Virus record (IMG/VR): IMGVR_UViG_3300012984_000012
Coordinates: 32,001 to 96,000 of that record
From: a virus
Strand: one strand, 5' to 3'
Length of the DNA: 64,000 bases
Part shown: positions 1-64,000 of the stretch, one piece after another
Numbering within the stretch: position 1 is the stretch's first letter
Layout: each line of letters begins with the position of its first letter
The notes under the pieces: model-generated
The model's database searches: none
Told to the model about the DNA's origin: nothing
Seen by the model: the letters and a program-made list of their open reading frames with translations, nothing else
Program-made: the position numbers and the translations under genes

Positions 1-390
1 GAGATTTAGTTCGTACTCTTCTCTAGGAAGGGGAGCACCCATCACCGGAGGAGCGACAGCAACGCCAGCCGGATCTGCACAAAGAGCATCAAGATCCAGT
101 GTCACCTTACCCTCAGCGTCTGGGGGTGTGATGGCCGCAGCAGGGGTGACAGCATCAGCTGAAGGGGACGCCGTGACCAAGTCGGTCATGAGCTCACCCT
201 CAGGTGGAACGCTGCCAGGAGCGCCTAGGTCATCGTCCATGTCACCGTGCTCACGCAACAGCTCACGTTCGATCATGTCCCGGATCCTGGGCGTCACTGC
301 TTCAAGGATAGCACGCTGAGCGTTTGCCTCAGCAACTTCCTTCACTTTCTTGACGTCTGCTAGCGCCTCTTCGTAGAGTTGCTTTGTCAT
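1..390 (-). CDS. Putative prohead scaffold/core protein (5' part; runs off the window)
   Basis: Own translation: ATG at 390, open to base 1 (MTKQLYEEALADVKKVKEVAEANAQRAILEAVTPRIRDMIE...). The helical EA-rich N-terminus resembles huge-phage scaffold proteins; lies in the head module; TACTTA motif upstream. Confidence 0.6.
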   Translation of the reverse strand, partial: MTKQLYEEALADVKKVKEVAEANAQRAILEAVTPRIRDMIERELLREHGDMDDDLGAPGSVPPEGELMTDLVTASPSADAVTPAAAITPPDAEGKVTLDLDALCADPAGVAVAPPVMGAPLPREEYELNL

Positions 391-456
391 GTTACTCGTT
401 CCCTATGATCTCCAGGATAAGTATCAATCATTTTCACAAGTTCAAGCAGGGGCAAA

Positions 457-966
457 TCAAACGTTTCCGCCTGAATCACCGAGCTTACCGTTCACACCAA
501 GGATGCTTGCTGCAATGATCTTTGCGTTCGTAGCAGCAGGTGACTTGGTTCCTGTACCAGGAGCGCCAGGCACGTACGTTGGCTTCAGATCAACGACCTT
601 GATCTCTGGATCAGTTGACTTGTCGCTTCCTTCTGTCTTACCTGGACCTGGAGACGTGATGTCAGGAGCATACGAGTTCGCTGGGTCACCAGCTGCCGTC
701 CACTTGACGTCTTCTGTCTTCGGAGCGCCTGCAAAATTGAGATCGACGCCTTCAGGAAAGTAACTGAGGTCGCCCTTTTGGTGAGCTGGCGTCAACGCCG
801 TTTTAGCGATCGCGACCACTGCCTCACGGGCGTCGTTCTCTTTTCCAACCAGGTCTTGCACGATTGGCTTCTCTGTTGCGTCACCACTGTGGAACAGCTT
901 GTTCAACAACGTGTTCTTGTCGCTCGCTGGTGGTGCATATTGCGTGTACTTGCCTGTGCCTGACAT
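457..966 (-). CDS. Hypothetical protein (Pro/Gly-rich, probably virion-associated)
   Basis: 169-aa ORF co-oriented within the head gene cluster. Confidence 0.6.
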   Translation of the reverse strand: MSGTGKYTQYAPPASDKNTLLNKLFHSGDATEKPIVQDLVGKENDAREAVVAIAKTALTPAHQKGDLSYFPEGVDLNFAGAPKTEDVKWTAAGDPANSYAPDITSPGPGKTEGSDKSTDPEIKVVDLKPTYVPGAPGTGTKSPAATNAKIIAASILGVNGKLGDSGGNV

Positions 967-1006
967 GGTCTTGGTTCCTTCTGTTAGTACGTATTGTCGA
1001 AGACGA

Positions 1007-1270
1007 TCAGGCGACCTTCGTTGCGATCTTCTTCAAAACACGTTGCTTAGCCTCGCGGATCTTCTCGAGACGCTTGATCGTGCGTTTCTCTTCGATCTTC
1101 AGTGCTTTGACGTAGTCGATGTGCTTCTCCAACGCGTCAGCGTATTCGTCAGCATCGGTCTCTTCGGTCTTGTTAGCCTTCTTCTCGACGTCTTCCATGT
1201 CGCCGAAGTTAGCAACTTCTTCTTCAATGATCTGCCTGAGCAAGCTTGGTGTTAGTTTCTTGATCGCCAT
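1007..1270 (-). CDS. Small head-associated protein with N-terminal LRQIIEEE motif
   Basis: Start revised to ATG 1270 (MAIKKLTPSLLRQIIEEE); GAGGG RBS and TATTTA motif upstream; coiled-coil C-terminus. Confidence 0.6.
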   Translation of the reverse strand: MAIKKLTPSLLRQIIEEEVANFGDMEDVEKKANKTEETDADEYADALEKHIDYVKALKIEEKRTIKRLEKIREAKQRVLKKIATKVA

Positions 1271-1323
1271 TTGTGCACCCTCTCTAGTGATCGTGCTAGA
1301 CCTAAATAGGCAACACGACGAAC

Positions 1324-1788
1324 TTACGCTGTTTTCTTGGACGCTGGTTCCATAAAGGCTAGGTTCGCCCAACGTGAGGCCACCTCATCACCGAACACGT
1401 CCTCAGGGCTACCATTGAACTGTTCCTGTTGGACTGGTTTTGCAAAGCCTCCCGAGCCGCCTTCAGTAACGGGCCCGCTGTCTCCCGCCGCGAGCTGTGA
1501 AGGTAAGGTCGTCCGTGCTGTATCAGCAAAAATCGATTCCATGATGGGGTTACCCCCTGCTTCACGCTTGATGGCATCTTTGAGGGCCATCGTGGGGGCA
1601 CGACCAGGACTCACGGGAGCATCGAGCCGTGGATCATAGTCCTGTTTCATGCGGCGGGCCCTGTGTTCTGCAAACGTCGGAGGTTGTTTACGAATGGAAA
1701 GCTGCGGAATGTCGCCCAGTCCCTCGCTCAGGATCTCAAGCAGGCACTCTTTTACGATCGCTTTCAAATGGTCTCGTGACATTTTCAT
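1324..1788 (-). CDS. Hypothetical protein with N-terminal LKAIVKE motif
   Basis: 154-aa ORF, MKMSRDHLKAIVKECLLEILSEG. Confidence 0.6.
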   Translation of the reverse strand: MKMSRDHLKAIVKECLLEILSEGLGDIPQLSIRKQPPTFAEHRARRMKQDYDPRLDAPVSPGRAPTMALKDAIKREAGGNPIMESIFADTARTTLPSQLAAGDSGPVTEGGSGGFAKPVQQEQFNGSPEDVFGDEVASRWANLAFMEPASKKTA

Positions 1789-1801
1789 GTTCGTTTACTC
1801 T

Positions 1802-2299
1802 CTAGCGTTTGGTTTGTAAGCTCTTGGTCGCACCGCGACGTGACAAAGGACCGACCCTATCAAACATCGTTACGCCAAGCAGGTGATCGATCTCATGCTG
1901 CACGATCCTCGCTTTGAGACCTGTGCACCTGATTAGCCTGATCGCTCCGTCGAGATCAAGGTATTCTACGTCGCAAGCGATAGGTCGAGAAACAGCTAAC
2001 AACGTACCTGGTAGCGACAGGCAGCCTTCTTTCACGAATTCACGCTCGGAAGAGACCCACTTCACCCTTGGATTAACAAGAGCAACGAACTCACTAGAGA
2101 CATCACCTGCTGATGGATCAACGAGAACGAGCCTTTGCGACAGTCCGATCTGGTTTGCTGCCAGACCGATGCCTTCCAAGGAGTACATCGTCTCAGCCAT
2201 GCGATCGACCAACGCCTTGAGCTCTTGTCCGAAGACGGTCACGTCATCGCACTGGCGACCCAAGATCGGATCTGGGTACTTGACGATGTCAAACATCAA
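1802..2299 (-). CDS. def: Peptide deformylase
   Basis: All three PDF motifs: GIGLAANQIG, EGCLS, QHEIDH. Confidence 0.95.
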   Translation of the reverse strand: MMFDIVKYPDPILGRQCDDVTVFGQELKALVDRMAETMYSLEGIGLAANQIGLSQRLVLVDPSAGDVSSEFVALVNPRVKWVSSEREFVKEGCLSLPGTLLAVSRPIACDVEYLDLDGAIRLIRCTGLKARIVQHEIDHLLGVTMFDRVGPLSRRGATKSLQTKR

Positions 2300-2306
2300 T
2301 TAATCA

Positions 2307-2705
2307 CTACCCAACACCCGTCCAACCAGCGCTGCCGTCAGGAAGGGTGCCTGACAGCACAGGCATCTGACGAGCGTCAATGTTTGTCAGACCCGCACAC
2401 AAGCTGTAATTTGGGGTCCCACCTTCACCTTGGATCCAAAGCTCTTTGACGCGTAGCTCTACGGTCACTACAGTGTTAGCTGGAACGATGAATTTGTTTG
2501 ATCCGATCGTGCCTGCTCTCGTAAAACCAAATGACATCGTAGATGCACCTTGATTTGAGACGGTGATCGTTCTACTGATTTTCGGAAAGTCCCAACGTTG
2601 TGGTGAGCCTGCTGCTGGCGCGACAGATGACGTGACCCACGGTAATGCTGAAGACTGAAACTCTGCTGCGTAGCCTAGGCCACCTCTTGGATTGTCAAAC
2701 GTCAT
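2307..2705 (-). CDS. Hypothetical beta-rich virion protein
   Basis: 132-aa ORF tightly packed downstream of the prohead protease. Confidence 0.55.
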   Translation of the reverse strand: MTFDNPRGGLGYAAEFQSSALPWVTSSVAPAAGSPQRWDFPKISRTITVSNQGASTMSFGFTRAGTIGSNKFIVPANTVVTVELRVKELWIQGEGGTPNYSLCAGLTNIDARQMPVLSGTLPDGSAGWTGVG

Positions 2706-2709
2706 GTTA

Positions 2710-3315
2710 TCACTTCTTTCCTAACAGCTCGTTCAAGATCCGATCGATCCTGTCAGACTTAGAAAAAACCTTTCGCAACTCGCTCTCATCGATTTGCCTG
2801 CCTTCAGGAAGCATGAAGGCCCCGGGCGTGGAAGGTTCGCTAACGAAATCCCAACAGATCAGTTGGAAATCATCTTGGACGATGTAGTAATCGCCTTGCT
2901 TGCGTGTCGATCCGACGCCACGAGAGCTGATGCCCAGCTTGACGCCGTGTTCGATCAGACCTTTGAGAATTGCGCCAGAAGGCGTCTTGTCAAGGATCTC
3001 AACCGTCCCAAAGACCGTGCCGTTCTCGATGTACGCTTCTCGGATCACGTGTGAGGCGTTCTTCAGGTTGACCACAGAAGAGTCAGGGTGATCGAGTTCA
3101 CCCATGGCACGGTTCTCGATGATGAACTTTTGGTAGTTCCTGACCTCGCGATCCAAGACAGCATGCGGATAGATGCGTCCGTTCTGGTTTAGAGTGTCTG
3201 CCTTCTGCAGGATGCCCTTCATCAGGATCTTGCCAGTCTTTTCGACTGACTCCTTGATCATCTCGGGCGTGTACTCGAAGATCTCGTAAGAGTTCAGTAA
3301 CCTCATGTCAGTCAT
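2710..3315 (-). CDS. Prohead maturation protease (T4 gp21-like)
   Basis: NQNGRIY, GELDHP, GISSRGVGS, DFVSEPSTPGA motifs. Confidence 0.93.
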   Translation of the reverse strand: MTDMRLLNSYEIFEYTPEMIKESVEKTGKILMKGILQKADTLNQNGRIYPHAVLDREVRNYQKFIIENRAMGELDHPDSSVVNLKNASHVIREAYIENGTVFGTVEILDKTPSGAILKGLIEHGVKLGISSRGVGSTRKQGDYYIVQDDFQLICWDFVSEPSTPGAFMLPEGRQIDESELRKVFSKSDRIDRILNELLGKK

Positions 3316-4177
3316 TGTCAGTCTCCTTCGAACCGAGCTCTGCGGATAGCTTGGTGTACAGCATGAACCTCGTCACCGTATCGTCATTGACGATCTCTAG
3401 CGTCTCAGTTTGAAGTTGGTCTCGCGCCTCGACAAGCTTCTTGTTGAGGTACTCGTTTTGAGGGTTAGCCTCGTTGTATGAAGCGATCGATGATAGCAGG
3501 GTGTCCCTGATCTCTGTCAGCTTGAGTTTGATCGATCCCGGATCATCATTGGCTGTCGAAAAAGCATATGCCCTGAACAGAGCCTTCTGCTCGTCATTCA
3601 GGATGCCAGAATATTTCTCGTTGAGCTTTTTCATCATCACCTTCATCAGAAGGCGGCTCTCGCCCGGAGACTCCTCGATCACCAGGCGCTCTGGTTCAAC
3701 TAAATTTTCAGTGGTCAAGCGTGCCATGAGTTGATCCTCGTACGAAGCCATACGCTCGAGGTCTGCATCACGTGAACGCCAATCATTCAAAAGCGTCTGA
3801 ACCGTCGCTAGGAAGCGATACTCTGAGACCTGCTGATCGTAGAAATTCTCATCATTGATCAAGTGGTTGATATCACGAATGAGCATCGACTTTTGCCTGT
3901 CGAGCTCCTTGACGTTGTGAGCTCGCGCGGCTGCTTTCGCCTCGTGTAAGATGTTGGCAGCGACAGCTTGAGAGCTAACCGTCGTCTTTCTCAACGCGTG
4001 GACGAGCCTGAATTCCTTGTATAGCTCAGTTCCTGGCTTGAAGTGACGGCGGAGGATGCGAAGGGCCTGTGATGAGTTCTTTTCGTTACCCTCGACGAGC
4101 GAACGTGAAATGGTGGTTACCAGGAACTCGTACAGCAACGCGGTATTGCGCTTTTTGTTGTGTGTCTTGCTACTCAT
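3308..4177 (-). CDS. Conserved head-module protein between portal and protease
   Basis: Start revised to ATG 4177 (MSSKTHNKKRNTALLYEFL), overlapping the portal stop; helical; position in head module. Confidence 0.65.
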   Translation of the reverse strand: MSSKTHNKKRNTALLYEFLVTTISRSLVEGNEKNSSQALRILRRHFKPGTELYKEFRLVHALRKTTVSSQAVAANILHEAKAAARAHNVKELDRQKSMLIRDINHLINDENFYDQQVSEYRFLATVQTLLNDWRSRDADLERMASYEDQLMARLTTENLVEPERLVIEESPGESRLLMKVMMKKLNEKYSGILNDEQKALFRAYAFSTANDDPGSIKLKLTEIRDTLLSSIASYNEANPQNEYLNKKLVEARDQLQTETLEIVNDDTVTRFMLYTKLSAELGSKETDND

Positions 4178-6284
4178 CGTCATCCTCGGTATCGTCGAAG
4201 TCAAGTTCGTCATCCGTATCGTCAATGATAAATACTTCGTTCGTGCTCGTGTTATGAGATCCACGATCAACGTTCTCGCCTAACAGCGAGATGCCTTCAT
4301 CGATCTCGTCTTGAACATCGACCTCTTCTGACTCAGCGATGACACCACCGTCAGCCGCCCTGTTCATCTTCAACGCAGACGTCATGCGACGTAACGTAGA
4401 CCACAGATCGGGAGCGAGGCCACCGAAAGGTGACCTTGAGACGACCTTCGCCTCTCCAAACGGATTTGACACGACGGACTTCATCCACTCAGACCCAGTG
4501 GGATCTTTCATGGCATCGTTATCGATGCCAGTCATCTTGACAAAGTCAGGCATGTGAGTTTTTGCGGGACCGTGATTTTGGATCCTAGAACGATTGTATT
4601 CGTAGTTTTTCTGTGATTGGTTCTTGGGCTTGATTGGCCTGTCGTTATCACCATCGTTCAGTGACATCTTCAGTGCAAAGTCCTCACCGTCTTCCTGATC
4701 ATCGTCTGATGTCAGTAATTCAACGCCGGGCCTGATCTCTTCTTCAGCTTCCTCACCAGCGTTTTCTTCAGGAGGCGTCTCTTCTTCGCCGCCCGCCTCG
4801 GGCTCCTCGCTACCGCCTCCGAAAAGATCATCAGCGCCGCCGCTCTCCCCGCCAGAATCACCGCCCTCACCGCCTGCCTCGATAGCAGCATCAGTCTTTT
4901 TCTCTCTCATGCGTTGGGCATCGATCTCATCGATCTCTTCTTCACTCAATCCCCAAATCTCATGCATGACAAAGAACTTGCTTCCCATGCCTTCCGGTAA
5001 CGAACCACCGATCTCAAACTTAGCACGCCACAGCTCTAGCTTCTGCTGTTGGGCTACAGTCGATGGGTTCGACAGGCGCAAGGTGAAGTTTTGTAGGTCC
5101 TCACCGTCATACCCATGAGCGTACAGGTGAATGATAGCCAGCTTGTTGAGCTCAGCGAGCATCGTCTTTTGGATGACGTTGATCGTACGTGAGAACCTGA
5201 TGTCCTCTTGTGCTAGCGTCGCCTTGCTGCTAAGCATCTCATCGTAACCGAGATACGCTCGTGGGATCTTCAAAGCAGCAAACAGCTTCTTTTGGATGTA
5301 AGCGACGTCCTCAACAGCAGCTGTGTTCTGGCCACCTGCTAACGTGTCGATGCGAGTACCGGTATCGTTACCACGGACTGGGATGAAATAATCCTCGTCA
5401 ACGCTCAATGGGTTGTAACGAAGGTCGACCCGACCCGTCTGGTTATCGATCACCTGGCTCGTCCTGAGGTTCTTGCGTTGTTCTTCAACGTACATCGGTA
5501 CGTTCTCAGGTGGCACGTTAGCAACGTCAATGTAAAACACGCGTCGCTCAGGAGCTCTGACCACGCGATACACTAGCATGGCGTCTTCAATCAGGATCAG
5601 CTGGCGCCAGATGCGGCGAGCGGGCTCAATGACAGAAGAGCCGTACGGCAAGAACATGTCATTGCCTAACAGGCGAAAGTGTGTGACCTCCCAGTTTTCT
5701 AGGGTCCTGTTGCCGAGCGTCACCCAGCGGTAACGGACAGCAAAAGGATCATCACGGTCGTAATTCTCCTCACGCTCGATCTCATTGACAGGGATCGGAA
5801 ACGCGTTGACGACGCCATACTCTGGCGACACGTCATTATAGAGAAAGAAGTCTCCGTACTTGACAAGGTTACGAGCCCACGAACGAAGGTTGAACTCAAC
5901 GTTCAAGACGTTGTAGAACAGGTCCTCAAGCACCTGTTTGACCTTCTCGTTGTCAGAGTAGACGTGAAGGACACGACCCTTATCGTCTTGAGCACACGTC
6001 TCATCAGCATAGATGTCAAGAGCGGCAGCGATCTCAGGAGTGTATTCCATCTCCTGGAAATCCTGGTAACGCATCAATCGCTCGCTCAAGTTGTAAGCGT
6101 TAGACGTGATGGTCGCATATGTCGGAGAGAGCGACTTCTGAAACAGCAGCGTGCCAGACGACTTCGTCTTGTCAGCCATCGCTAGTGTGGTGTCTAGCGC
6201 GCGGATCTTCCGCTTGACTACAGGACCGCTACGAAACAGTCGCGTCAGTCGTCGGAAAAGACTCTTGCTTTCTTTTTTTGCCAT
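4170..6284 (-). CDS. Portal protein (T4 gp20-like) with long acidic C-terminal extension
   Basis: IAAALDIYADE, EDAMLVYRVVRAPERRVFYIDV, EDYFIPVRG, LFAALKIP motifs. Confidence 0.93.
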   Translation of the reverse strand: MAKKESKSLFRRLTRLFRSGPVVKRKIRALDTTLAMADKTKSSGTLLFQKSLSPTYATITSNAYNLSERLMRYQDFQEMEYTPEIAAALDIYADETCAQDDKGRVLHVYSDNEKVKQVLEDLFYNVLNVEFNLRSWARNLVKYGDFFLYNDVSPEYGVVNAFPIPVNEIEREENYDRDDPFAVRYRWVTLGNRTLENWEVTHFRLLGNDMFLPYGSSVIEPARRIWRQLILIEDAMLVYRVVRAPERRVFYIDVANVPPENVPMYVEEQRKNLRTSQVIDNQTGRVDLRYNPLSVDEDYFIPVRGNDTGTRIDTLAGGQNTAAVEDVAYIQKKLFAALKIPRAYLGYDEMLSSKATLAQEDIRFSRTINVIQKTMLAELNKLAIIHLYAHGYDGEDLQNFTLRLSNPSTVAQQQKLELWRAKFEIGGSLPEGMGSKFFVMHEIWGLSEEEIDEIDAQRMREKKTDAAIEAGGEGGDSGGESGGADDLFGGGSEEPEAGGEEETPPEENAGEEAEEEIRPGVELLTSDDDQEDGEDFALKMSLNDGDNDRPIKPKNQSQKNYEYNRSRIQNHGPAKTHMPDFVKMTGIDNDAMKDPTGSEWMKSVVSNPFGEAKVVSRSPFGGLAPDLWSTLRRMTSALKMNRAADGGVIAESEEVDVQDEIDEGISLLGENVDRGSHNTSTNEVFIIDDTDDELDFDDTEDDDE

Positions 6285-6323
6285 TCTCTACCCTTCCATT
6301 CAGTTAGGGCTATCGTGATTGTA

Positions 6324-6366
6324 GAGCATCAGAGCGCTTCGTATATCAAGCGCTGACTCTATGCTC
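6324..6366. other. Intergenic stem-loop upstream of portal
   Basis: GAGCAT...ATGCTC outer and AGCGCTT...AAGCGCT inner inverted repeats; no clear U-tract. Confidence 0.45.
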
Positions 6367-6670
6367 AGGACTTAGACTTGACAGCCTTGAGCGTCACCTT
6401 TTTGGGTTCGACCTTGGGACGAGCGACGTATGACCCAGGAGTCTCGACCATGTTTTCTAAGACACGTTCGAGCTCATCAAGGTGTGGAGTCACAGCATTG
6501 ATAGCTGACGGAGGGGCACCTTCTCTGAAGGCTTCGACAGCAGCTAAGAGCTTGCTAGCGCCAGCTACGACCTTGTTGATGCCAGCATGGTCGACGCGTT
6601 CGTTCAAATTCGTCAGTTCTTCTTTGATGATCTTACGAAGATCATTGATATTGAGCTTTGATTGCGTCAT
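6365..6670 (-). CDS. Small protein with N-terminal LRKIIKEEL motif
   Basis: 101-aa ORF; GAGG RBS; TACTTA motif upstream. Confidence 0.6.
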   Translation of the reverse strand: MTQSKLNINDLRKIIKEELTNLNERVDHAGINKVVAGASKLLAAVEAFREGAPPSAINAVTPHLDELERVLENMVETPGSYVARPKVEPKKVTLKAVKSKS

Positions 6671-6701
6671 CGACGTCCTCTTGTACCTTTAAGTATCTCT
6701 G

Positions 6702-8324
6702 TCAGCGGAACAGCCACGAAAAATCAGAATGATCCCTGCTTCTCACCGATGATGTCGATGGATTTTGAGGCCTGTGAACCAGATGAGGATTGAAGCCTCT
6801 GATCGCTGGGTTGACGAGCGGTTGTGCTGACTGGATGTTGCCCGGCAAGGTGCTCTGGTCGCGGCTCTGTTTGCCTGTCGCAGCTAGCATGGCATATGCC
6901 ATCGCAACCTGTTGTTGGTTGATCGTTGATCCACCTTCAATCAACCAACAACCGATCGCTAGGCTCATGATCAGGTCGTCATAGCTGTCTTTCGAGGCCA
7001 TGGGTTTATTGCCATTCCAGACGAACGCTTGAAGTTGATCGTACAAGCGTTGCGAGTAGGTCTTCAGTTGACCGTTTCTGATCAGCTCTTCGAGCTTTGA
7101 GAGGATCTGAACGCGTGTCTTTTGGACGGTCGGAAAACCGGGCAGCTCGTTAGGGTCGTTTGGTACGTAACTGAACGGATCACCCTTGTTGTTGTGATAG
7201 TACAATCGCTTGTAACCCATGTCACGTAGTTTCGTGTTGACGAAGTAACCAAACGTGTTGTTCTCAGGGATCAAAAGAGCATCGCTGTACTTCTTTCCCC
7301 ACTCTGCCATCAGGTCAGCGAGCTTTTCAGGAGGTATCTTACCCATGTACTCAGCTGCGACCTCACACTCTTCTGTGTCGATCACGTGGAAGGCAGAGAA
7401 ATCTCGAGCGTCACCACGAGCAATGTCAGCAGAGATCACGTATTGTCGACCAGGAACGGGATACGACCAGATCCAGATGTCCCTCTTCTCACCCGCCTTC
7501 TCGATGGGAGGCATGATGTTGACACGTAACAGCTCTAGCTCTGTCGGTTGAAGGAACGTATCGCCTGAGGCGATGAAGTCACACAAGTACTCTTGAGCGA
7601 CCTTTTTCTTGGGAAGGTTGCGGGTCTCCTTGTCAAACCAGGCCTGATCATGCTCAGGATGCTGGTACCACATGATCCGGATCGCATTGAACCCGTTCTG
7701 TCCTGCCTCTGCTTCTGTCCATAGGCTGTAATATTGACCGCCCACGCCGTTTGGCGTTGATAAGATCACAGCTCGACCACCCGTTGAGAGGGTCGGTGAC
7801 AGGCCAGCCCAGATGTCATCAAAGTCCCTAATGAACGCAGCCTCATCGACAATGAGAAGCGACAGTGCCTCAGAGCGACCAGCGTCATCTGACGTTGGGA
7901 CCGCCTTGATCTGAGAACCGTTGCTAAACGTGATCTGTTGCTTGCTAGGCTCGAACCTGGGAAGGAGAAGCCACTTGGGAAGGTTCTGCAAGATGACTGC
8001 GACCTTCTTAATGAAGTTCATGGCCGTGGGTAGCTTGGTCGCGATGACCAAGACGTTCTTGTCTTTCTGAAAGATAGCCATCCAGACCGCGTAAGCAGCA
8101 CAGACCGTCGACAAACCTAGCTGCCTAGACTTCAGGATGATGTTCAGGCGATGTTCTTGGAATGCCTTTACACACTCATCCTGAAAATCGTACGTATCAA
8201 ATGGGATAGTTCCCCGGGTCGGGTGTTGGATCTTCGTGTACGTCTTGATGAAATACGCAGGATCCTTGCCGCAACGAATGATCTCTTTGACCTGTTCGTC
8301 ACGTGTAAAGTTTGGTGCAGCCAT
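6702..8324 (-). CDS. terL: Terminase large subunit (T4 gp17-like)
   Basis: LKSRQLGLST Walker A, LIVDEAAF Walker B, STPNG, nuclease ADIARG.D.S and DDLIMSLA. Confidence 0.95.
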   Translation of the reverse strand: MAAPNFTRDEQVKEIIRCGKDPAYFIKTYTKIQHPTRGTIPFDTYDFQDECVKAFQEHRLNIILKSRQLGLSTVCAAYAVWMAIFQKDKNVLVIATKLPTAMNFIKKVAVILQNLPKWLLLPRFEPSKQQITFSNGSQIKAVPTSDDAGRSEALSLLIVDEAAFIRDFDDIWAGLSPTLSTGGRAVILSTPNGVGGQYYSLWTEAEAGQNGFNAIRIMWYQHPEHDQAWFDKETRNLPKKKVAQEYLCDFIASGDTFLQPTELELLRVNIMPPIEKAGEKRDIWIWSYPVPGRQYVISADIARGDARDFSAFHVIDTEECEVAAEYMGKIPPEKLADLMAEWGKKYSDALLIPENNTFGYFVNTKLRDMGYKRLYYHNNKGDPFSYVPNDPNELPGFPTVQKTRVQILSKLEELIRNGQLKTYSQRLYDQLQAFVWNGNKPMASKDSYDDLIMSLAIGCWLIEGGSTINQQQVAMAYAMLAATGKQSRDQSTLPGNIQSAQPLVNPAIRGFNPHLVHRPQNPSTSSVRSRDHSDFSWLFR

Positions 8325-8713
8325 TATCCTAACTCGAATACCGCCTTACGCCTATAGTACGCTGTGCGGCGGGCGTTATGACAGTTGAAATTGATGATCT
8401 CTAGGGAGTCAGCCTCTCCATCCTTGAGGGCTTTCGTAGACAACGCAGATCCAGTCAGGTCCTTGTAATTGCCCTTAACGCTCTTGATGACGGCGGCGAC
8501 AACGCTGTCAGCCTCAGAAGCGTAAGCACGCTTCATCTCGATCATCTGCCTCTCGGTCCCAAAGTTAACGATCGCAGCGTACGACACCAGCATGCGATCG
8601 GGACCCAACAGTGAGATCTTCACTGAGTATGAGGCTGTTTTTGGTGTCGAAGACCTCCCCCAGGTCGTGTCGATCGACTGTCCTAGTGCGTTGAAATCAA
8701 TGTTATCTGCCAT
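8324..8713 (-). CDS. Hypothetical protein
   Basis: Start revised to ATG 8713 (MADNIDFNALGQ); TATTTA motif upstream; coupled to terL. Confidence 0.6.
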   Translation of the reverse strand: MADNIDFNALGQSIDTTWGRSSTPKTASYSVKISLLGPDRMLVSYAAIVNFGTERQMIEMKRAYASEADSVVAAVIKSVKGNYKDLTGSALSTKALKDGEADSLEIINFNCHNARRTAYYRRKAVFELG

Positions 8714-8755
8714 AGCGTCGGGGCTCCCCAACGTAAATATGGCAGTGCTTACGGT

Positions 8756-9052
8756 CTAATCAACGTCAAAGACAACGAACATCGGAGGACGTTGAGAAAC
8801 GACGTCTTTGACCTGGTCAGGAGACGGGCGCCAGCCTTCTTGCCACTCTTTTCTCCGAGGGTGTGCCCACTGCAAGGCACAAAGGTGACAGCAGGCAAAC
8901 TCGAGATACGCTGTCTCGTCATCACGTGAACGAAACAGTCTGTCACAGACCTGACACGACAGTGGGATAGGAGCCGAGGCTCCAACAGGAACGATGACAA
9001 AGAAGCCTTCGGGTCGTTCTTCTATCAGACGATCTCTGAGATAGGGTCGCAT
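8756..9052 (-). CDS. Small putative zinc-binding protein
   Basis: CQVC...CCHLC; coupled to the SbcC-like gene. Confidence 0.55.
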   Translation of the reverse strand: MRPYLRDRLIEERPEGFFVIVPVGASAPIPLSCQVCDRLFRSRDDETAYLEFACCHLCALQWAHPRRKEWQEGWRPSPDQVKDVVSQRPPMFVVFDVD

Positions 9053-11631
9053 CAGACGTACGTTACCCTTGCGTCCTTCTCGTTCTTGGTGACATCGATG
9101 ACCAGGTCTGCAGCGTCCTTGACGCCTTCGACGTGAGTGATGACGATGACCATCCTGAAATAACGCTTCAATGACGTCAACAATCGATTACATGCCTCGA
9201 CGCCTGCGTCATCCAGCGCGCCAAAGCCCTCGTCGATGATGAACATGTCGGTCTTTGGAAGCGATGACACGTTGATCAACGCCACACGAATGGCGACTGA
9301 AGCAACCATCTTTTCCATGCCAGACCCGAGTTCGATGATGCGTCGCGAGTCACCATAGTTGATGTAGATCTCTGTCGAGTCGCTGTCATCGTCCGTCTCA
9401 AGCTCGACAGTGAAGTCAACGATTCCCTGCAAGATCTTTGCGATCTCTGCGTTGATGATCGGCAATTGAGATCTCGTGATGACGCTCGGAATGCCACGAC
9501 GAGAAAACGCCGAGGTAACCAACTCATACGCCCTCATCTTCTTAAGGATCTCTTCACGTTGGTGACGCTCGCCAGCATGCTTGTCAATGATCGTTTGTAC
9601 CCTGCCTCGCTCAGTTGCTAGCAGCAGCTTCTCGGTATCGAGACGCTTAGAGGCCGCTTGAAGGGCATCGATTTCTGTCCTAAGGGAAACCACCTCAGCG
9701 TTTTCCTCATTTTTGAGGGCCTCCTCAAGTTCCTGGAGCTTGCTCTGGACGGGCTTTAGGGCGACGCTAGTGTTCTCAAAGTCAGTCTCTAACCGAACGA
9801 GCTTGACGTGCTTTGTCGAGATCTCTACCTTCAGCTTCGAGTGCATTTCGTGAAGCTGCTCTACCTTGTTTACTCGATCGCTTAGGTTCTCCTGTTTCAG
9901 GACCTGGAGTGCCTCTTCTGCACGTTGGAGCTTCTCGAGCGCCTTTGTTGACCTTTCACGCTGGGGATCAACCTTGTCCTTCACCAGGTGAGCGTCCTTG
10001 ATAAACTTGCAGCTTGGAAACTTGTCACCACACGGCACGTCATCAAGGATCTTCAGCGATCGTTCCTGCTGTTTCAGAAGCGAAGCCTCCTTTTCGTGTG
10101 AGTGTTTCAAAGCAATGACTGAGGCCTCTAGCGTTCGATACGCCTCGAGCCTACGTTTCAGATCAACCAGGTTATGCTCTTTCTGAAATTCATCGATCTT
10201 TTCGACTCGAGCGTTCAGTTTTTCAGACTCATCCTTGTTTCGCTCGATCTGTTGTGATAAGCTGTCGAGCTGCTCTGACATCGTCGTGACACGAACGCGC
10301 ATCGCTTCGACCTGAGACTTCGTCACTGGAGTGAAGTCCTTGTGTGAAGCAAGGGTACGTCGAAGTTGTTCGAGCTGGTCGTTCAGCTCGCCGAGTTTGG
10401 TCTGCTTGATCTCGATCTGTTCGTCACAATTCTCGATCTGCTGGTAACACTGTGTGTCTAGCGCCATCCAGTCCCTGTCAGGTAGGGACTTCAGCACGGC
10501 TTTTGTCGCATTCAGGTCGTTCTTTCCGAGATCGTACATCTTGTCAAAGATGTCAAGATCGAGGAACCGAGCGAGGATCTGGCGGCGGCGGGTCGAACCT
10601 TGCGATATGAATAGCTTGATCTCGTCCTGAGCTGACAACGACGTGAGCAAGAAATCATCAGGAGTGCCGATCAGCTTTCGGATCACTTTCTCAGTATCGT
10701 TACGCTGTTCACCAGCTAGGTCAATGGCCTCTCCGTCCTCCATGCGGAAAACGTTAAGAGCCGTCGACGCATTAATTTTCCCACGCTTGTCCTCGCTCTT
10801 GGTGGTCTGTCGCTCGATAACGTAGTCCGTTCCGTCAACGTTGATGACGCCTCGAGCGTAACAATACGACTTACGAGCGTTGACAACGTGAAGGTTTTTT
10901 ATCGAACCACGGTCAGTGCTGTTGTGAAGCATGTACATGATCGTGCCGACGATCGATGACTTGCCCGACCTGTTAGGTCCAAAGATCCCTACGATGCCAT
11001 TTAAGTTCTCAAAATTGATGACGTTACCTTCGCCGTAAGCGAGGGTGTTGTCAAACTTCAAGTGCCTCAACGACCACTTAGTGTTCCGAACAATCTCATC
11101 AGCACCAAAGAAGGCAAGGTAACTCTTCACCAGATCATGAACGCTGTTCCATGTCTCTTCTGTGACGTTTGCTTGGTGATGATACTCTTTCAGTAACCTA
11201 ACCAACACGTCTGGGTTCCTGAGATCATCTTTTACGACCTGTGTCGTTCCAGAAGAGATGATAATGTCACGTTTGACGTGGTGATCTGTCTTGAACGTGA
11301 CCTCAGTCGCGTTCAACGCTTCCTTGAGGCTGTGACCGATCTCGACCACGTCCCTTTGCGAGAGCTGGTCGTGGCTGTAGATCCTGAAACGACTGGATGG
11401 TGAGAAGTTCTTCTTAGCAAACTCAACGGTGCTGATGACGTCGCCTTGCCAGTCGACGGTCACGAACGGGCGGGGGTTTGGCAACTCAATGAACTTGACA
11501 TCGAAGTCATCGCGCGCCCCTAGATCCCATTGCAAGAAACCGTGAACGGTGTCCTCAGCATAATTCTGTTGGACAGTAGATCCAGGATAGCCGATCCATC
11601 CCTTTTTCCACTTGATGCGAAGCTTCGTCAC
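9052..11631 (-). CDS. SbcC/Rad50 (gp46-like) ABC ATPase carrying the C-terminal part of the Mre11 nuclease domain
   Basis: GPNRSGKS Walker A, CGDKFPSC hook-like motif, GSGMEK signature, FIIDEGFGALD Walker B; N-terminal GYPGSTVQQNY; GTG start with GAGGAG RBS. Confidence 0.9.
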   Translation of the reverse strand: MTKLRIKWKKGWIGYPGSTVQQNYAEDTVHGFLQWDLGARDDFDVKFIELPNPRPFVTVDWQGDVISTVEFAKKNFSPSSRFRIYSHDQLSQRDVVEIGHSLKEALNATEVTFKTDHHVKRDIIISSGTTQVVKDDLRNPDVLVRLLKEYHHQANVTEETWNSVHDLVKSYLAFFGADEIVRNTKWSLRHLKFDNTLAYGEGNVINFENLNGIVGIFGPNRSGKSSIVGTIMYMLHNSTDRGSIKNLHVVNARKSYCYARGVINVDGTDYVIERQTTKSEDKRGKINASTALNVFRMEDGEAIDLAGEQRNDTEKVIRKLIGTPDDFLLTSLSAQDEIKLFISQGSTRRRQILARFLDLDIFDKMYDLGKNDLNATKAVLKSLPDRDWMALDTQCYQQIENCDEQIEIKQTKLGELNDQLEQLRRTLASHKDFTPVTKSQVEAMRVRVTTMSEQLDSLSQQIERNKDESEKLNARVEKIDEFQKEHNLVDLKRRLEAYRTLEASVIALKHSHEKEASLLKQQERSLKILDDVPCGDKFPSCKFIKDAHLVKDKVDPQRERSTKALEKLQRAEEALQVLKQENLSDRVNKVEQLHEMHSKLKVEISTKHVKLVRLETDFENTSVALKPVQSKLQELEEALKNEENAEVVSLRTEIDALQAASKRLDTEKLLLATERGRVQTIIDKHAGERHQREEILKKMRAYELVTSAFSRRGIPSVITRSQLPIINAEIAKILQGIVDFTVELETDDDSDSTEIYINYGDSRRIIELGSGMEKMVASVAIRVALINVSSLPKTDMFIIDEGFGALDDAGVEACNRLLTSLKRYFRMVIVITHVEGVKDAADLVIDVTKNEKDARVTYV

Positions 11632-11632
11632 G

Positions 11633-12289
11633 TTATCCGATCTCCTCTATCACCTCTGCGCCTGGGTACTTACCGATGTCGTCTTTATCGATCACGATCT
11701 CAACGTCACGGTAACCCAAGAACTGCATCCGATGAATGTCACCCAAGAAGACGAAATCATACTCCTTGAAGAAGTCAACCGTTAAGCCGTCCTCGATCAA
11801 CCAGTCGCTCTCTGTCTTGGCTCCCCACACCGGCCCATGATAGCAAGCGATGTTGATCTTTCCCGGAAGAGGCTTTACGCTCTTCCAACCAACCTCGTCA
11901 AAGAGGCTGAAAATGCACCAGGTGTAACCAGGCGCGAATTCATAGACACCGCTGTTCTTGTAGAGATGGATCTTCGGACTACGTAAGGCATTAACGATGG
12001 GCGTGATGGCGTCTTGCCTGGAGAGATTGACTAGGTTTCCATCGTGGTTTCCCAACGTCAGATGGAGCTCAGCGCATGATGACAACGTCTCAAGCCACCA
12101 AGACAGGACCTCGATGTACTCTGGGCTTAGTCCTGATGTCTTCGTGTGAAAAATGTCGCCACCGACGAACACGTGTTGAACGTTGTTTGCTTTGACCTGT
12201 TCTGCGAACGCTTCAAAGACTAACCGATACTCTTCGTGTCTTGAGAGGCCTCTCCAGTGTACGTCAGCAATGTGAGCGATCCTGAGCAT
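11633..12289 (-). CDS. SbcD/Mre11 (gp47-like) metallophosphoesterase, N-terminal part
   Basis: HIADVH, GGDIFH, GNHD, YHG, LGDIH motifs. Confidence 0.9.
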   Translation of the reverse strand: MLRIAHIADVHWRGLSRHEEYRLVFEAFAEQVKANNVQHVFVGGDIFHTKTSGLSPEYIEVLSWWLETLSSCAELHLTLGNHDGNLVNLSRQDAITPIVNALRSPKIHLYKNSGVYEFAPGYTWCIFSLFDEVGWKSVKPLPGKINIACYHGPVWGAKTESDWLIEDGLTVDFFKEYDFVFLGDIHRMQFLGYRDVEIVIDKDDIGKYPGAEVIEEIG

Positions 12290-12303
12290 GCAGTTACTTT
12301 AAT

Positions 12304-12332
12304 AGTGTACTGCATGATCGATAAGCTGTTCA
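12304..12332 (-). promoter_or_regulatory. Sigma70-like promoter TGAACA-N17-TACACT
   Basis: Intergenic, upstream of the Mre11-like gene; same pattern recurs elsewhere in the window. Confidence 0.55.
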
Positions 12333-12335
12333 AAA

Positions 12336-13337
12336 TTAAACAGCTAGGCCACCTGTGCCAGCTCGGATGAGCTTCACGACCTCTTCTGCACCTCGAGCGA
12401 GCTCGACACCCTTAACAGTCGTTGCCGTGCCTTCGACGAAGCCGAGCAACGAAGCGCCGGCGTGTAACACGCCCTGGATGCCGTTGATCGCAAAGTAGAT
12501 TAGCAATACCTTGTAAATGAGGCCCTTTGTCTTGGCGATGGCCTTCTTACCTTCATCGTCAGCCTTGATCTCGATCTCGTTAAGAGGTTCATCGCCAGGC
12601 GTCAGTTTGATTCCCATCTTCCACAGGCCCATGTACACTGCATACGCTAGCCTAAAAGGCATCACAAAATTGACTGTTTTCTGCTCAAAGTGATGCGTGA
12701 CGTGCTCTGCCTTTTCAAAGAGTTCAGCCGTACCGTGAGCGCCGAGCACGTTCGCGAGCTTGTGGAGTCCCTTGAACAGAAGGGGTAGCCCACCCATGAT
12801 GGCGAGACCGACGCCAGCCGCTCCGATCACACCAAACTCATTGAGCTGCTCCTTTGGCAGGTTAGCGTGTTGGGTCTCAGCTAAGACAGCATAGATCTCG
12901 GGGATGTACTTTCCTTCTGTCTTAGCGTCAGCGGACTTCGCCTTGTCGTGCACCGGACCCTCGAGGTCCTGTTGAACGATCGCTAACGCGTTATCTTTGT
13001 TGATCTTTCCGAGTTCTTTGGCGTCTTGCAATCCCTTGTCCATCTGGAACGTCTCACCGGTCTGTTCCATCGCGTGCTTGAGAACCTGAAGGATCTGCTT
13101 AGCTTCGGGTGGGATCTCAGTAAGCTTGCTCGAAGCCGTGACGATCGCTTTCGCCCACTTGTCTGCGACTTGCTTGAATTGTTTTGTCACGTATGCTGAC
13201 AGCTTTTGCAAGCCTGACTTAGCATCATCGAACAGGCCTTCCTTGATCAGGTACTGATCGATCAACTCATCGACGATGATCTTACGTAACTGTGCCTCGG
13301 TGATTATCGGACGAGCGCGGGTCGATCGTTTCTTCAT
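12336..13337 (-). CDS. Hypothetical protein with LRKIIVDE motif and hydrophobic segments
   Basis: 333 aa; TACTTA motif 12 nt upstream; Gly-rich hydrophobic stretches in C-terminal half. Confidence 0.6.
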   Translation of the reverse strand: MKKRSTRARPIITEAQLRKIIVDELIDQYLIKEGLFDDAKSGLQKLSAYVTKQFKQVADKWAKAIVTASSKLTEIPPEAKQILQVLKHAMEQTGETFQMDKGLQDAKELGKINKDNALAIVQQDLEGPVHDKAKSADAKTEGKYIPEIYAVLAETQHANLPKEQLNEFGVIGAAGVGLAIMGGLPLLFKGLHKLANVLGAHGTAELFEKAEHVTHHFEQKTVNFVMPFRLAYAVYMGLWKMGIKLTPGDEPLNEIEIKADDEGKKAIAKTKGLIYKVLLIYFAINGIQGVLHAGASLLGFVEGTATTVKGVELARGAEEVVKLIRAGTGGLAV

Positions 13338-13359
13338 GGCTGCGACTGGTAAGTATCGA

Positions 13360-14352
13360 TCACAACATCAGCGTTGTCCGAGACACCCTACCTAATCGGG
13401 TCAAAAACGCTGACTTCCAGTCTGCTGGCCTTGCTAGGCTCAGAGCTTCTGCAAACTGTTCTTTGGTCGCGCTGCCTGGATCACCGAACGATCGGGTGTC
13501 GACCAACACAACGCTAACGTCGTAATCAGCTAGCTTCTTAGCCATCTTTAGCGTCTTCGTCTCCCACATGTCACCGTCGAGCGCCAGAGCAATTGGTGTT
13601 CCGTTCGCAATGATCATGTTGAACAAAACAGACTGCTCGTTGAGGTCTGACCCTAACAAGGGCACGGTGTTGTCGATGCACTTGAACATGTCGAACACGC
13701 CTTCACAGATCACCAGCTGCTGGGTCCAATCAACGTTGATCTCGTTGAAAATGACTGGCAGCTTGTCATGATCTGGGTTGTCATATCTCGGTTGCCTAGA
13801 CCTGTCGATGGCTCGAGCGACGAAGTAATTGAGTTGACCCATAGCGTCAAAAGAAGGCACGATGACACGACGGCGCCAGCGCCCCTCATCTGAGACGCAA
13901 AGCTTGAAGTACCACATGTCACGCTCTGTCAGGCCCCTGTCGGCAACGTAACGCCAGGCGGCCCGAGCATCAGGTTCGTTACCAGCCATCACTAACAGCT
14001 TAGAGTCATTAGGCAACTCAAGCCTCTTGGGTTCATCTTGGACGTCGACGATCATGCAACGCCTAGAACGCTCGCGCTCCTCAGCTGTCATGAACTTCTC
14101 TCGGTACTCGTTCAGACGCTCGAGAGTGCTATATTTTCGAAGCAAGGGCGCGAGCGTGTGTGCACGCCAGCCGCACGTCCAACAGTGATTCCTGTCATCA
14201 TCGATCCGGATCGCCAGCTTTTTCTTTGATGGGTCCTTGGGATCGCAGATCGGACACCTGACGTCCATGTTCTTGCTGTTGCGAGCGAGCCTGCCTGCGC
14301 CGAAGCACTGTTCGATAAATCGAACCTTGTCTGAGAGGGTGACGACTGACAC
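13360..14352 (-). CDS. DNA primase (zinc finger + TOPRIM)
   Basis: CPIC...HCWTC zinc finger; ICEGVFD and LDGD TOPRIM motifs. Confidence 0.85.
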   Translation of the reverse strand: MSVVTLSDKVRFIEQCFGAGRLARNSKNMDVRCPICDPKDPSKKKLAIRIDDDRNHCWTCGWRAHTLAPLLRKYSTLERLNEYREKFMTAEERERSRRCMIVDVQDEPKRLELPNDSKLLVMAGNEPDARAAWRYVADRGLTERDMWYFKLCVSDEGRWRRRVIVPSFDAMGQLNYFVARAIDRSRQPRYDNPDHDKLPVIFNEINVDWTQQLVICEGVFDMFKCIDNTVPLLGSDLNEQSVLFNMIIANGTPIALALDGDMWETKTLKMAKKLADYDVSVVLVDTRSFGDPGSATKEQFAEALSLARPADWKSAFLTRLGRVSRTTLML

Positions 14353-15011
14353 TACGGTCTCAAAGTAACCCCAGCAGCCACCTTTGGTTTGGCGACCTTC
14401 TTTGGCTTCTTCACCAACGGTTGGATGGGACCACAGACGGTCGCAGCTCGGGCGATGACGTACGCGTCACAGGCGTCCCTGGACCACTCGACCTGCTTTC
14501 CATTCTTCTTGGTTGGCCACTGCACGTGTGACAGGTCATTAGCGACCATGTGTGCAAAGACCTGTTCTTTCTGAGGACCACCCACCGCGGTGCGTTGGAG
14601 CTTGATGCCACACAGCTTACGTGCGTGAGCTGAGCCGATGTACTCAGGATCGCACTTGAACACCATCCGCGTGACGTAACTGACGATCCCATTAAAACGC
14701 ATCAGAGTTGAGATAGTCTGAGCGCTTGACATGCCGGGACGAAATCCCATCAACGGTTCCTCAAGAACGACTCGAGTTGGACAGTAGAACCCATTCCTAG
14801 GTAACCTCTCATCATCGAACGAGTTCCTGATGACGTCTGCCATGTAATGGTACACGACGTCCGCCTTGTCCCACAGGGTCTTGCAACCCTTGAAATCGAT
14901 GTGATCAAGCAAGACGATGTGAGAACCCTTGGCATCGGGCTCGATCGCGTCATCAACGATGCAAACGCCGACGATACTTGTGCTCACGTCTAAACCCATC
15001 AAGAGAGGCAT
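14352..15011 (-). CDS. RuvC-like Holliday junction resolvase
   Basis: MGLDVSTSIVG, VVLEEP, DACDAY acidic motifs of the RNase H fold. Confidence 0.75.
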   Translation of the reverse strand: MPLLMGLDVSTSIVGVCIVDDAIEPDAKGSHIVLLDHIDFKGCKTLWDKADVVYHYMADVIRNSFDDERLPRNGFYCPTRVVLEEPLMGFRPGMSSAQTISTLMRFNGIVSYVTRMVFKCDPEYIGSAHARKLCGIKLQRTAVGGPQKEQVFAHMVANDLSHVQWPTKKNGKQVEWSRDACDAYVIARAATVCGPIQPLVKKPKKVAKPKVAAGVTLRP

Positions 15012-15048
15012 GGTAATTATCAGCCCTCAGGATGGCCCTCGTAAAACC

Positions 15049-15465
15049 CTATTTCAGCAGACCAAGTAGCTTCAATTCGACCTCTGTGATCACTTCTAGG
15101 GCCACGCCGTGGGTCGAGCACCATTCCTGGGCGGCCTTGAGCTTCTTGACAACCTTCACCTGGCTCGCGCGCCTCTTGGGTTTGATCTCGACGAGAACCT
15201 TTCTGTCCGAGTATTCAACGAGGAAGTCTGGGAAGTAGTTACGTAGCTTCCCGGTCCGGAGGTTGCTGACGTACGGGATCTTGGTCTTTTCGTAAGAGTA
15301 CGTGACGACATCTACGTTCGCGTCCAACCATTGCATGTACGAGAGCTCCCACCCTGACCTGTACTTGCACTCACCCGCTTTTGGAGAGAGGTGCAGGCCC
15401 GTGTGATAGTGACGCTTACGCTTGCGACGTGTCTTACGTTTAGCCAAGCAGCTCGCCTTCAGCAA
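15049..15465 (-). CDS. Head-completion nuclease-like protein (T4 gp4 / TnsA-N PD-(D/E)XK fold)
   Basis: YRSGWE, YFPDF, VEIKP motifs; start uncertain. Confidence 0.75.
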   Translation of the reverse strand: MLKASCLAKRKTRRKRKRHYHTGLHLSPKAGECKYRSGWELSYMQWLDANVDVVTYSYEKTKIPYVSNLRTGKLRNYFPDFLVEYSDRKVLVEIKPKRRASQVKVVKKLKAAQEWCSTHGVALEVITEVELKLLGLLK

Positions 15466-15736
15466 ACATCCCAGCCGTCGACGGACCGTCAGAGAACCTC
15501 TTCGGGTTGCTGATCAGCTGGAAGCTGACGCCTTTTCCGAAGTCCTGTTCCGATGGCGCAGCGACCCACCTTAGGTCACCGTCAAAGACAAGGGCGCTGA
15601 CCTGCTTGTCAGCGACAAAACAAAGCGACCACATGCGTCTGTTCTCAGCACGTCCCAACAAGATGCCAGGGCACACCAAACGATTGGGGGGAAAGTTGAA
15701 GTAAGGTTGGTCAACAAAACGAACGCGAGCTCTCAT
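15440..15736 (-). CDS. Hypothetical protein
   Basis: 98-aa ORF with GAGG RBS filling the gap. Confidence 0.45.
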   Translation of the reverse strand: MRARVRFVDQPYFNFPPNRLVCPGILLGRAENRRMWSLCFVADKQVSALVFDGDLRWVAAPSEQDFGKGVSFQLISNPKRFSDGPSTAGMFAEGELLG

Positions 15737-15760
15737 GGGTCCTCATAGTGTGTCGTGAGA

Positions 15761-18343
15761 TCAAAAGTCATGTTTGATCTTGAACATTATGCGATCGCCA
15801 TGGCGTTTCATGATGGGTTGGGCGAGCTGCGTCTTCATGACGACGTTGTAATTGTCATCGTGGAAGTTCAAGGCGGTGATGTAAACGAACTCCTTCTCAG
15901 GATCGTTCGGGTACGGCGAAGGTGGCACCTTCATGAAGTTTGGGTTCGACGAAGAGTTGAGTTGGTTCGCTGCAGCCATCACGTCAATCGTCATGACATG
16001 GACGCTCTGGTCTCCCTTGAAGCTGATCTCGTAACCCTCCTTGCCAAAGAAGTAGAGATGCGGGCTCTTCAAGGCGATGATGCCTTCATCATAAAAGATC
16101 GTTCCGACAGAGTTCCATGTCGAGGCACTCGTCAGGCTGTCAGCTCTGTAGATCGTGCCTCGACCATCGTCCTTGAGGGTGACCTTAACAGCACCACCAG
16201 AACCGCTCAAGCTCGGATCTGTCAATTCAAGTGAGCCTGGCAGGATGCGCTTGCCATAGAACAGGTTGCTGATGTCAAAGAATGTTACCTGGTTCGATGA
16301 CGGATCGCGAGTGCGTTGGTACACCGTCAGGGGTGCGCCCATCTGGATGCCCGGATCGAACGTTCCTGATGCAACAGACTTATCGATGGTGTCGACGTAC
16401 TGGTTGAACGCTCGGCCGGGAGGCAGGCCAGGTTGCTCTGGCGTGAAACCTATCGACTCGTTAACGTACGACAGGTCGCCGTCAAAGTCTGATCCAAACA
16501 ACAACGATGATGACAGGACGAGCTCGTCCAAGTGAATGAAACTCAACTCTTCTAGGCCTAGGTCATCAACCGCGCTGGATTGTAAGCTCTCTGAGGCTAG
16601 CAATTCGAAACTGGGAACGAAAAGACCGTCGTCACACGGCATCAGGAACAGGTTCCGTCGACGAACAAAGGGTTGGTCGTATAGAAAATCGTTGGCCGAG
16701 CGGGCCTGCGTCGAGTTCATGATCGCCACACCTGTCATGTGATGCAGGCGTGGGAACACGTTTGAGGCAAAATCCCTCACAAAGTTCTCGATGTTGATGT
16801 AATGACCGGCTACGCCGAACGACATCGCTACGTTGAACGGGTCGCTAGTCGTCCCGTCGACCTCAAAGAAAGGCGTCTGTAGGATACCTCCTATGTCACC
16901 CACGAACTGTCTGAACGGTGACTCTTCGACGAAGAACGGTGGCAAATAGAACGCGATGTAATTGGGATCGATCGACTTTGGGCTGACAGACGACGATTGC
17001 TCGACGTCAAGGTCTGACATGTAATAGCGCTTGATCGCGAGATCGTGCACTTGAGCGTTCAACGGGTGATTGAATCCGTAGAAGATGGGCTCGTCCTGGG
17101 TGTCGTCCTCGATCATCTGATGAAGACCGTCGCGCAAGGCTGGGTTCGGAGCAAAGAAAAACGCTTGGGCGTCGAACCCGTTGTTTCTGCCTTCGTAGTA
17201 GTTGCCGACGCACAACACGTCTGGGTTGGCTCGAGTGGCGCTGACGAACAACCTCGGAGCGACCGTGCCTGATGGGACGACGAAGCTGCCTCGCTTGGCA
17301 CCGTCGACAATGAAAGAACCGGTTCCTTGGTCGATCTGATCCGTGCCCCACCTGACGATGACGTGGTGCCAGTTGTTCCATAACAACGAGTTGTCATCAG
17401 AAAGAAATGCTAGGTCAGCGGGGGCGTAACCCAACCTGGTGTTCAAGCCACCTGAATGATACGCTCTGTTCGGATCTAGCCCCACGTCTCCCGCTCGAGT
17501 TTGTCTGAGGACCGAAGGTGGGATGTCAGCGCTGTGGCTCAGCTGAAGCTGGATCCTAAACGCTAACGGGCGGCCGTTCTGATCTTTTGCTGAACCGGTG
17601 ACGAGCGAGACGGCATAGGTCGACGACAGGTGTAGGATCGTCCCTGCCTTAAAGGCGCCGTCAGGTCGATCGGGCTGGTACTTCGGATTGATGTAGAAAT
17701 CAAAGCTGACTGACCCACTTGGGGTATATGTTCCTGAGACGTAACCCTCGTGCTCGATGCCGCTATCGATGTTTGGGTACAGCATCACTGATGAGGTCGG
17801 CACCGTCGATGACGTGAAGAAGTTAAGGCAGTTGTAGTTGGTGTAAGCCCAATGGGCAGACGGATACGTCGTCCTGTAGTACGAAGATAGCTGGTCCTTG
17901 ACGACTAGCTTTCTCAACGTGTTTGACGTGAAATCGACCGAAGGCGTGAACCTGATGATGTTCAACAGCTTCTGCTTGCGCGCGGAGACGCCTTGTTGTG
18001 TCACCTTTGACATGTAGTCATCAAGCATGCCATTGAACGCGATGGTCGATGAAACGACAAAGTCTGACGTTGCGAGCAGGCCGGCGATGCCGACGCCATC
18101 AACGATCATCGCGTTACGGCCCATGTTCTGGACCGACCTGAGAGTCGTCGTCAGGTCCGTGTCGTTTGCTGTCGCGTCAATGAATGACGAGAGCGGTTCG
18201 GGTTCTTTCTCGATGCTAGACCGGCGAGCAAAGACGTACACAGAACCGGTCGCGCCAGCAGAGCTCGTGACAAAATGTCGTGACGGGTTGGTCACAACCG
18301 TGAATGACTCTACGTCCCCTGTTTCGACCTTAAAGAATGACAT
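15761..18343 (-). CDS. Large virion structural protein (baseplate/tail-like, LamG-like segment)
   Basis: 860 aa, S/T/G-rich; WHHVIVRW LamG-like motif; C-terminal YITALNFHDD...KTQLAQPI.K...KIKHDF motif shared with 20006-21235. Confidence 0.65.
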   Translation of the reverse strand: MSFFKVETGDVESFTVVTNPSRHFVTSSAGATGSVYVFARRSSIEKEPEPLSSFIDATANDTDLTTTLRSVQNMGRNAMIVDGVGIAGLLATSDFVVSSTIAFNGMLDDYMSKVTQQGVSARKQKLLNIIRFTPSVDFTSNTLRKLVVKDQLSSYYRTTYPSAHWAYTNYNCLNFFTSSTVPTSSVMLYPNIDSGIEHEGYVSGTYTPSGSVSFDFYINPKYQPDRPDGAFKAGTILHLSSTYAVSLVTGSAKDQNGRPLAFRIQLQLSHSADIPPSVLRQTRAGDVGLDPNRAYHSGGLNTRLGYAPADLAFLSDDNSLLWNNWHHVIVRWGTDQIDQGTGSFIVDGAKRGSFVVPSGTVAPRLFVSATRANPDVLCVGNYYEGRNNGFDAQAFFFAPNPALRDGLHQMIEDDTQDEPIFYGFNHPLNAQVHDLAIKRYYMSDLDVEQSSSVSPKSIDPNYIAFYLPPFFVEESPFRQFVGDIGGILQTPFFEVDGTTSDPFNVAMSFGVAGHYINIENFVRDFASNVFPRLHHMTGVAIMNSTQARSANDFLYDQPFVRRRNLFLMPCDDGLFVPSFELLASESLQSSAVDDLGLEELSFIHLDELVLSSSLLFGSDFDGDLSYVNESIGFTPEQPGLPPGRAFNQYVDTIDKSVASGTFDPGIQMGAPLTVYQRTRDPSSNQVTFFDISNLFYGKRILPGSLELTDPSLSGSGGAVKVTLKDDGRGTIYRADSLTSASTWNSVGTIFYDEGIIALKSPHLYFFGKEGYEISFKGDQSVHVMTIDVMAAANQLNSSSNPNFMKVPPSPYPNDPEKEFVYITALNFHDDNYNVVMKTQLAQPIMKRHGDRIMFKIKHDF

Positions 18344-18388
18344 CAGGCTCGTTCGTAACTATACGCCGTGGTGAAGGGGCCTGGCCAC

Positions 18389-18601
18389 CTATCTTTCGCC
18401 CTGGACGAAACTACCGCTGACAAGCCCATTGATCTCAAGCGTGAACCCAGGATGATCAGTGACCCATTGGGGCTGGTACTGATACGTCGGTTGAGGAGGT
18501 TTCCACCCAAACGTCAACGAGACCCTTGGACACGCACAGCGTCCACATATCGAACAACCTCCACGACACGTGGGACAGTTGATGCAATGGTGTGCTGACA
18601 T
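18389..18601 (-). CDS. Small Cys-rich hypothetical protein
   Basis: CxxCxxC...CxxCxxCxC; coupled to the upstream gene. Confidence 0.35.
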   Translation of the reverse strand: MSAHHCINCPTCRGGCSICGRCACPRVSLTFGWKPPQPTYQYQPQWVTDHPGFTLEINGLVSGSFVQGER

Positions 18602-18990
18602 CAGTGAGATACTAACGCAACGTGGGCGTTTTGTAACCTCTTGACCTTCGTCTTCATCTTCTCAACGTACTCCTCACGTTTGAAGAACATCGGACGAGAC
18701 CAAAAACCAACGTCTTTCGAGAGGTCCTGCGCCTGCTGAGCGAACCGGACCAGCGCAGGGGCCTTCGGGTTACGATTAGTTTGCATCCATTTTGCGATCG
18801 AGGCAGACTGGTCAGCTAGCTGCTTGAGCTTGTCAGCCGCTTCCTTGTCAACGTCTCCAGCTACCAGGCTGTCGACGAATTGCTCAGCTGCGTCAGCAGT
18901 CGCATCGACGATGCTCTGGGCACGTTGTTCAGGGGCTGGGGCGAGAGCCTCGACGAGGATGCGCTTGAGTTGGCCGACGGTGAGCTTCAT
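18601..18990 (-). CDS. Small protein with N-terminal LKRILVEAL motif
   Basis: MKLTVGQLKRILVEAL; TACTTA 6 nt upstream of ATG. Confidence 0.6.
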   Translation of the reverse strand: MKLTVGQLKRILVEALAPAPEQRAQSIVDATADAAEQFVDSLVAGDVDKEAADKLKQLADQSASIAKWMQTNRNPKAPALVRFAQQAQDLSKDVGFWSRPMFFKREEYVEKMKTKVKRLQNAHVALVSH

Positions 18991-19007
18991 GTTGGGTAAG
19001 TATCACT

Positions 19008-19955
19008 TCACACCAACTCATCTTCCGTGACAGTCAAGAAAGTAACGTGGTTCGTCTGACACCAGGCGACCGCAGCAGCCTGTTTAGCAACGTTGAGAGC
19101 TGTCTCGGTCAGCAATTTCGGCTTGACCTCGACGAGAAAGACACCTGACAGGCGGGTGACCAAGAAATCAGGCACGTAGTTGCGAACAGATCCTTCGAAC
19201 ACGTATGGGATGCGAAACGGCTCGTGTTCCCAAGACACGACATCCTCGCCCTCGTCTAACATCCGAGCGTAAGCGCTCTCGAACGATGACCTGAGATAGC
19301 ACGTGATGCCGCCATTCTTAACGCCAACGTAGTGCTCGCCTTTGAAACCAGTCGAAGGAGGTGACCACGAACCGCTCACCATCTTGTCAGCGACGATGAT
19401 CGAGATCTTTTCACCGAGGGCACGCAAACGAGAATCTGTTTTAGCAGTCAGTCCTCGTGACCAAGAAGGTCTGCCCAACATAGATCCTGGTTTGCCAAAC
19501 ATACCGTTGTTTTCACCGCTATTCGAACACTCATATCCACAAAATCGTTGATCTCGCTTGACAAACGAGACCGTGAACTCCTGCTTGCACCACTCACACG
19601 TCTTGGTGACATCAGGCTGTCTCGTCTGTCGCGTTGACAGGAAGCAGTCATACGAGCAGTACTTGGCGTCGTCCTTGTACGACTGCACCGCCTCATAGTC
19701 CTTGCCGCAGGCGAGACACTGCTTGGTGACACGTGTCGTCAGCGTCTTAGAGATCGCTGTCTTGGCACATTCCATCCCACAGGTCTTCTGGCCCCTGAAA
19801 CGATAGGCGACGGTGAACGTCTTGCTGCACGTTTCACACGTCAGGGTAACAGGATCGAAGCGTTTCGCGAAGCAATCGTGTGAACAGTACTTCTTGTCCT
19901 TCTTGTGTGACTTGAAGCTGATCCCACATTTTTGACAAGTGTAGTCATGCACCAT
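19008..19955 (-). CDS. Putative free-standing homing endonuclease (CxxC zinc repeats + TnsA-like nuclease)
   Basis: Four CxxC...(Y/F/T)Cxx(D/E)C repeats, then LRSSFE, YVPDF, VEVKP; own promoter TAAACA-N16-TATCAT 6 nt before ATG 19955. Confidence 0.7.
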   Translation of the reverse strand: MVHDYTCQKCGISFKSHKKDKKYCSHDCFAKRFDPVTLTCETCSKTFTVAYRFRGQKTCGMECAKTAISKTLTTRVTKQCLACGKDYEAVQSYKDDAKYCSYDCFLSTRQTRQPDVTKTCEWCKQEFTVSFVKRDQRFCGYECSNSGENNGMFGKPGSMLGRPSWSRGLTAKTDSRLRALGEKISIIVADKMVSGSWSPPSTGFKGEHYVGVKNGGITCYLRSSFESAYARMLDEGEDVVSWEHEPFRIPYVFEGSVRNYVPDFLVTRLSGVFLVEVKPKLLTETALNVAKQAAAVAWCQTNHVTFLTVTEDELV

Positions 19956-20005
19956 CAAGTAATGATACAACGCTTTGTTAAGATGTTTACCAGTAGAAAA
20001 TCGTC

Positions 20006-21235
20006 CTAGAAGTCTAACCTGACGCGGAACGTGAGGTCCCTCTCTGGTGACTTCTCCACGGGCCGAGACAGCTTCGCAACCGCGAGTAAGTTGTCGTTTG
20101 CGTCATACATGCCGACGCTGGTCACGAAGGTGAACGACTGTTGCGTGTCCTCCTGACCGATGTCGATGACCTGGATCCTGTTGTCAGTGTCCGTGTACGT
20201 TGGGTTCGACGAGTAGTTAAACTCGTCTGCCTGTGAGCGACAGAAGATCAGGGTGCTGTTGATGTTAGTGACGTTTTGGAACGTGATGGCTGTCTGTGAG
20301 CCCGATCCGAACCGACATGACGCGATGTGATCGATGATGTTGTCGATCGAGGCACTGGTCACGAAGTCCGGGATCATCACTGACGAGGTCTGGGTCTGGG
20401 TGCCTGGGCCGCCTAAGGTTATCCTTCCAAGCGGGTGCATGGCGTCGATCGTTCCCGACATGTACTGGCTCGCGCTGGTCACCTTCGACATGTCGAGGAT
20501 GACGATGCCACGATCGTAGAACATCAGGCCGACGTTACGTGCCGTGTTCGCTGAGTCGACGATGTTTCCGACCTGGCCACCGAACGACGTCAGTTTATTG
20601 GTCGCTGCTCCGATGTCCGTGTAGATAGCTGAGCCTGACGTCGAGGTGACGTAAAGATTTGGTGGTTGTAGCTGCGACTCAGCGGGAGCTGTGCCAGTAG
20701 CGTTGTAGTTGATCGACGCCGTCTGAAAGAACTTCATGGCAAACGTCTCTCGTTTGATCTGATCACGAGCAAAGAGACGCTTGAATGCGATGAACAGGCC
20801 CACGTCGATCTGGTCCGCGACGTCAGACGAGTCAAAGGGCGCCGTGAAGGCCTGCGTTGAATCTCCCAACAACGTGGCAGCGAACTGGCGATACACTTCC
20901 ATCTTCTCACGCATCATCAACGATGACGATGGAAACAGTTCCTTGCCTGCGGCATCAGTTCCCGTCTTGGTCACTGCAACAGTGTTACCATCTGGGAACA
21001 GGCCAACCGTCATGTCAAGGACAGGGTTAGCGGTCTGCAGCGTGAAATCCTGATCAAAGATCGTCTGGAACAACGAGCTCGTCACACCAGGACCGACACC
21101 TCCTGTCACGAAAACCTGGTACTTGCGACGGGAGACTGAACTGCTAACGTCTTCCTGGAGAACGTCTATAAGCTGATTCAGAAAACTCCTCGCTGTCTTA
21201 ATGTCCGACGGCAAAATTTCTTTGAAGATTGCGAT
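20006..21235 (-). CDS. Virion structural protein (baseplate/tail-like)
   Basis: C-terminal FVTSVGMYDANDNLLAVAKLSRPVEK...RVRLDF. Best RBS (GGAGG, 8 nt) points to an ATC codon at 21235; an alternative ATG lies at 21277. Confidence 0.7.
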   Translation of the reverse strand: MAIFKEILPSDIKTARSFLNQLIDVLQEDVSSSVSRRKYQVFVTGGVGPGVTSSLFQTIFDQDFTLQTANPVLDMTVGLFPDGNTVAVTKTGTDAAGKELFPSSSLMMREKMEVYRQFAATLLGDSTQAFTAPFDSSDVADQIDVGLFIAFKRLFARDQIKRETFAMKFFQTASINYNATGTAPAESQLQPPNLYVTSTSGSAIYTDIGAATNKLTSFGGQVGNIVDSANTARNVGLMFYDRGIVILDMSKVTSASQYMSGTIDAMHPLGRITLGGPGTQTQTSSVMIPDFVTSASIDNIIDHIASCRFGSGSQTAITFQNVTNINSTLIFCRSQADEFNYSSNPTYTDTDNRIQVIDIGQEDTQQSFTFVTSVGMYDANDNLLAVAKLSRPVEKSPERDLTFRVRLDF

Positions 21236-21239
21236 TTTT

Positions 21240-22163
21240 CTACCCTCCGAGTTTGACAACGATTCCGGAGTAATCATTACTCTTGTGGCTCGCCAGGAAC
21301 TCTTTATCAGTGATTCTAACTAACTTCTTACCTTGAGAAAGGAACCATTCGTCTTTTCTGCGATCAATATCGTACGAACTTTTTCCATTGGGATGCAACT
21401 GATCGTAAGGTTTGTCTAGACCGTGCCAAAACTCACCATCAAGTTCAACGTATACGTCAAGTGTTTTGACATAAGCGTCAATCAACCAAGGCTTTTTTCC
21501 GCCATGATCGATTTTTACTTGTTGATCAATGTTGTCATGACCGTAACGCAATCGTAACCACTCAAGCAACAGCATCTCTGGTTTTGAAATGATCCAAGAA
21601 CCAACTCGGCTTGCTGTCGTTCTGTATCCCTTTTGACCTGCTTCACTTAAATTCGTTCGATTCTCAGGCAACGCCAGAGGATCCTTACCGAAACGCTTTA
21701 TCACTGTCGCCTTTCTCTTTGCCTTCGGTCCGCGTGCTTTCAGCGGATGTTCTGCACCGTGACGCTCTATCATCGTTCGCTTGAACCTAGCATTCGATAA
21801 TGACGTTGGCATCGATGGAGAGCTGGCCCCTGTGGTAACCAACCTAGAAGCAATCATCTTCTCGCTTGCGCCGGCGACCTGCGATGAGAACTCGACGCCG
21901 TAACGAGCGAGCTTTGTTTGCTTCCACTGCTGTGCCAGTTTTCCGTTCGATCGACTCTTCTTGTTGCACGCTTTCGAACAAAACGTGAGCGCTCCGTTAG
22001 TTGAGTGAGCGAGCTTGTGACCATGCACGAACTCTTTTCCGCACTCATCACAGTTGAACACGTCACGACGGCGAACCTGTTGGGTGTTCCAACGCTTATG
22101 AAGATATGTCTCATCAATCGTCTTAACGAACATCAAACAGAAGGTAACACTTCTTTGATGCAT
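21240..22163 (-). mobile_element. Free-standing homing endonuclease, Vsr/DUF559-like
   Basis: CDEC...FCSKAC, KxTxxxRYG-type repeats, C-terminal IDAY...VELDGEFWHG...KD...LVRI; more AT-rich than flanks; true start may be ATG 22133. Confidence 0.75.
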
Positions 22164-22169
22164 CGTAAA

Positions 22170-22886
22170 TTACAGATTCTTGTCAATGATGACGCCGATG
22201 TCCTTGACGGCTCCTGATTGGACGCCGGTCACCTTGACGAAGACCTTGATGCGAGACTTGTTGGCCGTCGTCCCATAGACCGTGAACAGCGCGTCCGTCA
22301 GGCTCTTCACTGACAGAGTGAACTGTACCGAGCTGCCACCAAAGCTGTTCTCAGCAGGCGACCTGGTCAGGATGTAGGTGGCGCGCTGTTGTCCATCGAT
22401 GTTTTCTGGCGTTTGGCTCAAAACTTGCATGAAGAGGTTCGGAACCTCGATGATGAACGTCTGATCGCGAAGCTCTACGTCGATCGTCGTCTCGTTCTTG
22501 ATCGTCTGCTCGACAGTGGCAGTCGCCGTCTTTTGTTGGTTACGACCCAGGGTGATGACACCATTCAGGCTGTCGACGTTAGCGTCACCTGATAGCGACA
22601 TCGTCGGCAGGCGAAGCAGGTTTGGGTTTGACACGCTGATCAGCTTGTACTTCTGCGAGTGTTGTTGGTTGGTCAACGCCTCAAAGATCGGAGTGTTCTT
22701 CTCGATCTTCTCCTTGCCGACAGTACGACCGTACTTGCTGATGACGTTGTAGTTGACCTCATCATCGCCCAGAGCGAACTTGTGAATTGAGAACGAGCCG
22801 TCGTTGCGAGCCAAGAACTGACGTCCAATGTCTGTCAACACGGCATCAAGGACGATATTATTACTCGAGTGATCAAGAAATCCCAT
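22170..22886 (-). CDS. Virion structural protein
   Basis: MGFLD...LDAVLTDIGRQFLA...KFALGDDEVNY N-terminus; related to 31664-32674. Confidence 0.65.
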   Translation of the reverse strand: MGFLDHSSNNIVLDAVLTDIGRQFLARNDGSFSIHKFALGDDEVNYNVISKYGRTVGKEKIEKNTPIFEALTNQQHSQKYKLISVSNPNLLRLPTMSLSGDANVDSLNGVITLGRNQQKTATATVEQTIKNETTIDVELRDQTFIIEVPNLFMQVLSQTPENIDGQQRATYILTRSPAENSFGGSSVQFTLSVKSLTDALFTVYGTTANKSRIKVFVKVTGVQSGAVKDIGVIIDKNL

Positions 22887-23030
22887 GCGATTTTTCCTTA
22901 GCGTTCAGTCTTTGCCCGGGGCATGATGACGCAGCGTACTTCCAAATATATCCCCTACGTGTAATCCGATGACCGCATAAGTTTGGCCTGTCGAACAACA
23001 TCGTACCATGCTCAGCGTCTACGTTAAACG

Positions 23031-25055
23031 TCACTGGCTGATGACCTTTCGAGCCTGTGATCGACGGCGGGTGCCGAACCTAACCTCAGGGAACGACATG
23101 ACCCTCGCCGCCAGACGAATCTGGTCGTTGATCGTGATCGTTGCAGTGGCACTCTTTTGGCTGTCAGTATTGATGAACTGCAGCTTGTAGCTTCCTCCCG
23201 TCTGTTTGGTCGCGATGACGCGTTGGTTTCTCTCCTCGTCATCATAGAGGTAATAGTACTCGGGATTGAAGTACAGCTTCAGTTGCTTGCTGTTTGGCCC
23301 TGACACGCGGATGGTGTCGACGAACGTGTCTGCTTCGAGGTACAGGTTCGGGTATGGTTTCGGAGCACCGGTGTGGCTGATCAGCCTCTTCTGAAGCTGG
23401 TTCTTGAAAGGGTCGAACCAGACCTCATACTGAGCTGAGAAGTTTGACGTGTAACCATGAGCATCGATGGCAGCGATGGCATAGATGAACGTTGACGAGA
23501 ATGGGCTACGTTCGTGGCTGCCACGTTGCGTCTGTTGGTCCTCATGAAAATTGTGAAGACCGACCTGAAAGTCATCATCGTAAAAGAACGAACACGGTGA
23601 CGTCAGGTGTTCGACCAAGGTGGGATCTGGGTTCTCACCGTTCTCAAACTTCACCAAAGAATCATCGAAATCGTACATCTTGATCAACTCAAACGGGTGA
23701 TCGACGTCTCGGCGGCGAAACACCTGAAATTTCTTGATGTCACGCTGTGAGTTTGGTGGGAACGTCCAGTGAACCAACAGGCTACCCGGGACACCCGTTC
23801 CTGGCAGCGGCAGGCCTGTCAGTTGGTCATGTTCTTGCGTTGCTGGGTTAACACGTTCATAGTTCCACGTGAAGTTTAGGTCAGTAGGAGCTGGTGGTGC
23901 GGTCGTCTCGATGGTGTTGATGAAGACCTGGTTTGATGGCTTAGAGCTGACGAGGATCTTTAGCATCGCTACGTCACCTGTGTCATCATCGATGCCCGGG
24001 ATGGTGAACTGAGCGACGGTCCTGATCGCGTACATGTACCTTGCATTGTACTTGATCTGAAAGTCTGCTGTCAGGTTTACGTTTGGGTTATCGATGATGA
24101 TGGGACTGAGGCTCTTGGAACTTCCATCAACAGTGATCTCAGTCTTGTCAATGATGTAACCCACGATCTCGGGACCCTGTTGGTCAGCTTGAAACGCTGT
24201 GGTCCGGACCTTTATGTCGATGAACGGTACGAACGTCTTGAAGTCATCTTCGGAAACGCTCACTGACGAGCGCTGCACGACCTGGTGTTGCAGCTTCTTC
24301 GTGTACTTGTGCATGTTGCTGAGGTCGGTCGTGAAGGGCGAATGCGGGTCACGGATCGTCCTGTTCGTGATGTCATGAAACAGCTTGCTGTTTATCTGAG
24401 CGTTGACAGCAACGTTCTTCAGTCTCTGAAAGTAGGAATCGAAGATCCTTTGACCGTTGTCATTGAAGAACCTAGACCCATGCGCCCTTGAGGGCATCGT
24501 CAACGCCTTGAAGAGAAAGTGGGGTTTGATGTGCTTTGGTGTCAAGGCTGACAGCTGCTGTGCTGCCTTATAGTGACTGACGTTGGTGTCCGTGCTCTGT
24601 TCGAGGGTATGCAAGGCGTATGAACCTGACACGAAATAGTGGATCTTGTCATCGATCTCGGCGTCGTGAAAGTTAACAGCGACGTAATTGTCAGTCGCAA
24701 ACTGGTCTTCTGTCACGACCTTGTCGATGTTGTCAGCGATCAATGACCCGTTTTGAGCGTTTGTCTTAAAGACGTTGTTCCTCTGCTGGAGATCCGTTAC
24801 CTGGTTGCCAGGGTCAACTAGCTTCGGAAGCTTCCATGAGAACGTCACCGAACGGGGCGCTCGAGTCACAGAATACTGAATGAAAGCTGCATCGATCTCA
24901 TCAGCCTGTCGCTGCAGGACCTTTACTGGCACGCCCCCTGTTTCAGAAACGCTTTCGTCAGGTGTGAAAAAGTTGTAGTTGAACGTGCCTTCGAACCTCT
25001 GAATCTCTGGGACGTCGACAGCGTAAATCTCTCTTGAAGGTAACGAGACGCTCAT
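23031..25055 (-). CDS. Putative virion protein with Ig/FN3-like segment
   Basis: 674 aa; PPAPTDLNFTW...VHWTFP; in structural block. Confidence 0.55.
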   Translation of the reverse strand: MSVSLPSREIYAVDVPEIQRFEGTFNYNFFTPDESVSETGGVPVKVLQRQADEIDAAFIQYSVTRAPRSVTFSWKLPKLVDPGNQVTDLQQRNNVFKTNAQNGSLIADNIDKVVTEDQFATDNYVAVNFHDAEIDDKIHYFVSGSYALHTLEQSTDTNVSHYKAAQQLSALTPKHIKPHFLFKALTMPSRAHGSRFFNDNGQRIFDSYFQRLKNVAVNAQINSKLFHDITNRTIRDPHSPFTTDLSNMHKYTKKLQHQVVQRSSVSVSEDDFKTFVPFIDIKVRTTAFQADQQGPEIVGYIIDKTEITVDGSSKSLSPIIIDNPNVNLTADFQIKYNARYMYAIRTVAQFTIPGIDDDTGDVAMLKILVSSKPSNQVFINTIETTAPPAPTDLNFTWNYERVNPATQEHDQLTGLPLPGTGVPGSLLVHWTFPPNSQRDIKKFQVFRRRDVDHPFELIKMYDFDDSLVKFENGENPDPTLVEHLTSPCSFFYDDDFQVGLHNFHEDQQTQRGSHERSPFSSTFIYAIAAIDAHGYTSNFSAQYEVWFDPFKNQLQKRLISHTGAPKPYPNLYLEADTFVDTIRVSGPNSKQLKLYFNPEYYYLYDDEERNQRVIATKQTGGSYKLQFINTDSQKSATATITINDQIRLAARVMSFPEVRFGTRRRSQARKVISQ

Positions 25056-25058
25056 CTG

Positions 25059-28000
25059 TCAGACCTGGTCCTCTCCGTACGTTTCGATTGTCACGAAATA
25101 CTTTTCAAACGTAAGATCGCCTTGGTTCTTATCACGATCTCGAAAGCGAAACGCAGCATGGTTTGGCGCAGCCCGACCTTGGACGAACGGACGACCAGAC
25201 GGATAGTTGTTCAGGTTGAGCATGGCAAAGCGAACCATGTTACGAGACGTGTAATTCTCTGTCGCTGGGATGATGTCACCCTTGAGGATCATTTGCTTGA
25301 GCGCCGCGGTTCCCTGTGGGGTTTGAACCGTCTTATCGTAATCAATCTCAAACTCATCTGGATCGACGATAACGTTAAAGACACGATCGAACGTTTTGGG
25401 CGACACTATTCTCTTAGAGACAGCAACGGGATCTGCTAGAGGCGTTACCATGTGTGTTAGATTGCTTATCGTTCTCAATCCATGTAACATCACCGGAATG
25501 TTACGATGTGACACTGACGATAGGTTAGACTCTAGCGTGCCGATCGACTGCTGTGCAGCGAGCGTCTTGACGATGGGTTGGGCTTGGATCTTGCTAAACT
25601 GAGTGCTTGGTCCTATTGAACCTGCGATGCCCGAAGCGTTGCTTAGCTGAGGATACGTCGATGCTTTCGGTGATGTCGTCTTAGAAGGCGTGTAACCAAC
25701 CTTTCGAGGCGACGTAGTGCTAAATAAGACCCCTCCCGTGGGAGCGTGAGTCTCTGGGCTCGAGACGTTTTGGACGGTGAAGAGATTGGTCGTATACGCA
25801 ACGTAGTGTTCCGTCAACGTCTTTGTGAAATCAATGTCCATGGGCTTGTCTTGCTCGACCAGATCAAAGTGGTGATCACCGAGATCGATCCCGGTCGTGA
25901 GCTTGGCATAAACCTCTAACATGTAGCTCATCACGTGATTGTTGATGATCTCGTTTTTTTCCTGTTGGGTCAAGAAGTCATACGTCTCATCTGCAAACGC
26001 TGCCTTACGTCCATTGTTGATGTCGTCAGTATTGAGTGACCAGTAGGTGATCTCAGTAGCCGTCGCTTGGCTCTGGCCAAAGTCTCTCGTCGGTATGGCG
26101 TGTGCGATGTCTGACATCGATGGCCTCTCGGGAATCTGCAAGAACCAATGGTCATTTCGAACTGGAAACCTTGACAGCTCGAACAACATCCTCTTTGGCT
26201 TGTATATGATGTCGCTGTTCTCCAGGTCGACCTTGTACACGACCACCGACACGATGTCACTTTGCTTATCAATGAAGGTTGACTTTTTCAGGTTGTTCAG
26301 GCTGACGCGTTGTTTCAAGCGGCGTGTAAAGCCCAACGGGATCCCAACAGTGATGATCTTCTTGTTGTAACCTTTCTTTGACGCAAAATCGTCTGTCCCA
26401 AACGTGCTGTAAACTGCGTTCCTCAGCCTTGGTGACACGACGGAATCATCAAGTATCTTCAGTTCGTCGTCAGCGTCAAAGTCTCCGTCGCCATCAACGT
26501 CACCGTTGTCTGGTAACGCATCACGTTGTGAGATCCGATCGTTCAAATCATGAACCGTCGAGGCCAACAACATGATTTGTTGCTCGCTCATCAACATCTT
26601 CACCAGGTCTGGGTTGTTGATGATTGTGACGAGTTCGTTCAGCTTTGAGATCGCTGGCGGACTTTTCAGGTAATTCGAGTAGTTCTTAAACGCGCCAGAC
26701 AGTTTCTGAAGCGTGTTCATCGCAGTGTAAATCAGCTTGTGATTTAACGCGACCTCTTTCTCCATGCGAGTGGTTAAGTCGCTAGCCGAAGCCTTGTGAT
26801 TGGTCGTCGTCTTCGTGATATTGAACGTCAAGACGCTACGAATGTAATTCGTCGACACCAGCTTTTGGTCGTTGTAACAAGAGACCATTTGGATGATCGT
26901 GTCAAAGACGGCCATCATGATCGAGGTGTCTAGGTCACCGCTGAAGCGTGTTCGACCGTCGACCATCGCGCTATCGTTGGTCCTGAACGACGAAAGGATC
27001 TGTTGCATCAAGCCCTCAACGAATTTCGTCAACACTGTGCCTTGCTTGAACGACGCTGTCATGACGTCTGATGACATGGTAGACGACAGCTTGCCTGGCG
27101 CACTAAGCCTCGGAGGTTGAGGTTTGTTGGTCACGAGCATCTGTGGGATCGATTTTTCGATCTCAGAAACGATGTCCTTTATCAACGCATCAGTCAAGGG
27201 AGTGTTATCGCTTGACAGCGAATTCAAGTTGAAAAACGGGAGGCTGATGATCGGAAAGTACGATCGAGTGATCTTTGCGATCGTGTATATGAACAATGCT
27301 GACTTAACGTGGGGGTTGGTCGCAGCGAAGTTATACACAGAACCTAGGTTGTCATTCAGGACTGCGGGTAACGTGTTTCCCGTCTTAGGATCCAACAAGT
27401 TCTTCATCGACGTTTGAATGAAATCTGACGGACTAGACAATATCGATGAGAACTGTGACTGTGTGCGGTCGTACGGGTCGTACGTTCTGACGCCCAACAG
27501 GTTCATTCCATTGACAACGATGCTAAAAGAGTTGAAAGCCTTCTCAAACAGGTCACCACCTTCGTCAAGGTTAGCTGTGTTAAATCCTATCGCATTCGCT
27601 CCGTCAAGGACGCTATCAACGTAATACGTTCCCCCTGGCGTCAGCGTACCCGTGTCGCCGTCAACGTACTTTGATTCGAACGTCAGCACAGCGGCGCCAG
27701 ACGTCGTCTGGCGCTGGGCGATGTTTGCGAGAGAGTTGGTCTGTGTCGCAGGAAAATCGCTGATGTTGTTTCCGAACTTTCCAACGATCGATTCAAACAC
27801 ACCGACATTGTCTGAGGGAGAAACCTGGTAATTGAACCCACTGGACAACGCGTCCTGAACGTCACGCTGTGACATGCCGTGAGAATAACGAAATTCTTTC
27901 GAGATCAGGTTGGTCAGCGCCGCGATTTGGGCTTCCTGGCTCTTGAAGTGTACGTTCTGGTACAAGACGCTGTATGCTTGTGATATCGTGCTGACGGCTT

Positions 28001-29168
28001 TGTTGATCTGATTCGGTTTGATGGTGCTCAATTCATCCAATGGAGGCAACGCTGGAAGCTTCTGTGACAAGCCAAAGTGTGGAACCGTCTTACGAACGAT
28101 GCGAGTGGCATTGGTGTCATTTCGTTGGGTGACAGTGTCGATGTCGATAAACTCTGACGAGTGGTACTTCAACATGTCAGACATCTCAAGCAAGAACTGT
28201 AGCCAGATCTTTGTTGACGAGAATTTGTGTCTGACGATGTCAGAATTGTAGCCCAACCTAACTAACGTGTCCGGGATCGAGTACGTCACAGGCAGGTAAC
28301 GCCTGACTAAGTCGAACAACACGTTCGACGTTAGAACAGAGTTCAGTTTAGTGAAGTTCAAGTAGTGATAGTTGACGACAGCGCTTGGGTCGACAGTGTG
28401 GATGTCATCACGTAGATCCAACTGTGACTTCAGGCGTTCTAGGCTCCTGACAAGCTCAAGCAGGAAATTTGCCTGATCACGTAATGAGTCAACGTTGCTC
28501 TCGAAGCTACGGCGCCTGGTCGTGAAAGAGTCTGCTATGAAAGGATACTGTGACCTCAGACCCCTCAATGCTTGGGTGACATTGATCTGTCGCAGGTTAC
28601 GTGCTTGCAGGTGTGTATCAACGAAACGACCTGCGTCAGTCATATCAGAGTAGATGCCGCTGTTTTCGACCTGGTTAGCGAACGATTGTTGCCCAGATCC
28701 GATGTTTTTCGTGAACAAGGGCAAGAAATTCGTCAACATGACGATCTCAGGACGCTCGTGAGCGATTCCAGTCAATTGTTCGTAAGGTTCAAACTTCTTA
28801 GAAGTGACGACCAACCTGTCTGTCACCGGGTGGTTTGCCACCGCTGGTTCTAGGTGTAAGGCAAAGCTGGGCATGATGATGTTCATCATGCCGTGATAAG
28901 GTGGTAACAAGAAGGTCTTGCTGCCTCCGAGGTTGGCTGCGATCGATTGGATCGACATGTTCGTCTGGATCTTCAGGTTCGTTGAAGTCACTGACAAGGT
29001 GGGGGTAGCAATGGGAGCTTGTGACGCTGGGACCACGGAGGCCTTGATCGTTCCAGGTGTCGACACTGCTTTTTTCACGCCAGCGCCAAGATCGCTAGTC
29101 ACTGGTTGAACTTGCACGTTACCCACGGAGACGAAAGAGCCGTTGGCACCCTTAAGCGATACGATCAT
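25059..29168 (-). CDS. Large hypothetical (probably virion) protein
   Basis: 1369-aa ORF coupled to neighbours. Confidence 0.6.
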   Translation of the reverse strand: MIVSLKGANGSFVSVGNVQVQPVTSDLGAGVKKAVSTPGTIKASVVPASQAPIATPTLSVTSTNLKIQTNMSIQSIAANLGGSKTFLLPPYHGMMNIIMPSFALHLEPAVANHPVTDRLVVTSKKFEPYEQLTGIAHERPEIVMLTNFLPLFTKNIGSGQQSFANQVENSGIYSDMTDAGRFVDTHLQARNLRQINVTQALRGLRSQYPFIADSFTTRRRSFESNVDSLRDQANFLLELVRSLERLKSQLDLRDDIHTVDPSAVVNYHYLNFTKLNSVLTSNVLFDLVRRYLPVTYSIPDTLVRLGYNSDIVRHKFSSTKIWLQFLLEMSDMLKYHSSEFIDIDTVTQRNDTNATRIVRKTVPHFGLSQKLPALPPLDELSTIKPNQINKAVSTISQAYSVLYQNVHFKSQEAQIAALTNLISKEFRYSHGMSQRDVQDALSSGFNYQVSPSDNVGVFESIVGKFGNNISDFPATQTNSLANIAQRQTTSGAAVLTFESKYVDGDTGTLTPGGTYYVDSVLDGANAIGFNTANLDEGGDLFEKAFNSFSIVVNGMNLLGVRTYDPYDRTQSQFSSILSSPSDFIQTSMKNLLDPKTGNTLPAVLNDNLGSVYNFAATNPHVKSALFIYTIAKITRSYFPIISLPFFNLNSLSSDNTPLTDALIKDIVSEIEKSIPQMLVTNKPQPPRLSAPGKLSSTMSSDVMTASFKQGTVLTKFVEGLMQQILSSFRTNDSAMVDGRTRFSGDLDTSIMMAVFDTIIQMVSCYNDQKLVSTNYIRSVLTFNITKTTTNHKASASDLTTRMEKEVALNHKLIYTAMNTLQKLSGAFKNYSNYLKSPPAISKLNELVTIINNPDLVKMLMSEQQIMLLASTVHDLNDRISQRDALPDNGDVDGDGDFDADDELKILDDSVVSPRLRNAVYSTFGTDDFASKKGYNKKIITVGIPLGFTRRLKQRVSLNNLKKSTFIDKQSDIVSVVVYKVDLENSDIIYKPKRMLFELSRFPVRNDHWFLQIPERPSMSDIAHAIPTRDFGQSQATATEITYWSLNTDDINNGRKAAFADETYDFLTQQEKNEIINNHVMSYMLEVYAKLTTGIDLGDHHFDLVEQDKPMDIDFTKTLTEHYVAYTTNLFTVQNVSSPETHAPTGGVLFSTTSPRKVGYTPSKTTSPKASTYPQLSNASGIAGSIGPSTQFSKIQAQPIVKTLAAQQSIGTLESNLSSVSHRNIPVMLHGLRTISNLTHMVTPLADPVAVSKRIVSPKTFDRVFNVIVDPDEFEIDYDKTVQTPQGTAALKQMILKGDIIPATENYTSRNMVRFAMLNLNNYPSGRPFVQGRAAPNHAAFRFRDRDKNQGDLTFEKYFVTIETYGEDQV

Positions 29169-31657
29169 CTTGCTGGCAATCCATTGTTAAACTGTTCTAC
29201 GATCACTGCGTTTGTTGCGACTTGTGTTCCTGTCTTGTACGTGTTGAAGACCGGGACTATGACGTAATTGAACGAGCCTTCGTCACGTCTAGACACTGGA
29301 TGTAAGTACTGACAGTTCCCATAGGTAAACTCTGAGTGAGCCTTTCCGACCAACGTTCGAACGCCATGGACGTCTTTCATGATGATGAAATGATCGACAG
29401 CTGAGAGCGAACCTTGAACCTTCCAGGTGATGATGTTCAGAAACTTGTCAAACCTGCTAGCTGAGGCATCGACGACTCGTGCTGGTTCGTCATCAAATGA
29501 CACGTCAACCGATTGCATGAAACCTATCGCGCCATGGGCCATCGGTTCTTTTGCAAACCGGGTTTTCAGGCCAGCCGCTGAAACCAAGGTTCCTTGTGTC
29601 AGGGCGATCGGATGCAAGAACTTTGCTGGGCTAAACGTGTACGTCTTCTTGGTAACCGGATCGACCTTCTTCTTGTTAAGGCTGTCGAACATCGTCTCAG
29701 GTTCACGAAGCAAGGCAGAAACTTCATAACGGTAACGATGGCCTAGCTTTAAAGGCTGAATCGCCTGATTTTTTCTAAGGTCAACGTCGGAAAACTGATC
29801 GGCTGTCACGACCCCGAAGTCCTCTCGGATACCAGTCGTCAGATCGACACGTTGGATGTTGTGTGCGATCAGGTTTTTCAAGAACTCACGTTCCTTATCA
29901 ACGTCACCCTTGAACTGATCGTAGATGTCCTGTTGTTGCAACAACCTCTTCACGACATCGATGTTGTTATCGATGATGGTCGTTGAGATAGAAAACGTAA
30001 CGTTCAAGTCACCCGTTTGATCGACGATCAGATCGTCGATCTTGGTGTCAACCTTACCCGGTGAAGGCTGTAAAAACTCGATCGACGCTGTTCCAGCAAG
30101 CTCTGACGTGCCTGATTCATAGACCAAACGCGCTACGTACTCGTAAATGTTGTTGGGATTGACGTCCTTGTCAACGATTGTCAGGTAATCTGACGTTCTC
30201 ACGGTGTCATCGATCAATGACACCGTCCCGCCAACGTTCCTGTAACTGGTCTCAAACGTCGTCAGGTTCCGAACCTTGAACTCTATCGAGACAACGTGTT
30301 GGGGTATTTGTCGCGCCTCGATCTTGATGCCGATGTCAACAGGGATTACACTCAACGCAAGTGACTTGATCTGCCTATAACGAGAAGGCCTGATGACGAC
30401 GTTGGTAAACTCATAGCCTTGGGTTCCTTGGTTTCCCATTGGAACGACCCGGTATAGGATCGGAGAGTTTTGCGGTGAATCGACCTGAACTAATAGCGAC
30501 TGTTCGTTACGCTTAACGTCATACGTTCCTATCAAGGAGTACGAATCGACGTCCGTGACAGCACGAAAAAACTGCTTCTTGTAGATCTGAACTGACGTCG
30601 CGCCTGGATCGATCTGCTTTATCTCTAGGTTAGCGCGGGTCGACACCTCTGACTTTGTCAGCTTGACAACCGGGGGTCGGCGAGGGGTGTAATACAGTTG
30701 CATGTGTCGTGCTACGTCCAAGGATTTTGAGACTGAGTCGACGGCAACCCTCGATCGACCGTTGATCAGATCAAACTTAACGAAAAAGTGAGAGTTATCA
30801 CTACCGTCCTGCGTTAACGCAGACCTAGGGATGATCAACGTAAGAGCGATCTCAACGGTCGTCTGTGGTTCGTATGTCAGAACCTGAACGACCGTGTCAT
30901 CGCTGACCTGTGACGTGTACGTCGGACGATTGTGGGTCTCCGGAGGAAAGATGTGATAGTTCAAAAGGCGAGTTGAGGGACTGGTCTCGATTTCTATCGC
31001 GTTGCTTGGTCTCAAGATCCCGCCCAGGGCGTCGACAGAGGCGACGCTGCGATCCGTTAAGTCAAAGATATGTGTCGGATCTATTCCCTGGCGAGCGATC
31101 AGGTCATGCATCAACCTGGTCGGATTCTCGTTGATAGACGCTGAGTTAACTGTCGTTATGTCTGTCGTAAAAGCATGTGCAATTTGTGTCAGCAAGGGCT
31201 TGATGTCCGCTCCCTCCTTAACGTCAGACGATGGCATCAAGGTTAGGATCGGTTTGACGAGCTGCTGGATGTTACGAGCGGGGATCTTTGCCCGCAACTG
31301 TGGGATGATCTCGTTATTGATTTTTGTCGAGATGTCACTGTTCCGAGAGGCGACGGTGTAGTCCTGCTGCTGTTTGATTGCGCTTTTCGCGTTAGGCATC
31401 TGTTGCAACACGTTATTGATCAGCGCACGAGTGTTGATGAAACCAAGCTGCGTGTTCTCTAGGATGGGCTTGACTTTGATCGTTCGAGACAGCACGGACA
31501 CGTTGACAGTCAACGCTTCGTTGGCAACCGCATCGTGAGGCTTGATGTTATAGAAGAACTCAAACTCCAGATCGCCGTTCGGATGGATCCTGCGCAAGTG
31601 CGCAAAGTCATCAGCAACGTCTAGAAAGTTATAGCGACGGTTGAACCTAAAGAACAT
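29165..31657 (-). CDS. Putative virion protein with beta-sandwich repeats
   Basis: 830 aa; YEYVARL / YRYEV FN3-like strands. Confidence 0.55.
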   Translation of the reverse strand: MFFRFNRRYNFLDVADDFAHLRRIHPNGDLEFEFFYNIKPHDAVANEALTVNVSVLSRTIKVKPILENTQLGFINTRALINNVLQQMPNAKSAIKQQQDYTVASRNSDISTKINNEIIPQLRAKIPARNIQQLVKPILTLMPSSDVKEGADIKPLLTQIAHAFTTDITTVNSASINENPTRLMHDLIARQGIDPTHIFDLTDRSVASVDALGGILRPSNAIEIETSPSTRLLNYHIFPPETHNRPTYTSQVSDDTVVQVLTYEPQTTVEIALTLIIPRSALTQDGSDNSHFFVKFDLINGRSRVAVDSVSKSLDVARHMQLYYTPRRPPVVKLTKSEVSTRANLEIKQIDPGATSVQIYKKQFFRAVTDVDSYSLIGTYDVKRNEQSLLVQVDSPQNSPILYRVVPMGNQGTQGYEFTNVVIRPSRYRQIKSLALSVIPVDIGIKIEARQIPQHVVSIEFKVRNLTTFETSYRNVGGTVSLIDDTVRTSDYLTIVDKDVNPNNIYEYVARLVYESGTSELAGTASIEFLQPSPGKVDTKIDDLIVDQTGDLNVTFSISTTIIDNNIDVVKRLLQQQDIYDQFKGDVDKEREFLKNLIAHNIQRVDLTTGIREDFGVVTADQFSDVDLRKNQAIQPLKLGHRYRYEVSALLREPETMFDSLNKKKVDPVTKKTYTFSPAKFLHPIALTQGTLVSAAGLKTRFAKEPMAHGAIGFMQSVDVSFDDEPARVVDASASRFDKFLNIITWKVQGSLSAVDHFIIMKDVHGVRTLVGKAHSEFTYGNCQYLHPVSRRDEGSFNYVIVPVFNTYKTGTQVATNAVIVEQFNNGLPAR

Positions 31658-31663
31658 TGCGCA

Positions 31664-32674
31664 TCACCCAAAGACTAACGTGAAGAGATGGACGAAAATG
31701 TTGGTGCCGTTGTCGTCAGTCAACACTTTACCTGCGAAAAAAGCGTGTTTTCGGCGCCCTTGCCACGTATACAAACCGTAATCAATGACGTCTAGCTTTT
31801 TCATGACGTTAAAATTGACCTCGAAAAACTGTCCGACCAGGTTGTTCTTCAACGACGTTGGATCAAAATTGATAGTTCGAGCATAACCCATTCGACCGTA
31901 GTGATCGAGCTCGTGTTCTAATTGCCAAGGAGTCAAGCCTTGGGTGTGAGGACGACCCCAAGGCTTATAGTAGCCCAGGTGCGATTGCCAGGTCAGACGA
32001 TGGTCCCTCTTGTCAATCGACTTGTCATCGAGCTTGTTGATGGGTGGCAGGTACTTAAAGTTTCTGACCTTGCTAAACCTAACGTCTTGAAACAAGCTCT
32101 CCAGGCTGGAGATATGTGTGATGTGGGTCGTGGCATCAGGTATGGGTTTGTCATTGTGAATGACGTACTCGATCTGCTTGTTTCCCATCTCAAAACCATC
32201 GTCTTCAAAGACGGGATCCTTCGTTCCGATCAGTTGCAACTTTGTAAAGTTGTCGATCGATGAAGCCAAAAGCGTCGCTGCCGTTGAGTTGAATTGCTCG
32301 CCGCTCAGGATGCTTACGCTTTGAGACGAGCCTGTCAGCACTGACGATGACAACGCAGTGTATGAATACGTCAATGAATAGTCAAGGATCTGACCGTCCT
32401 TGACGTTGATGCCATTGCTGTTTTGAAATGCGCTTAGACGACCAGCGTCAGACGCCTCAAGCGTGATCTGATCTTGGGGTAGGTGAGCTTGCTCGAAGTA
32501 GATTCGAGACGTCGCGTCAGCAGACCCAGACGCTATGTCACCACGATAGTACGTTCCCGTATCAGTAAAAGAAACGTACTCAATCTTCAGCTTGGCGCTG
32601 GCGATCTGACGCCTGCCCTCAAGGGTGACGATCGTGTCCATGACACGAGACTTCGAATCCAAAATTCCCGACAT
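31664..32674 (-). CDS. Virion structural protein
   Basis: MSGILD...MDTIVTLEGRRQIA...YVSFTD N-terminus, related to 22170-22886. Confidence 0.6.
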   Translation of the reverse strand: MSGILDSKSRVMDTIVTLEGRRQIASAKLKIEYVSFTDTGTYYRGDIASGSADATSRIYFEQAHLPQDQITLEASDAGRLSAFQNSNGINVKDGQILDYSLTYSYTALSSSVLTGSSQSVSILSGEQFNSTAATLLASSIDNFTKLQLIGTKDPVFEDDGFEMGNKQIEYVIHNDKPIPDATTHITHISSLESLFQDVRFSKVRNFKYLPPINKLDDKSIDKRDHRLTWQSHLGYYKPWGRPHTQGLTPWQLEHELDHYGRMGYARTINFDPTSLKNNLVGQFFEVNFNVMKKLDVIDYGLYTWQGRRKHAFFAGKVLTDDNGTNIFVHLFTLVFG

Positions 32675-32713
32675 GCAATAGCAATTATACGCCAGGACAT
32701 GAGAGCAAGCTAC

Positions 32714-32908
32714 CTACATGCGACGAAGACGAATTCGTACTGGTTGTTGACGCATAAATGAATACGTCCTCTTGAAACGTGTCAGATCTCTCACCTGCTC
32801 GTCTTGTTCAGGATCGTCTGACTCAACCGTCGACTCTACCTTGTGTTGCCTGTAGTACGAGTATGTCTTCTGGAAACGGGTGGCGTCTTTGACGGTTGAG
32901 CTTGGCAC
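32714..32908 (-). CDS. Small protein with internal tandem repeat
   Basis: VKDATRFQKTYSYYRQ / VRDLTRFKRTYSFMRQ. Confidence 0.55.
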   Translation of the reverse strand: MPSSTVKDATRFQKTYSYYRQHKVESTVESDDPEQDEQVRDLTRFKRTYSFMRQQPVRIRLRRM

Positions 32909-32926
32909 TAAACTAGGTAGTCCGTG

Positions 32927-34318
32927 CTACAGAATTTGAGAGGCTAACGTAGCTAGTTGACTGCGTTCGCCTTTCATGAGCGTCACGTGGCCCGCGATCG
33001 GATAGTCCTTGAAGCGCTCGACCGCGCAGGTCAGACCGTTAGTGTACGCATCAACGTGAATGTTATCGATCTGTTCGATGTCACCAGTCAACACGATCTT
33101 TGTCCCATCACCGACCCGGGTGATGATCGTCTTCAATTCATGCATCGACAAGTTTTGTGCCTCATCGATGATGATCATTGCGTTTGGAATCGAACGACCT
33201 CTGATGAAAGTGATCGCTTCAATCTCGATCAGGCCTCTTTCCTGTAGCATCGACAGATACATTCCGTCATCGTGTTCAGGTTTGCCTGCGTTGTTCGCTG
33301 ATTTCTTCCGAGCTCGTCCAGGACGCTTGTTGTTGACGAGAAAGTTGAGATTGTCACGAATGGGAGCGATCCAAGGTTCCATCTTCTCTTCGAGGGTGCC
33401 TGGCAAGAACCCGACTTCTTTTCCGACTGGTTGGATCGGGCGAGTCACGATCAGCTTTTCATAGCGGGCCGTCGCCTCATTTCCCAAACCTTTCAATTGC
33501 TCTAAGCCTGCCGCAACAGCAAGTAAGGTCTTACCCGTTCCCGACGGGCCAACAAGCGTCAATAGCTTGATCTCTGGATCGAACAAGAGGTCAAGCGAAA
33601 AGCTTTGCTCTTTGTTCCGGGGCTTTAGACCGAATGCGTTATCGATCTTTGCGACCGGAACGAGGATTGAACCGACACCAATAAACTTCGTGATAGCTGA
33701 TTTGGCAGTATGCCCACCGATCACGTGTTTGATGACAACGATCTGGTTCGGACAGAGGTTTCGCTCCTTGATCAGATCAGCTGACACGTCAAGCTTTCCT
33801 GTCTTGTAAAAGAGATCAACATCTGCCTCAGGTAGCTCGAGTACCTCGACGCCGCGATAGAATTTTTGAGGATCGTTAGCGACCCTCATCTTGAGGTAGT
33901 CCTCACACTTGATTCCGAGGCTGTCACACTTGATGCGTACGTTGATGTCCTTCGACACCAAGACGCCTTCGGTGCCTTTCAACGAAAGCATGAAGGCGAT
34001 GATCAGGTTGTCAACTTTGTCGGCTTGAAGCTCTGTCGGAACGTCCTTCAAGGTGCCCTTGTCGATGGACACGATCTTTAACGTTCCACCTTCACGAAGA
34101 GGCACCCCACTCACTAGACTGTTGCCACTCGAGCGCATGTCATCTAGTGTTCTGCTTACCTGTCTGGCGTTACGCCCCACCTCGTCTGACCTGCTCTTAT
34201 GGCGATCTAGCTCTTCTAGGACAGCCATGGGAATGATCAGATCGTTCTCTTGAAACGAAAAGATCGAGTTTGGGTCGCTCAAGAGCACATTCGTATCTAA
34301 GACGTACGTCTTCTTCAT
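32927..34318 (-). CDS. phoH: PIN-PhoH (PhoH2/YlaK-like) protein
   Basis: VLDTNVLL PIN domain; GPSGTGKT, GFLPG, RGRS, DEAQN, GDIEQID. Confidence 0.92.
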   Translation of the reverse strand: MKKTYVLDTNVLLSDPNSIFSFQENDLIIPMAVLEELDRHKSRSDEVGRNARQVSRTLDDMRSSGNSLVSGVPLREGGTLKIVSIDKGTLKDVPTELQADKVDNLIIAFMLSLKGTEGVLVSKDINVRIKCDSLGIKCEDYLKMRVANDPQKFYRGVEVLELPEADVDLFYKTGKLDVSADLIKERNLCPNQIVVIKHVIGGHTAKSAITKFIGVGSILVPVAKIDNAFGLKPRNKEQSFSLDLLFDPEIKLLTLVGPSGTGKTLLAVAAGLEQLKGLGNEATARYEKLIVTRPIQPVGKEVGFLPGTLEEKMEPWIAPIRDNLNFLVNNKRPGRARKKSANNAGKPEHDDGMYLSMLQERGLIEIEAITFIRGRSIPNAMIIIDEAQNLSMHELKTIITRVGDGTKIVLTGDIEQIDNIHVDAYTNGLTCAVERFKDYPIAGHVTLMKGERSQLATLASQIL

Positions 34319-34416
34319 GTAATCGTGACTCCGGTTTTCAAAGAGAGGGTTCTAGTTGATTTCTTGTACATGAACGCCGCTGTTACTACCTTATACCAGG
34401 TAGGACCAAACAGGCA

Positions 34417-34704
34417 ATGCAAGAGAGTAAAAGACGCCTCACAGTCATCCAAGGGAAGACTGAAGGTAAGCGTATCGTTGAAGGAACTACGTGCTTTGCT
34501 GCACAGTCCAAACACAACGTTGACTGTCAACGAAACAACTGTCCTCAGTGGATCAGTCATTCCCAGAGTCACAACTGTGTGTTGCTCGCTGCTCAGGAAG
34601 GTCCTCACACGTTACAAAAGATAGGTCAAATCTACGGTCTGACACGGATGAGAATCTGTCAGATTGAGAAGGGGATCTTCGAGAAGATTAGAGAAATCAG
34701 CTAG
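34417..34704 (+). CDS. Sigma70 region-4 HTH protein with Cys-rich N-terminus
   Basis: HTLQKIGQIYGLTRMRICQIEK; four upstream Cys. Confidence 0.75.
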   Translation: MQESKRRLTVIQGKTEGKRIVEGTTCFAAQSKHNVDCQRNNCPQWISHSQSHNCVLLAAQEGPHTLQKIGQIYGLTRMRICQIEKGIFEKIREIS

Positions 34705-35083
34705 CAGCTGGTTCTTCTGCTTTCTTTTCGTCCTTCTCTTCTTTCTTGACTGCAGCCTTCACAGGCGGGGTCTTATCATCCTTCTTCGCTTCGACCTTGG
34801 GCTCTGATTTTTCTGGCTCAGGTCTGACCTCTGTCTTCATTGGCTCATCATCTTTTTTAGCCGGGGGAGACTTTGGAGGGTCAACCTTCACGGGTTTCTT
34901 GACGTCAGCTTCGACAACAGGGACCTTGGGTTCTTCAACGTGTCGTGGGACAACGAGCGCTGGGGCGGGCACGCTGGTTGCGACGTGCTTCAAGCGACCA
35001 GCGCGAGCAATCTCTCGGTGGTGTGTCTTGGGATCGAGCTTCAGGTCGTGGATGTCTCTTAGCACAGCTTTGGGTGACGGCAT
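34697..35083 (-). CDS. Pro/Lys/Glu-rich low-complexity protein
   Basis: 128-aa ORF; GAGG RBS; TACTTA upstream. Confidence 0.55.
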   Translation of the reverse strand: MPSPKAVLRDIHDLKLDPKTHHREIARAGRLKHVATSVPAPALVVPRHVEEPKVPVVEADVKKPVKVDPPKSPPAKKDDEPMKTEVRPEPEKSEPKVEAKKDDKTPPVKAAVKKEEKDEKKAEEPAAS

Positions 35084-35127
35084 GTCTCTTGTTCCTCAAT
35101 GAGTAAGTAGGTCTCTAGAGACGACGA

Positions 35128-35148
35128 AGCCCTGACAATTGCCAGGGC
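35128..35148 (-). terminator. Putative terminator hairpin after the Hc1-like gene
   Basis: GCCCTG-N8-CAGGGC inverted repeat; weak U-tract. Confidence 0.35.
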
Positions 35149-35180
35149 CACTTGTGTCGTTCAGTTTTGAAGCGCTGAAA

Positions 35181-35405
35181 TCAGGCCTTGGGAGCCTTCG
35201 GCGGCTTGGCCGCTTTCTTGGCCTTGTCGAGTTCGACGGTCGTCTTGACGAGATCGGCAGCGCGACCCTTCAGGTCGCGAAGGCCCTTGCGAACCCTGAC
35301 GCCAGCGGCGGCGACGCCGCGTGCGCTCTTCTGCAGGTCGAGCTCCAGAGTCTCAACGAGCGTCTTCAGTTCACCCCATTTTGCTAGCACTGTATTGTCA
35401 TCCAT
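35181..35405 (-). CDS. Histone H1-like nucleoid protein (Hc1 family)
   Basis: ELKTLVETLELDLQK...GVAAAGVRVRKGL, Lys/Ala/Pro tail. Confidence 0.75.
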   Translation of the reverse strand: MDDNTVLAKWGELKTLVETLELDLQKSARGVAAAGVRVRKGLRDLKGRAADLVKTTVELDKAKKAAKPPKAPKA

Positions 35406-35476
35406 TGGTCATTACCTCCGAGCATAAGTATACACACCAGGGTGGGTGAGTAAACTAAAAGCTCTGCTAACGCACG

Positions 35477-37156
35477 TCAGGGACTAGAAAGCGACTTCGA
35501 AAAGTCTGATGGAAACAGCGACTTGTTGCGCTGGTAGAAGTAGTCCCAATCCTCATCGAGGATGTATGAAGTGGCGTGATCCGTGTCGTTTCTGATGCTA
35601 CGACCCATCGCCTGGATGACAGACTTGACCGTCTGGAACGGGTACCACTTTGGGTCTCGTGACTTTCTCTTCTTGACAACCTTGTCTCCCAGGTAAGGAA
35701 ACGGGACCTTGCAAAGTATCTGGAAACGGCTTGCGTCGTCAGCCAGGTCGACTCCTTCCATCATGCTCGGTGACAGCAACACAGTCGGCTTCGTTCCGTT
35801 GACATGGTTCTTGAGGACCTGATCCCTGTTCTCTGAGTTATGAATCAGCAACCTGTCTGACTTCACGTTCTCATACAGGTACTGAGCGATCTTGAAATTG
35901 ACACAATGAACGATCCCCTTGTCGTTAGCATGCTGTTCCATGAGCATCTTGACGACCTCTGTCATCTTGGGTAGCGTCGACTGTATGTTGTCCATCGACA
36001 TCTTACCGGTCGGCAAGAAGTGTATGGGTCTGTTCTCGACCGGAAACGGTGACGGGATCCTGAGAAACGCAACGTCAGACGGGTTTAAGCCTATCGTCCT
36101 GCAGAACACGTCGCGGTCGACGACGGTCGCTGACATCAGCAACACTCGCGATCCGAACCCATACAACATGTCGTACCCGTAGCTCGAGACGTCGATCGGT
36201 TTGAACTCATACCGGCGCTGGGCGCGAGCTCCAGCTGGTGGCTCGACGACGTTCATCACCCAGTTCTCAGCATTGAACGATGTGATGAACCGATTGACCT
36301 TACAGATGTGCTTGTCAAGCATCTCGTATTGTTTGCTGTACTCTCCGAACCCAGCCATGCCCGAGCTAAAACGACTCTCGAGTGCCTTTTCGAGTCTCTG
36401 GAGGTGCTTCGCCAGCGTAGGTTGGTATGTCTTCCTGATCCATTCGAACACGATCAGCGCTCGCTTCTCTTCGTCGCCCTTCAGGGTCGGCAGCTTGCAT
36501 TTCAGGACCTCCTTTGCGAACTTTTCAGAGAAGGTTACTTCGATGAACTTGCCGAGCTCGGCCTCGATGTTGTGACACTCGTCGATGACTAACATCTGTC
36601 GAGGCTTGATCGTTTTAGCGTACATCGTTTCAGCCAAGAAGTACGAGAAGTTCGTGATGCTGATCATCGATTGCATGAAAGCATCTTTCTCAATCTTGTA
36701 CGGGCACTGTTGTTGACAACACTTCCAAAAGTCAGTGCCGACTAATTGCTTGCCCAGTTTGCTCAGGATCCTTCGTGACTCACCGCAATTTTGGTCCTTG
36801 TAAAAGTTGCACGTGAAATTGCTGCTCGACTTGATGCTGCACAGCAGGTTTTTCCTGCCAGGGCCAAAGTCGTTAACGTACTGCTCTTGAAGGACTTTTT
36901 GGGTCGTCAACACGTACGCGCCAGCGGCGTTGCTTGCCTCTTCCGTGCTCATGAGATCCGGACGAGGGTTTGCAGCTAGGTATCGCGCGATCGTTATCCC
37001 TGTTGCTGACTTCCCACAGCCGGTTCCCATCTCAAGGATGACGAACCTCTTTCCTTCGACAAGATACGCGTCAAGAGCAAACTCGATAGCCTGTCGTTGT
37101 TCGTCTCTGATTTTTGAGAACGGAAAGAAACCATCGTAGCTGTGCTTTGACACCAT
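35477..37156 (-). CDS. DinG/Rad3-family SF2 helicase
   Basis: GTGCGKS, DECH, MSAT, EGVD, KVPFP, QAMGRSIR; Cys cluster. Confidence 0.9.
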   Translation of the reverse strand: MVSKHSYDGFFPFSKIRDEQRQAIEFALDAYLVEGKRFVILEMGTGCGKSATGITIARYLAANPRPDLMSTEEASNAAGAYVLTTQKVLQEQYVNDFGPGRKNLLCSIKSSSNFTCNFYKDQNCGESRRILSKLGKQLVGTDFWKCCQQQCPYKIEKDAFMQSMISITNFSYFLAETMYAKTIKPRQMLVIDECHNIEAELGKFIEVTFSEKFAKEVLKCKLPTLKGDEEKRALIVFEWIRKTYQPTLAKHLQRLEKALESRFSSGMAGFGEYSKQYEMLDKHICKVNRFITSFNAENWVMNVVEPPAGARAQRRYEFKPIDVSSYGYDMLYGFGSRVLLMSATVVDRDVFCRTIGLNPSDVAFLRIPSPFPVENRPIHFLPTGKMSMDNIQSTLPKMTEVVKMLMEQHANDKGIVHCVNFKIAQYLYENVKSDRLLIHNSENRDQVLKNHVNGTKPTVLLSPSMMEGVDLADDASRFQILCKVPFPYLGDKVVKKRKSRDPKWYPFQTVKSVIQAMGRSIRNDTDHATSYILDEDWDYFYQRNKSLFPSDFSKSLSSP

Positions 37157-37191
37157 GCAGTCACACTACATCACGTCAAGGCGGTACTACA

Positions 37192-37812
37192 CTACTTCTT
37201 TAGCTTGACATCGCCGATAATGCGATCGACGATTCCCATCCGAATTGCTTCATCGGCGGTGATGTAATAATCGTGACCAGCTTTCATGATATCTTCGATC
37301 TCTTCGAGCTTTAGGTTCGTCTCCGCGGCGAGCGAGTTGACCATCAGATCATGAAGTCGACGGTGTTCTTTCGTCTCATGCATCACTTCAAAGACGTTTC
37401 CGATCGCACCACCAGAAACTGGGTGCATCATGATGCGAGCAGACTTTCCGATCATTCGCTTACCTTTTTCGCCAGCTGCGAGCAACAGGACTCCTGCAGA
37501 CATCACCTTGCCCAGGGCGATCGTGTGAACCTGGCACGGTAGGAATTTCACCGTGTCATAAAGGCTGAACATCTCATCGACGGAACCTCCGTACGTTGAC
37601 ACGACCATGTATATCGGATCCCTGCTGATGTTAGCGAGGTGTAGAAGTTGGGCGATGACCGCAGAGATCGTATGTTCGTTAACGTCACCATGCAACACGA
37701 CGATCCTTGAGTTGTCGGGCTGCTGGGCCATCATGAACTGTTCTAACGCATCAGGACCGTTTGCGCTAGGAACGTTTCGTTTCGTGGCGCTCTCAAGTGT
37801 TGGACGACCCAT
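37192..37812 (-). CDS. clpP: ClpP-like protease subunit
   Basis: STYGGSV, VMSAG (Ser), IMMHP (His), DYYITADEA (Asp). Confidence 0.88.
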   Translation of the reverse strand: MGRPTLESATKRNVPSANGPDALEQFMMAQQPDNSRIVVLHGDVNEHTISAVIAQLLHLANISRDPIYMVVSTYGGSVDEMFSLYDTVKFLPCQVHTIALGKVMSAGVLLLAAGEKGKRMIGKSARIMMHPVSGGAIGNVFEVMHETKEHRRLHDLMVNSLAAETNLKLEEIEDIMKAGHDYYITADEAIRMGIVDRIIGDVKLKK

Positions 37813-38053
37813 TTAACTCTCCCTCTTCGACTTGACCTGACAGGAAGATCCTCTTTCCAGTTACGTCATTGACGACTGACGTTATCGCTTGTGCGTGTTC
37901 GTGATTTTCAAGCTCCTGTGCTAGGAGATATATGATGAACGTCTTCTGGCGTTCAGTGATTCCAAGCAACGAGATCTCTCTGACCAGTTGTCGACAGATC
38001 AAGTTTTCTTCAGCTAGCTTTTCAGAGTTTAGCTTACCATACATCGTTGTCAT
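37793..38053 (-). CDS. Hypothetical protein
   Basis: 86-aa ORF overlapping neighbours. Confidence 0.55.
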   Translation of the reverse strand: MTTMYGKLNSEKLAEENLICRQLVREISLLGITERQKTFIIYLLAQELENHEHAQAITSVVNDVTGKRIFLSGQVEEGELNGSSNT

Positions 38054-38517
38054 TTGACGACCTCGGCTCGTTCGTATGTTTCGATCTTGAACATCTTTTC
38101 TCCCAGCAAACGAATGTACTTTCCTTGCTTCGTGTCGCCTTCAGTGTCTGACGTTAACACGACAAAGTTGCCCCATTGTTGGGTCTCAAAAATGAACTGC
38201 ACGGCCTCCCAAGTGGGAAGGTCAGCATGATTGTTTTCCAGCACGGCAACAAGTTGTTCGGGCAGTGATGACTTGATGTCATCGACTGACAGTATGGAAC
38301 CCATCGCTTCACGACCTTGGATGATCTCAGAGCGACCTATTTCCGTGACTCGGTGTATCACGCCGCAGTTTGTGCATTGGGCAAATTTGGGTTTGACGAC
38401 GTTGTCGTCGCCAATGACAGAGAAAACAGTGAACTGGTGTTGCAAGGGATGGACGGCATGTTTGAACTGTGGCAACACACACCGACACTTGACCAGATGT
38501 TTTTGACCCGAACTCAC
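38050..38517 (-). CDS. Hypothetical zinc-binding protein
   Basis: CRC and CTNCGVIH; GTG start with GAGG RBS. Confidence 0.6.
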   Translation of the reverse strand: MSSGQKHLVKCRCVLPQFKHAVHPLQHQFTVFSVIGDDNVVKPKFAQCTNCGVIHRVTEIGRSEIIQGREAMGSILSVDDIKSSLPEQLVAVLENNHADLPTWEAVQFIFETQQWGNFVVLTSDTEGDTKQGKYIRLLGEKMFKIETYERAEVVK

Positions 38518-38571
38518 GTTCGTACCTCTACTGTTTCAGAAACGCAAAGAGACCCTTGAAGGGTTTGAAGG

Positions 38572-38841
38572 TCACTTTTTTTTCGCGGTCAGCGGAGGCA
38601 ACTCTGCCTCAGACACGGCCTCAGAGATGCACGTGTTGACGCTATTCATGAAGTTCTTGTGACCGCGATGGTAGCCTTCGTCTGCAGACGCTGCGATGAG
38701 TGACAGCAGTTTTTCGACGCTGGCAGCTTCGATCTTCAGCTGACCCCCGCGAATCGCGTTGACCAGATTTTGAGCCACGGTGTCCTTGACGCTCTCGTGG
38801 AGTGTCCATGATGTTTTACCGATCTTGTCTCGAGGTTGCAT
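38572..38841 (-). CDS. Hypothetical protein (possible -1 frameshift extension to 38528)
   Basis: Start revised to ATG 38841 (MQPRDKIG); ends GCG AAA AAA AAG TGA. Confidence 0.55.
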   Translation of the reverse strand: MQPRDKIGKTSWTLHESVKDTVAQNLVNAIRGGQLKIEAASVEKLLSLIAASADEGYHRGHKNFMNSVNTCISEAVSEAELPPLTAKKK

Positions 38842-38907
38842 GTTGGATCCCTTACTGTCTGATAGTACCTGCCTACTTAGAAGAAGTAAACACTCGGAGA
38901 ACCGTTG

Positions 38908-39897
38908 ATGGCAAGAACGCTCAAAGAACAGTACGAAATCAAGAAGCTTCAACAGCGACTGAGGCCAATCGATCAGAAACTGATGATCGAGCTGAGCATG
39001 TCAGACAACGATATGCTGATCTTTGAGGCATTCAACAAGCAACAGATGAGTGACGCAATCAAGATCGTCAAGCAGCTGAAAGCGATTAACTTCGGTCCCC
39101 TGACGACGCTTTCACAGGCACGGGACGCCGCAGTCAATGACGTGACCAAGGCGCTGGCTGGTAGTAAGGATCAAGGAATCATTCGAAAGATCGTCAACCT
39201 TTTCAAGGGAGGAAAAGAGAACCCTCTCGTCGATGCGTTAGCATTTTGTGACGCGCTCAACAACTTCTTTGGCCAGTTCTCACAGTACGTCACCGCTTTG
39301 GGTAGTGACAAAGCAGACCAACCCCTGTCGACCATCGTCACAGGCAAAGATCCTGAGGAGCTCGCAGACCTTACAGCTGTTAATAGCCTCGGTGGAAAAG
39401 AGAAGGGTAATCTCAGGAACATGCAAAAGGTCATCGTCAACGGTTTGAAGCCGAATGGCGCGATCGGCAAACTTAGTAAAAACTGGATCGACAAATACCT
39501 TAAGGGAAAGAAGGGGCTTCAGACCCTAGCACGGGATCTACTCAAGATGTCACCTAACGACATCAACAAGATCAGCGAGACGGTGACAAGCAATCTAAAA
39601 AACGCAGAAGCGATCGGACAGGCGGCAGCAGGCGCGTCCCAACAAGCGACCGTCGGCTCGAACCCTACCACTGGTAGCAACGCATCAGGAGCATCACAGC
39701 CTGAGCAAGGAAGCGTCAGCAGCAAGCCTGGCTCGACAGCACCTGGAGCTCAGATCCCACCAGGGACATCCAAGGGCGCAGTGGACGTCGACAAGGTCAT
39801 CGCAAGGATCAAGCCGGCGATGGAAGACATGGGTGTCAGGGACGTGAACAAGCTCGTCGCTAGCCTTGATGACCTGGGCGTTCTCAAGAATCCTTGA
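38908..39897 (+). CDS. Hypothetical, probably late protein on the opposite strand
   Basis: ~330 aa; GGAG RBS; TACTTA at 38874-38879. Confidence 0.65.
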   Translation: MARTLKEQYEIKKLQQRLRPIDQKLMIELSMSDNDMLIFEAFNKQQMSDAIKIVKQLKAINFGPLTTLSQARDAAVNDVTKALAGSKDQGIIRKIVNLFKGGKENPLVDALAFCDALNNFFGQFSQYVTALGSDKADQPLSTIVTGKDPEELADLTAVNSLGGKEKGNLRNMQKVIVNGLKPNGAIGKLSKNWIDKYLKGKKGLQTLARDLLKMSPNDINKISETVTSNLKNAEAIGQAAAGASQQATVGSNPTTGSNASGASQPEQGSVSSKPGSTAPGAQIPPGTSKGAVDVDKVIARIKPAMEDMGVRDVNKLVASLDDLGVLKNP

Positions 39898-41134
39898 TGA
39901 CAGCTCCGAGTGACCTGAGTGTTTCGTAACACCTGGTCGCATGTAACTGTGACGCTACGAGCGATGCTGCGAGCATCTTCCTGTCATCAATGACGATCGA
40001 TCCGTAGTCAACTAAGGCCCTGATCGCCCTTAAGGCGTAATCGATCGACTGGGTTGACGTGACGTAATTCTTATCATCAGGCAACCGGATGACCACATGG
40101 TTGGGTGACAACGACTTGATGCGAACGTCGATCAGGTTTGCAACGTCATCGACTTTTTCGTCGAGCCTCTTTTTTCGAAGGAATGCTACGTGTGTTTCTA
40201 CGGCTTGCCGAGATCCGGTGTGAGTAACGACAACTTTCGTCGGATAGACGATCGCCTCGTCGATGTACACGGCATCAGCGAGTCTCGTGTTGCTGATCAA
40301 GTCACCCAAATTGCTCGACACCAGTCGAGCGCCAGTAGCTATGGTGATGTCATTAATGGCATTGATGCCCTGCAAGTCGAACTTGACGATGACCGGAATC
40401 ACTCGTAACGAACCACGGTCGTAGTTAACACGTAACGTGTTCTTCACGTCGTCTGACATGCCCCTGACGAACAACACCAGGGGCTCTTTCGTCTCTGAGG
40501 CTCCCTCAAGCAACTGGTGTATCTCAGAGACCGTTTCAATGAAACCATCGATGCAAACGACGTGGGGCCTCTCGAGCCGTACGCTACACGGCCAGGCAGG
40601 AGCTTGGTCGAAAGCGTATCCCCTGACTAGCTCCACGGACGGGCGAGCCATCGTTTTTTCGACCATGACACGCCCGGCGAATCCCGCCAGGCCCAAAGCA
40701 ACGTTCACGATCGACCTGATCGTGTCCTGAGAGTCTGACATGTAACGTGACAGGACCCAATCGACATCAGCACGGTCAGGAACCTTCACCCCAGACCCAA
40801 GGATGTCGCTAGAATTAAACTCGTGAGCTGCGATTGGGGTTACACCATCTTTATCGTTGAGTTTTTTGAGAAGGAACTCGATGCAAAGGTCAAAACCACC
40901 CGGACCCATGCGCTCGGCAGCATGAGCGTGGTTCATGATTATCTCATGGATCGATTGCTCCAATCTATCAGGGAACCTCATTCCAAACATCGCCTGTAAA
41001 CGAGTGTGAACCAGCACGCCTTTCCCAGACGAGACTAGAACGCTGTCACGTACGTTAGATCGCAACAACTGGATGCTGTTGGTGACGTTGGATATTGCGT
41101 TGTCGACGTCAGATTGTAGGTGAACCTGAGACAC
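39884..41134 (-). CDS. Divergent GroEL/Cpn60-like protein
   Basis: Apical-domain-like VRGYAF, IDGFIETVSEIHQLLE...PLVLFVRG, NDITIATGA; GDGTTT absent. Confidence 0.7.
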   Translation of the reverse strand: MSQVHLQSDVDNAISNVTNSIQLLRSNVRDSVLVSSGKGVLVHTRLQAMFGMRFPDRLEQSIHEIIMNHAHAAERMGPGGFDLCIEFLLKKLNDKDGVTPIAAHEFNSSDILGSGVKVPDRADVDWVLSRYMSDSQDTIRSIVNVALGLAGFAGRVMVEKTMARPSVELVRGYAFDQAPAWPCSVRLERPHVVCIDGFIETVSEIHQLLEGASETKEPLVLFVRGMSDDVKNTLRVNYDRGSLRVIPVIVKFDLQGINAINDITIATGARLVSSNLGDLISNTRLADAVYIDEAIVYPTKVVVTHTGSRQAVETHVAFLRKKRLDEKVDDVANLIDVRIKSLSPNHVVIRLPDDKNYVTSTQSIDYALRAIRALVDYGSIVIDDRKMLAASLVASQLHATRCYETLRSLGAVIKDS

Positions 41135-41165
41135 GTTTCATTGTAACCAGCACGAACAGCAAGGT

Positions 41166-41705
41166 TCAATTGATGGTAACGTGGCCATGAATGAAATCGT
41201 ACAGGAGCTTTCCGATGCCAGCCAACAACCCGGTGCCCAGCGAGACGGCGAGCCACTTAGCAGCTGCTGCTACGCGGGCCTTAAAAGCGACCAGGTCCTT
41301 GAGCTGATCAGCGTGATCTTTCACCATCTTGTTGTGGTCTTCCAACATCTTGGCTTCTTTTTCGACGTGTCTCTCTTCGGACTCGTGCCATGCCTGGAGC
41401 TCTGTGACGTCGTTGTTTAGCTTTTCGATGCTGGCTGCGTTGGCCTTGACGTGCTCGATGTCCTTGACCCTTGCGAACAATCCATCGTCTGGGTGATACA
41501 CGGCCTCATGGATCGAATCGACCTTCGCTTCGATCTTTTCGACCTTTTCGATCATGGTGTCAAAGCCACCGTTAAGGACCTTTGATGACATCACCTTCTG
41601 TGACAAACAGTTCAACAGATCCAACACTTGTGACTCTGAAGCGATGTCGAGAGTCTTTCTCTCAGTTTCACTCATGAAAGATTTGCCTGATTTATTTCTT
41701 GCCAT
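41166..41705 (-). CDS. Coiled-coil protein with C-terminal transmembrane segment
   Basis: Heptad-rich body; WLAVSLGTGLLAGIGKLLY. Confidence 0.55.
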   Translation of the reverse strand: MARNKSGKSFMSETERKTLDIASESQVLDLLNCLSQKVMSSKVLNGGFDTMIEKVEKIEAKVDSIHEAVYHPDDGLFARVKDIEHVKANAASIEKLNNDVTELQAWHESEERHVEKEAKMLEDHNKMVKDHADQLKDLVAFKARVAAAAKWLAVSLGTGLLAGIGKLLYDFIHGHVTIN

Positions 41706-41731
41706 CAGTTGAACATCCCGCGCGACGCATT

Positions 41732-41813
41732 GATCTTAGGGCTAGTAAATTAGGATCACGAAAGAAAGAAATGAGAGATCAGGATCTGATCTAGATCTAG
41801 ATCCTCATTGATC
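41732..41813. repeat. GATC-dense palindromic intergenic region at the strand switch
   Basis: Eight GATC in ~82 bp; AGATCAG-GAT-CTGATCT and TCTAGATCTAGA palindromes. Confidence 0.7.
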
Positions 41814-41855
41814 CTTAAGTACTAACGTCGAGCACGCTCGTGAGAAAACTTATAG

Positions 41856-41883
41856 TGAACAGTTCCCCTTCAGGGGCTAGAAT
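41856..41883 (+). promoter_or_regulatory. Sigma70-like promoter TGAACA-N16-TAGAAT for the glycosylation cluster
   Basis: Immediately upstream of the GAGG RBS and GTG 41902. Confidence 0.55.
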
Positions 41884-41901
41884 CTCCTCGAGGTGATCTG
41901 A

Positions 41902-43920
41902 GTGTTCGATTTCAACAGCAACGTTTTTGGCGGGAAACCCGCCTTGCAGATTCCAGCCTCTGCGAAGGTCGTTTTCGTTTCTGACATGTTTGCAGATGAG
42001 TATGCTGGAGGAGCTGAGCTCACGAGCCAAGCTCTCATCGATTCCAGCCCGTTTGAGGTCTTCAAGCTGCACTCTAGGGACGTCAGCCTTTCCCTGTTGC
42101 AGCAAGGCGTCGACAAGTTCTGGATCTTTGGCAACTTCACTCAGATGAACGCTCAGCTAATCCCCAGCATCGTCGGCAACGTTCGATACTCGATCCTAGA
42201 GTACGACTACAAGTACTGCAAGGCTCGATCACCTGAGAAACACTTCGACCTTGAACATACTGCATGTGACTGTCACAACCAGATGAACGGAAAGATCATT
42301 TCCGCGTTCTTCTACGGTTCGATGCACATCTGGTGGATGTCAGAGAAGCAACGTGACAGATACATCACGTTGTTCCCATTTTTGGCCGAACGTGACAACA
42401 CCGTGTTGTCCAGCGTCTTCGATGACACAACGCTAGCGTTCATCAAATCGCTTCGAAGCAAGCAATCAGACCAAGAGCGAAAGGGGTGGATCGTCTTAGG
42501 CAGCAACTCTTGGATCAAAGGCGCTGATGCTGCGAAACATTGGTGTGACGAGAACGGCAAGGAGTGTGAGGTCGTCTGGAACGTCCCGTACAACCAGCTG
42601 CTCGAGAAGCTCTCGAAAGCAGAGGGTTTTGTTTACCTGCCTCTCGGTGGCGACACCTGTCCGCGAATGGTCATCGAGGCTAAGCTGCTCGGGTGCAAGC
42701 TACACCTCAACGATTTTGTCCAACACAAGAACGAGGAATGGTTCACCACGGATAATCCCCAGGAGATCGAAGAGTACTTGTACACGGCTCGCAAGACTTT
42801 CTGGTCTGGCATCACTGCTGCAATGAATTACAAGGCGACGATCAGCGGTTACACGACGACGTTCAACTGCGTCAAGCAACAGTACCCGTTCGAACAGTGC
42901 ATCCAATCGATGCTGCAGTTCTGTGATGAGGTTTGTGTCGTCGATGGCGGTTCGAGCGATGAAACGTTACACAGGCTCGCTGCGTTAGCGTACCCTAGTC
43001 TCTCGTTTGCTCAAAAGGTAGACTTTGAAGTGTTGTCTCCTTCATGGGCATCGCTCGGAAACTATGAATTTCCTGATGAGCACCAAGGAATCAAAAAGGA
43101 CCCTAGGATCAGGGTCAAAGTTGTTCTACGCGACTGGAACCATCCAAGGTTCGCGGTTTTTGACGGGCAACAGAAAGCTGAGGCTCGTGCCATGTGTACG
43201 AAGGATTTCTGTTGGCAGATGGATTCCGATGAGGTCGTCCATGAAGATGACGCTGTTCGCATCCCAGAACTCTGTCGCTCGATGCCACAAGGTGCCGACG
43301 TCCTATCGTTGCCTGTCATCGAGTTCTGGGGTGGTCCCGACAAGGTCCGGCTTGACACCCAACCATGGAAATGGAGGTTGAGTCGTAACAAGCCGAACAT
43401 CACACATGGCATTCCTGGCGAGCTTCGTCGGACAGACGAAAACGGCGACCTTTATGCTACCGAAGGCACCGACGGTTGTGACATGATCGACAGGGAGACC
43501 CTCGAGAGGTTGCCTCACATCTCTTTTTACACCCAGGACGTCGAGAACGCCCGTCGAGTGGCGATGTTGGGTAACCCGCAGGCGAAGAAAGAGTACGAAC
43601 AGTGGTTCAACGCCGTCGCGAACGGCCTACCGGGAGTGTTTCACTACAGTTGGTATGACCTTCCTCGTAAGATCAGATTGTACCGAGACTACTGGACGAA
43701 GCACTGGAACTCGCTTTACGGCAAGAGTCTTGAAGACACTGCTGAGAACAACATGATGTTTGACGTGCCTTGGTCGCAGGTCACAGAAGAGATGATCGAA
43801 GAACGTGCCAAGCTGATGAAGGCCAAGCTGGGCGGATGGATCTGGCATCGCAAGTGGGACGGAGTCACCACGACCGATCACGTCACTGTCGCCAAGACGC
43901 AACCGAAGATCATGCTATGA
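41902..43920 (+). CDS. Two-domain glycosyltransferase (GT-B-like + GT-A/GT2)
   Basis: DTCPRMVIEAKLLG (GT-B); VVDGGSSDET and QMDSDE DxD (GT-A). Confidence 0.8.
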   Translation: MFDFNSNVFGGKPALQIPASAKVVFVSDMFADEYAGGAELTSQALIDSSPFEVFKLHSRDVSLSLLQQGVDKFWIFGNFTQMNAQLIPSIVGNVRYSILEYDYKYCKARSPEKHFDLEHTACDCHNQMNGKIISAFFYGSMHIWWMSEKQRDRYITLFPFLAERDNTVLSSVFDDTTLAFIKSLRSKQSDQERKGWIVLGSNSWIKGADAAKHWCDENGKECEVVWNVPYNQLLEKLSKAEGFVYLPLGGDTCPRMVIEAKLLGCKLHLNDFVQHKNEEWFTTDNPQEIEEYLYTARKTFWSGITAAMNYKATISGYTTTFNCVKQQYPFEQCIQSMLQFCDEVCVVDGGSSDETLHRLAALAYPSLSFAQKVDFEVLSPSWASLGNYEFPDEHQGIKKDPRIRVKVVLRDWNHPRFAVFDGQQKAEARAMCTKDFCWQMDSDEVVHEDDAVRIPELCRSMPQGADVLSLPVIEFWGGPDKVRLDTQPWKWRLSRNKPNITHGIPGELRRTDENGDLYATEGTDGCDMIDRETLERLPHISFYTQDVENARRVAMLGNPQAKKEYEQWFNAVANGLPGVFHYSWYDLPRKIRLYRDYWTKHWNSLYGKSLEDTAENNMMFDVPWSQVTEEMIEERAKLMKAKLGGWIWHRKWDGVTTTDHVTVAKTQPKIML

Positions 43921-44144
43921 GTCGTATCAAGCTGGTCAGTGACCTGTTGTCAGACGGCGTGACTCGCACTGCCTCTGATGTCTTTTATGCGTTATACTCT
44001 GAGTTTCAAGGAAGGTCATCAAAGATGACGCTCGCGTCGCTGTCTGGCACTCTCAAGCAGATGACAGACTGTGGTTACGTTGAAAGAGTTGAGAACTTTG
44101 GCCCTCGCGGAGGTTATGGTTACTATCGCACGAGGAACACATGA
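43917..44144 (+). CDS. Small winged-helix-like protein
   Basis: ATGA-coupled start; SLSGTLKQMTDCGYVERV...GYGYY. Confidence 0.5.
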   Translation: MSRIKLVSDLLSDGVTRTASDVFYALYSEFQGRSSKMTLASLSGTLKQMTDCGYVERVENFGPRGGYGYYRTRNT

Positions 44145-44869
44145 AGCAAGTTCACATCAAACAAAAGCTCGAGGAAATGGGCGTCGCCGTTGACGGCATC
44201 GTCATGGGTGATTTCGATCAGATCGGTGAGTTCACTGCCAAGCGTGACCGAAAACCTGACGATCCGAACTACAAGAAGTACGGCGCCTTCTACCGAGCCA
44301 ACTACGAGCGCGGCATCCTGATTTACCACCTCATCCGCCAGTACAACCTGACCTCGATGCTTGAGATCGGGTTTGGTCGTGGATATGCTACGTTTTGTGC
44401 AGCTCGAGCGTTTCACGATGCCGGCGTGGTTGGCAAGATCGTCACCATCGACCCATCGCTAGACGAGAATTACATCAGGGCGTTACAGAGCGTGTTACCT
44501 AACGACTGGTTCACGTACGTCACCTTCATGAAAGGTCGCTCACAAGAGGTCTTGCAAAAGGTCGAAGGTCAGTTCGATCTCGTGTACATCGACGGCGACC
44601 ATTCTTACGCTGCCACAAAGGCTGACTGGGAACTCACCAAAGACAAGTACAACAAGTTCCTCCTGTTTGACGACTATCACCTTCCCTCGAAAGAGGATAA
44701 GGGAACGATCCAGTGCAGCGTCGCCATCGACGAAGTCGATGACCCAAGCAAGGAACTGATCATCATGGATCGACGATTGTTTCTCGATGATCGTCAGTTC
44801 ACTGACGACAAGATCAATTACGGTCAGGTCCTGCTCTCAAAACCAGGTGTCGAACGTGACGACTGGTGA
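44141..44869 (+). CDS. Class I SAM methyltransferase (Methyltransf_24-like)
   Basis: LEIGFGRG, FDLVYIDGDHSY, FDDY. Confidence 0.85.
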   Translation: MKQVHIKQKLEEMGVAVDGIVMGDFDQIGEFTAKRDRKPDDPNYKKYGAFYRANYERGILIYHLIRQYNLTSMLEIGFGRGYATFCAARAFHDAGVVGKIVTIDPSLDENYIRALQSVLPNDWFTYVTFMKGRSQEVLQKVEGQFDLVYIDGDHSYAATKADWELTKDKYNKFLLFDDYHLPSKEDKGTIQCSVAIDEVDDPSKELIIMDRRLFLDDRQFTDDKINYGQVLLSKPGVERDDW

Positions 44870-45242
44870 ACCAGAGAATCGAGCGTGCTTTCGACCGCCT
44901 GTCGGTTGGTACTGCACGCGAAAACCTGATCACGAGGGTCCCTGTGCTGCGCATCCTGATCCACGAGTGACCGCAGCAAAGGACGTGTGCATCAGTTGTG
45001 AAACATACACGGAATACACGAACGTGTTTGGGCTTTACAAGGAACAGCTCGAAGCGATAAAAACCTGGCAAAAGAGTCACGACGTCGAAAAACACATGGA
45101 ACCAGGTCAGACACGTAGGTACTCTGGAGCGATAGGTGGAGCATACACGTATGAGTTCACCAGAACCAGCATAGGAACGTGTGTACACGTCCGTTGTGTT
45201 TGTGGAGAAGGCATTGATGTCTCAGACTACGACAACTGGTGA
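44856..45242 (+). CDS. Cys-rich hypothetical protein
   Basis: WYCTRKPDHEGPCA and GAIGGAYTYEFTRTSIG; start (GTG 44856) uncertain. Confidence 0.5.
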   Translation: MTTGEPENRACFRPPVGWYCTRKPDHEGPCAAHPDPRVTAAKDVCISCETYTEYTNVFGLYKEQLEAIKTWQKSHDVEKHMEPGQTRRYSGAIGGAYTYEFTRTSIGTCVHVRCVCGEGIDVSDYDNW

Positions 45243-45393
45243 CCAAAAAGTCACAGTCGAAACAAAACAAGAACCCATCTCATCGATCTGCGACGCTTGG
45301 TTTCTTAAAAACGGTGACTTACATCTGTTAGTCAAGTGCTCAGATGGTGCCGTCCGTTCTGCCATACTCACGCTCAAGATGGGAACGCCATGA
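45217..45393 (+). CDS. Small hypothetical protein
   Basis: GGAG RBS; ATGA overlap with the next gene. Confidence 0.4.
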   Translation: MSQTTTTGDQKVTVETKQEPISSICDAWFLKNGDLHLLVKCSDGAVRSAILTLKMGTP

Positions 45394-46145
45394 ATAACCG
45401 ATTCGTGTTTGTCGCGCCCATGTTCAACGCCTCGGCCTACGTGGGCCAGATGTTGGCGTCAATCGTGGGCCAGTCATACGATGACTGGCGAGTCATTCTG
45501 ATCGATGATGTCTCATCACCAGAGGAACAGATTACGAGCAACAGGATCATCTTCACGTATCAGGAGCTGCTCGGTCGCATGGGAAAGGATCCCTCTCGGC
45601 TGCAGGTCATCTGGAACGGTGACAACCCAGAGCGTGGAAAGCAATGGGAGGTCTCGAACGTCCTTCATGGCATCAAGATGTGTGATGACAACGACGTCGT
45701 CTGTCGCATCGATGCGGACGATTGGTTGACTGACCTAGACTGTCTCAGCTTTCTCAATCACGTTTACAATCAAACAGGGGCTGAGGCCCTGTGGACGGCT
45801 CACCGTTGGGCATTCACTGACAAGAACATCAGCGGTCCAATACCTTATGGCGCTGACGTGTACACCTACCCGTGGGTCTCTAGTCACCTCAAGACGTTTC
45901 GCAAGAGGCTCATCAACAACGTTAACGACGAGAATTTCAGGGGTGAGGATGGTAACTACGTCCGCCGCGCGGGCGACCAAGCCGTGTACTTGCCCGTCCT
46001 TCACAACACACAAAAGCGGGGATACGTGCCACGATGCATGTACCACTACACCATCAAAGACGAACCTGCAACGTACCAGACGCCCGACGCAATCTTCCAG
46101 CGCGATGAGGCACTCTTCTTACGTGCGAGAGGTTACGTCAAATAG
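45390..46145 (+). CDS. Glycosyltransferase family 2
   Basis: VAPMFNA, ILIDDVS, RIDADDW. Confidence 0.88.
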   Translation: MNNRFVFVAPMFNASAYVGQMLASIVGQSYDDWRVILIDDVSSPEEQITSNRIIFTYQELLGRMGKDPSRLQVIWNGDNPERGKQWEVSNVLHGIKMCDDNDVVCRIDADDWLTDLDCLSFLNHVYNQTGAEALWTAHRWAFTDKNISGPIPYGADVYTYPWVSSHLKTFRKRLINNVNDENFRGEDGNYVRRAGDQAVYLPVLHNTQKRGYVPRCMYHYTIKDEPATYQTPDAIFQRDEALFLRARGYVK

Positions 46146-46154
46146 CGAGGAACC

Positions 46155-46424
46155 ATGAAAAAATCTGCACGAATTACACAAACACAAGTCTTCTTGACGA
46201 AGAGCGGCCAACTGCAACTGAGCGTTCTCCTGAACCAAGGCGTTGACTATGTCATCAAGGAAGGCGCTGTCACGTTCAAGTTTGCCTTGAGCAAGGACGA
46301 TCAGATCAACATCAATACGTTCAAGAATGAGCGGATGGTGCAACACTTGATCCGTCTCGGTCGTTTCTACAAACCAAACGAAGAGATCAAATATGAAACG
46401 CTTCTATCTTCAAAGAAACACTGA
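46155..46424 (+). CDS. Hypothetical protein
   Basis: GAGG RBS; 89 aa. Confidence 0.5.
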   Translation: MKKSARITQTQVFLTKSGQLQLSVLLNQGVDYVIKEGAVTFKFALSKDDQININTFKNERMVQHLIRLGRFYKPNEEIKYETLLSSKKH

Positions 46425-46692
46425 CGCTTCTGGCGTTTCAGGTTGCGGCAAGGTCGCCGAAGGGTGTCAGTTCGACACCGGGTGGTGCGCGCTCGTCTGG
46501 CTCACCGGGAAGGCAGCGATGAGCTACTATCCTGACATCGAGACGCTCGACAACATCCATGGTCACCAGGGAATGACACAGATCGTGTGGATCGATGACG
46601 AATCATCGAACTTCGTTGTCAAGACGGTCACAGAATCGTCCGAAAAGACGCCAGCAAAAACCCAGCGCACGAAGTGTTTTCCCGGTCATTGA
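46393..46692 (+). CDS. Phage hypothetical protein
   Basis: FYLQRNTDASGVSGCGKVAEG...HGHQG. Confidence 0.6.
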   Translation: MKRFYLQRNTDASGVSGCGKVAEGCQFDTGWCALVWLTGKAAMSYYPDIETLDNIHGHQGMTQIVWIDDESSNFVVKTVTESSEKTPAKTQRTKCFPGH

Positions 46693-46709
46693 TGTGGTAA
46701 CATGCTAGC

Positions 46710-47633
46710 ATGAAGCTCTACATCAATCGTTCGCAGATCCACGGGCCTTGGGGTGGAGGCGCCCACTTCATCAACGCTTTCCATCATTTCGTTCCGGAAC
46801 TGGGTCACGAATTGGTCTCGTCAGAGTCAATGAAGGACGTGCCAGCAGCGATCCTGCTCGCTGGCCTGGACGCTGACAACGACGGTGGAATCTCTGTCGA
46901 ACAAGCAGTGATGTACAAGCTGTACCAGCCCGACGTCAAGCTGGTGTTGCGCGTCAACGAAAACGATGCTCGTAAGGGAACTCGACACGTTGACAACTTC
47001 CTGTTGAAACTCGCTCCTCACATTGACGTGACCGTCTTCGTTTCTGAGTGGTTGCGCGATTACTTCATGGAGAAGGGATGGTCGTGCCCGACGAACGCTG
47101 TCATCGTCAACGGCGTCAGGAAGGACGTCTTCCAACCACAACCTAAGCTCGACAACGGAAAGCTCAACATCGTTGCCCATCACTGGTCGAACAACGAGTT
47201 GAAAGGGTTCGATATCTACGAAAAGATCGACGCGCTCGTCGGAAAACACTCGGACCAGCTAGCCTTCACGTACATCGGTCGCGAGCGACAGACGTTCAAG
47301 AACACCAAGGTCATCAGACCCCTGGCGGGCAAGTCATTGGGCGAAGAGCTGGGAAAGCATGACGTGTACGTGTCAGCGAGCCGGTTCGATCCGGGTCCCA
47401 ACCACGTCATTGAAGCCATCGCGTGTGGGCTGCCCACGTACGTCCATGCAGACGGGGGTGGTTGCGTTGAGTTTGCTGGCTCGGATCACGTGTACCAAGA
47501 CTGGGACGAGTTGGAGCTATTGCTCCTTTCCGGGTTCGTTACCTCTAACGGAACGCAATTTCCCGAGTGGAAGGCATGCATCGAGGAGTATATTCGTCTC
47601 CTAGAAGCATCATGCCAGAGAGAAAACAAGTAA
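46710..47633 (+). CDS. Glycosyltransferase, GT-B/GT4-like
   Basis: GPWGGG; SRFDPGPNHVIEAIACGLP. Confidence 0.85.
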   Translation: MKLYINRSQIHGPWGGGAHFINAFHHFVPELGHELVSSESMKDVPAAILLAGLDADNDGGISVEQAVMYKLYQPDVKLVLRVNENDARKGTRHVDNFLLKLAPHIDVTVFVSEWLRDYFMEKGWSCPTNAVIVNGVRKDVFQPQPKLDNGKLNIVAHHWSNNELKGFDIYEKIDALVGKHSDQLAFTYIGRERQTFKNTKVIRPLAGKSLGEELGKHDVYVSASRFDPGPNHVIEAIACGLPTYVHADGGGCVEFAGSDHVYQDWDELELLLLSGFVTSNGTQFPEWKACIEEYIRLLEASCQRENK

Positions 47634-47995
47634 GGTTCTACGCTCTCCTAGAAGAGAGCCTCAACAAGTCAATCGGCAAGTTCTGCAATGAAGCCCTGAC
47701 CCCGGGCCTCATGCGTCAGATCCGTGAGGAGATCAAGGGTCAGATCACGAGGCTCTTCGAGGCGAGCAGTCACAAGCTGTCGTTTAACGCTCAGACCTGG
47801 CTGACTGACCAGTACTTCAAGAACATCAAGGTCAATGACGATCAATCAATGTCTGATCTTGTCGTCATCAATGAGTACACCCTTACTGAGCTGGAGTTTG
47901 ATGATATCAAGCTGCTCCATGACCTTTTCTTGGACACGAAGATGGGACCGGGCTTGGTCACAGAGCTCAAGCGAAGGAACTCATTGTTGTCATGA
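47612..47995 (+). CDS. Hypothetical protein (paralog of the next gene)
   Basis: Aligns by eye with 47992-48354. Confidence 0.6.
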   Translation: MPERKQVRFYALLEESLNKSIGKFCNEALTPGLMRQIREEIKGQITRLFEASSHKLSFNAQTWLTDQYFKNIKVNDDQSMSDLVVINEYTLTELEFDDIKLLHDLFLDTKMGPGLVTELKRRNSLLS

Positions 47996-48354
47996 AAGTC
48001 TCAAACTTCAACGAAACGATCACAAAACTGCTGTCTGAACGTCTGAAAAAGTACAAGGACAAGAACCTTGATCTGGTTGTTTGTGTCGAGATCTATCAAA
48101 CGGTCTTCGATAGTCTTGTCGAGATCTTTGAGACGGCGAAGACCGGCCTGACCAACGAGGCCATGAACTACCTAGCCCAGCAGTACTACGATGCGATCCT
48201 CATCAATGGAAAAGAGGAGCTCGATCCCAACATTTTCACCCAACGTGCCAAGATGGAGCTCATTGAGACGAAGGAGCTCGCCTTGCTCGCCGTGATGCTG
48301 TCCGGCACTGACTTCGCGATACCGCTGATCCAAGAAGTGAAAAAGCGTGGCTGA
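47992..48354 (+). CDS. Hypothetical protein (paralog of the previous gene)
   Basis: ATGA-coupled; 120 aa. Confidence 0.6.
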   Translation: MKVSNFNETITKLLSERLKKYKDKNLDLVVCVEIYQTVFDSLVEIFETAKTGLTNEAMNYLAQQYYDAILINGKEELDPNIFTQRAKMELIETKELALLAVMLSGTDFAIPLIQEVKKRG

Positions 48355-49307
48355 TGATCGTACAGTTTGACAACGTCGACCTAGGATCCCGTTCAGGGCC
48401 CAACACGTTCGCCTCTCGGCTCGCTCGTGGCCTGATCGAACAAGGACATCAGGTCACTAGCGACGCAACGAGTGCTGACGTGTCGTTGGTCTTCATCGAG
48501 CCCTCGGGTCGACCTTTGACGAAAAGGGTCGTCCAACGGCTAGATGGAATTTGGTTTCGCCCCCAGGATTTTCACACCAAGAACGCGAGAATCAAGGCAA
48601 CATATGATTCAGCGTCTGCTGTCGTGTTCCAGTCTCGTTTCGACATGGCGATGGTCGAAAGGTGGTGGGGCTCAAACGACGAGCGTCAACGCCCGTGCGA
48701 GATCATCAGCAATGGAGTTGACCTGACCCGCGTCACTGAAGTGACGATTCCTGAGCTCGCAAAGATCAGAACGACGTATGAAAAGCTTTTCGTCTGTTCG
48801 TCAAATTGGCATCCTCAGAAACGCTTGAAGGCAAACATCAGGTTGTTCGATCACCTAAGAAAGACCCAGTTTCCCAATAGTTGTCTCTTCGTCATGGGTG
48901 CGAACCCAGACGCTATGACGACTGACCCACACGTCTTTTACACGGGATCGCAACCTCCTGAAGTCTACATGCAAGTCTTCGCTGTTGCTGACTGGATGCT
49001 ACACCTAGCATGGGCCGATCACTGTCCTAATGTCGTCATCGAAGCGTTGTCGCAAGGCACTCCGATCGTGTGTACTGAAGTGGGTGGCACCAAGGAACTG
49101 ATCGGTCACGGCGCGTATGGTCTAGTCCTGAAAGAAGCAGCCTACGATTACGAGCTATACGATTATGACAACCCACCCGACATTGACGTGACGCAGGTCA
49201 CGTTCCTACCCACTCGTCACGAGCTGCAGTACGATGCGATACCTAACATCGACATCAAGGTCGTCGTCGCCCACTACGTCAAGCTGTTCCAGAAGGTGAT
49301 CGGATGA
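48354..49307 (+). CDS. Glycosyltransferase, GT-B/GT4-like
   Basis: SGPNTF; DHCPNVVIEALSQGTPIV...GGTKE. Confidence 0.85.
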   Translation: MIVQFDNVDLGSRSGPNTFASRLARGLIEQGHQVTSDATSADVSLVFIEPSGRPLTKRVVQRLDGIWFRPQDFHTKNARIKATYDSASAVVFQSRFDMAMVERWWGSNDERQRPCEIISNGVDLTRVTEVTIPELAKIRTTYEKLFVCSSNWHPQKRLKANIRLFDHLRKTQFPNSCLFVMGANPDAMTTDPHVFYTGSQPPEVYMQVFAVADWMLHLAWADHCPNVVIEALSQGTPIVCTEVGGTKELIGHGAYGLVLKEAAYDYELYDYDNPPDIDVTQVTFLPTRHELQYDAIPNIDIKVVVAHYVKLFQKVIG

Positions 49308-50215
49308 ATCAGGTCTACGTGTTGCCTCCAAACGAGAGTTGGATCGTCGATCGCTTTGTCAAAGAGTGGAATGAGGACAACGCTGACATCAGCGTACCTC
49401 ACCCGTCACAGGCTGACGTGATCTGGGCCTTAGCAGACTGGTGCATCGACCGGCTTCCTCAGTCCCTTCTCGTGAAGAAGAAGGTCATAACGACAGTCCA
49501 TCACATCGTACCAGAAAAATTCGGTCCTGGTGACCTAGCTAACTTCCAACAGCGCGACGCTGTCACCACGGTGTACCACGTCTATAACCGACGCACGTTC
49601 GATTTCATCAGGCCCCTGACCATCAAGCCCATTCACCTGATCCAGTACTGGGCGAACCAGAAGATCTGGCGGCCGACAGGGACACGAGATGACCTCAGGA
49701 AAAAACACGGCTTACCGTTGGACAAGTACCTCATTGGCTCCTTTCAAAGGGACACGGAAGGTTCTGGAATCCCGATGGGAATCTTCTCACCGAAGCTAGA
49801 GAAGGGACCCGATCTCCTTGCAGACGCGATCATCTCATTCAAAGAGAAGAACGCCGACGTTGAGGTCGTCCTTGCTGGTTGGCGCCGGCAGTACATCATG
49901 CAACGACTCGATACGGCGGGGGTGAAGTATCACTACCTCGAGCTACCAGGCCAGCGCGCCATCAACGAGCTTTACCAGACGCTGGACCTGTATCCCGTCA
50001 CCGCGCGAACGGAAGGCGGCCCTCAAGCCCTGATCGAGTGTGGGCTCCTGAACGTGCCTGTCGTGTCACGCCCGGTTGGAATTGCTGAGCAGGTACTCCC
50101 GTCAGAGGCCATCAGTGACAACGTCGTTGAAGCTACGCCCAGCGTTCCGAACGTTGAGTCGTGGAAGCTTCCAGCGGGTTACGACCTGTACAGGAGACTG
50201 ATCGCAGGACTATGA
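49304..50215 (+). CDS. Glycosyltransferase, GT-B/GT4-like
   Basis: EKGPD; ARTEGGPQALIECG...PVVS. Confidence 0.82.
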   Translation: MNQVYVLPPNESWIVDRFVKEWNEDNADISVPHPSQADVIWALADWCIDRLPQSLLVKKKVITTVHHIVPEKFGPGDLANFQQRDAVTTVYHVYNRRTFDFIRPLTIKPIHLIQYWANQKIWRPTGTRDDLRKKHGLPLDKYLIGSFQRDTEGSGIPMGIFSPKLEKGPDLLADAIISFKEKNADVEVVLAGWRRQYIMQRLDTAGVKYHYLELPGQRAINELYQTLDLYPVTARTEGGPQALIECGLLNVPVVSRPVGIAEQVLPSEAISDNVVEATPSVPNVESWKLPAGYDLYRRLIAGL

Positions 50216-51018
50216 CAGTCGCGTTTCTGCTGGTGTCATGCTGTCTTGAACCCTCTAGGACAAGGATCCTCGAGCGTGTCGTTGACAACCTGTGCACGCA
50301 TGTCCCGAGCATCGTGCCTGCCTTGACTGTCTTTGATAACGCGTCAACGGACGCTGGCGTCGTCAGCCTGCTCAAGAACAGATTTCCGAATTTCTTTCAA
50401 GCAGATCGTAACGTGGGTTACTGGACAGCTATCAACTGGTGGGTCGAACAGCTCTCGAACGCTCCACCCAAGTACACGTACATCATCGAGTCTGACATGA
50501 TCCATCACAACTTTGAAAGGCTGTGGACGTGTGCAGAATACCTCGATGCTAACCCAGACGTCGGTTCGGTCAGATTGCACGAGTACTCAGTCGCCCAGCG
50601 CCATCTTTACAACAAGGACGTGCCTCGTTCTGATTCTCGTCGTAACCTGTGGCAGTCTCACGTGAACAAGGTCACTGGAAAACCTGTCAAGCTCGATCAC
50701 TCGTCAGGTGACATCTGGTCGACGACGTTCTTGACACAGCTGCCAGCTCTCAATCGTTATCCAGCGATGAGAGAGGTGTTCAGTGAGCTTCGAAACCTTG
50801 ACCAATTCAGTGAGCTAGATTTTCAGTCTCGTTACTGGCAACGATACCAGCGAACTGGCATCTTAGACGGTGGGATCTTCAAGTGTGACCTGAACCCACC
50901 TGGGGCGAAAGAGATCACGGGTTCATGGACAAGCGAGCACGACCTGAGACGGTTAGGTTACCAGACAACGAGGCGTGCGGCCATCCTTCCGAAAGACCAG
51001 TACATCGTCAAGAGGTGA
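50212..51018 (+). CDS. GT-A-fold (GT2-like) glycosyltransferase
   Basis: VFDNASTD, NVGY, IIESD. Confidence 0.7.
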   Translation: MTVAFLLVSCCLEPSRTRILERVVDNLCTHVPSIVPALTVFDNASTDAGVVSLLKNRFPNFFQADRNVGYWTAINWWVEQLSNAPPKYTYIIESDMIHHNFERLWTCAEYLDANPDVGSVRLHEYSVAQRHLYNKDVPRSDSRRNLWQSHVNKVTGKPVKLDHSSGDIWSTTFLTQLPALNRYPAMREVFSELRNLDQFSELDFQSRYWQRYQRTGILDGGIFKCDLNPPGAKEITGSWTSEHDLRRLGYQTTRRAAILPKDQYIVKR

Positions 51019-51033
51019 GGTACATTGACGCCA

Positions 51034-52062
51034 ATGGCGCGTTATCTCATCTTCGGAGGCACTGGTTCTCTTGGCAAAAAATTGATTGATCGGCTCTTGC
51101 CTGAAAACTCGGTAGCAGTGTACTCACGTGACGAGGCCAAGCACTGGACGATCAAGAACGACCTCGCTGATCATTCTAACATCAAGGATCTCGAGTTCTA
51201 CGTTGGTGACATCAGAGACATCAATCGTGTCAGGGACGTGATCAGACAGGTCGATCCCACGCACATCATCATTGCCGCGGCTCTCAAACAGGTCGACACG
51301 TGTGAGCTAAGTCCTAACGAGAGCGTGTCAACGAACTTGCTTGGCACCCAAAACGTCGTCGCCGTCGTCAACGAGAGCACGCCTCAATCGTCGCTCAAAG
51401 CAGTGCTGTTCGTCAGCACCGATAAGGCATGCTCGCCAGTCAACGTATACGGGATGTGTAAGGCAGTCTCGGAACGTATCGTGACGAGCCAGGCTCGAAC
51501 AGGCGTCAAGCACGTCAGTTTCCACGCTGTTCGATATGGCAACGTTCTCGAGTCGCGAGGTAGCATCATCCCGCTGTTCAAGCACCAGGCTGAAAATGCA
51601 GAGTTCTTGACCGTGACCGATCCCAACATGACGCGCTTCGTCATGACACTCGACGACAGCGTCGATCTGATCCTGGCGACGCTCAGCATGGGAAACAACG
51701 GGTGGACGTGGATCCCGAAGCTGCCTGCGATGAGGATCGGCGACCTTGCCGAGATTTTTTCAGAGCAGTCGGGTAAGCCCATCAAGATCATCGGGTTGCG
51801 CCCGGGTGAGAAGTCACACGAAGACCTGATCAACGAGTCAGAATCAGTTCGGACGTGCTCTGACGGAGCAAATGAACACTACCTGATCGCTCCTGCGTTT
51901 TTAGCTGGCGACAACAAACCTTTTACGTACACCAGCGCTGATTCTGTGATGACGAAAGATCAGCTGCTCGCGCACCTAAGCAAGCTTGGCATTCTCAACG
52001 CTCCTCTTGAGCAGTTCAAAGGCCTGGCGATCGAAGAGATCGTAACGAAACGTAAGAAATAA
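51034..52062 (+). CDS. UDP-GlcNAc 4,6-dehydratase (PseB/CapD-like SDR)
   Basis: GGTGSLG, SRDEAK, AALKQV, STDKA, YGMCK, RYGNV, MTRF, RPGEK. Confidence 0.92.
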   Translation: MARYLIFGGTGSLGKKLIDRLLPENSVAVYSRDEAKHWTIKNDLADHSNIKDLEFYVGDIRDINRVRDVIRQVDPTHIIIAAALKQVDTCELSPNESVSTNLLGTQNVVAVVNESTPQSSLKAVLFVSTDKACSPVNVYGMCKAVSERIVTSQARTGVKHVSFHAVRYGNVLESRGSIIPLFKHQAENAEFLTVTDPNMTRFVMTLDDSVDLILATLSMGNNGWTWIPKLPAMRIGDLAEIFSEQSGKPIKIIGLRPGEKSHEDLINESESVRTCSDGANEHYLIAPAFLAGDNKPFTYTSADSVMTKDQLLAHLSKLGILNAPLEQFKGLAIEEIVTKRKK

Positions 52063-52063
52063 C

Positions 52064-53206
52064 ATGAAAACGTACCCACTTTTCAAGGTCCACGTGCCCG
52101 TTGACCAGGCCCTCTCGAACATCAAGGACGTGTTCTCTTCGGGTTTCATCAACGAAGGAGAGCAAGTCACCAAGCTGACAACTGAGCTGCAACGTGTCTT
52201 ACGCTCAAACCGACTGATACTGATGAACTCATGCACGTCTGCCTTGACGTTGGCCTTGCACCTTGCAGGCGTTGGCCCACGAGATGAAGTGATCGCGACA
52301 CCCATGACGTGTGTAGCGTCAAACACTCCAATCGCCGCCGCGGGCGCTCGGATCGTGTGGGCTGACATCAACCCAAACACAGGCATGATCGATCCTCTCG
52401 ACATCATCAAAAAAATCACGCATCGAACGAAGGCTGTGATGGCGGTCGCTTGGGCCGGGACCCCTCCTGAGCTCGAGGCCATCAAGTCAATCTGTGCCGC
52501 CCAAGGAATCAAGCTGATCCTGGACGCCGCTCATGCTTTTGCAGCTGGTTACAAGAAAAAGCCCATACACGAATGGGCTGACTACACCTGTTACAGCTTC
52601 CAAGCTATCAAGCACTTCACTACTGGCGACGGTGGTGCGTTGATTTGCGCTGACGATGACGACTATCGTCGCTCAAAATCGTTGAAATGGTTCGGTCTCG
52701 ATCGTGACCATGCCAAAAACGAAAAAGGCGAGTGGAAAGGCCAACAGTGGGACGTTGACATCGTCGAAATCGGCTACAAGTTCAACATGAACAACGTCGC
52801 AGCAGCGATCGGCCTGGCACAGCTCGACTACATCGACGACATCCTCGGCATGCACCAGTTCCACGCTCATGTATACGACCTCCTGTTCACAGACAACCGG
52901 TTCATCGCTCCTGTCGAGCGCCCACTCGGAGGCGAGTCTAGCTTCTGGGTGTACACCATGAAGGTCAGCAAGGAGTCTTGTTTGTCACGTGACGAGCTGC
53001 TTAAAGCGTTGAACGCTGAAGGCATCATGGCTGGTGTCGTTCACGTGCCCAATGACGATTACACAGCATTTCGTGAGTTCAAAAGCGACCTGCCTGGCGT
53101 CCGTGAGTTCTCATCGAACCAACTCTCGATCCCATGCGGATGGTGGTTGAACAGAGGCGACATTGAACACATCGCCGCTCGCGTCAAGGGACTGACCCAG
53201 CGATGA
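52064..53206 (+). CDS. DegT/DnrJ/EryC1/StrS sugar aminotransferase
   Basis: NSCTSAL, DAAHA, SFQAIKHFTTGDGG. Confidence 0.92.
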   Translation: MKTYPLFKVHVPVDQALSNIKDVFSSGFINEGEQVTKLTTELQRVLRSNRLILMNSCTSALTLALHLAGVGPRDEVIATPMTCVASNTPIAAAGARIVWADINPNTGMIDPLDIIKKITHRTKAVMAVAWAGTPPELEAIKSICAAQGIKLILDAAHAFAAGYKKKPIHEWADYTCYSFQAIKHFTTGDGGALICADDDDYRRSKSLKWFGLDRDHAKNEKGEWKGQQWDVDIVEIGYKFNMNNVAAAIGLAQLDYIDDILGMHQFHAHVYDLLFTDNRFIAPVERPLGGESSFWVYTMKVSKESCLSRDELLKALNAEGIMAGVVHVPNDDYTAFREFKSDLPGVREFSSNQLSIPCGWWLNRGDIEHIAARVKGLTQR

Positions 53207-53730
53207 ACGTCGTCCCAAACAACATGAAATTGAGAAAAATCGTGGATGACGACCATCCATGGTTGATCGAGTTACACAACGACCCACAGGTGTTGCGAAA
53301 CCTCACGGACCCTAGGCCCATCACGTTGTTCAGTCACGTAGCCTGGTGGCTCAATACGCAAAACAACCCAAGACAACGTCGGTACATCTTCACCGTCAAT
53401 GACGAACGAGTCGGCCTGGCTAAGATCAGCGACCTTGACGTCGTCAATTCTAACTGTCTTCTCGGGGGTGACATTCACGTCCTTCACCGAGGCAAGGGAT
53501 ACGCCAAACACATGTGGTCCCTCTTGCTCGACGTCGTCTTTTTAGAACACGGTCTCAACAGGGCAGGACTGACGACAGCTGAGTACAACGTCTTGGGCCA
53601 GCGCGTCTACCGAGGTCTGGGTTTCAAGGAAGAGGGTCGCCTGATCAAACACCTGTATCGTGACGGAGCGTTTCACGATCAGATCTGCATGTACATGCTT
53701 CGTAGCGATTGGGTGAACCAAGATGAGTAA
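53203..53730 (+). CDS. GNAT N-acetyltransferase (PseH/RimJ-like)
   Basis: RGKGYA, N...YRGLGFKEEG. Confidence 0.85.
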   Translation: MNVVPNNMKLRKIVDDDHPWLIELHNDPQVLRNLTDPRPITLFSHVAWWLNTQNNPRQRRYIFTVNDERVGLAKISDLDVVNSNCLLGGDIHVLHRGKGYAKHMWSLLLDVVFLEHGLNRAGLTTAEYNVLGQRVYRGLGFKEEGRLIKHLYRDGAFHDQICMYMLRSDWVNQDE

Positions 53731-54466
53731 AGAGACACCGGTAATCTTTGTTGGTACGATGCATTGCGGCGAGGGCGACTTCAAGGAGTGTTGCAAGGCG
53801 ATCGCAGCCCAACGCGGTGTGGCCATCACGCATACGGTCATTGCCAACCAGCCTGAAAGAGAGGCACACAATCGCCTGTGGCAATCGTGGCGTGATTGCA
53901 AGGATTCACATGACGTCTTCGTCAAGGTCGACGCTGACACCGTGTTACGATCGCCTGACACGCTGAGGCTGATCTACGATCAGTTCAAAAACGATGCTCG
54001 GGTGACAGGTCTCCAGGCTCCCTTGCACGATTACATGACTGACGGTCACATCAATGGTCTCAATGCGTTCAGTCCCAGGGTGACGTTCAATGACACCAAG
54101 GACGACCTGTATTGCGACCGAGCTGTCGACACCGGTCACGACCTGGTCTTGCGTGAAAAACTGTTGCCGTTGGACCTGGTGCCTGCCGGAAATCACTGTC
54201 ACTTCTCTTCTGAGATCCAAGCCTTCCATTATGGCGTTCACCGGATGCTGAAAGGACAGGTCAACGTCATGGATCGTGTCTTCAATGCATGGAGCAAGCA
54301 CCAAGATCGAGTTCGCCTCTTTGCTCTCATCGGAGCCCACATGGCAAACAGATTCGCGAACAACAGGCGATACAACTACACGGACCCAGAGCTCGTGACC
54401 TCGTTTGACGAGGCGACCTCGAGGTTCGATGAACTTCAAGCGAACTATGGAGCTCTCGTCAAATGA
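53723..54466 (+). CDS. Putative GT-A glycosyltransferase
   Basis: FVKVDAD DxD motif; cluster context. Confidence 0.6.
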   Translation: MSKETPVIFVGTMHCGEGDFKECCKAIAAQRGVAITHTVIANQPEREAHNRLWQSWRDCKDSHDVFVKVDADTVLRSPDTLRLIYDQFKNDARVTGLQAPLHDYMTDGHINGLNAFSPRVTFNDTKDDLYCDRAVDTGHDLVLREKLLPLDLVPAGNHCHFSSEIQAFHYGVHRMLKGQVNVMDRVFNAWSKHQDRVRLFALIGAHMANRFANNRRYNYTDPELVTSFDEATSRFDELQANYGALVK

Positions 54467-55416
54467 CAAAACACGTCTTTGCGCTCGTCGCGGGCTCAGG
54501 CAACGTCACGGGATACGGCGTCATCTCAGCGATACACCAGGCGAAGTGGCCCGTGCCGCTCAAAAACCTTGTCGTCGGTTACGATTGCTGTGAACCAGAG
54601 GCCAACCCCTCGAACCAGTTTTGCGAGAACTTTCAGGTGCCTCGTGCATCTGACATCTCCAACTACGCGCAGTGGGTCATGACCTTAGTACGGGAGTTTC
54701 GACCCAGGGTCATAATCCCCAGCAATGATCACGATCTTCGGGCGTTGCTCACGCTTGAGAACGATCTGAAAGATCACGGTGTGACGCTTAACGGCGTTGG
54801 GCCCAACACCCATCACTTTCTTGACAAGCTTGCGACGGCTCGCTTGTTTGTCGATCACGAGATCCGAACGCCCGCTATCATATGCGACAATCCAGCGAGA
54901 CACCCGTACGTGGTTCGCAAGCGTCACGTAGGAACGGGTAAGAAATTCACATACGTCTCTAAAAAAGTTGAAGACGATAGATCGATCCCGTGGGAAAGAA
55001 TTCACGAATCTATCATTACCAAATTCATCGAAGGTGAAGAGTACACCATCGACATTTTGTGTGACCAACACTCTAACGTGTTGTCGATAGTGCCACGCTT
55101 GCGTCGACAGGTGACCGCTGGAATCGTGACGTTCGCGGAGATCGTCAATAATCAAACCATCATTGAGAGGTCAAGAGACCTAGCGACGCGCTTGCAACTG
55201 CGAGGTCTCAACTGCGTCCAGTGCATCAAGAACGATCAAGACGTCTATTTCTTTGAGGTCAATCCACGCCCAGGCAGCGGGATGAGCCTGACGACCGCCG
55301 CAGGCGTCAACATGCCCAGCCTCTGGATCAGGTCACTATCACAAACAGTCGTTGCACCAGAACCCGAGTGGGGGATGAAGATGGTGCGCTACCACGCAGG
55401 CAGGTACTTCAAGTGA
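54463..55416 (+). CDS. ATP-grasp ligase
   Basis: DKL, FIEGEEYTID, FFEVNPRPG. Confidence 0.85.
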   Translation: MTKHVFALVAGSGNVTGYGVISAIHQAKWPVPLKNLVVGYDCCEPEANPSNQFCENFQVPRASDISNYAQWVMTLVREFRPRVIIPSNDHDLRALLTLENDLKDHGVTLNGVGPNTHHFLDKLATARLFVDHEIRTPAIICDNPARHPYVVRKRHVGTGKKFTYVSKKVEDDRSIPWERIHESIITKFIEGEEYTIDILCDQHSNVLSIVPRLRRQVTAGIVTFAEIVNNQTIIERSRDLATRLQLRGLNCVQCIKNDQDVYFFEVNPRPGSGMSLTTAAGVNMPSLWIRSLSQTVVAPEPEWGMKMVRYHAGRYFK

Positions 55417-56030
55417 AAAAGCTCGTCCTAGACTTTGATGGTACGTTGGTCGATGCCTCACGGCGCGACTACATGCTGTACCATGACATCCTGAACGTCT
55501 TGCTCAGGCCCGCTCTGACGTTTGAGGAGTACTGGCCTGAGCGTCGCGAGGCTCGAGACATCAACGAGCTGTTAGCGCTTTCAGGTTGTTCGAGGTCTGA
55601 CGTCAGTGATTTTCTCGAAATGAGACGTCAGCTCTCCGAGTGCAAGCGCTACCAGAGGTTTGACGTCCCTCTTCCTAACGTGAAGAACACGTTATCGCTG
55701 CTCTCATGCGAGTTTGAATGTTGCGTCGTCACCGCTCGCGTGAACTACAAGAACTTCATTGACGAGCTCGTGAACACTGGCTTGAACACCTACGTCACGA
55801 GAGCGGTTCACACGTCAGGTCCCAAGCTCGAGACCATCAGGTCGCTGAGCGACGTCGTTGCCGTGGTCGGAGACACCGAACACGACATCCTGCCAGCGAA
55901 AGAGCTTGGGATAAGGTCGATCGGCCTGACAACGGGGATCAGGTCTGAGCGCTTTTTACGAGGTCTCGGCGCCGACGTGGTGCTCAATGACTTCGCGGAC
56001 GTACCACATGCGATTAGTTCAGCTCGTTGA
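55413..56030 (+). CDS. HAD-family phosphatase
   Basis: DFDGTL, VTAR, VGDTEHD. Confidence 0.88.
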   Translation: MKKLVLDFDGTLVDASRRDYMLYHDILNVLLRPALTFEEYWPERREARDINELLALSGCSRSDVSDFLEMRRQLSECKRYQRFDVPLPNVKNTLSLLSCEFECCVVTARVNYKNFIDELVNTGLNTYVTRAVHTSGPKLETIRSLSDVVAVVGDTEHDILPAKELGIRSIGLTTGIRSERFLRGLGADVVLNDFADVPHAISSAR

Positions 56031-56907
56031 CACGAGAGCCTACGCTCAAAGCAACTGCTGGCAACACCAGCTGCTTTCTTGCCTGCGTTCGCAATGTGAC
56101 GATCACCTGATCATCGAGGCCAACAGCCTGTCGCAACACAACTTCGTCATGCCCAAAGCTGACGTGTACCTGTCTACGCTCAAGCTTCGAACGCTAAACC
56201 GAACCCGTGAAAGGATCCAACGGTGCTTGAATGATCGACTGTTGTACGTATACGATCAGGACCCATGGGAAAACTTCATTGATCAAGGTTCCTGTCACGG
56301 CACGTACGAGTGGTTTCGAGAGAACGTTAACGTCGGATCGTTCATCCTGACGTCAAGGTGGTGGACCGATTACGTGGCCTCTCTGGGCTTTAAGACGACA
56401 TTCACGCAGATGTGGTTGGATTCCTCATTATGTGATTACGGGATTACGTGGCAGTCACGTCCGGTCACCGTGGGCTTCATGGGAACCCTACATCCCTATC
56501 GTAAAAGGTCGATAGAAGAGTTGCAAAAGATGAACGTAGAAGTGAAAGTCTTTTCGTCAAAGGGTTACGGAGACTACCTCAAGACCGTCTCTCAGATGAA
56601 GTTTTTCTTTCACGAAGAGGCCCAATCGTCCTGGACGATCAGGGGCGTCCCAGTCGGACAAAACGCCCTGTGGGCAAAAGAGATTGAGATCGCGGCACAA
56701 GGATGCTTTCCGTTACGACAGTACGAACCTGAGGCAGAAGCGTACTTCGCTTCTCAGATCCCAGGGATCAAGACCTTTCAATCTATCAATGACGTTCCTG
56801 GGATCATTCAACAGGCGCTTAACGATCCGTTAGCGAACGAGCGCTCACGAGCGTCAGTGGACTTCATCAAGTCACATCGAGGTTGGTTTTCGTTGTCCGA
56901 CCTCTGA
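56008..56907 (+). CDS. Putative GT-B (CgeB-like) glycosyltransferase
   Basis: YDQDPW, VGFMGTLHPYR, EIAAQG. Confidence 0.55.
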   Translation: MRLVQLVDTRAYAQSNCWQHQLLSCLRSQCDDHLIIEANSLSQHNFVMPKADVYLSTLKLRTLNRTRERIQRCLNDRLLYVYDQDPWENFIDQGSCHGTYEWFRENVNVGSFILTSRWWTDYVASLGFKTTFTQMWLDSSLCDYGITWQSRPVTVGFMGTLHPYRKRSIEELQKMNVEVKVFSSKGYGDYLKTVSQMKFFFHEEAQSSWTIRGVPVGQNALWAKEIEIAAQGCFPLRQYEPEAEAYFASQIPGIKTFQSINDVPGIIQQALNDPLANERSRASVDFIKSHRGWFSLSDL

Positions 56908-56927
56908 TCAAGGGATAAGATGGCAGC

Positions 56928-57932
56928 ATGAAAAGCGTCGCAGTCATAGGCCAAGGTTTCGTCGGAGGATCATTAACGACCGTCCTTTCTGAGCGTGGAC
57001 TGAAGGTCTACACGTTTGACATTACCGGTCGACAGGCCACGGGTGGAACACACCCGAAGGAAAAGATCGTTCAATCTCCAGTTGTGATGGGTCCAGGACC
57101 AGCTCTCTATTGGAATGAGCCAATTCCCGCCGCCACGCTCACCGAATTCGTCCAGCTTTGTGAAGCGTCATCGTCATTTTCTGGGATCTTTTTCGTCTGT
57201 CTTCCGACTCCGATGTACGAAGGCGGTGCAGCCGACGTTTCGATCGTCGAAGAAACGCTGAAAAGTCTAGCATCAATTCCGAGCCCGGCGAGCTTGCGAC
57301 GCATCGCTGTCATCAAAAGCACGGTCCCGCCTGGTTCTACTGAGCGATGGAACAGCCTGTTTGAGTTCACAAAACTTCGGGTCGTTTTCAATCCAGAGTT
57401 CTTACGAGAGGCGACAGCGCTTGACGACATGCGCAACCAATCGCGCATCATCCTCGGAGGACCACGACCTTACATCAACAAGGTCAAGCAGCTGTTTGAA
57501 GGCGCGTTTCCCAACGTTCCTGTCATCAAGACATCGTCAACGACGGCAGAAATGGTCAAGTACGTGACGAACGTTCACCTCGCTGTCAAGGTCGCGCTAG
57601 CGAACGAGTTCTATCAGATCTGCGAGAACCTCGACGCAGCGGGAGCGAACATCGATTATGACAAAGTCGTTGAGTATGCCTTGCACGACCAACGCCTGGG
57701 TAGCTCACACTGGAAGGTCCCAGGGCCCATGCCTGCTGACGACTCGGGCGATCCGGCGTTTGGGTTTGGAGGCAGTTGTTTCGTCAAGGACATCAACGCC
57801 TTGATGCATGTCGCCCGAAAGCTCGGCATCGATCCCAAGGTCATGTCAGGTGCCTGGGAGAAGAACCTCGAGGTCAGGCCACAACGTGATTGGGAGAGGC
57901 TTGTCGGGCGAGCGATCAGCAAGAAGCCTTAG
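56928..57932 (+). CDS. UDP-glucose/GDP-mannose dehydrogenase family protein (short form)
   Basis: GQGFVG, KSTVPPG, NPEFLRE, GFGGSCFVKD. Confidence 0.9.
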   Translation: MKSVAVIGQGFVGGSLTTVLSERGLKVYTFDITGRQATGGTHPKEKIVQSPVVMGPGPALYWNEPIPAATLTEFVQLCEASSSFSGIFFVCLPTPMYEGGAADVSIVEETLKSLASIPSPASLRRIAVIKSTVPPGSTERWNSLFEFTKLRVVFNPEFLREATALDDMRNQSRIILGGPRPYINKVKQLFEGAFPNVPVIKTSSTTAEMVKYVTNVHLAVKVALANEFYQICENLDAAGANIDYDKVVEYALHDQRLGSSHWKVPGPMPADDSGDPAFGFGGSCFVKDINALMHVARKLGIDPKVMSGAWEKNLEVRPQRDWERLVGRAISKKP

Positions 57933-58303
57933 TTCGAGCTGATGCCGAGCACGTTGGTCGCAAATTCAGTCGCGATTTCTTCGGGATCAGTGATGAATAT
58001 CTCTTGAGGATCCATCTTCTCAATGAACGGCAAGAGCTCGTGAACGACGCGCTTCTTGTTAGCTGCGTCTGAGGTCACGCCTGTCGCAGACAGGATCTTT
58101 TCGACCTGTTTTGCTTTAACCTTCGCTGGAGAGCTGACACCACTCGTTTCTTTGGCGCGAGAGCTACCCCAATGAGGGTGCTTTGCAGCAAGCGTTTTTT
58201 CATTGGGATCTAAGTCAGAGGAGATTGTCGGTCGTTGCACAGGCATCTCTTCCTTCAAGACTTCCCTGACAACGCGACGCAATTCCTTAAGCGGTACTCT
58301 CAT
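57929..58303 (-). CDS. Small protein with N-terminal LRRVVREVL motif
   Basis: Antisense to neighbours; TATTTA 5 nt upstream of ATG. Confidence 0.6.
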   Translation of the reverse strand: MRVPLKELRRVVREVLKEEMPVQRPTISSDLDPNEKTLAAKHPHWGSSRAKETSGVSSPAKVKAKQVEKILSATGVTSDAANKKRVVHELLPFIEKMDPQEIFITDPEEIATEFATNVLGISSN

Positions 58304-58369
58304 GACTTTAAATAGGTGTACACTGTCTCTTGAGTTGAATACTCTATTGTCAGATGGTACATTGCCATC

Positions 58370-58415
58370 CTGACTTAGACCCAGTGAGGGTTGTCAGAAC
58401 TTACACGGAGAGTGT
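58370..58415 (+). promoter_or_regulatory. Twin-hairpin RNA element over the RBS of NadM-Nudix
   Basis: ACCC-AGTGA-GGGT followed by ACAC-GGAGA-GTGT; repeated at 59755-59797. Confidence 0.6.
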
Positions 58416-58416
58416 C

Positions 58417-59430
58417 ATGCACGAGTTTGGGATTTACATCGGACGTTTTCAACCTGCGCACCTCGCTCACATCGCGACTGTGCGTTTTGCGCTTTCTCAG
58501 GCCAAGCGTGTCCTGATCGTCATCGGTAGCGACAACCAAGCAAGAACGATCAAGAACCCATGGACGACTGCTGAGCGCATTGCCATGATTGTCGGCGCTC
58601 TCACCCTCGAAGAGCAAGGTAGGATCACCTTCATCCCGATGCGTGATTACCTCTACAACGACAACCTCTGGATCGCTGAGATCCAACGCACCATCACGGC
58701 ACACACCGGTCCCTCAAAGGACGTCGTCCTCATCGGTCACGAAAAGGACGCTTCAAGCTTTTACTTGAAGCTGTTTCCTCAATGGACACTCATCCAGTCT
58801 GGTGTGAACATGCCAGGCGTTGACGCGACCAAGATCAGGGAGCTCATGTTTTCGCTCGACAAGATCGGCATCAAAAACTTCCTCCCAGAGAGCATTTACA
58901 ACGACGTGTGTCACTTCATGGAAATGCCTGAATTCGACAGGCTCCATGCTGAGCACCACCACATCAAAGACTATAGGTCGCAGTGGGATAGCGCTCCATT
59001 TGCACCGATGTTCGTCACGGTCGATGCGATCTGCGTCTGCAGCGGTCACGTCTTGGTCGTACGAAGGGGAGGCGAACTCGGAAGGGGCCTAATCGCATTA
59101 CCTGGCGGTTATCTCAACGGAAACGAACGAATCGTCGATGGCGCGGTACGTGAGCTTAAGGAGGAGACGGCGATCAAGATGCCCGCTCTCGAACTCAAGA
59201 AACTCATCGTTGATGAAAAGGTGTTCGATCACCCGAACAGGTCGCTTCGCGGGCGCACGATCACACATGCGTTTTGCATCAATTTGGGTCGTGGCGAGCT
59301 TCCCAAGGTAAAAGGTTCAGACGACGCCGATAAGGCGTGGTGGATGCCTCTCGACACGGTGTACTCGCAAGAGGCAAGTTTCTTCGAGGATCACTTTCAC
59401 ATCATCACGTACTTCATCAACAGGATCTGA
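58417..59430 (+). CDS. nadM: Bifunctional NMN adenylyltransferase / Nudix ADP-ribose pyrophosphatase
   Basis: GRFQPAHLAH, NPW, Nudix box GG...E.....A.RELKEET, FEDH. Confidence 0.93.
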   Translation: MHEFGIYIGRFQPAHLAHIATVRFALSQAKRVLIVIGSDNQARTIKNPWTTAERIAMIVGALTLEEQGRITFIPMRDYLYNDNLWIAEIQRTITAHTGPSKDVVLIGHEKDASSFYLKLFPQWTLIQSGVNMPGVDATKIRELMFSLDKIGIKNFLPESIYNDVCHFMEMPEFDRLHAEHHHIKDYRSQWDSAPFAPMFVTVDAICVCSGHVLVVRRGGELGRGLIALPGGYLNGNERIVDGAVRELKEETAIKMPALELKKLIVDEKVFDHPNRSLRGRTITHAFCINLGRGELPKVKGSDDADKAWWMPLDTVYSQEASFFEDHFHIITYFINRI

Positions 59431-59807
59431 TGAAACACCTGACTTGTTTCGTCGCTGGGCCATACTCGTCCAAGTACGGTTGGCCGGGCAGGGTCTATAA
59501 TGTCGCCAAGATGCTGGTGTTCGTCCGTCGCATCCTGAAGATGGGAATCATGCCAATCGGTCCGAACGCCATGTACTTTTGGTTCTCAAAGTGCCAGCCT
59601 TACGAGTTCTGGCTGCCAGGGACCCGAAGCATCCAAGAGAAGTGTGACGTCATCTTTTTCATCCCGGGTTGGAAGGTCTCTGGCGGCGCTCGTCAGGAAT
59701 ATGAGCACGCAGAATCAATCAGCCAACCCATCTTCACATCGCTACTGTCGCTAAAGGTCTTCAGTGAGAGGACCTCATCACAAAACACGGAGAGTGTGTC
59801 ATCATGA
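59430..59807 (+). CDS. DUF1937/DUF4406-like (nucleoside deoxyribosyltransferase-like fold) protein
   Basis: FVAGPYS, CDVIFFIPGWKVSGGARQE. Confidence 0.65.
   Translation: MKHLTCFVAGPYSSKYGWPGRVYNVAKMLVFVRRILKMGIMPIGPNAMYFWFSKCQPYEFWLPGTRSIQEKCDVIFFIPGWKVSGGARQEYEHAESISQPIFTSLLSLKVFSERTSSQNTESVSS
59755..59797 (+). promoter_or_regulatory. Twin-hairpin RNA element over the RBS of NAMPT
   Basis: AGGTCTTC-AGTGA-GAGGACCT followed by ACAC-GGAGA-GTGT. Confidence 0.6.
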
Positions 59808-61243
59808 AATACGCAAGAAAAAAGGACCTGGTCCTCAACAACATCAACGATACCGACAGCTATAAGTTCAGTCACTACCTTCTGTACCCAGACGACATGG
59901 AGTACATGGAGAGTTACTTCGAATCCCGAGGCGGCGAGTTCGATGAGTGCACCCTGTTTGGGATGCAGTACATCTGTCACAAGTACCTCTCGAAGAAGAT
60001 CACGTTGGAGGACATCAGCGAGATCGAGCGCGATGCGCTAGCACATGGCGAACCTTTCAATCTCGCGGGATGGCTTCACATTCTGGACAAGTACGACGGT
60101 AACCTGCCTGTGACGATCCGAGGCATCCCTGAAGGCATGATCGTGCCGGTCAAGAACGCCATCCTCGTCGTCAGAAGTCCCAGGGATAAGAGGTGTGCTT
60201 GGATCACCAATTGGATCGAGACGCTGCTGACGCGTGTTTGGTACCCGTCTGTCGTCGCCATCGGTAGCCGCGAGGTCAAGAAAGTCTGGCTGCACTACCT
60301 CCAGCTGTCCAGTGACGACCCAGCCGCAGAAATCTCTTTTAAGCACCACGATTTTGGCGGTCGTGGTGTCACGTGTCAAGAACAGGCGATGCTCGGCGGG
60401 GGAGCCCACTTGATGAGCTTCTTGGGCAGCGACACCATGGCAGGCATCAAGTGGGTGAATCACTACTACGATTGCTTGATGTCAGGATTCTCGATCCCAG
60501 CGACCGAACACTCCACGATGACGATCCGCGGCGAGGAAAACGAAGAGGAGACTGTCGTCACCTGGGTCACCAAGACGCTCGTCGAGCGCCAGGTCCCAAC
60601 CGGGATGCCCAAGCTTTCTGCTTGCGTGGGCGACAGCTGGAACATGTTCAGGTTCACGAGGATGGTCTGCCAACCTCGCATCCGAGAGCTCGTCAAAGGT
60701 TCTGGTGGCACTCTCATCGTCCGCCCGGACAGCGGTGACCCGGTCACCACGCTTCAAAAGATCTTCGACATCTTCGAAGAGTGCCTGCCTGAAGGTGAGA
60801 TCACCGTCAATCGCAAGGGTTACAAGGTTTTACCAGATTACTTCAGGATCATCTGGGGCGATGGCATCAACCGTCGTTCGATGAAGAAGATCCTACAAAC
60901 AGTCGTTGACTATGGTTGGAGCGTGTCGAACATCGCTCTAGGTTCGGGTGGAGGCCTGCTCATGGATTTCAATCGTGACACCCAGAAGCATGCCTTCAAG
61001 TGTTGCGCAGCCTGGGTCGGCGGGCGGTTGGTGCGGGTCTCGAAGAACCCAATCACCGATCCTGGCAAGAGGTCGAAAGAAGGTCGTCTAGACCTGATCA
61101 GGACTGAGAATGGTTTTGAGACCGTCATCCTCGACGATGGCGTCGACGTGCACCCGAATAGCGTCTACGTCACGTACTTTGACATCGGCGATATCTGTTA
61201 CAACACTACGGCAGACGAAGTTCGTGCCCGTATGGCAATCTGA
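59804..61243 (+). CDS. nadV: Nicotinamide phosphoribosyltransferase
   Basis: DTDSYKFSH, HDFG.RG, SIPATEHS, RPDSGDP, GDGI, GSGGGLL. Confidence 0.93.
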   Translation: MKYARKKDLVLNNINDTDSYKFSHYLLYPDDMEYMESYFESRGGEFDECTLFGMQYICHKYLSKKITLEDISEIERDALAHGEPFNLAGWLHILDKYDGNLPVTIRGIPEGMIVPVKNAILVVRSPRDKRCAWITNWIETLLTRVWYPSVVAIGSREVKKVWLHYLQLSSDDPAAEISFKHHDFGGRGVTCQEQAMLGGGAHLMSFLGSDTMAGIKWVNHYYDCLMSGFSIPATEHSTMTIRGEENEEETVVTWVTKTLVERQVPTGMPKLSACVGDSWNMFRFTRMVCQPRIRELVKGSGGTLIVRPDSGDPVTTLQKIFDIFEECLPEGEITVNRKGYKVLPDYFRIIWGDGINRRSMKKILQTVVDYGWSVSNIALGSGGGLLMDFNRDTQKHAFKCCAAWVGGRLVRVSKNPITDPGKRSKEGRLDLIRTENGFETVILDDGVDVHPNSVYVTYFDIGDICYNTTADEVRARMAI

Positions 61244-61257
61244 AACGGACAAACAAA

Positions 61258-61764
61258 ATGATAGAATACCTCGTGGGTGACGCCACCCATCCCAACGGCC
61301 CAGACGTCAAGATCATCGCACACGTTGTCAATGACATCGGTCGTTGGGGACGAGGTTTCGTCCTGTCAGTGACCAAGCGATACCCGGTCGCTGAACACGC
61401 TTATCGTGAATGGAGCAAGGGAGAAGGAGAACACCCTTCTCCGTTTGCGCTAGGTGAGACACAACTCGTGCACGTGGGTGATGGCATTCACGTTGCCAAC
61501 ATGGTCGGACAGCACGATGTCATGACAGTGAATGGCGTGCCTCCCATCAGGTACGATGCTCTAGAAAGCTGCCTGACAAAGCTAAGGATCTTTGCCAAGC
61601 TGTTGGATGCCTCTGTTCACATGCCCAGGATAGGATGTGGCCTAGCAGGTGGAAAATGGTCAGAGGTGGAGGCGATCGTCAACCGTGTCCTTGCTCACGA
61701 CGTAAGAACAGTCGTGTACGACTTCGACACGAAGGACAACAGAACGGTGCCATGGAACAAGTAG
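61258..61764 (+). CDS. Macrodomain ADP-ribose hydrolase (Poa1/TARG1/DarG-like)
   Basis: GDAT, HVVND.G.WG.GF, MPRIGCGLAGG.W. Confidence 0.88.
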   Translation: MIEYLVGDATHPNGPDVKIIAHVVNDIGRWGRGFVLSVTKRYPVAEHAYREWSKGEGEHPSPFALGETQLVHVGDGIHVANMVGQHDVMTVNGVPPIRYDALESCLTKLRIFAKLLDASVHMPRIGCGLAGGKWSEVEAIVNRVLAHDVRTVVYDFDTKDNRTVPWNK

Positions 61765-61946
61765 GGCTCACGGTTGAGGACACCGTGAAACAACTGTTAC
61801 AACAACGGTGTGATTTCTCAAAGCAGTTTGCGGCTGGTAACCAGAACGTCCAGGTCGGCATCGAGTTCATCGATAACATCCTGGGACAGATGGTCCCAGG
61901 ATACGCGCCGCCCAAGGGCTGTGGGTGTGGTTGCGATGACAAGTGA
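61752..61946 (+). CDS. Small hypothetical protein with C-terminal GCGCGC
   Basis: Overlaps the macrodomain stop. Confidence 0.45.
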   Translation: MEQVGLTVEDTVKQLLQQRCDFSKQFAAGNQNVQVGIEFIDNILGQMVPGYAPPKGCGCGCDDK

Positions 61947-61956
61947 ATCTTGGGCC

Positions 61957-61985
61957 TGTACAACGGCACGAAGAAGGATTACTTA
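61957..61985 (+). promoter_or_regulatory. Promoter TGTACA-N17-TACTTA for the Pth/CoaE/tRNA operon
   Basis: Intergenic; 6 nt before ATG 61992. Confidence 0.5.
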
Positions 61986-62114
61986 CTAGACATGCTACGA
62001 GAGTTGTGAATGCAAGGCGGTTGAACCGCAGTGTCTTGCGCGAGGACCTCCTCGACTAACACGTTCCGATCAGTTCGCTGTACGTGTTTTGTTTTGAGAT
62101 GAAAGAGGTCTATT

Positions 62115-62507
62115 ATGCTCACTGGTATTCAAGTTCTTCGTGCTAAGGTTCGTGGCCTGCAAGCTGCAGGTATTTCCATTCACAATCGTATTCGTAAGGC
62201 AAAAGGTCCGAAGCGAAACAAGCTGTGGGATGACAAGCGTACGCTCGGCAGTTACAGTCGGGAACACCTGATTGCTTACGGGTTGATGCGTGGCGTCCCG
62301 TATGATAGGATCGAAAGATGCGCAAAGGGAAACCAACCAAACGCTCGAACACTGTTCGAGCTGATGAAGGCTCACGCCGATTGGAAAATGGCAAGGGAGC
62401 TCACCCTCGAAAAGGTCGAGGCGCTGCTGACGCCGTCAACCGAGCCAGTTCCTCGGTCAAACAGGCTCATGCGAAGGGCTCAAAAGGCCCTCGAAAAAAG
62501 CGCGTGA
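62115..62507 (+). CDS. Basic phage hypothetical protein
   Basis: GAGG RBS; REHLIAYGLMRGVPYDRIE. Confidence 0.65.
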   Translation: MLTGIQVLRAKVRGLQAAGISIHNRIRKAKGPKRNKLWDDKRTLGSYSREHLIAYGLMRGVPYDRIERCAKGNQPNARTLFELMKAHADWKMARELTLEKVEALLTPSTEPVPRSNRLMRRAQKALEKSA

Positions 62508-62515
62508 GGCAAGCC

Positions 62516-62857
62516 ATGGCCACCATTAAGATGGGCGACAAGCTCTTTCTAGTGACACGTCGTGACATCGCGCCTGGTTATCAGGCCGTCCAGTCGTGTC
62601 ACGCCATGAGGCAGTTCACCGCTGATCATCCTGAGGTCGATAACGACTGGTTCGCGAAATCAAATTACCTAGCGCTGTTGTCAGTCGACAACGAGATCGA
62701 GCTGATGAGGCTCCTCGTTGCCGCTACCGATGCTGGGTTAAGGTCATCTGCGTTTCGCGAACCAGACGTCGGTGGAGCCATCACCGCTATCGCCATCGAG
62801 CCACACCCAAAAGCAGCAGAGTTGTGTAAATCGTTACCCCTGGCCCTTAAGGTCTGA
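62516..62857 (+). CDS. Peptidyl-tRNA hydrolase PTH2-like protein
   Basis: KLFLVTRRDI..G...VQSCHA, FREPD....TAIA. Confidence 0.7.
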   Translation: MATIKMGDKLFLVTRRDIAPGYQAVQSCHAMRQFTADHPEVDNDWFAKSNYLALLSVDNEIELMRLLVAATDAGLRSSAFREPDVGGAITAIAIEPHPKAAELCKSLPLALKV

Positions 62858-62872
62858 TCAGGTAACGAGAAA

Positions 62873-63508
62873 ATGATGACCGAGCTCGATCGCACTTCGT
62901 TGAAGGTTTTTGGCCTGACTGGTGGGATTGCTAGCGGCAAGAGCACCGTCAGTCGGCTCTGGGCAAAGTGGGGAGTTCCCATCGTTGACGCTGACCTGGT
63001 GTCACGCCAGGTGATGGTCCCGGGAGCTCCCGCCTTCAATGCTATCATCGAGTGTTTTGGGCTCGAGATAGTGACACCCACGGGTGAGATCGACAGGAAG
63101 GCTTTGGGAAGCATCGTTTTTAGCGACAGCAAGAAACGAGCGTTGCTCAACTCAATAGTACACCCGAGGATCGCAAGCCAGACTCGAGCCATGTTCTCAG
63201 AGCTTCGTAGCAGCGGTGAAAAGCTAGCGTGTTATGACGCCCCGCTGTTGATCGAAGGCGGATTTGCAGCCGCTTTCAGGCCACTCGTCGTCGTCACGGT
63301 CCCGCCTGACGTTCAATTAAACAGGGTCATGGCCCGAGATGACCTGACTGAACAAGAGGCAAGATCTCGGATCTCGGCTCAGATGTCGCAGGACGCAAAG
63401 GTCGAGAAGGCTGACATCGTGATCAACAACGATGACGACCTATCAATGTTGATGTTTCGTGCTCGTCAGGCTCTTGACAGGGTGATGCAGATGGTTTCGG
63501 TCCCGTAG
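62873..63508 (+). CDS. coaE: Dephospho-CoA kinase
   Basis: GLTGGIASGKST, DAD, HPRI, DAPLL, RISAQ. Confidence 0.93.
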   Translation: MMTELDRTSLKVFGLTGGIASGKSTVSRLWAKWGVPIVDADLVSRQVMVPGAPAFNAIIECFGLEIVTPTGEIDRKALGSIVFSDSKKRALLNSIVHPRIASQTRAMFSELRSSGEKLACYDAPLLIEGGFAAAFRPLVVVTVPPDVQLNRVMARDDLTEQEARSRISAQMSQDAKVEKADIVINNDDDLSMLMFRARQALDRVMQMVSVP

Positions 63509-63571
63509 CTCAGCGGTAGAGCATTCGGATTTCAACCCGATTTGTCGTGGGTTCGACCCCCACCGGGATCA
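63499..63571 (+). tRNA. tRNA-like gene with atypical 8-nt anticodon loop (TTC / TTCA / TCA)
   Basis: Acceptor GGTCCCG/CGGGATC, D-arm GCTC/GAGC, T-arm GTGGG-TTCGACC-CCCAC; overlaps the coaE stop; CCA not encoded. Confidence 0.85.
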
Positions 63572-63574
63572 CAC

Positions 63575-63646
63575 GCTCTCATAGCCTAGAGGTCAGGCAA
63601 TCGGATTTCAACCCGAGTGACACAGGTTCGAACCCTGTTGAGAGCG
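63575..63646 (+). tRNA. tRNA-Glu-like gene with the same 8-nt anticodon loop
   Basis: Acceptor GCTCTCA/TGAGAGC, G73, D-arm GCCT-AGAGGTC-AGGC, 4-nt variable loop, T-arm ACAGG-TTCGAAC-CCTGT. Confidence 0.85.
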
Positions 63647-63650
63647 CAAG

Positions 63651-63944
63651 ATGGACGACAAGGCATACATCTGCGACGGGTGTGGTGAGAGGATCACTGA
63701 CGAAGAGCTGGTCATCTCTGAGACAGATCCTGACCTGTGGAAACACCCGTTCCGTGAGGTGTGCCTGAAGATCCGAGAGCAGAACAGTGAGCCAACCCCT
63801 CCAGCCCAGCTGTACCACCAGCGTCACGGCTATAACCGGTTAACCCGTCGCACAGAGCCCTATTTATGTGGGACGTTGCATCTCGAGACTGAGCAAGAGT
63901 ACTTCATCCACTGGATTGGGTATGGGATGAAGATTGATACCTGA
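63651..63944 (+). CDS. Hypothetical protein
   Basis: 97 aa, CDGC...C...CG. Confidence 0.5.
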   Translation: MDDKAYICDGCGERITDEELVISETDPDLWKHPFREVCLKIREQNSEPTPPAQLYHQRHGYNRLTRRTEPYLCGTLHLETEQEYFIHWIGYGMKIDT

Positions 63945-63951
63945 CGATCGT

Positions 63952-63980
63952 TGAACTAAGCGTCAGATCAAAGTTACGAT
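63952..63980 (+). promoter_or_regulatory. Sigma70-like promoter TGAACT-N17-TACGAT
   Basis: Intergenic, followed by AGGGG-ATG at the window end. Confidence 0.45.
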
Positions 63981-64000
63981 CAGGGGATGAGCGATCCCTC

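What the first reader, a model, noticed from the sequence alone, without database searches (positions are those of the whole stretch)
61957..63646. Possible recoding-controlled operon: MLREL-UGAA leader leading into an RGPP arrest motif, upstream of Pth and UUCA-loop tRNAs
Seen: promoter-like TGTACA-17-TACTTA, then ATG 61992 reading ATG CTA CGA GAG TTG TGA A. Taking TGAA (62007-62010) as one codon continues in the +1 frame as CKAVEPQCLARGPPRL..., a frame with no start codon of its own before RGPP, which runs over the start of the 62115 gene. The same operon encodes a Pth2-like hydrolase and two tRNAs whose loop contains UUCA, the complement of UGAA. Known: RAPP/RGPP/RAGP motifs cause ribosome arrest, prfB uses a +1 shift at UGA as an RF2 sensor, and Pth recycles peptidyl-tRNA. 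Inference (speculative): a feedback sensor of termination or tRNA status controlling a phage translation-rescue operon.
Basis: partly seen in the sequence, partly recalled or inferred. Interest (0 to 1): 0.75.

Follow-up and report, generated by a model that had tools for sequence, protein, structure and literature searches.

The report
Phage leader that senses its own frameshifting tRNA
A soil phage carries two unusual tRNAs built to read the four-letter word UGAA, and the same operon starts with a tiny gene in which reading UGAA that way leads the ribosome into a known stalling motif (RGPP), apparently a built-in sensor that switches on the neighbouring genes.

Summary
At 61957-62114 a promoter-like site is followed by ATG-CTA-CGA-GAG-TTG-TGA-A. 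RGPP lies 10 codons later in the +1 frame, which has no start codon of its own. Downstream are a 130-aa protein (p130), a Pth2-fold protein, CoaE and two tRNAs with an 8-nt anticodon loop (A-U-UUCA-A-C).

Relatives of the Pth2-like gene (141 loci, many duplicates) gave 65 unique R(G/A)PP contexts upstream:
- 36 have an ATG-uORF ending TGAA with RGPP in +1.
- 20 have a uORF ending TAG, TAA or TGA with RGPP or RAPP in frame.

The leader's stop codon matches the anticodon of the operon's own tRNA in 43 of 43 loci where both were seen. The +1 layout goes with 8-nt loops in 41 of 43.

The Arg, Gly and Pro codons vary synonymously, so the peptide is under selection. The RGPP codons and the bases after them pair with the Shine-Dalgarno region of p130, and the flanks covary.

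Best reading: an arrest-peptide attenuator gated by recoding through the phage's own suppressor or frameshifting tRNA. Nothing has been tested at the bench. The direction of control and the roles of p130 and Pth2 are inferred. Seven paper searches found no description of this system.

The parts
61957..61985 (+). Promoter-like site: TGTACA, 17 nt, TACTTA, ending 6 nt before the uORF ATG. No Shine-Dalgarno precedes that ATG, so the mRNA is probably leaderless or nearly so (inferred).
   Evidence: Read from the sequence. TGTAC[AG]-N15-20-TAnnn[TAC]-N2-10-ATG(uORF) is present in 30 of 55 unique classified leaders and at 0 of 55 control ATGs inside genes. The generic sigma-70 scan did not list it.
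61992..62006 (+). uORF sense codons, M-L-R-E-L.
   Evidence: It is homologous to the C-terminal end of longer uORF peptides in relatives (..YPQMILREL / ILREF / ILREH / MREL), which occur in both the TGAA and the TAG classes.
62007..62010 (+). Recoding site UGA-A. It is complementary to the UUCA of both tRNA loops, and reading it as four bases moves the ribosome into the RGPP frame.
   Evidence: 36 of 36 unique +1-type leaders have TGAA, never TGAC, TGAG or TGAT. A second TGAA in the same frame lies at 62022-62025 in the hairpin loop; it is not conserved.
62012..62039 (+). Hairpin between the recoding site and RGPP. Inner stem GCGGT 62017-62021 / ACCGC 62025-62029; outer stem GCAAG / CTTGC. Possibly a stimulator of recoding (inferred).
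   Evidence: RNAfold gives -11.4 kcal/mol, z -1.9 in the window. Some structure is predicted in 32 of 34 +1-type leaders, mean z -1.2, and the stem sequences differ between relatives (GCGGT/ACCGC, GCGCC/GGCGC, GTGC/GCAC).
62041..62052 (+). RGPP arrest motif (CGA GGA CCT CCT) in the +1 frame. GGACCTC at 62044-62050 is also the anti-Shine-Dalgarno arm.
   Evidence: RGPP 55 and RAPP 3 among 58 classified unique leaders. Arg codons: CGT 30, CGA 13, AGG 6, CGC 6, CGG 2, AGA 1. Gly/Ala and Pro codons also vary. RGPP and RAPP are described as robust, EF-P-refractory arrest sequences (PMC12992588, abstract).
62053..62114 (+). Rest of the attenuator: 5' arm continuation, an inner hairpin (ACACGT 62059-62064 / ACGTGT 62082-62087), the +1-frame stop TGA 62095-62097, and the Shine-Dalgarno GAGGT 62105-62109 of p130.
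   Evidence: RNAalifold's only consensus helix pairs GGACCTC with the Shine-Dalgarno. The listed MFE folds show the same outer helix in nearly all of the 34 leaders printed, the window included. The cognate flank duplex averages -9.1 against -5.0 kcal/mol for non-cognate, permutation p about 2e-4.
62115..62507 (+). p130: a 130-aa all-helical protein of unknown family, with a long helical hairpin and a small helical domain. It always lies directly upstream of the Pth2-like gene.
   Evidence: tblastn finds it in all 18 first relatives. No Pfam or PHROG match. AlphaFold2 model pLDDT 93. No specific fold match.
62516..62857 (+). Pth2-fold protein, 113 aa.
   Evidence: PF01981 E 6.7e-7. phrog_1866 E 1.5e-16. 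Foldseek to 2zv3, 1wn2, 1q7s, 3erj and 1xty, E 3e-8 to 3e-6. In the profile alignment to archaeal Pth2, the canonical GKGK and DAGxT stretches read differently here.
62873..63508 (+). Dephospho-CoA kinase (CoaE). Its stop codon lies inside tRNA-1. It is a variable passenger of the module.
   Evidence: PF01121 E 8.4e-57. Present in only 7 of 142 loci.
63499..63572 (+). tRNA-1 with discriminator A73, an 8-nt anticodon loop A-U-UUCA-A-C (63529-63536) on a 4-bp stem, and no encoded CCA.
63575..63647 (+). tRNA-2, a different body (G73, 4-nt variable loop) with the same 16-nt anticodon arm; loop at 63605-63612.
   Evidence: A relative in run X6 carries T63601C together with A63616G, which keeps the stem pair next to the 8-nt loop.

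Best explanation
The stretch is a translational attenuator whose input is the activity of the operon's own stop-codon-reading tRNAs.

Proposed sequence of events:
1. A promoter placed a few bases before the ATG gives an mRNA that starts with the mini-ORF MLREL.
2. Most ribosomes terminate at UGA.
3. When one of the two phage tRNAs (8-nt loop, UUCA) decodes UGA-A and moves the frame by +1, the ribosome goes on through about 10 codons and a small hairpin to Arg-Gly-Pro-Pro, and arrests there.
4. The arrested ribosome sits on GGACCUCC and the following bases, which otherwise pair with the Shine-Dalgarno region of p130.
5. The Shine-Dalgarno is freed, and p130 and the closely following Pth2-like gene are translated.

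The operon thus reads out the ratio of suppressor-tRNA activity to release-factor activity.

Shown by comparison: the layout, the match between leader and tRNA, selection on the peptide, and the covarying helix.

Inferred: that the tRNAs are charged and shift the frame, that RGPP arrests here, that arrest activates rather than represses, and what p130 and Pth2 then do. My guess is that they limit or clean up after the suppressor tRNA, for example by hydrolysing its peptidyl or aminoacyl form.
For: (1) Conservation. All 18 first relatives keep NAMPT - p168 - p130 - Pth2 - odd tRNA(s), and all have RGPP 63-76 nt before the p130 ATG.

(2) Classes. Of 65 unique R[AG]PP contexts, 36 are uORF-TGAA with RGPP in +1, 16 are TAG, 3 TAA and 1 TGA with the motif in frame. 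Two are ambiguous and 7 unclassified.

(3) Match to the tRNA. In 43 of 43 hand-labelled loci with both parts, the leader's stop is the complement of the tRNA's anticodon core (UCA, CUA or UUA). The +1 layout goes with 8-nt loops in 41 of 43. L095 has UCA in an effectively 7-nt loop and an in-frame TGA leader.

(4) L064/L039. Its loop is GGUUAUGU (UUAU), and its leader has ATAA exactly where the others have TGAA.

(5) Peptide-level selection. Six Arg codons are used, including CGN and AGR. Gly is GGA, GGT, GGC or GGG, and Ala is GCG or GCA. All four Pro codons occur. Three leaders lack CCUCC yet keep RGPP.

(6) No start codon in the RGPP frame in 17 of 18 relatives.

(7) The uORF peptide is conserved across classes (..YPQMILRE-x).

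(8) The 8-nt register of the loop has 78% of cells paired in 48 unique tRNAs, against 35% and 56% for the two 7-nt registers.

(9) Helix with the Shine-Dalgarno. Cognate flanks average -9.1 against -5.0 kcal/mol, p about 2e-4. The probability that the Shine-Dalgarno is unpaired is 0.32 free, 0.51 with the stall footprint opened, and 0.45 with the 5' part shuffled, over 60 leaders.

(10) RGPP is a documented strong arrest motif (PMC12992588, abstract).

(11) In this record, 0 of 8 R[AG]PP lie in a gene frame.
Against: There are no experimental data of any kind.

- Two 8-nt-loop tRNAs sit with in-frame leaders: L108 (ACUCUAAG with TAG-C) and L130 (CGUUUAAU with TAA-A). The 8-nt loop of yeast mitochondrial tRNA-Thr1 reads triplets (PMC3113583, search listing only). 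So an 8-nt loop does not by itself prove +1 decoding.
- For the window alone, the computed Shine-Dalgarno accessibility goes the wrong way, 0.44 free to 0.25 stalled, although its MFE fold does show the helix.
- The core helix GGACCUC:GAGGU has no compensatory changes.
- The Pth2 tree is poorly resolved: 3 of 40 inner branches are well supported, so only 1 independent pair rests on supported branches and 9 on the best tree. The classes were labelled by hand.
- L152 has a TAG leader, but only a tRNA-His was found within 2.4 kb.
- 40 of 123 loci with enough upstream sequence lack R[AG]PP; all but one of these have 62% or lower Pth2 identity.
- The amino-acid identity of the tRNAs is unknown.
- No other UGAA target was found in the 130 kb held, so what the tRNAs are for beyond the leader is unexplained.
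Confidence: 0.7

Rival explanations
1. RNA-only element. The conserved sequence is just an anti-Shine-Dalgarno hairpin (GGACCUCC pairing with GGAGGU) that masks the p130 start, and it is opened by something other than a stalled ribosome (temperature, a protein, a small RNA). On this view RGPP is a by-product of CCUCC, and the uORF and tRNA match are incidental.
For: GGACCTCC is nearly invariant in the close relatives, and the consensus helix pairs it with the Shine-Dalgarno without compensatory change. CCT is used for the first Pro in 49 of 58 leaders, which is more uniform than peptide selection alone needs.
Against: The Arg codon lies outside the helix core, yet Arg is kept through six synonymous codons. 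Leaders with CCCCCT or CCGCCT keep RGPP (L108, L152, L161). RAPP replaces RGPP in 3 leaders. The frame relation to an ATG-uORF and the identity of its stop follow the tRNA in 43 of 43 loci. The uORF peptide is conserved.
Confidence: 0.07
2. Release-factor sensor of the prfB kind. The +1 shift at UGA happens through the host machinery when RF2 is scarce, and the phage tRNAs serve some other purpose.
For: Any read-through or shift at a stop competes with the release factor, so the leader necessarily reports the tRNA-to-RF ratio. The 4th base A is common after the stop in all classes.
Against: The last sense codon is TTG, CTC, TTC, GCC or GGC and cannot re-pair in +1. No Shine-Dalgarno-like stimulator lies upstream. 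The 4th base is A, not C. Relatives with TAG or TAA leaders have CUA or UUA tRNAs and in-frame motifs, which an RF2-specific mechanism does not predict.
Confidence: 0.08
3. The tRNAs are ordinary or decoy Glu-type tRNAs (ARAGORN calls some of them Glu-UUC). They would supply GAA decoding or soak up a host anticodon nuclease, and the Pth2 protein would rescue ribosomes after tRNA cleavage. The leader would be unrelated to them.
For: ARAGORN labels 11 of the first 31 as tRNA-Glu(ttc). tRNA-2 has a 4-nt variable loop and G73, which I recall, with no call behind it, as Glu-like features. A rescue role for phage PTH2 after anticodon-loop cleavage has been proposed (PMC7824862, passages).
Against: The same two tRNA bodies carry CUA, UUA or UCA in relatives. 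The 7-nt registers fit poorly. The leader's stop follows the anticodon. Type-B loops (ACUUCAAG) would have C rather than U before a UUC anticodon.
Confidence: 0.07
4. Artefact or decay: a 1-nt assembly error or a frameshifted pseudogene.
For: None found.
Against: An independent study's contig is identical over 61900-62189. 36 unique leaders share the +1 layout. A relative in run X6 has a 12-nt deletion at 62026, which keeps the frame.
Confidence: 0.01

Closest known systems
RAPP/RGPP-type arrest-peptide leaders (ApdA, ApdP, ApcA; SecM with RAGP; Streptomyces RAPP/RGPP peptides). Sources: PMC12992588 abstract; PMC10987492, PMC10951233 and PMC7897499 search listings only.
   Same: A short translated leader with an R-(A/G)-P-P motif upstream of a regulated gene. 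A helix hides that gene's ribosome-binding site, and its 5' arm lies under the arrested ribosome.
   Different: Here the motif is not in the frame (or not before the stop) of any ORF with a start codon. It is reached only after a stop codon is decoded by a tRNA encoded in the same operon. The input is therefore suppressor-tRNA activity rather than secretion or membrane insertion. The downstream genes are p130 and a Pth2-fold protein. The element is phage-borne.
Laboratory +1 frameshift-suppressor tRNAs with 8-nt anticodon loops (SufJ, SufA6, SufB2) and engineered quadruplet tRNAs. Sources: PMC4238358, PMC7803779, PMC9094753, PMC4764823, search listings and abstracts.
   Same: One extra base in the anticodon loop, and four bases complementary to the target (UUCA to UGAA). 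Infernal places the extra base at the 5' side of the loop in L108, as I recall for SufJ (recalled, no call).
   Different: These are natural, conserved in dozens of phages and present in two tRNA bodies. They are aimed at a stop codon plus A and paired with a conserved target site. Decoding has not been shown.
prfB (RF2) programmed +1 frameshift (recalled textbook case).
   Same: A +1 shift at an in-frame UGA used as a regulatory read-out of termination efficiency.
   Different: No slippery CUU-U, no internal Shine-Dalgarno, 4th base A rather than C. The product is an arrest peptide rather than the regulated protein. It depends on a dedicated tRNA (inferred).
Suppressor tRNAs of stop-codon-recoded phages (recalled: Ivanova 2014, Borges 2022; crAss-like phage papers appeared in the listing).
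   Same: Phage-encoded tRNAs with stop-codon anticodons.
   Different: The 130 kb held is 94% coding under the standard code, with TGA as the commonest stop. There is no genome-wide recoding, and the only conserved target found is the leader.
Classical attenuation leaders (trpL, pheL, ermCL; recalled).
   Same: A leader peptide whose translation reports on a tRNA or the ribosome state and remodels the downstream RNA structure.
   Different: Here the presence of an active tRNA causes the stall, not its absence, and the stall is set by an arrest motif.

Membership tests
RAPP/RGPP arrest-peptide leaders | R-(A/G)-P-P motif kept at the peptide level in a translated leader | tested here: met
   RGPP 55 and RAPP 3 of 58 classified unique leaders, with synonymous codon variation.
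RAPP/RGPP arrest-peptide leaders | The motif lies in an ORF with its own start codon | tested here: not met
   No ATG, GTG or TTG in the RGPP frame in 17 of 18 relatives. The motif is reached only through the stop of the uORF.
RAPP/RGPP arrest-peptide leaders | The downstream gene's ribosome-binding site is sequestered by a structure that the stalled ribosome would open | tested here: met
   One search supports it on average over 60 leaders, but not for the window alone.
RAPP/RGPP arrest-peptide leaders | Ribosome arrest shown (toeprint, peptidyl-tRNA accumulation) | not testable with these tools
   Needs a bench assay.
+1 frameshift-suppressor / quadruplet-decoding tRNAs | Anticodon loop of 8 nt | tested here: met
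   The 8-nt register is 78% paired in 48 unique tRNAs, against 35% and 56% for the 7-nt registers. Infernal shows a 1-nt insertion.
+1 frameshift-suppressor / quadruplet-decoding tRNAs | A four-base complement to a target that needs a +1 shift | tested here: met
   UUCA against TGAA in 36 of 36 +1 leaders. UUAU against ATAA in L064. Exceptions: L108 and L130.
+1 frameshift-suppressor / quadruplet-decoding tRNAs | Frameshifted product observed | not testable with these tools
   Needs a reporter or mass spectrometry.
prfB-type +1 frameshift site | Slippery CUU-UGA-C with an upstream Shine-Dalgarno-like stimulator | tested here: not met
   The preceding codons are TTG, CTC, TTC, GCC or GGC. The 4th base is A. 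No Shine-Dalgarno lies upstream.
Pth2 (PF01981) peptidyl-tRNA hydrolases | Sequence profile over the curated cut-off, and the Pth2 fold | tested here: met
   30 bits against 23. PDB profile E 1.9e-5. Foldseek E 3e-8, TM about 0.75.
Pth2 (PF01981) peptidyl-tRNA hydrolases | Catalytic residues kept | tested here: inconclusive
   In the alignment, 'sKGKlaAQ' reads 'apgyqavQ' and 'rDAGlT' reads 'rEPDvg'. Which residues are catalytic is recalled, not checked.
Stop-codon-recoded phage genomes | Many genes interrupted by the recoded stop | tested here: not met
   120 ORFs cover 94% of the record under code 11. There is no excess of read-through or +1 continuation at TGA or TGAA. Only about 38% of the genome is held.

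The most novel reading that the evidence does not exclude
A natural, dedicated four-base codon. Jumbo-phage tRNAs with an extra loop base decode UGA-A as one codon. The phage monitors this activity with a leader in which only quadruplet decoding reaches an RGPP arrest motif. p130 and the divergent Pth2 are induced by that signal and form, with the tRNA, a phage-owned system. That system either handles termination and peptidyl-tRNA independently of the host release factors or deliberately perturbs host termination under tight self-control. The same module exists in triplet form for UAG, UAA and UGA across many phages. Cultured cluster C mycobacteriophages carry the gene pair, a Pth2-like gene next to a CUA tRNA, although no p130 homologue or RGPP leader was seen in the two examined.
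Probability: 0.45. Interest if true: 0.95.

Novelty: new variant of a known kind. Interest (0 to 1): 0.88.

Why it matters
Outside the laboratory, four-base decoding is known mainly from mutant suppressors and engineered tRNAs. Here dozens of wild phages keep an 8-nt-loop tRNA together with a matched UGAA site whose only productive reading is +1. That gives a ready-made natural test case for quadruplet decoding.

It also adds a new input to arrest-peptide regulation: stop-codon suppression by a tRNA encoded in the same operon. And it ties phage Pth2 genes, so far only guessed to serve ribosome rescue, to suppressor tRNAs.

The parts are small (a leader of about 160 nt and two tRNAs) and directly portable to reporters. 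They could serve as natural orthogonal parts for genetic-code work. The biology of why phages with a standard code carry regulated suppressor tRNAs becomes testable.

Tried and rejected
- Exact 16-mer of the anticodon arm in IMG/VR: 22 hits, 0 of them tRNAs, so chance.
- Single-protein searches with p130 and CoaE in IMG/VR: no relatives. The Pth2-like protein worked.
- Genome-wide use of TGAA or in-frame TGA: no excess over other stop contexts. Coding density is normal. The 12 genes ending in TGAA have short +1 extensions. This covers only 130 kb, about 38% of the genome by CheckV.
- RF-1, GluRS/GlnRS and TrpRS/TyrRS domains: none in the 130 kb held. The record is a fragment, so this does not show absence.
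- p130 function: no Pfam or PHROG family. Foldseek found nothing at E <= 0.001. VIA-align gave only generic helical hairpins at Z up to 7.4. The ESM Atlas gave no usable hit.
- p130 with Pth2 complex prediction: no verdict (score 0.01 against a mark of 0.32). This is evidence neither for nor against binding.
- Intrinsic terminator in the leader: none listed by the scan at 61947-62114. The generic promoter scan did not list the TGTACA site either.
- Independent-pairs test on the Pth2 tree: only 1 pair on supported branches, so no significance can be claimed.
- The RAPP on the minus strand at 59681 directly after a TGA lies opposite the start of the + strand NAMPT gene and an overlapping + strand ORF. 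I read it as chance.
- The RNA-library run X6 holds contigs of a relative of roughly 90% identity over 27 of 30 bins. DNA carry-over cannot be excluded, so I do not claim transcription.
- Paper searches that found no description of this system. Only PMC CC-licensed papers and bioRxiv are covered, and supplementary files were not consulted.
Full report
WHAT IS THERE.

The window is bases 32001-96000 of a 129,880-bp linear virus record of 52.7% G+C. CheckV rates the record about 38% complete, so it is a piece of a jumbo phage.

Genes around the finding, all on the + strand:
- NAMPT, 59804-61243.
- A 168-aa protein matching phrog_335 'phosphatase', 61258-61764.
- A 64-aa ORF, 61752-61946.
- A 168-nt intergenic leader, 61947-62114.
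- p130, 62115-62507, with no known family.
- A Pth2-fold protein, 62516-62857.
- CoaE, 62873-63508.
- tRNAs at 63499-63572 and 63575-63647.
- A 97-aa ORF.

In this window the RGPP frame stops at 62095-62097, before the p130 ATG.

THE tRNAs.

Both score as tRNAs (55.2 and 51.4 bits), with one base too many in the anticodon loop. ARAGORN cannot name them. The loop reads A-U-U-U-C-A-A-C on a 4-bp stem.

Across 48 unique relatives with N-Y-UUCA-A-N, the 8-nt register has 78% of stem cells paired. The three pairs next to the loop are paired in 43-46 of 48, and the pair types vary. The two 7-nt registers reach only 35% and 56%. The extra base is therefore real and conserved.

Two different tRNA bodies, one with A73 and one with G73, carry the same arm.

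THE LEADER IS CONSERVED AND MATCHED TO THE tRNA.

The Pth2-like protein found 18 IMG/VR loci. An alignment of these then found 63 IMG/VR and 78 metagenome loci, many of them the same contigs filed twice.

All 18 first loci keep the order NAMPT - p168 - p130 - Pth2. All have one or two odd tRNAs 20-1650 nt downstream. All have RGPP 63-76 nt before the p130 start, in a frame without a start codon in 17 of 18.

Over all loci there are 65 unique R[AG]PP contexts:
- 36 have an ATG-uORF ending TGAA, with RGPP 1-12 codons on in the +1 frame.
- 16 end in TAG, 3 in TAA and 1 in TGA, with RGPP or RAPP 1-6 codons on in the same frame.
- 2 are ambiguous.
- 7 are unclassified. Three of these are RAPP elsewhere; four have a truncated or long uORF.

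In the 43 loci where I could label both the leader and a suppressor-like tRNA, the stop of the leader is the complement of the anticodon core in 43 of 43. The +1 layout goes with an 8-nt loop in 41 of 43.

I left out L064, L152 and near-duplicates. The labels were set by hand.

Telling single cases:
- L095 has UCA in a 9-nt loop (7 nt plus a U.U mismatch), and its leader is MREL-TGA-I-Y-S-C-RGPP in frame.
- L064 has the loop GGUUAUGU, and its leader has ATAA at the very place where the others have TGAA.
- The uORF peptide ..YPQMILRE-x occurs with TGAA in L047, L056 and L065, and with TAG in L048, L118 and L134. The switch therefore happened within one leader family.

The exceptions are L108 (8-nt ACUCUAAG with an in-frame TAG-C) and L130 (8-nt CGUUUAAU with an in-frame TAA-A). 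L152 has a TAG leader but no suppressor tRNA was seen.

The Pth2 tree is too short to resolve. Only 3 of 40 inner branches are well supported. I therefore give the minimum of 11 changes for each trait on the best tree as a description, not as a test.

THE PEPTIDE IS WHAT IS SELECTED.

Arg is encoded by six codons, including both CGN and AGR. Gly is encoded by four codons, and Ala replaces it in three leaders. All four Pro codons occur.

In the 130-kb record, none of the 8 R[AG]PP in the six frames lies in a gene frame. This fits the reported exclusion of these motifs from proteomes and their robust, EF-P-refractory arrest (PMC12992588, abstract only).

HOW IT LIKELY SWITCHES.

RNAalifold's only consensus helix pairs GGACCUC, the Gly-Pro codons, with the Shine-Dalgarno of p130. 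Single-sequence folds show this outer helix around an inner hairpin in nearly all of the 34 leaders printed, the window included.

I then left out the conserved core. The 16 nt after RGPP pair with the 22 nt before the Shine-Dalgarno at -9.1 kcal/mol on average in cognate pairs. Non-cognate pairs give -5.0, with permutation p about 2e-4 over 60 leaders. The helix is therefore maintained by covariation.

Opening the footprint of a ribosome arrested at RGPP raises the computed probability that the Shine-Dalgarno is unpaired from 0.32 to 0.51. A shuffled 5' part gives 0.45. In the window alone this measure falls, from 0.44 to 0.25, so the window by itself does not show it.

A small hairpin lies between TGAA and RGPP in 32 of 34 leaders, but its mean z is only -1.2. 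It may stimulate recoding.

A promoter-like TGTACA-N15-20-TAnnnT sits 2-10 nt before a uORF ATG in 30 of 55 leaders, against 0 of 55 control ATGs. No Shine-Dalgarno precedes the uORF. I infer from this a leaderless or nearly leaderless mRNA.

WHAT THE tRNAs ARE NOT FOR, AS FAR AS SEEN.

The 130 kb held is 94% coding under the standard code. The stops are TGA 71, TAG 28 and TAA 21, and 12 genes end in TGAA.

There is no excess of +1 continuation at TGAA, nor of read-through at TGA. The +1 extensions behind the 12 TGAA stops are short, with a median of 9.5 codons.

No release-factor or Glu/Gln/Trp/Tyr synthetase domain lies in this fragment.

The record does carry a tmRNA gene and six further tRNAs outside the window.

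THE PROTEINS.

The Pth2-like protein passes Pfam's cut-off. Its model (pLDDT 90) matches archaeal Pth2 and human Bit1. In the profile alignment, however, two conserved Pth2 stretches read differently, so its substrate is open.

p130 is a confident all-helical model (pLDDT 93) with no informative match.

PTH2 in jumbo phages has been noted before and proposed to serve ribosome rescue (PMC7824862, passages). That paper makes no link to suppressor tRNAs.

CHECKS ON THE DNA.

An independent study's contig is identical over 61900-62189.

A relative of roughly 90% identity in an RNA library has a 12-nt deletion between TGAA and RGPP, which keeps the frame. It also has a compensatory T63601C with A63616G in the stem of tRNA-2.

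REACH.

Cultured cluster C mycobacteriophages carry a Pth2-like gene of 43-47% identity; 206 of the 228 phage records with a match are Mycobacterium phages. In Myrna and Catera the gene is followed 130-250 nt later by a CUA tRNA. They lack p130 and RGPP, and their gene start reads NTG-TAG-GTG.

VERDICT.

The finding is real.

I put 0.7 on 'arrest-peptide attenuator gated by the operon's own suppressor or frameshifting tRNA'. Within that, I put about 0.55 on activation of p130 and Pth2 by release of the Shine-Dalgarno.

The purpose of the tRNAs beyond the leader is unexplained.

Noticed in passing
L182:2440-3040 (Mycobacterium phage Myrna) and L183:2430-3180 (Catera): Cultured cluster C mycobacteriophages have a Pth2-like gene (43-47% identity) followed 130-250 nt later by a CUA-anticodon tRNA. 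The records annotate that tRNA as tRNA-Ser or tRNA-Arg. The annotated GTG start is directly preceded by NTG-TAG, behind a TTGACA-17-TAC(A/C)GT promoter-like site. It could be a start-stop mini-ORF, or an in-frame amber as codon 2.
   Followed up: partly
L108:2584-2657 and L130:3043-3120: Two relatives have 8-nt anticodon loops (ACUCUAAG, CGUUUAAU) but in-frame TAG or TAA leaders. L108 shares a 220-nt identical leader with L118, whose tRNAs have 7-nt and 9-nt loops. An 8-nt loop therefore does not always go with the +1 layout.
   Followed up: partly
Many T-class loci, e.g. L052:4471-4543, L070:5703-5779, L095:5556-5629: Suppressor tRNAs with 9-nt 'loops' that are 7-nt loops closed by a mismatch (A.A, C.U, A.C, U.U), giving 4-bp anticodon stems. 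I recall, with no call behind it, that a shortened anticodon stem promotes stop-codon reading in Blastocrithidia.
   Followed up: no
Record G000 25321-25688, minus strand (outside the window, 6.3 kb before its start): The phage encodes its own tmRNA (tag ANDNGTAPLALVA) and, at 126-130 kb, six further tRNAs (Ile-UAU, Gly x2, Ser x3). This makes a second ribosome-rescue part beside Pth2.
   Followed up: no
window 59804-61764: NAMPT (NAD salvage) and a 168-aa protein matching phrog_335 'phosphatase' always precede the module in relatives. NAMPT itself ends in TGAA.
   Followed up: no
window 59681-59695, minus strand: TGA directly followed by R-A-P-P on the minus strand, close to the NAMPT start and opposite an overlapping + strand ORF. 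I judged it chance.
   Followed up: partly
window 62022-62025: A second TGAA, in the same frame as the first, sits in the loop of the hairpin after a mini-ORF ATG-CAA-GGC-GGT that starts right at TGA-ATG. It is present in several relatives but not conserved as TGAA. A second chance for the +1 event is possible.
   Followed up: partly
L066, L069, L071-L075 (contigs of 64-481 kb): More distant Pth2-like loci (about 61% identity) keep CUA tRNAs downstream and a block of four to five tRNA-Thr genes upstream. They have no R[AG]PP within 1.3 kb, so they may use another leader or none.
   Followed up: no

What the first reader, a model, noticed from the sequence alone, without database searches (positions are those of the whole stretch)
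63499..63646. Two different tRNA bodies share an identical 8-nt anticodon loop: natural quadruplet/frameshift or decoy tRNAs
Seen: both tandem tRNAs contain exactly TCGG-ATTTCAAC-CCGA (63525-63540 and 63601-63616), a 4-bp stem with a mismatched top pair and an 8-nt loop, while their acceptor, D and T arms differ and are intact. Forcing a 7-nt loop needs a C-C mismatch. Identity of an abnormal arm in two divergent bodies argues against random decay. Known: 8-nt loops define +1 frameshift suppressors (e.g. sufD), and phage tRNAs can offset host anticodon nucleases. Inference: they read UGAA or GAAA as four-base Glu codons, act as UCA opal suppressors with a bulged A, or are nuclease-resistant substitutes or decoys.
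Basis: partly seen in the sequence, partly recalled or inferred. Interest (0 to 1): 0.85.

Follow-up and report, generated by a model that had tools for sequence, protein, structure and literature searches.

The report
Phage tRNAs reading a four-base codon
Two phage tRNA genes with one extra base in the anticodon loop match a four-base site (UGAA) in a short leader at the head of their own operon, which suggests a natural four-base codon used as a genetic switch.

Summary
Both tRNA genes (63499-63571, 63575-63646) are good cloverleaves that share the 16-mer TCGG-ATTTCAAC-CCGA. In 28 related phage tRNAs the 8-nt loop is backed by compensatory stem changes; the 7-nt (Glu) fold is not.

A target was found 1.5 kb upstream. 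A start-codon-only leader (ATG 61992, MLREL) ends in UGA-A (62007-62010). Only a +1 step there enters a frame that has no start of its own and encodes the arrest motif RGPP (62041-52). The RGPP codons pair with the Shine-Dalgarno of the next gene, which heads a set of an unknown 130-aa protein, a Pth2-like hydrolase and CoaE, followed by the two tRNAs.

In 17 of 17 distinct related loci with UUCA tRNAs the leader needs +1 at UGAA. Relatives with CUA, UUA or normal-length-arm UCA tRNAs instead have UAG, UAA or UGA in frame before RGPP/RAPP. One locus (L168) breaks the loop-size rule, and nothing has been tested at the bench.

Best reading (about 0.6): wild-type quadruplet (+1) decoders that gate an arrest-peptide switch. 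Five literature searches found no description. Other agents of this scan noted the same kind of module on other phage DNA; I re-tested it here.

The parts
61955..61985 (+). Promoter-like element: CCTGTACA, 17 nt, TACTTA, ending 6 nt before the leader ATG. No Shine-Dalgarno lies before that ATG, so the leader may be translated from a leaderless mRNA.
   Evidence: Read from the sequence. CTGTACA plus a TAnnnT box stands in the same place in most relatives (nt lines). CTGTACA is rare in the genome, 5 on + and 4 on -. The consensus scan did not call it. Function is inferred.
61992..62010 (+). Leader ORF ATG-CTA-CGA-GAG-TTG (MLREL) ending in UGA-A. The proposed four-base codon UGAA is 62007-62010.
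   Evidence: An ATG-started leader ends in TGAA in 17 of 17 distinct loci that carry UUCA tRNAs.
62017..62029 (+). Small hairpin GCGG-TTGAA-CCGC, 6 nt after UGAA. Its loop holds a second UGAA (62022-62025), in frame with the restart ATG at 62010.
   Evidence: 100% of cells pair in 9 distinct sequences (12 loci with the same spacing, of 17). One pair shows compensatory G-C/C-G change. 10 of 500 shuffles reach the score, so support is modest.
62011..62097 (+). +1-frame coding stretch CKAVEPQCLA-RGPP-...-stop. It has no ATG, GTG or TTG of its own after the frame's last stop (TAG 61987-89). The RGPP codons are 62041-62052.
   Evidence: All six Arg codons, four Gly codons (or Ala) and several Pro codons are used across relatives while R-[GA]-P-P is kept. 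This shows selection on the peptide.
62042..62114 (+). Sequestering stem. The RGPP codons 62045-62050 pair with the Shine-Dalgarno GAGGUC at 62105-62110 of the next gene. An inner hairpin lies at 62058-62064 / 62082-62088.
   Evidence: MFE is -23.8 kcal/mol, and SD bases are unpaired with probability 0.00-0.01. With 62035-62062 blocked, as under a stalled ribosome, the fold drops to -9.9 kcal/mol and the SD is partly free. The same pairing appears in 18 of 23 relatives with the automatically chosen start.
62115..62507 (+). Conserved 130-aa protein of unknown family, the first gene under the leader's control.
   Evidence: Homologues stand between leader and pth2 in 24 loci. No Pfam or PHROG hit. 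The AlphaFold model is all-helical with pLDDT 89.8. No Foldseek PDB match at E <= 0.001.
62516..62857 (+). Pth2-like (peptidyl-tRNA hydrolase fold) gene with its own ATG and GAGG.
   Evidence: Pfam PF01981, 30 bits against a cut-off of 23. phrog_1866, 61.6 bits. 58 relatives in IMG/VR.
62873..63508 (+). Dephospho-CoA kinase (CoaE) gene. Its last 10 nt overlap tRNA1.
   Evidence: Pfam PF01121, 192 bits. Coordinates. In relative G008 a tRNA_bind (PF01588, 79 bits) gene stands here instead.
63499..63571 (+). tRNA1, discriminator A. Anticodon arm: T x T, then TCGG/CCGA, with the 8-nt loop AUUUCAAC at 63529-63536. The central UUCA is 63531-63534.
63575..63646 (+). tRNA2, discriminator G, with a different acceptor, D and T arm. 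Anticodon arm: A x G, then TCGG/CCGA, with the 8-nt loop at 63605-63612. The central UUCA is 63607-63610.
   Evidence: In RNA-library contigs of a roughly 90% relative, T63601C and A63616G change together, turning one stem pair from U-A to C-G.

Best explanation
The two genes are functional, wild-type phage tRNAs whose anticodon loop has eight bases, arranged 2 + UUCA + 2. Their target is the UGAA at the end of a five-codon leader (MLREL) that heads their own operon. When such a tRNA is made, processed, charged and delivered, it outcompetes release factor at UGA-A and moves the ribosome +1. This could be a true four-base read, or a triplet read followed by a +1 step on translocation; sequence cannot tell which. 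The ribosome then translates a 20-residue peptide ending in RGPP, a motif shown elsewhere to arrest bacterial ribosomes. A ribosome stalled on the RGPP codons covers the very bases that otherwise pair with the Shine-Dalgarno of the next gene. Translation of the 130-aa protein is thereby switched on, and probably that of the coupled Pth2-like hydrolase and CoaE. Without the tRNA the ribosome stops after MLREL and the genes stay masked. The module therefore reports the activity of the phage's own odd tRNAs and ties Pth2 expression to it. Shown: the 8-nt loop; the leader anatomy; the codon/anticodon co-variation; the RGPP:SD pairing in folds. Inferred: +1 decoding, arrest, unmasking, and the purpose.
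For: (1) The 8-nt loop. On 28 distinct arms, 82.9% of cells pair and the covariation score is 0.612 (0 of 500 shuffles reach it). All 5 pairs show changes on both sides. The 7-nt register gives 55.0% and 0.179 (123 of 500).
(2) The leader. RGPP lies in the +1 frame relative to an ATG-started leader that ends in TGAA in 17 of 17 distinct loci with UUCA tRNAs. 24 of 25 distinct loci have no ATG, GTG or TTG in the RxPP frame after its last stop; in the 25th the only one is the codon just before R.
(3) Peptide-level selection. All six Arg codons occur at R, and third positions vary in G and P.
(4) Co-variation of codon and anticodon.
- Loci with CUA tRNAs (L140, L150, L151, L160, L168) have an in-frame UAG 2-5 codons before RGPP/RAPP.
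- L170 (UUA) has an in-frame UAA.
- L182 (UCA, arm of the normal 17 nt) has an in-frame UGA.
- L148 (8-nt loop, central UUAU) has AUAA in the +1 position.
- On the Pth2 tree the class changes at least 7 times, and CUA loci are nested among UGAA loci (L144 is sister to L151/L152, support 95). 3 of 3 independent pairs go the same way.
(5) No slippery P-site codon is conserved before UGA (TTG, TTC, CTC, GCC, GGC), which argues against prfB-type slippage.
(6) RGPP codons pair with the downstream SD in this window and in 18 of 23 relatives.
(7) RGPP is reported as the strongest and least context-dependent arrest motif, and as refractory to EF-P (PMC12992588, passages read).
(8) The module is syntenic in related phages.
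(9) A 12-nt, frame-keeping deletion lies between hairpin and RGPP in a relative.
Against: There is no experiment: expression, charging, +1 decoding and arrest are all inferred.
- L168 has an 18-nt arm (8-nt loop GUUCUAAU) yet an in-frame UAG leader, so an 8-nt loop in this family need not mean a +1 read.
- L148's leader holds both AUAA and UGAA and can also be read as an in-frame UAA. No UUCA tRNA was found in its 146-kb fragment, which is estimated 39% complete.
- The sign test on independent pairs cannot reach significance (3 of 3, p = 0.25).
- 27 of 59 Pth2 loci showed no R[AG]PP leader by my regular expression and have other architectures.
- The hairpin after UGAA has only one co-varying pair.
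- The fold of the whole leader is no more stable than shuffles (z = -0.08).
- TGA ends 71 of 119 crude genes of this phage, 11 of them TGAA, and TGAA is not depleted. An efficient UGAA reader would therefore also hit the phage's own stops.
- The amino acid carried is unknown, and so is the reason for having two bodies.
Confidence: 0.6

Rival explanations
1. They are in-frame opal suppressors: UCA is read as a triplet, with the extra base on the 5' side of the loop. They give general UGA read-through, as suppressor tRNAs do in recoded phages.
For: The loop pattern N-Y-U-UCA-A-N keeps an invariant U before UCA and an A after it in 28 of 28 arms. Relatives at the same locus carry ordinary CUA, UUA or UCA suppressor-type tRNAs. 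L168 pairs an 8-nt loop with an in-frame leader. Yeast mitochondrial tRNA-Thr1 has an 8-nt loop and reads triplets (PMC7609411 passage; PMC3113583, abstract only).
Against: In-frame reading of UGA in this leader runs into a second in-frame stop 4 codons later and never reaches RGPP. RGPP is in the +1 frame in 17 of 17 distinct loci. The one relative with an in-frame UGA leader (L182) has a tRNA arm of normal length. The genome is not recoded: 93% is coding under table 11, and TGA is the commonest stop at 71 of 119.
Confidence: 0.12
2. They are tRNA-Glu(UUC) substitutes or decoys whose altered loop escapes, or soaks up, a host anticodon nuclease. The match to the leader would then be incidental.
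For: The loop holds UUC-A-A, as does a canonical phage tRNA-Glu in relative G001, whose loop is CUUUCAA and whose acceptor stem is like that of tRNA1. ARAGORN labels several relatives Glu. The genes sit beside NAD-salvage genes (NMN adenylyltransferase-Nudix and NAMPT) and a Pth2-like gene. That such NAD-salvage genes act as counter-defence is my recalled knowledge and comes from no call. Phage tRNAs with changed anticodon loops have been proposed to evade tRNA-targeting defences (PMC10264068, abstract only).
Against: 10 of 28 related loops have C, not U, before UUC. The Glu (7-nt) register has a near-constant C x C mismatch and no covariation. This reading does not explain why loci with CUA, UUA or UUAU tRNAs have matching leader codons. 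No host or nuclease is known.
Confidence: 0.1
3. The +1 shift at UGA-A does not depend on the tRNAs. It would be release-factor-limited slippage, as in prfB, and the tRNAs would serve another purpose.
For: A stop codon at the shift site and a nearby hairpin recall programmed +1 sites. The comparison with prfB is recalled knowledge.
Against: No P-site codon that could re-pair in +1 is conserved before UGA. The site changes to in-frame UAG, UAA or UGA, or to AUAA, exactly where the neighbouring tRNA changes.
Confidence: 0.05
4. They are decaying tRNA pseudogenes or an assembly artefact.
For: The anticodon stem has only four pairs, and ARAGORN cannot name an anticodon.
Against: All other arms are intact, and Rfam scores are 55 and 51 bits. 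Contigs of another study are identical. The extra base and UUCAA are invariant in 28 distinct relatives, with compensatory stem changes.
Confidence: 0.02

Closest known systems
+1 frameshift-suppressor tRNAs of bacteria and yeast (sufD, sufA6/SufB2, sufJ), and engineered quadruplet-decoding tRNAs (UAGN and others)
   Same: One extra base in the anticodon loop (8 nt). Four loop bases are complementary to a four-base mRNA site at which a +1 step restores a reading frame. A U stands before and an A after the four bases in this window's loops. Sources seen: abstracts or listings of PMC4764823, PMC9094753, PMC4238358 and 10.1101/2020.12.31.424971. The names are otherwise recalled.
   Different: The known ones are laboratory mutants or designs that repair accidental frameshifts or insert unnatural residues. 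The tRNAs here are wild-type, conserved across many phage lineages and usually present as two different bodies. They are paired with a dedicated, conserved target in their own operon. Function is untested.
RAPP/RGPP arrest-peptide leaders (ApdA, ApdP, ApcA; SecM as the paradigm)
   Same: A small upstream ORF with R-[AG]-P-P near its end, a same-strand downstream gene, and arrest expected to open a masked ribosome-binding site. RGPP gives the most robust arrest and is EF-P-refractory (PMC12992588, passages; PMC10951233 and PMC7897499, abstracts).
   Different: The known ones monitor secretion or membrane insertion and start in their own frame. Here the arrest frame has no start and can be entered only through a tRNA-dependent recoding event. 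The peptide is about 20 residues, and I saw no long hydrophobic stretch in it by eye (no signal-peptide predictor was run). PMC12992588 mentions 'phage', 'suppressor' and 'frameshift' 0 times.
Suppressor tRNAs of stop-codon-recoded phages
   Same: Phage-encoded tRNAs that read stop codons. Relatives at this locus carry CUA, UUA and UCA tRNAs. Sources: 10.1101/2021.08.26.457843, PMC9523058 and PMC10879173, abstracts.
   Different: This genome is not recoded. The tRNA has an 8-nt loop, and the only evident target is a regulatory leader that requires +1.
Yeast mitochondrial tRNA-Thr1 (8-nt anticodon loop)
   Same: A natural, functional tRNA with an 8-nt anticodon loop (PMC7609411 passage; PMC3113583 abstract).
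   Different: It reads CUN triplets in frame and reassigns a sense codon box. It involves no frameshift and no regulatory leader.
Leader-peptide attenuation (trp, his) and prfB +1 autoregulation (recalled)
   Same: A short leader whose translation outcome depends on the supply of one translation component and sets the expression of downstream genes.
   Different: Those systems use ordinary tRNAs or release factor 2 together with a slippery codon. Here the sensed component is a dedicated, operon-encoded tRNA with an expanded loop.

Membership tests
tRNA (Rfam RF00005) | Cloverleaf scoring above the family's gathering score | tested here: met
   55.2 and 51.4 bits against 29. ARAGORN finds both genes.
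tRNA (Rfam RF00005) | Seven-base anticodon loop on a five-pair stem | tested here: not met
   The loop has eight bases. The 8-nt register gives 82.9% paired and covariation 0.612; the 7-nt register gives 55.0% and 0.179.
+1 frameshift-suppressor / quadruplet-decoding tRNA | Extra nucleotide in the anticodon loop | tested here: met
   28 of 28 distinct related arms, and both window genes.
+1 frameshift-suppressor / quadruplet-decoding tRNA | Four adjacent loop bases complementary to a four-base mRNA site where +1 restores an open frame | tested here: met
   UUCA pairs with UGAA at 62007-62010. This holds in 17 of 17 distinct loci.
+1 frameshift-suppressor / quadruplet-decoding tRNA | Demonstrated +1 decoding on the ribosome | not testable with these tools
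   Needs reporters, mass spectrometry or toeprinting.
Opal suppressor tRNA of a recoded genome | UCA at positions 34-36 of a 7-nt loop | tested here: not met
   The loop has 8 nt. The relative with an in-frame UGA leader (L182) has an arm of normal length instead.
Opal suppressor tRNA of a recoded genome | Genes interrupted by in-frame TGA, and TGA rare as a stop | tested here: not met
   TGA ends 71 of 119 crude genes, and 93% of the genome is coding under table 11. The one TGAA +1 candidate has its own GTG start.
tRNA-Glu(UUC) | U33 followed by UUC in a 7-nt loop | tested here: not met
   10 of 28 related loops have C before UUC. The 7-nt register carries a C x C mismatch.
tRNA-Glu(UUC) | Glu-type body (D arm, 4-nt variable region, discriminator G) | tested here: inconclusive
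   tRNA2 has discriminator G and a 4-nt variable region if the loop is 8 nt. The tRNA1 acceptor stem resembles that of a canonical phage tRNA-Glu in G001. The identity rules are recalled. BLAST neighbours are annotated Arg, Gln, Gly, Lys or Met.
RAPP/RGPP arrest-peptide leader | R-[AG]-P-P near the end of a small upstream ORF, with a same-strand downstream gene | tested here: met
   RGPP at 62041-62052, frame stop at 62095-97, next gene ATG at 62115. 25 distinct loci show this.
RAPP/RGPP arrest-peptide leader | Stall site placed so that a stalled ribosome frees the downstream ribosome-binding site | tested here: met
   Predicted folds only: SD bases are unpaired with probability 0.00-0.01 in the free RNA. 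The pairing is seen in 18 of 23 relatives.
RAPP/RGPP arrest-peptide leader | Ribosome arrest shown experimentally | not testable with these tools
   Known only for other RGPP peptides (PMC12992588).
Pth2 (PF01981) | Match above Pfam's gathering score | tested here: met
   30 bits against 23, residues 9-100. Catalytic activity was not tested.

The most novel reading that the evidence does not exclude
A widespread family of large environmental phages uses true four-base codons. Dedicated, wild-type tRNAs with a 2+4+2 anticodon loop read UGAA (AUAA in one relative, and other four-base words according to other agents' notes) as one codon. The phage uses this private codon as a lock on an arrest-peptide switch that controls a Pth2-like hydrolase and an unknown helical partner protein. 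The two differently built tRNAs would then report on two separate charging or processing routes of the infected cell. The switch would fire only when the host's tRNA machinery is intact, or has just been attacked.
Probability: 0.35. Interest if true: 0.95.

Novelty: new variant of a known kind. Interest (0 to 1): 0.87.

Why it matters
Four-base decoding is known from laboratory suppressor mutants and from engineered tRNAs, not as a conserved, wild-type part of any genetic programme. Here the tRNA, its cis target, a likely stimulatory hairpin, an arrest motif and the masked ribosome-binding site are all visible in 1.7 kb. They co-vary across dozens of independent metagenomic phages. That makes an old question directly testable: can natural ribosomes use dedicated quadruplet decoders, and do they read four bases at once or three plus a slip? 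A two-plasmid reporter would answer it. The module would also add a new input (a private tRNA) to arrest-peptide regulation. It would give a reason why many large phages carry Pth2-like genes next to odd tRNAs. It would supply ready-made, naturally optimised quadruplet tRNA/codon pairs for genetic-code expansion.

Tried and rejected
- Exact 16-mer as a family mark: 22 IMG/VR hits, 0 of them in tRNAs, so they are chance matches.
- CoaE as a handle for relatives: none confirmed.
- blastn of the region and of each tRNA against 50,697 phage records: only generic tRNA-body hits, annotated Gly, Lys, Arg, Gln, Phe and others. No homologous locus was found.
- A 19-nt degenerate pattern of the tRNA1 5' part: it mostly hit tRNA-Met genes of other phages, and G008 again.
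- TerL relatives: of 10 long records searched, G008 has a pair of odd-loop tRNAs. Among the other nine, the tRNAs found were of ordinary kinds in G003 and G001, including a normal tRNA-Glu in G001.
- Genome-wide recoding: not seen.
- Genes ending in TGAA that continue in +1: 1 candidate of 11 (genome 76141-76869). It is explained by its own GTG start with a Shine-Dalgarno.
- Other start-less R[AG]PP sites: there are 8 R[AG]PP motifs in six frames of the genome. One other, start-less with a TGAA in its upstream open stretch (minus strand, genome 31008), was not followed up.
- The exact word TGAATGCAA occurs once more in the genome (minus strand, 116372), in a different sequence context.
- Intrinsic terminator after the leader: the scan called none there. 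An attenuator reading of the inner hairpin plus U-rich run stays open.
- The 130-aa protein: no Pfam or PHROG hit, no Atlas lead, no Foldseek PDB match at E <= 0.001.
- Pth2 relatives in 185,579 species genomes: none by this pattern method, so no host or prophage lead.
- Runs X5 and X7-X10 hold only small shares. Where X5 was laid it showed short generic tRNA or CoaE pieces, so I draw no habitat claim from it. Parts of the stretch without cover in X4, X5 and X6 prove nothing.
- X6 is an RNA library, but contigs cannot show transcription, so I do not claim expression.
- The sign test for co-variation is underpowered.
- Literature: five searches and passages of two papers gave no description of natural phage quadruplet tRNAs or of tRNA-gated arrest leaders.
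Full report
**What is there.** The window is bases 32001-96000 of a single 129,880-bp virus record (52.7% G+C) from soil metagenomes. ARAGORN and Rfam both find two adjacent tRNA genes on the + strand, at 63499-63571 and 63575-63646. They score 55.2 and 51.4 bits against a gathering score of 29. The two genes differ in acceptor, D and T arms and in discriminator (A and G). They share the 16-mer TCGG-ATTTCAAC-CCGA, which occurs twice in the window; 0 of 100 shuffles gave two matches. ARAGORN cannot name an anticodon and prints '(tc)', because it closes the loop with an A x C non-pair. The same bases read as four Watson-Crick pairs plus an 8-nt loop. Counting from the D stem to the T stem, each gene has one base more than a standard tRNA of its variable-loop class.

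**Is the 8-nt loop real?** The exact 16-mer is not a family mark: 22 hits in IMG/VR, none in a tRNA. Homologues were reached through neighbouring proteins instead.
- The large terminase has 124 relatives. One 73-kb relative, G008, is syntenic. Its gene order is: glycan genes, NAMPT, a phosphatase-like gene, a gene that aligns by eye with this window's 168-aa gene (no Pfam hit; PHROG 'phosphatase'), a homologue of the 130-aa gene, Pth2-like, a tRNA-binding-domain gene, tRNA, an HNH gene, tRNA.
- Using the Pth2-like protein as the handle, all 18 close relatives carry one or two tRNAs 0.1-1.9 kb downstream, 29 in all. A profile search raised this to 58 loci.
- I aligned 28 distinct arms that contain the invariant UUCAA. 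The 8-nt register pairs 82.9% of cells, with changes on both sides at all five pairs and a covariation score of 0.612 (0 of 500 shuffles reach it). The 7-nt 'Glu' register pairs 55.0% and scores 0.179 (123 of 500), with a near-constant C x C.
- The loop pattern is N-Y-UUCA-A-N. Position 2 is U in 18 and C in 10 of the 28 arms.
- Contigs of a run from a different study (X4) are letter-identical over both tRNAs and over the leader.
- Contigs from an RNA library (X6) belong to a roughly 90% relative. In it T63601C and A63616G change one stem pair of tRNA2 from U-A to C-G.

**What do they read?** The phage is not recoded. A crude gene set covers 93% of the genome under table 11. TGA is the commonest stop (71 of 119, against 27 TAG and 21 TAA). 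Eleven genes end in TGAA, which is not a depletion. The only TGAA gene with a long +1 continuation has its own GTG start.

A look-up of this scan's earlier notes gave two leads. RGPP' leader in this window. The other was a set of reports by other agents of 'four-base codons gating Pth2' in other phages. I treated these as hypotheses and tested them here.

**The leader.** The leader starts 1.5 kb upstream of the tRNAs, directly after a promoter-like CCTGTACA-17 nt-TACTTA and with no Shine-Dalgarno. It has these parts, in order:
- An ATG at 61992 opens MLREL, followed by TGA-A at 62007-62010.
- Six bases later lies a small hairpin, 62017-62029.
- In the +1 frame the text reads CKAVEPQCLA-RGPP (RGPP codons at 62041-62052) and stops at 62095-97.
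- This is 18 nt before the ATG of a conserved 130-aa gene, which is followed by the Pth2-like gene, CoaE and the two tRNAs.

The RGPP frame is closed by TAG at 61987-89 and has no ATG, GTG or TTG after it, so it can be entered only from the leader ORF by a +1 step within 61992-62010. The only four-base word there that matches the tRNAs' central UUCA is UGAA.

**Comparative test.**
- I dropped five near-identical duplicates (L133, L135, L154, L155, L158) and L146, which has no upstream sequence. Of the remaining loci with UUCA tRNAs, 17 of 17 have an ATG-started leader that ends in TGAA and a start-less R-G-P-P in the +1 frame.
- Across the 25 distinct loci with such a leader, all six Arg codons are used at R and third positions vary at G/A and P. 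The selection is therefore on the peptide, not only on the RNA.
- The codon before UGA varies (TTG, TTC, CTC, GCC, GGC), so no re-pairing P-site tRNA explains the shift.
- Where the neighbouring tRNA differs, the leader differs to match:
  - Five loci with CUA tRNAs have UAG in frame, 2-5 codons before RGPP or RAPP.
  - L170 (UUA) has UAA in frame.
  - L182 (UCA, with an anticodon arm of the normal 17 nt) has UGA in frame.
  - L148 (8-nt loop GG-UUAU-GU) has ATG-TCG-ATAA, which leads by +1 into RGPP.
- On a tree of the short Pth2 protein the combined class changes at least 7 times. CUA loci are nested inside the UGAA clade.
- Three independent pairs on well-supported branches (five on all branches) all go the same way. 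A sign test on so few pairs cannot be significant (p = 0.25).

**The output.** In the minimum-free-energy fold of 62035-62126 the RGPP codons 62045-62050 pair with GAGGUC at 62105-62110, the Shine-Dalgarno of the 130-aa gene. Those bases are unpaired with probability 0.00-0.01. Blocking 62035-62062, as a ribosome stalled with Pro codons in the P and A sites would, removes this stem: the fold goes from -23.8 to -9.9 kcal/mol. With the first ATG of the downstream ORF taken as the start, 18 of 23 relatives show at least 5 (mostly 9-11) of the 12 RxPP-codon bases paired to the 18 nt before the start. In at least two of the other five (L143, L182), folds show the same pairing to a GGAGG slightly further downstream, which suggests that my start calls were too early. 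RGPP is reported to give the most robust, least context-dependent arrest, refractory to EF-P (PMC12992588, passages read).

**Best reading.** The tRNAs are natural +1 (quadruplet) decoders of UGAA. Their activity carries ribosomes into an RGPP arrest peptide. The stalled ribosome then unmasks translation of the 130-aa protein and the coupled Pth2-like gene. What the phage gains is not shown. One idea is that a UGAA reader also disturbs termination at other UGA-A stops, including 11 of the phage's own, so a peptidyl-tRNA hydrolase is tied to its activity. Another is that the tRNAs are sentinels for the state of the host's tRNA processing, charging or tRNA-targeting defences. The neighbourhood (NAD salvage by NMN adenylyltransferase-Nudix and NAMPT, a phosphatase-like gene, Pth2, CoaE or a tRNA-binding protein) would suit a counter-defence island, but that is inference.

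**Results against this reading.**
- L168 has an 8-nt loop (18-nt arm) but an in-frame UAG leader, so loop size alone does not dictate +1 in this family. A homopolymer error in that contig is possible but unchecked.
- L148's leader also contains UGAA and can be read as an in-frame UAA. No UUCA tRNA was found in its incomplete record.
- 27 of 59 Pth2 loci have no R[AG]PP leader by my search. Ten of these were looked at and show other designs, such as in-frame stops at the start of the upstream gene and of pth2 itself. Two more loci lack upstream sequence.
- The post-UGAA hairpin has only one co-varying pair.
- The whole-leader fold is no more stable than shuffles.
- Whether the decoding is a four-base read or a triplet read plus a +1 step, which amino acids are carried, and why there are two bodies all remain open.

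**Comparison with what is known.** The tRNAs work like the classical +1 frameshift suppressors and engineered quadruplet tRNAs, but they are wild-type, conserved and have a dedicated target. The leader works like the RAPP/RGPP arrest peptides, but its input is a tRNA-dependent recoding event, not secretion. The locus is related to, but differs from, suppressor-tRNA use in recoded phages. Five full-text searches and two papers read in passages gave no description of such a system. A 2020 review of non-canonical natural tRNAs mentions 8-nt loops only for yeast mitochondria and does not contain the words phage, quadruplet or frameshift. Other agents of this scan reported the same kind of module on other phage DNA. 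My evidence is independent of theirs, in that every count above was made here.

**Verdict.** The four-base (UGAA) reading is the best supported, with confidence about 0.6 for the whole mechanism. It is a new natural variant of frameshift-suppressor tRNAs, embedded in a regulatory circuit I could not find described. Interest is high.

Noticed in passing
window 62115-62507: The leader-controlled 130-aa protein is conserved in 24 loci (invariant R49, A54, Y55, E67). It gives a confident all-helical model (pLDDT 89.8: a long helical hairpin plus small helices). It has no Pfam, PHROG, Atlas or Foldseek-PDB match. Its function is unknown, and it is always paired with the Pth2-like gene.
   Followed up: partly
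L131:11719-12108 (G008): In the syntenic relative a Trbp111/EMAP-type tRNA-binding-domain gene (PF01588, 79 bits) stands where this window has CoaE, directly before the odd tRNAs. An HNH endonuclease ORF is inserted between the two tRNAs (L131:12416-12892).
   Followed up: partly
window 61955-61985, and the same place in L132-L153: A conserved CCTGTACA box, 16-19 nt, then a TAnnnT box ends 5-8 nt before the leader ATG, with no Shine-Dalgarno. This suggests a leaderless leader mRNA. CTGTACA is rare in the genome (9 sites on both strands).
   Followed up: partly
G000:C1:25321-25688 (outside the window, - strand): ARAGORN calls a tmRNA gene with the tag peptide ANDNGTAPLALVA in this phage genome. 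Six ordinary tRNA genes (Ile-UAU, Gly x2, Ser x3) cluster at the contig end, 126.2-129.7 kb.
   Followed up: no
L156, L159, L162-L165 (about 900-1500 in each locus): Upstream of pth2 in a more distant clade lie runs of tRNA-Thr genes. Their anticodon arms read as a 5-pair stem with a 9-nt loop (for example a C...C non-pair flanking a normal 7-nt loop). In the same clade pth2 and the gene before it begin with a few codons followed by an in-frame stop, and the neighbouring tRNAs are CUA.
   Followed up: partly
L125:9370-9446 and L176:4671-4744: Two other viral tRNAs that ARAGORN calls with four-base anticodons, (tgag) and (gaaa). They came up by chance and I did not examine them.
   Followed up: no
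window 58354-61764: An NAD-salvage pair (NMN adenylyltransferase-Nudix, and NAMPT with its N-terminal domain), followed by a 168-aa gene that hits a PHROG annotated 'phosphatase' and no Pfam family. This lies immediately upstream of the leader.
   Followed up: partly
window 62010-62025: UGA is followed at once by AUG (UGAAUG; the AUG follows UGAA in 16 of 17 distinct loci, L157 having ACG). This opens a 3-8-codon mini-ORF. In this window, and in 6 other of the 17 distinct loci, a further UGAA that leads into the same RGPP frame lies further downstream in the leader, giving a possible second chance after termination and restart.
   Followed up: partly
window 61900-63700 in run X6: An RNA-library (sediment metatranscriptome) assembly holds contigs of a roughly 90% relative that span the leader, pth2, coaE and both tRNAs. 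It carries a 12-nt frame-keeping deletion after 62026. Contigs cannot show transcription.
   Followed up: partly
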